NCBI GenBank assembly: GCA_000934665.2 | Contig: JYFJ02001519.1 | Location: 57,154 to 77,153, forward strand | DNA: 20,000 nucleotides | Source: Catajapyx aquilonaris | Lineage: Eukaryota | Direction: 5' to 3' | Shown here: in pieces, positions 1 through 20,000 of the stretch | Layout of the letters: every line of letters starts with the position of its first letter | Position numbering within the stretch: position 1 is the stretch's first letter | Program-made: the position numbers and the translations under genes | The notes under the pieces: generated by a model | The model's input: the letters and a program-made list of their open reading frames with translations, nothing else | Told to the model about the DNA's origin: nothing | Databases searched by the model: none

Positions 1-2184
1 ATTCATTAGTCACCTCTGACGATGCTGTAAACAAAGTGCGAAAAGGTAAAGGATAAAGCAAAGTGGGAACCAGAGTTCTAATGCCTACCAGGCATGACTA
101 ATCCATCAACTCTCCTCCGTCGCCCTTTTTCGGATTGTCAACTAGGGCAGAGAAACACTAATGGTGACAGGAACATGAATGAACTTTCGCCGCCACCTTT
201 ATTTCCGGCTGGAAGCTGTGCAATGTATCCTGAAAGCTCAGGTTCAAAGTCCATTTTTTGACCTATAATGACCATTATTTGGTTAACAATTTACGAGTTT
301 TTTTTGGTTCGACGGCAACTCGAGTTTGATGGCCAGGTTGGAGATTTTTACTGCGCCCAATTTGTGGGGTAATTGATCCCCTTTGTGGAGTCCCTAAGCG
401 GTTATTGTGATCCAAGGTACTAAATTTCGTATGTAATTTACTAGCTGGAACACAGGATGAGTCCATGATTGATTGGGAAAGGTCAAAGTTACTCTCTATG
501 ATCCACAATTATATTTTTCTGTGACTATATCATCCCACTGAATTTACAGTACAGCTGTTTGGGATTCAGGACATACAATGTGCAGAGTCGAAATGCGATT
601 CTGTTTTGAATGCCATGGAGGGTGACAATTACGGCTGGATAAATCAGTATCAAAGAACAAAGTGATTCGGACTAACATAATTTTGCGTACAACTAGATGA
701 TATTGTATGTTGTGGTGTTGTGCATTTCAGTGGCATATTGGCTCTTCACAGTGATTAATGTGGATAAGTAAGTTTTGATATAATTATTTATGTGATGTGT
801 GCTAGTGGCCATGCTAAAATAATGCAAATTATACCTCAAGGTTGTTGTTTTGAAAATACTGTTTGGTTTACGCTTTGTTGGCAAATCCGCTATTCTAAAC
901 AGGGTTCCTGAGGCGTGTGATGTGTGGGTGCAGGTAAACATCTGGCACAATGTATCTGAGACCAGGGTACGGAATATCCTCCTGTTTATGTAAGTTATAC
1001 CTGCAGGGAAGGAAATTGCATGAAAGTGTAAGAGAAGTAATATACTGACCGTCATGTGCGCGTCATAACAGGTCATAACCCTCAACTTCTGTAATAAGTG
1101 TTTCATGCCAAGTATATTCATGTCCATTGCGCTGAACTAATTCCAAGCTGCTCGAAAATTATTCTCATTGTTTCTTGTTGTTTTAATTAAAGTTTTCGTC
1201 GCTCATAGTTGTATCAAAACTTCCGAATATATTCTTGCTTCTGCTCACGTCAGCAGTTTTATTCTTTTCCATTATTCAAGGCGCCGTCTATAATTAGATC
1301 TGTAATTGCCTAAGTTGCCAGCTGCATTACAAGTCAAGCAAACCATCATGCTGTGGGTAATTAGACTGACTAATTTTGGCTACTTGGACTTGTACTTGGA
1401 GCACCTCGAGGAAATGCAGGAAATTCCGAATAGTACTGTATAATTGGGTGTACGAATGCAAACTATACAATAGTTGTGCCCTGAGAAAAATTCAAAGTTT
1501 CAGTTTGAATTTGACGTGATGCACACTGCTAACTAACGCTAGTAGCAGAAGTACACTTGGGTCGTGCTGTATGATATACTGTAACTAAAAGTAGCTTTAC
1601 TGCCTGGAGTTCATGAATTAATATGTACGCCATATCCCTATGGATGACGAATTATTATGGGCAGGCTCCGTACTTCTAAAAGGGCCAACTTGCAATGCAC
1701 GGATGACTCGAGCTAATTATATTATCTCATCAAGAAGTAGACGTCTATTAGTACCGGCAGGGACCTAACTGTCTGACACTTTGCGAGTATGCTGGTCCTG
1801 GAGTCACATTTGCACGTAGACCCAAAAGTTTCTGGTATCACGTCAAGTCTGCTTATATGTTGAGATGTAGGGCTCATGCGAGTAGAATATAAATGCTGCT
1901 ATTAGTTACAGGCAATAAGCTAAGTGCTCCTCCGTGTCTGCTGCAGCACTGACTGTACCTGCATACAGACATGACGTGATGATGTTACAGCTAAACTTGA
2001 GCCTAGATTTGTACCCGTTTGAGGATACAGCTCCTGGAGGAATATGTTTCCAGTCCCTGGAAATAACACCAAGAAAGTAGCTAACAGTTATGTTCATTGA
2101 TCCAATTCCTAAGCAAATCTTGTTGAAGGTGTCCCTGCAACACTCATTAGCCATTGACGCACTCATCAGTTGTTAAACCATTAT

Positions 2185-2190
2185 TTTATT
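2185..2190 (-). promoter_or_regulatory. Polyadenylation signal AATAAA
   Basis: TTTATT on +, about 33 nt downstream of the TAG at 2225-2223. Confidence 0.6.
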
Positions 2191-2222
2191 CGAGCACATG
2201 ACTCCAAGCATACAGAGCTGCA

Positions 2223-2888
2223 CTAGTGAAACAAAAACGCGTGCTGATCCAACATATGGTGATCCTCATCATCATGCTCCTTGTTGATCTTCCTCCTGGA
2301 GCCGTGAGGCTCGTCCTGGATTCGCTTATCAATGGCCTCGTCAAATGGTCCATGCCGAGGGCGTTGCTTCAGGCCAGCGATGATGACCCCTGGTCTCCGG
2401 TCGATGATCTCAGGACCGACCTTGTCCGGCATGGAGCCATGAACCTCCACCAGCTCCATGGTTGTGTCTGGCCCCTGCTGACCCTCGCGAATTCGCTGGG
2501 GAGCTCGGTAGTGGAAGTCCCCCATGTCTGGCTGCTTGTCCTTCTGGAATCCAGGTGAGGTATGCACTGTTTTCTCGGACGGTGTTTTGGGTATCGGCAG
2601 AGGAGCGTCCTCGAACTCGTGTATGATCGAGGATGGACCGAAACTCTGGTGTCGGTGGTCAGATTTTGGGTCTTGATCCACTTGCTCTTGGGTGTAGACG
2701 TGGCGTGGAGCCGGGGTGGGGTCAGGAATTGGGGTGGTCACTGCGTTGGAGTCAGTCAGGTCGTCTGTCAGCATTGCATCTGGGGGAAGAAAAATGGTGT
2801 GTAATTATGGCTGTAAATTGACTTGGGCAGATATACCTTGAAAAGTTGCTGCCAGTAGGAGACTGAGGAGCACTACGTAAGGAGACAT
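2223..2888 (-). CDS. Uncharacterised secreted, Cys-free, Pro/Asp/His-rich protein (202 aa, 2 coding exons)
   Basis: Exon 1 is 2888-2837 (MSPYVVLLSLLLAATFQ plus G, signal-peptide-like) with donor CAAG|GTATAT. The 57-nt phase-1 intron 2836-2780 ends in a polypyrimidine tract plus CAG. Exon 2 is 2779-2223, in frame with ORF 2223..2774. TATAAA lies at 2945-2940 and AATAAA at 2190-2185. No family recognised. Confidence 0.8.
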
Positions 2889-2939
2889 CCTGCCGATGTT
2901 TGGTGGAAGAATGGTTCGGATGGAGGACGACGCTGGTTC

Positions 2940-2945
2940 TTTATA
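2940..2945 (-). promoter_or_regulatory. TATA box of the 202-aa secreted protein gene
   Basis: CTATAAAG on the minus strand, about 55 nt upstream of the ATG at 2888. Confidence 0.6.
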
Positions 2946-5104
2946 GAGAGGACACGAAATCCAGTTCGAGCCAGGTTTCACGTTCTGCGAAATGGGACAG
3001 TTCGCGGAATGGGACATTGTGTTGTGGTGCGAATTCTGGTGCCAAGAAGTGCTTGCCTCTCTGGACTGTTTCTATTGTCTGTGATCCTGGAAGCCGTCCC
3101 GTCGTCGCGTCGCCGCATTTTTGAAAACAATATTCCTGCGGTCGTATCGCTGGACCATTATCGTTGCTAGGTAGCCTTTAAGGACGACTAAGTTATAATT
3201 AGTTGATTCATGCGCATCACATTCTAATCTGGACTGGCCGGGATCCACAATGTATAAGGATATCTAATTACCTTGTTGTCATTAAGCTTCTTTAGCAATT
3301 CTGCATAGGCCTACTGTATACGGTTGTCTTCCAACGAAATGAACAAATTTGCGTTCTCACTGATATTTTAGGCCTATTTTGTTTCATCTGGTTGTATGAT
3401 GGCCTTTGATTCGGAGACCCTGATGAAAGCCACAAACAGCATTGGATGAATGCTATCTATAGACTGTTTGTACTTCGTCATATAGCCTACGTGCACTTGA
3501 ATCGATTGGGTTTCCACACAAAACCACACATACCTATGTGGAACTGAGAACTAAGGGAGAGAAAACATCCGCGCTCCCTATTGTCTCTGTAACAAATTAG
3601 ATTGTGAGGGTGCTTGTCTATATAGCTGCTGATGCCTAGATGGGACTTGACCCATTTCTACCTTTTAAAAAAATGGGAACTATTCTACCAAAACGACATG
3701 TTCCTTCAGCTTGATTTCGAAAATGAAATGATGGGTCTCTGCTGATTATAAAATTATTAATTATATGAAAGTATTAAAATTGGACTCTTCTTTTAAATAA
3801 TAACACTGATCTTCACAGGTTGCATTGCTGTACAAGACAAAATTTTGTCTTTTTGTTTAATTTCTTAAGAATTTATGAGAAAAGTCAACCATTTTTGTTA
3901 TTGACCATCCCCCTTTAAAAATCTGGGCTTATATATACGCCAGCAGATTCCTTTCCCCGGCTTCCACTTTTCTCTCTGATATCTGCCACGCCGCTCAGTG
4001 AATGCCTCTTTTTGGCCTCCCAGCAACGCTGTTAGCGGTGTACGAGGTATTATGAACGAGCCTTACAGAAAGGCTCTTTCACTATAGTTTCACACCCACC
4101 TAAACTCAAGCAACAAGCAGTAATAAAAGAGGTCCCCAACTATGCTCCAATTTGAGGAATCATATAGGAAGCTCCTAAAGTATCCACCTTGCTGAAATAG
4201 CGTGTAGGTAAACAACTGAAGACCTGTGCAGTTACATCCGGTCCTAATTACGTACTTTGCTGCAGCCTATAGAAATGTGTGATCCAATAAAGATGTTACA
4301 TTCAGCATTTTCGACAAAATATTTCCTGCTGGTAGCGCGTACCACAGGCAACTATGAATCTCTCTCTTGAAAATCGATCCGGTTTTTCATGCATGTTGTC
4401 GACTCATTATTTCCTAGCTGTATGATCTATTGTTGTCCATCACGGTCGTGGAGACACAATCTGTTATAGATTCCCCCGAGTGTGACACTGTACCTATTAT
4501 GCTGATTTTGTAGGCGGAGTGTGCATATATACCTCTCACGTGCAGTTTACCTGCAGCTTTAATATCATGGGGGCGTATACGTACCGAGCACCAAATGTAA
4601 AGCGGAGTAATGAGTTGTTAAAATAGTTTTATCTCTCGAGTGGCTCTCGGGGAGGGATTTAAACGGCTGCCTTAGATTACGCAGCGTTTAAGCTGAACTT
4701 TATACAAAATGAAGAAAGACAATTTGCAAGTAGGTTCAAATTAGACTGTAATCCTATGCAAAGGAAAGCAATATTATTTTGAGTTGGAAGCGTGCGAAGA
4801 ATAATAAGTACGGATTATGCCCCGAGAGATTATTAAGTAATTATCACAGTACCGTAGGAATGGGATTAAGTTTTCTGAAAAGGTTCACTTTGCTGAGATT
4901 CTGATGCACACTCTGTATACAGGTTGGTCAAATAAGAAAGGAGCATTGTTTGTAATAATTCTGCTCAGCTCTTACTCTTATTTATTACTATTATATTTTT
5001 TATTTGTTACTCTTATGTAATGGTTTTTAGGTTACTCATTGCTATATTAGGCGACCCGGTATTTTTAAATATCATTAAAAAGCGACTTAATAAGATCCTT
5101 ACAT

Positions 5105-5110
5105 TTTATT
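5105..5110 (-). promoter_or_regulatory. Polyadenylation signal AATAAA
   Basis: TTTATT on +, about 115 nt downstream of the stop at 5226-5224. Confidence 0.5.
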
Positions 5111-5223
5111 CGATGTCGTAAGACCTGCGTGTTTCATCCACATGAATACATCAATTGACTTTCATTCCCGTTGTAAAACATCGACACATCATAAGATGCA
5201 CGAAACCAAGCAGTAGACCCCCA

Positions 5224-7237
5224 CTACTTTGGTTGATTAGATACAAACAATTTCGTCGTGTTGGTAACCTTCTCAGTTTTGGACTGTACATCATACGAGG
5301 TGTCCAAAAAAGCGAACGGCTCCTCTTCTTTGTCGTCCTTAACGAAACCTCCACTGACATCCTCCGAATTGGCTTCCATCAGAGCCTCCGGATCGAAATC
5401 GACCGAATGAAGAAGCTGCTTGACCGTCTTCCCCAGTGAAAACGGCTCTTTGACTGCATCTGCTGCGCTGATGTCGAACTGTGCTGGGAGTCGCACAGCC
5501 TCGACGCTGCCTTCGTACTCCTCTTCACTCAGATACTTCGGGGCGTCCATCTCGAAGTACTCAGGCTCCTTTATGGCTTCCACGCTGAGCAAAAACGACT
5601 CAGGCTTTCTGATTGCTTCTTTGACGAAGGAATCGGGCGCTGTTATCGGCTCAGGTTCCATGTCATTGTCTTCAAATGAATCGGAGTAGGCGTAGGGACC
5701 TCTGGCTGTTTCCATGCTTGGTGCGTACATGACAGCCTCCATGCTGGGCATGTAACCGTGGTCGTCATTTGTGCTGTACATACTGGGAGATCTGGTGTCG
5801 TATGCGTAGTGTGAGTTGAATTCACGGTTTGCTTCCATTGACAGTTCGGCCGAGTGTGAGTCCTTCCTGTTTTCCATGCTGGCATCGAAAGAAGCAGGCT
5901 CTCTTACAGCATCTTGTCTGGATGCTTTGGTTGGTGGGATTCGCAGGTTGTATCCTGGTTTCTCTATGGGCTTTGTCGGAATTCTTAGGTCCATTGTGGG
6001 TGGTTCCCTGACAGATTCTGTCGATTGGTTGTCATCTTCGGCCCAATGTTCCTCTTCCTTCATCTCCTCCATGCTGGGCTCCTCTTCTTTCACCTCCTCC
6101 ATGCTGGGTTCATCCTCACGTAGGTTCGACTGAGGGTACTTGTAGTTGCGTGTTGGAGTCTCCTGCACCGCCTCGATGCTGTGGGAATACCGCCCCATGA
6201 GTCCTTGTTCGTCGCTGTTGTGAGAGGCTGACTCTTCTCTGATGAACTCCATGCTGTAGGCATATGGGTCTTCCAGAAGTTGCTCCATGCTGGGATATGA
6301 TCCGTCGAATTTGGGTTGGTGGTTGTCGTCTTTTCTCGGAGCTGGCAGGCGCATCTCTCGGATTTGGGCCATTTCGAGTCCGTCTGGATACTCTGATCCT
6401 TCCTGTATTTCCTCCAGGGTTGAGGTCGATGGGGCACCTGGAAATCAACGGGAGGATGTGTACATATTTTTCAGTATATAAGCAAACTCCTGTAGATGAA
6501 TTTCTGAATATCCTATAGTGAATTTTTTATGTGTCATTTGGTCACCGACTCGTCAGTAAGATAATCAGTATTAATCAAAGTTTCCACAATGCCACACTGG
6601 TGCACCTTAGATACTTCTAAGCCTTATTGTAAGTTTGTTTGAATCTTCCTGTAACACCCTGTACATTCTACGATTAAAAAAAAACACTTATAGGTCATAT
6701 TTAGAGAAGCTGCATTTCCTGTGCAAATAACTGCTGGAGTTGACATGCGACGCAATAAAAATAATAAATTGAACTTGAGAGTGAGAAGTTGTTGGTGCCA
6801 ATGCATAACTTTTCAGGGCCTTCAAATAAAATGTTTTTCTTTACCATTACTGCATATGGAAAACTACAGTATACAACGAGTTACAAAGTGTTTCCGCTAC
6901 AAATTTGATTGGCATAAAAATGTAAAAGGGGGCAGAAAAACTTATCAAAAAGGTACTGCTGCACTCGATATGGCCCAAGTTCACAGTACAGCAATACAGT
7001 ATAAATGGTGTAGGTAATGTTTAACTTAACCCCAGCAATTAAATTAGAGAGAAGCAAATACTGACAAGTGCATGTGGCCCTCATCCGGCGGGCTTTTCTT
7101 TTTAACATTTTTAAACCTCCCGGCTTGAACTCGATATTTTAAGATAAATAACATTATATCACTGGCGATGCTGACATACCCAAAGCCACGACTCCCAGCA
7201 GAGCGTATCCAAAGATGGCGATGTATATGGACGTCAT
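5224..7237 (-). CDS. Uncharacterised secreted acidic repeat protein rich in S-x-E motifs (423 aa, 2 coding exons)
   Basis: Exon 1 is 7237-7180 (MTSIYIAIFGYALLGVVAL plus G, signal-peptide-like) with donor TTGG|GTATGT. The 742-nt phase-1 intron 7179-6438 ends TTTCCAG. Exon 2 is 6437-5224, reading (G)APSTSTLEEIQEGSEYPDGLE into ORF 5224..6372. TATAAA lies at 7323-7318 and AATAAA at 5110-5105. No Cys; no domain recognised. Confidence 0.85.
6051..6110. repeat. 30-bp coding tandem repeat, 2 copies (EPSMEE[V/M]KEE)
   Basis: cctcttccttcatctcctccatgctgggct versus cctcttctttcacctcctccatgctgggtt, 3 mismatches. Confidence 0.9.
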
Positions 7238-7317
7238 GCCGACACTACGTCCACTGCATGCGGTACTGGAGAAAACAGAACAAAATTTCTGATCTGCCTT
7301 CGCCTTTTCTGGTCGAC

Positions 7318-7323
7318 TTTATA
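7318..7323 (-). promoter_or_regulatory. TATA box of the 423-aa secreted protein gene
   Basis: CTATAAAG on the minus strand, with an Inr-like TCAGA about 30 nt downstream (near 7292-7288) and the ATG at 7237. Confidence 0.65.
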
Positions 7324-9332
7324 GCCTCGCCTCTGACGTGGAAGGACAGGCCAGTATAACTATGCGAATATTACACATATTCTGGAAGCAACACAGAAAA
7401 ACAAGGGGTGCACGTACGTACGGTGAAAATTCCTTCCAGGGAATCTCGACGCATATGCTGTACTTGTTGACGAATTCGATGCACTGGTAATGATGGGCTG
7501 ACATTTTTCGTTGTGAGATTAGCGTGCGTCATAGCAATGAAGGAGGACTGCAGGGCTTGGCTGTCAAATTAACTAGGATAATAATGGTGATGCTTTGTGG
7601 GGTTGAAGACCTTTCCTTTTTATTCCCAATGTAAAATTAGCTGTCAATGTTTAATTGTGCGGTCTAATATCGTGCGTGTTTTTGAAGTATGAACGTATTT
7701 CATTCAGTTCGACAAGCATCATCAGAGTATTTGACTAATTATGATACAATGGACCATATCTGGATAGGAAGTGAATATCCAGCTATTGACTGTGAAACCG
7801 TAGTTAGGTTAATAATTATTATGATCATGCCAGACACTGTGGGAGTCAATGACGCGTACAATTTTTTAAATGAAAGGAGTGTATTAATGGTGCACTACGA
7901 GTTCCCATCATAAAACGTTAGTAGCCAAAGTTTACAATATTGGATTTTTAGATTGGGAAGGCTTTTATTGAGCATTTTTAGAGTATAGCGTATGTTATAG
8001 TGTGGGGGTGTTATTTCAGTGCGATTTTCACAATCGGAATTGTCAATCATTCATAATAGTGCAACGCCCGTTTCTCTAGTACTGTACACTGATTTGCTAA
8101 CATTGTTCGATTACTTATTCGAACGAGAAGACTGATGTGTGGAGTTTTCATGCTCGAGAAAGAAAAGGAAGGACATAAACTTATGCGTAATCGGCAACCA
8201 AAATTTCAGACACGATACAATCACGATAAGAGTATAGGAAGAAAACACGTGTCGACGCATAAGACAAGCAATGTTTTCATATTTTCTAAATAAGTTTTTA
8301 TATAAAATTAGGTCTAGGTCGAGCCACCACCCTTGACTCACTTGATATGGAATGACCCGCAGTCTAGATCATGCTGCCCCAGAGATAAAAAAATGTGTGG
8401 TTCGGAAGACGCTCGGATTTATTTTCTTTGGCAAGTTATTAATAGTCACCAAGGTCGGATAACTGACCTGCGCAAGTTTTGCACCATCTTGCAAAATACA
8501 GTTGCAATAGGGAGCACTGTCAATATAAGACCCCGCCAAAAAAACATGACGCAGGACTATTCTCAACTATAGGTCGATGAGTGTTAAATGGACGAGATAA
8601 TCGACTGCAATATGTGAACAATGTGATCCAAATATGTCGGATTACAAAATAATACGATAGAGCGAATAATGATCGCATTTGTTTGGCGGCTTCTGTGTGA
8701 TGTGTTTTATTTGTTTATGGCTTACTGTAGAGGACACCAGGGAATTTGCCTGTTTCATTATTTTATTTCGCACTCTACGGCTGGTATGATGCATGTTCAC
8801 ACTATTTGCATATTCCGTTTTTGCAATCAGCTCGGTTATGTAGTGCTACGTATGAGTTCATCATCTGGTGTACAACAATGCAAAAAAGTTGTATTTGGAC
8901 AATCGGCAGGCAAGTTGTAAAATAGCCCAATCATTCACTATACACGCATTGAAACTCAGTTGACTGTGAGCTAATATGTCGCGAATAGCTCTGGAATGTC
9001 ACGTCGTTTAGCGAGCGTTTAATTGTTTTATTGCTAATTCTATACAGTCACACACAGAAAGGCCTACTGGGACCAATGGTTACACGCAATGATAACTACC
9101 TGTACCGCTGAATAATATATTCAGATTTGCGTCTATTTTGTGGTTACAACAAGTGGACTTATTAGTGAATCAAAAGTTCATTACGAAGCTTCTGTCTACG
9201 CAAGGCATAAATGACTTGCCCACTCTCATTGCACAACCGACCGTATCAGTTAATCAGCATATCCATTGGATCGTATCCAAGTGAATTATGGGGAGATGAG
9301 TCTACCGAATTAATTATACTCGTATCCTCATC

Positions 9333-9404
9333 GGTCCCATGGTGTAATGGTTAGCACTCTGGACTCTGAATCCAGCAATCCCAGTTCAAATCTGGGTGGG
9401 ACCT
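9333..9404 (+). tRNA. tRNA-Gln-CTG: tRNA-Gln (anticodon CTG), intronless, 72 nt
   Basis: GGTCCCATGGTGTAATGGTTAGCACTCTGGACTCTGAATCCAGCAATCCCAGTTCAAATCTGGGTGGGACCT. Acceptor stem GGTCCCA/TGGGACC, anticodon stem CTGGA/TCCAG with CTG at 9366-9368, T stem CCCAG/CTGGG. A and B boxes are intact. It closely resembles the canonical metazoan tRNA-Gln. Confidence 0.97.
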
Positions 9405-9413
9405 CGGATCTCC

Positions 9414-9423
9414 TTTTTTTTTT
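9414..9423 (+). terminator. RNA polymerase III oligo(T) terminator
   Basis: A run of 10 T starting 10 nt after the tRNA 3' end. Confidence 0.85.
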
Positions 9424-9780
9424 GGAGAGGCTAGTTGAGGGGATGCTTCTAGAAAGGTTTAGTTTCTCTCTCTAACGTAGGTGCTTCATCAGCATCCTGA
9501 AATTTCATTATCGATGCATCAGGTAGGATTTTAACCCGCGGCGTGACATAAAGGAGCAAGAATGAGATTATCATCGATTTTTTTCAACAAAAAAGCCCGT
9601 AATGTTTGGCGAGGTGGACAGTATCTTACGTCAAAATAATGACTGTTAACAATGTCAAAAAATTGCGATGATATCAACATTAGTTAGTAGCCATTAAAAG
9701 CCCCTGACGTCAGAATCCTTTGATTGCAGACACTTAATTAAACTCTCTTTACTAATTCTAAATTAAAGTGACATTTTCGA

Positions 9781-9859
<79 letters not shown>

Positions 9860-9882
9860 GTACTACTACTACTACTACTACT
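9781..9882. repeat. (TAC)n trinucleotide microsatellite
   Basis: 26 perfect TAC units, a TG interruption at 9859-9860, then 7 more TAC units. Confidence 0.98.
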
Positions 9883-10326
9883 TTATTAACCCCATTGCTA
9901 ACTCTAAATGAAAGTGAAATTTTTCCTACTAAAGCTCGATTGCGTATGATGGATAGTAAACCAATAACAAGTGATCTATCGTATGTGAATAACACGGATA
10001 GGGATTAACTACCGATCATGAAACCCGCCAGAAATTGTTGCCAGATTATGCAATGCACTTGGTGGCTTCTGACAATAATTAAATATTATGCAATTATTTT
10101 ACCAGTTTTAGTAACTTGATATGCTGAATTTTACTGGTTATATGGGCTAACACTGCATTTAATTTTTGGTAGAAATTCTCCCATCGACCTGGCAACCCTG
10201 CTCCCGGATTCAAGATGGCGCCGTTGAAGAAGCAGGTTGTTATGCCTTGACGTGGCCCCTCCTTTTGCCCCTGGTCGGCCCCACCCTCGCCCTCGCCCTG
10301 CCCCTGAAGCAGCCTCGCAGAAAACC

Positions 10327-13300
10327 ATGGACCTCAAGCAAAAGCTCAAGTCATTCATCAACAAGCAGGTGATTAAATTTTCAAAGTGAAACAAAAAAAT
10401 TTAAAGTGTTGTCCACCTGAAATTATTCAGACAATTTACCAGAAATAAAACCATATTATGAATGAAAGTGATTTAAAATAATGGGATATATTTCAGGGGC
10501 AGTCGCCAAAGACAAGCCCTTCCAGTCCGCCCCCGTTGGATCCAGTCCTGCCGAACAACTTTGATTCGCAGAAGTCGGTGGAGCGGGACAAGGAAGTGGA
10601 GTTGAGGGACTTCCCCACGGACCCCATGGCGGATCAGGAGGTCCTGGAGAGCATAGACGAGGTCTACTTCCACACCGATCAGTTTGATCCCAGCCAGTAT
10701 GAGCTGAACGTGAGTCATCGACGTCTCGATTGGTGCAGTGGGTAGGATGTTGGCTGATTATGATATGTTTGTAGAGGATACCGGAAGTGCTGGACCAGCA
10801 TGTGATACATGGCAGTCGGCAGAGGATCCTGCGCCAGCTGACGGTTGTGTCCAAGAAAGTGTTCCAGCTCATCCTCCAGAACCAGTCGTCTTGTAATGAA
10901 GAGCTTACCAGGTATGATATGGCCGTTACTTACTGAGCCAGTACTTACAACTAATCTCTACTTAAGGGTGACTGAACTCCAGTCTGACCTTCATGAAACG
11001 CTTCGTGTCTGTCAACGTGGCCGCCAGCAGCTGCGTTTAGCCAAGCGGCAGTTCACCACGACCAGCCTTGGTATTCTGGCGAACTACCGTAAGCGTCAAC
11101 TGGCCATGTCGCTGTTGCACTCCCTGAGCACCATCAAGACTTTACAGCGGACGGACGAACGGCTTCAGGAATTGCTGGAGGAGGAGGATTACCCAGGAGC
11201 CATCCAATTGCTGCTTGAGTGCCAGAAGGCTGCTGCCACCTACAGGCATTTTGCATGCATCTCTGCGCTCAGTCGGAAGCTGCAGGACACGCTTGTTATG
11301 ACTGAGGAGCAGCTGGACGTAGCCTTAGCCAGGACATGCGCCAGATTTGATCCCAAGAGCTATCGGAAGCTACACACAGCATATCGGTATGGGATTGAGA
11401 AACAAATTAAGTAAATTAAGGAGGATAATTGCATTTTGTTGTTTTTTTGTGTCAGGCTTCTGGGTAAGACGCAGACTGCAATGGACCAGCTACACATGCA
11501 CTTTACATCGGCCATACACAACACAGCGTTTACCATTGTGCATGGATATGTTGAATTGTGTGCATCTGCTGCACCGAATCCGGATTCACCTTCTGAGACA
11601 AGCTCACAGAAGAAGCAGTACTCCGATTTGTGTAAGGTGTGTATCATTTATTGGGGCTCTTTTTATTGTCTTGCGCTAGCAGTAGTTTATCATCCAAAAA
11701 TTTTCTCAACCCACATTTCAGATGGTGACCTCGGAGAGCTTCCTCCCTTGCCTAATTGATCTGTGCAAGTCTCTGTGGGAGATAATGAACAGTTATCACA
11801 AAATGATGCGGTGGCACTCACAGTTAGACGATGACATGGCGTCTTCCATGGACGGCCCTGAGTCTGATTTCACTAGGAAGTACGTCAGGCAAAAGCTTGA
11901 GCATGGACGGTCCAGAGTGTGGCAGGATGTGCAGACCAAAGTGCGCACCTACCTGCTTGCTTCGGACCTGTCGCACTTCAAGTTCGAGGATTTCTTGGCA
12001 GTATTGGAGGCAACTAGGCGACTTATGGATGTGGGGCGTGATTTTTGCGGGGGACCAGCCGAGTCACTGCAGGAGTCACTCAAGCGTCAGAGTGCAAGTT
12101 ACTTCCGGAGCTACCATCGCAACTCATTAGACCAGCTTCGTGTGTTTCTGGAAAATGAGGCCTGGGAGATATGCCCATTGAAGGTCATATTTTAATGCCA
12201 TTTATATAATGTGTGTAGGTCTAGCAACCATATTATTGGGACTGCATTTACATGTGATCGAGCAATTTGATCAGCGATGTGCAGCGAAGAGCATCGCTGG
12301 GCAATGAAATAAATTGTTGGGGTGAAAGTAACAATCGTGTGTCGCTCCCGCTGAGCTGAGCTGAGCAAATTGCTTGCATGTAAACGTGGTCGTAACGTGT
12401 ATTTTCTCACTTTTTTCAGGCTGGCTTCAACATAATGCAGCTCCACGAGATGCGATTATTGGGTGATGCACCAGGTGATACGGTCGTGAACTCGCCAAAT
12501 GCATTCAACACCTTTGCTGACGAAGGCACACCTTTTGACACCGCATTGGACGACACGCAAGAGGAGGACATACTTGCTCCAGGGGCTGACACAATGTCCA
12601 GTGATAGTGATGAGGACGTACCAGATGAGCTCAAATGTGACTATGTCGATGAACGCACTGGTGAACCACCAAAGCAACGCCGCCGCCATCACCTTCCAGA
12701 CGGCCCTATACTCACCAACACTGCCCTGTTTGTCCTACGCTTGTGTGGGAAGTACCTCCAAATGATGCGCCTTCTGCAGCCAGTTGCCTCAGACGTGCTT
12801 GCCTCTTTGTCGCAACTGTTTGACTATTACCTCTATGCTGTTGCGACCTTTTTTTCCCCAAGTGGACAGATGCGACCCCGTGTACTGGCCCGCATTCAGG
12901 AGTGGATGTCTGATACGGTATCGCCACCGTGTGTATCTCCTGCTGTTGATTTAACAACTCCTGAGCGACTCTACGGTTTGAAGGAACGTACCATTGGTGT
13001 TGAGTCGCTTGTGTTTATTGCAACTCAGTTCGGAGCAGTTCGTCCATATATTGAGTCAACTGTGCCAACTACGGCCAGGGCAATGGTGCAGCAGTTCATG
13101 GCTAGTGTGGGTGTTGCGGAAGACATGCGGAAGCCAGTGTACCAAGCCGTGGCAACCAGGGCAGTGGACTTTGACAATGTGATGCAAATGATGAGCAAAG
13201 TCAACTGGGATGTCAGGGAGGTTGTAAGTCAGCATAGCACCTATGTTGATGTATTACTCAGGGTGAGTATTTGTTCCCAAATATTTAACGATGCACCCGT

Positions 13301-16048
13301 AATATTTGAGGACTTAAAACACTAACTGACAATTCATTTTGATCACTCCATATACGGTCACATGAATAACTTAATGCTACGTATGTTCACATTAAAATGT
13401 TTTATTGACCCTGAACGACAAACAGACTAATCACCGCTCACTTTTCTCATTAAAAGCCTCGTCTGCTCTAGGTAGAAATATAGCGTCATTGTCTGGCTGA
13501 TCAGGTGCATGATGAATGGGCTCAACGTCTGTCTCTATGCTAGCTTCGGGGACAATTGCCCTTGCCTCGTGCTTGGGCAGCAACCCCTCTCTGGCCCTGA
13601 AGAGCGAGGCTGATGCCTTTGCCTCCAAGTCTTTCCTTTTTGGCGGACATTGGTCAAAGTCAGTTCGCTGCAGGTTGGCGACGTTAATGCCACTCATGTT
13701 GAAAGTAGTTATGACGCTGGCTACAAGCTCTTCGTCCAGGGAGGTGTTGCGGGTCAGGATCATAGGAATGGACATGCGTCCGTAGAAGATCTCCTTGCAC
13801 GTGTATGCCACTGCGTACGTGTTGTAGTCAGTTTTGGGGATAGCAACTGAAGCTGGACCTAGTAGGCCTGAAAAGAGCAGAAATTGTGATTAGCACTGTT
13901 CTCTAATTTCTTGAATGCATTTTATTTTTGGTAGCAAAGTTTCAGTGCATTATAATTCATCGTAGCTCAAATCTTTCTGGACAGTTTTACTGATTAGAGG
14001 CACTTAATAGTGTAATGCGCTTCAAAAGAAGTCATCCATTTCCATCTGCGTAACACTTGCATTGTATCAGCAGGATGTAAGCAAAGAGAGCCAAGTGTAA
14101 CACTGCATTGCAAAAACACTTCTATTATTTGTGAACGTGAGTTCCTTGCATGTAACGCTGAAATGGGCCCTTTGTAAGCACAAAGCCAGTGTGAAACGCT
14201 TGGAGGTATGGGACTTAGAAATGCTTGTTATACAATATTTAATAGCTATTGCCATGAAATTCATGAAGGTCATGTTTAAATTGGCCAACTGTTTACAGTC
14301 GCATGCATTTTTTGCTGCTGTTGAGTATAGTCATAAGGGGAGTACCTAGTAGGGGCGGAAGAGAGAGCCGCATGAACCCAGAAAGGTACGAATCCATTTT
14401 TGCTTGGAGCTCGTACAGAAATGCAGCTGGAAATCCAAATTCGGGGATCTCTGGAAGGGGCCTCCGCACTTCAATGTCCACTTCACGCTCGTTAAACTCA
14501 AGCCGCACGGACATGCAAGCAGGTGTACCTTCAGGACCCATGAAAACGTGCCACTTTCCAGACATCTAGAAGTAAATGGAAACAAAGTCGTAAATATGCA
14601 CTACAGCTCTTTTGATGATAAGGAATCCTTACCTTGCTTGTGTCAAAGTCCGTCATTGGCGGCACGTTACTACACTGACCCTTGTCAAAGATGTAAGCTG
14701 ATGCTGAAGACATGTATACCATTGTCACCACAAATATCACACCCAACATTGTCACAAAAGGAGGTCAACTGCGATCCACACTCACATCCACTGCTTGCTA
14801 AAATGACGTGACTGGACAACGGATGGCCTTTTTCCTGCCCTTTCACTCTCAAAAAATTATAATTTGTCATGTAGCGACACCTGGCTTCCATTTTTTGGGA
14901 GAGGAAACACAAATTAAATGCAATCATTTGCTGGTGACAGGGTTGTAACATCCTGTTCTTTGTCGCGTGACGCTGCCCCTCCGACGTATCCAACCTTTTG
15001 TTGCCGAGATTTGGGCGGGACACCTTTTTTGTTAGGGATCAATGAACTTCCTCTTTGTTACGCAACATTGTTGACACTACAAAATTATATTGATAGCTCC
15101 ATGTAATTGATTATGTTGCAACAAGGCTTTTATGTGGGTGACCCCTTTCTAGCCACGTACAGTATATAAACCAGGTGAAAGTTGTTGCTTCACTGTGCTA
15201 TTTTTTGAAGTACATTCCTTTTAACCGGGGCGATTAATAGCTGGAATGAATAGTGTGAGGAAAGGATCCTTTGCTTTGTTTTGTACGTCACCGTGTTAAT
15301 TAGCACTGGTCATTATGAAGTAGGGTTTGAAGTCGAAATTAGAGTGAATATGGTATGAATGGGCATCGTAAGCTGTAATTTTCACGCCAGCAATATTGTT
15401 AGTTCCGCCTGTCTTGGATAACTGTTCATAATCATGTCCTTTTATTACCTAGCATTTGCATTGAAATGTTGTGTCATCTTGCCGGCAGGATCTTCAGGTT
15501 TTCACAATGCGCCTGGAGGAGGTGTCGAGACGCACTCCGATCCCCAAGGAAGCGTACACGGTCCTGTGGAACCACGTGATCCGCTTCACCAACCATGTGT
15601 TGGTGGAAGGGTTTGCCAGCACCAAGAAGTGCTCGCAGGGCGGACGTGCTCTCATGCAGCTGGACTTCATCCAGTTTGTTTCCAAGCTGGAGAAAATAAC
15701 CGAAGTGCGCCCAATTCCAGAGAGGGAGTTTGTGGAGAATTTCATCAAGGCCTACTACATTCCAGAGAACAATATGGAAGACTGGATCAAGGAGCACACG
15801 GTACTCGAGTTTTTCATTAGACAAACTTGTGTGGCTGACTGCATTTGGGTTTTGCAACCCTCAAAAATTATCCAGAAGGAGAATTGGTGCCATTAGTTAA
15901 TATCCATTTAATTAAGTTAATTTCATTTTTGCAGGAGTACAGCACAAAGCATCTGGGAGCGTTGGTGACATGCGCACATCAGAACAACAAGAAGGCTAGG
16001 CAGAGGTTGTTTGCAGTGATCGAGGAAGTAGAACGGACTAGGCGATAG
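10327..16048 (+). CDS. VPS50: Syndetin / vacuolar protein sorting 50 (EARP complex subunit, CCDC132), 907 aa, 9 coding exons
   Basis: Exons 10327-10368, 10497-10709, 10775-10911, 10967-11386, 11456-11636, 11722-12183, 12420-13262, 15489-15800 and 15935-16048. All introns are GT-AG and the phases join to 2724 nt. Recognised VPS50 segments: [88 protein letters not shown]. Confidence 0.95.
13401..13406 (-). promoter_or_regulatory. Polyadenylation signal of the nested lipocalin
   Basis: TTTATT on +, about 25 nt downstream of the TGA at 13433-13431. Confidence 0.65.
13431..14749 (-). CDS. Secreted lipocalin, apolipoprotein D-like (257 aa, 3 coding exons), nested antisense in VPS50 intron 7
   Basis: Exon 14749-14633 gives the signal peptide [18 protein letters not shown] and [16 protein letters not shown], exon 14565-14346 starts MSGKWHVF, and exon 13867-13431 carries [16 protein letters not shown] and TDFDQC. 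All three lipocalin conserved regions are present (FD..K..GxW, TDY..YA..Y.C, ILxR), along with four Cys. Introns are GT-AG, phase 0 then phase 1. AATAAA lies at 13406-13401. Confidence 0.9.
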
Positions 16049-16587
16049 TTTTTCTTCCCACTCAAAGCCACACGTAACCGTTTCCTGTTACTGGTTAACA
16101 TTCCTGGTTTACTGGCAACCATATCTCGCATCCATGGCTAGGGTGCATGGAGATACAGTGTACTCTCCCATTAACGAACCGCAAGGTAATGAAAATGATT
16201 TTGTGACCATCATAACCCATACTGAAATGTTGCAATTACTATCCTGCAATGAAAAATATCGAACTTGACACATCAGGGCTCAATTGTACGATAAGACAAC
16301 ATTCATTACACAATTTTTTCCCGGACCTAGGAGTAATGAGTATCATATGCTGTACATCCAATAACTGATGCTGTACTCTTTTCATATACTCCTATGCCCC
16401 GTATAATGAACAAATATTTTCTTCCCTTGAGATTCGATATAAAGAGAGTACACTGTACTTCAGATGTTCAGGGTGACATTTTCCAAATCTTCGGCCAGTC
16501 TACTGGTCACTGAATAATGCAACACGTTCTGCCCTTTCTAGTTCACTTCTTTAATAATTGGTACGTAAAGCACTACAGAGTCCACTA

Positions 16588-18983
16588 TTAATGCGCTAAA
16601 TTGGTTTCTGCACTAGATGATGTAGGCACATAAGCGGCTGCATCCTTCTTGGACCTGTATTTGAGGGACTTGGACTCAATCTTCTCCTGGTCACTCTGCC
16701 AATCCACCTAGGTTGGGAGGGGAAATCATTTTTAAAAATTAGCAAGAGTAATAATAATAATAATTACAGAGTATGAAATTAAATGAGATTATTTCAGTAT
16801 GTAATTGAAATTTTTTATCCCTCATGACCCTCTTAGGCAAGAGTACCTTCTGTTGATGCTGCTGCACTGCGTCCATGACTCGGTCCATAACCATCTTCTC
16901 TGTGAGCACTCCATCCTCAGACGCATACGCTGCTGCCTGCCATGCGACTCCTAGCTTCGCAATCTCTCGTCCAGACATCCCTGCCGAGACTCGCGCTATC
17001 TCCGTGCACAGCTTGCTGTAGTCAAACTGCGCCACCTTGAGCCTGCGCTTTCCTTCTGCTGCAGGTTGAAGGACATACTTTTCGAAATACAGCCTGACCA
17101 GACGCTCACGTTCGTCCAGGCCAGGAAGGGTGAACTCCACCATCTCGTCGAGGCGGTCATTGACAGCCCAGTCAAACTGCTCGGGTGTGTTGGAAGCCAG
17201 GACCAGCATGAACTTGTTGGACTGTTCACCAGTACGGTACAGAAATGCATTTAGGGTGGAACGAAGATCTTCGCTTATTAACTCGGAACTACGTTTACGT
17301 AGAAAGGCATCTGCTTCGTCAACAAAAAGGAGTAGACCTCTGCGGGAAGTGGAAGCCCAGTCAAATACTTTGTGCATGGCTGTGACCCCATCACGACCCA
17401 TGGGTGCCACATCACCACCAGTCATTATGGCATAGTCCATACCACAGTGAGTCGCTAGTTTCTGGAATAAACCAAAGATACGATTAGAAAGCAACTCTGA
17501 TGTGGACACTTGGACAAACATCCAACAACTGATGTGTACCTTTGCAAAGAGCGTCTTGCCAGTTCCAGGTGGCCCATGCATGAGAATGTTCCGATACATC
17601 CCACGGTTGCGCTTGGTGTTCCTGGTAGTGATGGCCACATCCCTGAGCCTCTCCTCCAGCTTGGGCTCCAACACAACGCCTGACAGGGCATCAGTTGCTT
17701 TGGACCTGAGCCGGCCAATGACATGCACCGGGTGCTTGGTTGCCTCCAGAACTGAGAACCTCGACGTCTCACGCACTAATGACGGCTTCCCCAGTCGAGA
17801 CCCTACATATTTGACTGCAACTCCGGTCGCCCCTTTCGCAGTGTAGATCCCAAGGGCCAGGAGGGAGATGCCAGCTGCAGCACGAACAACTTCATCCCAG
17901 TTGTTCAGGAACGCGTGGAATCCAGTGCCCACCACTGATCCCATGGTCCTGCACACAAATGATGGAAATTTACCTCACTGCTTATATCCTGTCAAATATG
18001 GTAATTACTTTCAGATGATCATGCAGAGATTAACTACTTGCATAATGAGATATGCACCTTGGCCTGTAATTATGAGTCAGCTTTAATGTAAGAATAACTG
18101 CATAATCACAGTACCATCTCTTATCAGGTGTGTGTTGGTACAGAGAGTGGGCAAACTCTTACAGTACATTTTGCAACGAATTTTGGCACCTCGTACGCTG
18201 TCTTTTACAAAAGTACAGCAATGCCCCAGAAGCCTGCCTGACCCCTCAGACGTACTGTATGGACTGCAGCACCGTATCCCTATTCTCGGTGGCTCTGAGC
18301 TTGATCTGCTCCAGGTGGATGTCCCTGTTCTCCCGGTCAGCCTGTGCCCTGGCCTTGGCCTCTGCCTGGACCCGCTTCATGTCGTTCTTCATCCTGAGCT
18401 CCATCTCGTGCTCCAGCGTGGCTTTCCTCATGGCCTCCTGCTTCGCCACACTCTCCTCCTGTCTCCGCAGGTTCTCCTCATTCATCCGCTGCTGCTGACC
18501 CAACTGGTCATCGTACCGCTGACGAGACAAGTGGTCCTCGAACTTGGCCCGCTGCTGGTGCTGCCTGTAATGTACCGATTACAATCCGTACGCATGTGTG
18601 TATACTGCAACGTGCCTGGTCTCCTCGGCTATGTTCTTCCTCCTCTCCTCGGCCTCCACCTTCTTCTGCTCGATCCTGGCGTGCTCAATTGCGGCCTCGT
18701 ACTCCTTCATCTTGGAAGCGTAGTCATGCTGCTTGCTGATCTCCTGCTGCTTGGACAGCTCCAGCGCCTCCTTAGCAAAGTGGGATCTCTCCAGATCCTT
18801 GGCAGCCTGTGCCGCTCTCTCCAGTGCGGAGGAGTCAAACCTGTAGGCTTCCATCATGCCGCCGCCACCCCCGGTGTCCTTCCCACCGCCTCCCATCCCT
18901 GGTGGCGGCTTGGGCTTCTCCGGCACCCCTGGAGGCAGGCCCTCGTCCTGGGGCGGCTTGCGACCACCGAAGATCCACGACAT
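16588..18983 (-). CDS. ATAD3: ATPase family AAA domain-containing protein 3 (mitochondrial; belphegor homolog), 606 aa, 5 coding exons
   Basis: Exons 18983-18616, 18564-18256, 17948-17540, 17461-16847 and 16707-16588 (1821 nt). Start [18 protein letters not shown], coiled coil, hydrophobic segment [29 protein letters not shown], Walker [23 protein letters not shown] and Walker [16 protein letters not shown] are all characteristic of ATAD3. Confidence 0.96.
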
Positions 18984-20000
18984 CGCTGGGGGCCAAGCTC
19001 AGGAGCTGGTCCTCATCAGGTGCACACGTGCAGGCAGGTTGACCCTGAGTCGCAATCACGTCGCGGCTATCTGGAGGGGGGAATAACCGCTACATTTTTG
19101 ATACGGGGAAAGGTAGCCGCTATTTGCAGTAGCGTTTATTCCCGTCCGACGGCCAAAAAATGATGCAACCCTGTCGGTTATGAAGTGATTGGTGGTTATG
19201 CTTCTGGCATTATGCTGGCTGCATTATGCGTCGGCACATTTGATTGCTTCCCTGTTGCAAGCTGGGTAGCATAAAATATTTTATGTTGAATAACTTGATT
19301 GCTGGTGGCTACACTGATTTGAGGTTGGGAGTCTGGAAACTAGATGGCGGGGCATGTCCTCTTGTTATGGGCAGATGCGGTTTATATGTGGAGGCGGGAT
19401 AATCCGGGTTCGTTTGACGTCTAATGACCGTGTACTGGGTATGTTTTATGTTCAAGTACGGAGGGGTCATTACACAGTGTTTTGTGGCACAGTGAAACTG
19501 TCGGTGTGATGGTTGCAGCCAGTGTGACAGGGAAGTGGTTTGGACTACAGACGTGACCCATGATGCTGTGCTCGTAAGTACCTTTACATGTCTACGAGGT
19601 CCACAGTTCGATCCCCCCGGACAGCCACACTTCAAAAGAATGTCGCCAAACCGCAAGCGTGATTCCGAGTTGACTTTTTCTCATTGGGCAGCGGGAAATG
19701 AGGGTGACAAACCCGATACGATACGATGTACTAATTGGACAGTCTCATTTCTCATTGCCAATAAGGGACCCCATTTATACGGTTACCTGCCTGTAGATTT
19801 GACCTTGGTCGACCGTGAATCCGGAAAACCGGAAGTTGAACATGAAACCTCTTTAGGGTCCGCTGAATTCGAATCCGAAAACTGTTTGTCGATATCTCCT
19901 GCACAAGATGGATAAACAGGGTATGGTGGCAAAACTGGGGCCGTTTTCCCTCTAGCGGGGTGTGAGTGTGATGTAAGGTCTGGCCGCCAGAGGCGCAGCT

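Follow-up and report, generated by a model that had tools for sequence, protein, structure and literature searches.

A predicted secreted, acidic repeat protein rich in S-x-E motifs, a candidate Fam20C-type substrate, in Catajapyx aquilonaris

The locus very likely carries an intact two-exon gene

We analysed a window of 20,000 nucleotides from Catajapyx aquilonaris (assembly GCA_000934665.2, contig JYFJ02001519.1, positions 57,154-77,153 of the forward strand), and coordinates below refer to this window unless another contig is named. The gene under study has an orphan gene, a tRNA-Gln gene, VPS50 and ATAD3A as neighbours (Table 1). Its exon-2 frame contains no stop codon, compared with 9-16 stops in the other five frames, and we roughly estimate the chance of a 406-codon open frame at 1e-8 to 1e-11 per start. 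GC content is about 51% in exon 2 and 36% in the intron. The intron extends from a GT donor at 7179 to a CAG acceptor, preceded by a pyrimidine tract, whose last base is 6438; of the two acceptor candidates found, this is the best. The joined GT-AG frame exactly reproduces the short signal-peptide exon, the 7180/6437 junction and the 423-residue product proposed in an earlier note on this DNA. An in-frame stop is present 5' of the main ATG. The four-codon upstream ORF sits directly 3' of a second pyrimidine tract with a CAG that ends at 7266, a possible alternative acceptor upstream of the main ATG. In a single test of synonymous codon bias, the coding frame scored 0.018 and the other five frames -0.168 to 0.048, a result that does not set the coding frame apart. 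An intact gene with a 423-residue product and a genuine excess of S-x-E motifs is very likely on the sequence, from which we also infer transcription and splicing. Nesting of the gene within VPS50 was ruled out, as the apparent VPS50 start near 10328 lies beyond it.

Table 1. Coordinates of the gene, its predicted elements, its neighbours and the two PF06702 kinase loci of the host genome.
Feature	Position	Strand	Remarks
TATAAA box	7318..7323	-	86 nt 5' of ATG; putative promoter element
Upstream ORF	7245..7259	-	4 codons, in presumed 5' UTR; seen in sequence
Exon 1, coding part	7180..7237	-	58 nt; 19 predicted signal-peptide codons plus one base; ATG at 7237
Intron	6438..7179	-	742 nt, phase 1, GT-AG; splicing predicted from sequence
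Exon 2	5224..6437	-	acidic, Cys-free, predicted-disordered body; carries 16 S-x-E and 12 [RK]-x-P; ends TAG
S-x-E serine codons	5508..6291	-	span of all 16
30-bp tandem duplication	6050..6108	-	recent; 2.0 copies, 93% matches; SME at residues 131 and 141
Clearest run of 13-14-residue unit	5428..5625	-	residues 291-356
AATAAA polyadenylation signal	5105..5110	-	about 114 nt past stop; putative
Second two-exon orphan	2223-2888	-	
tRNA-Gln(CTG)	9333-9405	+	followed by T run
(TAC)34 microsatellite	9781-9882		
VPS50/syndetin	about 10328-16100	+	
Lipocalin-like gene	13431-14764	-	
ATAD3A	16590-18983	-	
Fam20C-like kinase gene	G000:C442 54045-73706	+	PF06702; one exon compared
Fam20B-like kinase gene	G000:C45 94470-95889	-	PF06702; one exon compared

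The second orphan has the same layout as the gene under study: a signal-peptide exon (2888-2837), a phase-1 intron and a second exon (2779-2223), flanked by TATAAA at 2945 and AATAAA at 2190. Its Cys-free, Pro/Asp/His-rich product of 202 residues contains no S-x-E motif and several basic pairs near the C-terminus, and no Pfam family, paralogue or homologue was found for it. VPS50 and ATAD3A converge tail-to-tail. The lipocalin-like gene lies antisense inside a VPS50 intron, probably comprises three exons and carries a long C-terminal extension; its weak match to PF00061 (E 3e-4) falls just under the cut-off. The 30 kb upstream contain no long gene-like frames apart from a transposon-like remnant (L002). 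It consists of two overlapping short frames on the minus strand, roughly 3.0-3.4 kb before window position 1, that resemble a decayed DNA-transposon fragment.

The product is acidic, Cys-free and predicted to be secreted and disordered

The 423-residue product contains no Cys and is rich in Glu (13.9%), Ser (10.4%), Pro (8.0%) and Asp (7.1%), in agreement with the roughly 400 Cys-free, Glu/Asp/Ser/Pro-rich residues described earlier. The mature chain has a pI of 4.39 and contains 89 Asp and Glu compared with 40 Lys and Arg residues. Residues 1-20 are hydrophobic and fit a signal peptide by eye and by hydropathy, from which we infer secretion and cleavage after Gly20, giving a predicted mature N-terminus of Ala-Pro. 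In 92% of 51-residue windows the FoldIndex value falls below zero. AlphaFold2 run without an alignment returned a pLDDT of 44.6 and a pTM of 0.17, with 293 of 403 residues below 50 and only a weak C-terminal hairpin with a pLDDT near 60; these model scores are weakly compatible with disorder. The 423-residue sequence contains no clusters of adjacent serines, no Gly-basic amidation signals were seen in it, and three dibasic sites are present, one of them followed by Pro.

S-x-E motifs with a hydrophobic central residue are in excess

All 16 S-x-E motifs counted by eye in the earlier note were confirmed (eight SME, two SVE and one each of SIE, STE, SAE, SDE, SFE and SEE), the first bases of their serine codons lying at 6291, 6255, 6216, 6180, 6105, 6075, 6024, 5880, 5853, 5841, 5745, 5718, 5679, 5586, 5529 and 5508. 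The excess over composition-shuffled sequence likewise held: 6.32 motifs are expected, and 16 were reached in 2 of 20,000 shuffles. Local shuffles reached this count in 2 of 20,000 (20 residues) and 1 of 20,000 (40 residues). SME alone occurs 8 times where 0.3 are expected (0/20,000), and removal of one copy of the recent tandem duplication leaves 15 S-x-E motifs compared with 5.78 expected (0/5,000). No enrichment was found for T-x-E (1 vs 2.61 expected) or S-x-D (4 vs about 3.2 expected, by subtraction), nor for S-x-x-E, SE or ES over shuffles. All of the excess comes from S-[MIVLF]-E (12 vs 1.28 expected), other residues at x giving 4 motifs vs 4.98. Eight of nine S-M dipeptides are followed by E, and [TDN]-hydrophobic-E occurs twice compared with 1.85 expected.

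When 2000 gapped residue pairs were ranked, S-x-E came fourth behind R-x-P, SM and ME, and in a family-wise test 156 of 1000 shuffles contained some gapped pair scoring at least as high as S-x-E. The case for S-x-E is weakened by this result if the motif is taken as an unprompted find, and to a lesser degree if it was a hypothesis set in advance. We also ranked the gene among 136 stop-free frames of at least 150 residues from 450 kb of the host genome, window included. It ranks first (S-x-E z 4.5, density 3.94 per 100 residues; next 2.33), a position to be read with the caveat that the gene was picked for S-x-E and that the controls are mostly non-secreted or non-coding. Eight frames, this gene included, have an S-x-E expectation of at least 2, and the other seven have z values of at most 0.4. 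The frame ranking second, probably off-frame, overlaps a 995-residue open frame with Gly/Pro-rich silk-like repeats, which runs from about 9117 on the minus strand of L043 (G000:C485:10001-20000).

The motifs head a degenerate 13-residue repeat

Anchoring on the motifs showed that S-x-E heads a degenerate unit of about 13 residues, S-hydrophobic-E-A-hydrophobic-[RK]-x-P-x-x-[FY]. Self-comparison of the protein yielded 36 alike 10-residue window pairs, compared with 4.6 (maximum 12) in 200 shuffles, at offsets that include 10-13 residues. The second half of the unit is also enriched: [RK]-x-P occurs 12 times (3.35 expected), R-x-P 9 times (1.51 expected, 0/20,000), [VILM][RK]-x-P 9 times (0.56 expected) and [VIL][RK]-x-P-x-x-F 4 times (0.02 expected). 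The combined pattern S-x-E-x-x-[RK]-x-P is found 4 times where 0.05 are expected; only 4 of the 12 [RK]-x-P units have S-x-E five residues upstream. AGC encodes the serine in 10 of 12 S-hydrophobic-E motifs, compared with 3 of the 31 remaining serines of the mature chain (Fisher p 8e-6) and 11 of 77 serines in housekeeping exons; the remaining two motifs use TCA. This codon skew argues for a common ancestral unit for most S-hydrophobic-E motifs. As the motifs are ends of a duplicated unit, the 16 do not constitute 16 independent pieces of evidence. The use of TCA and the varying Glu codon (7 GAG and 3 GAA in the ten AGC motifs) hint at retention of S-hydrophobic-E at the protein level. The earlier case for S-x-E stands as regards a Ser- and Glu-specific excess, but it missed the origin of the motifs in a repeat, in which R-x-P is the strongest signal.

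S-hydrophobic-E could be a by-product, just one end of a unit whose function lies elsewhere, with any phosphorylation incidental; the unit might act as a multivalent short linear motif built around hydrophobic-R-x-P-x-x-F, or it might form short helices. The top rank of R-x-P among gapped pairs, the excess of its two extended forms, the common AGC codon and the lack of enrichment of non-hydrophobic S-x-E all favour such a reading. A helix N-cap, however, would allow substitution by Thr, Asp or Asn and give an excess of S-x-x-E. The motif serine is never replaced by these residues and no S-x-x-E excess is present, which disfavours a helix-capping origin of S-x-E. The E that follows nearly every S-M dipeptide and the two motifs with the other Ser codon family also count against an incidental motif, and we consider this explanation fairly unlikely.

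Searches returned no relatives and the host is tentatively a wingless hexapod

Exon 2 matches no Pfam family at E 0.1, the cuticular R&R chitin-binding domain included. A 5.8-billion word search, in which 2721 candidates with lengths of 221-706 only were scored, gave none at E 1, and phmmer against 1.84 billion representatives gave no match at E 0.001. The ESM Atlas, queried with the full protein and with residues 170-350, returned no usable match, which shows neither absence nor novelty. None of 110 pattern matches in JGI metagenomes was confirmed. Two weak PDB matches (E 0.19 and 0.63), both to one PPIL6 protein, were taken as chance. The earlier note recognised no homologue, and the Pfam, word and phmmer searches bear this out. 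Within the host genome the protein matches itself alone among the 5 and 2 candidates scored as paralogues. A paired AGC-[M/V/I]-E DNA pattern gives 17 matches there compared with 33 in a reversed control; three of the 17 lie inside the gene itself and the other 14 encode no similar protein. Literature searches, which covered few subscription journals, listed no account of a repeat protein like this one and little on Fam20C substrates in hexapods.

The neighbouring ATAD3A, queried with one in-frame intron included, reaches a best identity of about 75-76% among the 120 matches listed (593 passed; 8000 candidates scored). As even this gene has no match above about 76% among those listed, the missing homologues are weak evidence of novelty and reflect poor sampling of the host lineage, whose close kin seem to be missing. 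In a quick ATAD3A tree of 50 rows (49 of the 120 listed homologues and the window row), the host sequence is supported at SH-aLRT 98 in a group with Daphnia and winged insects and falls outside the group of named winged insects (SH-aLRT 92), on a long branch that makes the placement unsure. The host genome contains one OBP-type exon match (3 candidates) and a single odorant-receptor match (15 candidates) that fits a gustatory receptor better (E 8e-19 vs 2e-7). Given the distribution of these families across lineages, the presence of an OBP-type exon together with a gustatory-like sole odorant-receptor match tentatively suggests a wingless hexapod. In such a host a calcified shell is unlikely and mineral granules could be present.

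A Fam20C-like kinase is encoded by the host and a condensing phosphoprotein is proposed

The PF06702 profile identifies two host loci with three exons each (Table 1). For the exon compared from the C442 locus, which contains DRHHYE, the best matches are Fam20C from zebrafish (E 2e-36) and from human (5e-36), ahead of xylosylkinase (2e-27), and the best match of the C45 exon is a Fam20B-type xylosylkinase. By these matches the host encodes a Fam20C-like kinase. Fam20C is reported to need Glu at +2 and to prefer Ser (PMC12650399), in keeping with the Fam20C consensus invoked by the earlier note; as to a preference for hydrophobic x, the term 'hydrophobic' occurs 0 times in the available text of that paper. 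The fly orthologue of Fam20C, CG31145, is reported to be Golgi-localised, to have casein kinase activity (given there as 'not shown') and to be expressed in salivary gland and gut (PMC3416761). The motif profile of the 423-residue protein fits Fam20C since S-x-E is enriched and T-x-E, S-x-D and S-x-x-E are not.

As the best explanation, with about an even chance, we propose a disordered polyanion that Fam20C phosphorylates and that condenses with Ca2+/Mg2+ as part of a secretion or extracellular matrix. Counting for it are the S-x-E excess itself, its specificity with Ser over Thr, the host kinase, the fly kinase and the SxE phosphosites of honeybee royal jelly, the FoldIndex profile, the codon variation within the motifs and the top rank among control frames. 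The hydrophobic-x restriction, the higher rank of R-x-P, the shared AGC ancestry, the family-wise result, the small share of [RK]-x-P units with an upstream S-x-E, the lack of any orthologue in which conservation would be visible and the codon-bias scores count against it. The two-exon gene would be expressed and the acidic repeat protein exported, its signal peptide being cut after Gly20. Many of the 16 S-x-E serines would be phosphorylated by the Fam20C-like Golgi kinase, which could lower the net charge of the mature chain from -49 to -81 at the extreme. The phosphorylated polyanion would be bridged by Ca2+/Mg2+, and hydrophobic and aromatic elements of the repeat unit (hydrophobic-R-x-P-x-x-F, Y-A-Y) would serve as stickers. 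The protein would then condense in secretory granules and set after release, for example in an egg coat, spermatophore, glue or cuticle-associated layer, and mineral formation would not be needed.

Comparison with known phosphoproteins argues against SCPP descent

Granins (chromogranin/secretogranin) are acidic disordered secretory proteins of about 400 residues that condense with Ca2+. The 423-residue protein differs from them in having no Pfam match, few dibasic sites and no homology. Like vertebrate SCPP proteins, which include caseins and the SIBLINGs osteopontin and DMP1, the protein combines a predicted signal peptide on a short exon, judged by hydropathy, with an acidic, predicted-disordered body and many S-x-E sites of Fam20C type (PMC7807025, PMC5118209). 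It differs in its host, an arthropod, in its flanks, which are an orphan gene and tRNA-Gln/VPS50 rather than a SPARCL1 cluster, in its dispersed S-hydrophobic-E motifs rather than serine clusters, and in that no sequence similarity was detected. Its 58-nt first coding exon leads to a phase-1 intron, whereas SCPP introns are described as phase 0 in the available parts of two papers, in 'all' genes (PMC7807025) or in 'most SCPP genes' (PMC5118209), and intron phase served to exclude Odaph from SCPP (PMC7807025). SCPP identity was rejected on this intron, and SCPP by descent on a host that ATAD3A places among pancrustaceans and a locus that has no SPARCL1 context. The SCPP/casein membership suggested by the earlier note is contradicted by the intron phase, the arthropod host and the lack of adjacent-serine clusters. 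A convergent analogue of casein or osteopontin in a wingless hexapod, its 13-residue unit multiplied for the Fam20C site and the protein acting as a calcium(-phosphate) carrier or setting agent, is unlikely; its site may be an egg coat, spermatophore, glue or mineral granules.

Royal-jelly proteins are folded, unlike the predicted-disordered protein described here, and we know of no 13-residue unit in them or in Sabellaria cement proteins. The likeness lies in SxE, a motif that the phosphosites of royal jelly, an insect secretion, yielded in the honeybee (PMC6747239). For the cement of the polychaete Sabellaria, Fam20C has been proposed to mature the cement proteins, which differ in carrying polyphosphoserine (PMC12621633).

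The protein could also be a mineral-matrix phosphoprotein of the casein/osteopontin or Orchestin kind, whose task would be to keep amorphous calcium carbonate or phosphate stable in cuticle, shell, eggs or storage granules. Its acidic, predicted-disordered and S-x-E-rich chain would suit this role, as would the precedent of the phosphorylated Ca-binding crustacean matrix proteins Orchestin and CAP-1, Ser phosphorylation being reported to matter to Ca binding by Orchestin (PMC3335408), and the link of Fam20C to oyster shell (PMC5824888). Orchestin, CAP-1 and crustocalcin are likewise pancrustacean, secreted and acidic, secretion of the 423-residue protein being predicted, but no similarity to them was detected. 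Against a mineral matrix stand the lack of a chitin-binding or other Pfam domain and of adjacent-serine clusters, the hexapod-like host and the fly, in which Fam20C expression is apparently not linked to biomineralisation in the available text (PMC3416761). We regard this role as distinctly unlikely. The mineralisation role put forward in the earlier note is not supported, and shell calcification is doubtful in a host that is tentatively a wingless hexapod.

Cutting after a basic residue followed by trimming of x-Pro dipeptides is characteristic of apidaecin-type processing. A multi-peptide precursor cut after the Arg or Lys of [RK]-x-P, with x-Pro trimmed and acidic peptides released, would be in line with the excess of [RK]-x-P and R-x-P and with the predicted Ala-Pro N-terminus. 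The hypothetical fragments, however, range from 8 to 74 residues and share no common product, dibasic sites are few and amidation signals were not seen. We hold such a precursor to be improbable. An inactive gene or wrong model, either unexpressed or with an extra upstream exon that turns the hydrophobic stretch into an anchor, would fit the codon-bias scores and the CAG at 7266 but is very improbable in view of the long open frame, the GC difference, the canonical splice sites that join the signal peptide in frame, the TATA box and poly(A) signal, and the identical layout of the neighbouring 2223-2888 gene.

Implications

The earlier picture of a predicted secreted, acidic, disordered orphan with an S-x-E excess survives, and kinship with SCPP proteins or caseins and a mineralisation role do not. 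The protein is probably a cation-binding component of a secretion or outer matrix. As an ordinary kind of lineage-specific gene product it is plausible and would not surprise a specialist, secretory S-x-E phosphorylation being already known in bees from the available text on royal jelly (PMC6747239). If true, the proposed reading would be a case of convergence on a casein-like design. If the protein is phosphorylated as read here, it would be a handy Fam20C test substrate from a hexapod, with 16 candidate sites set within a repeat.
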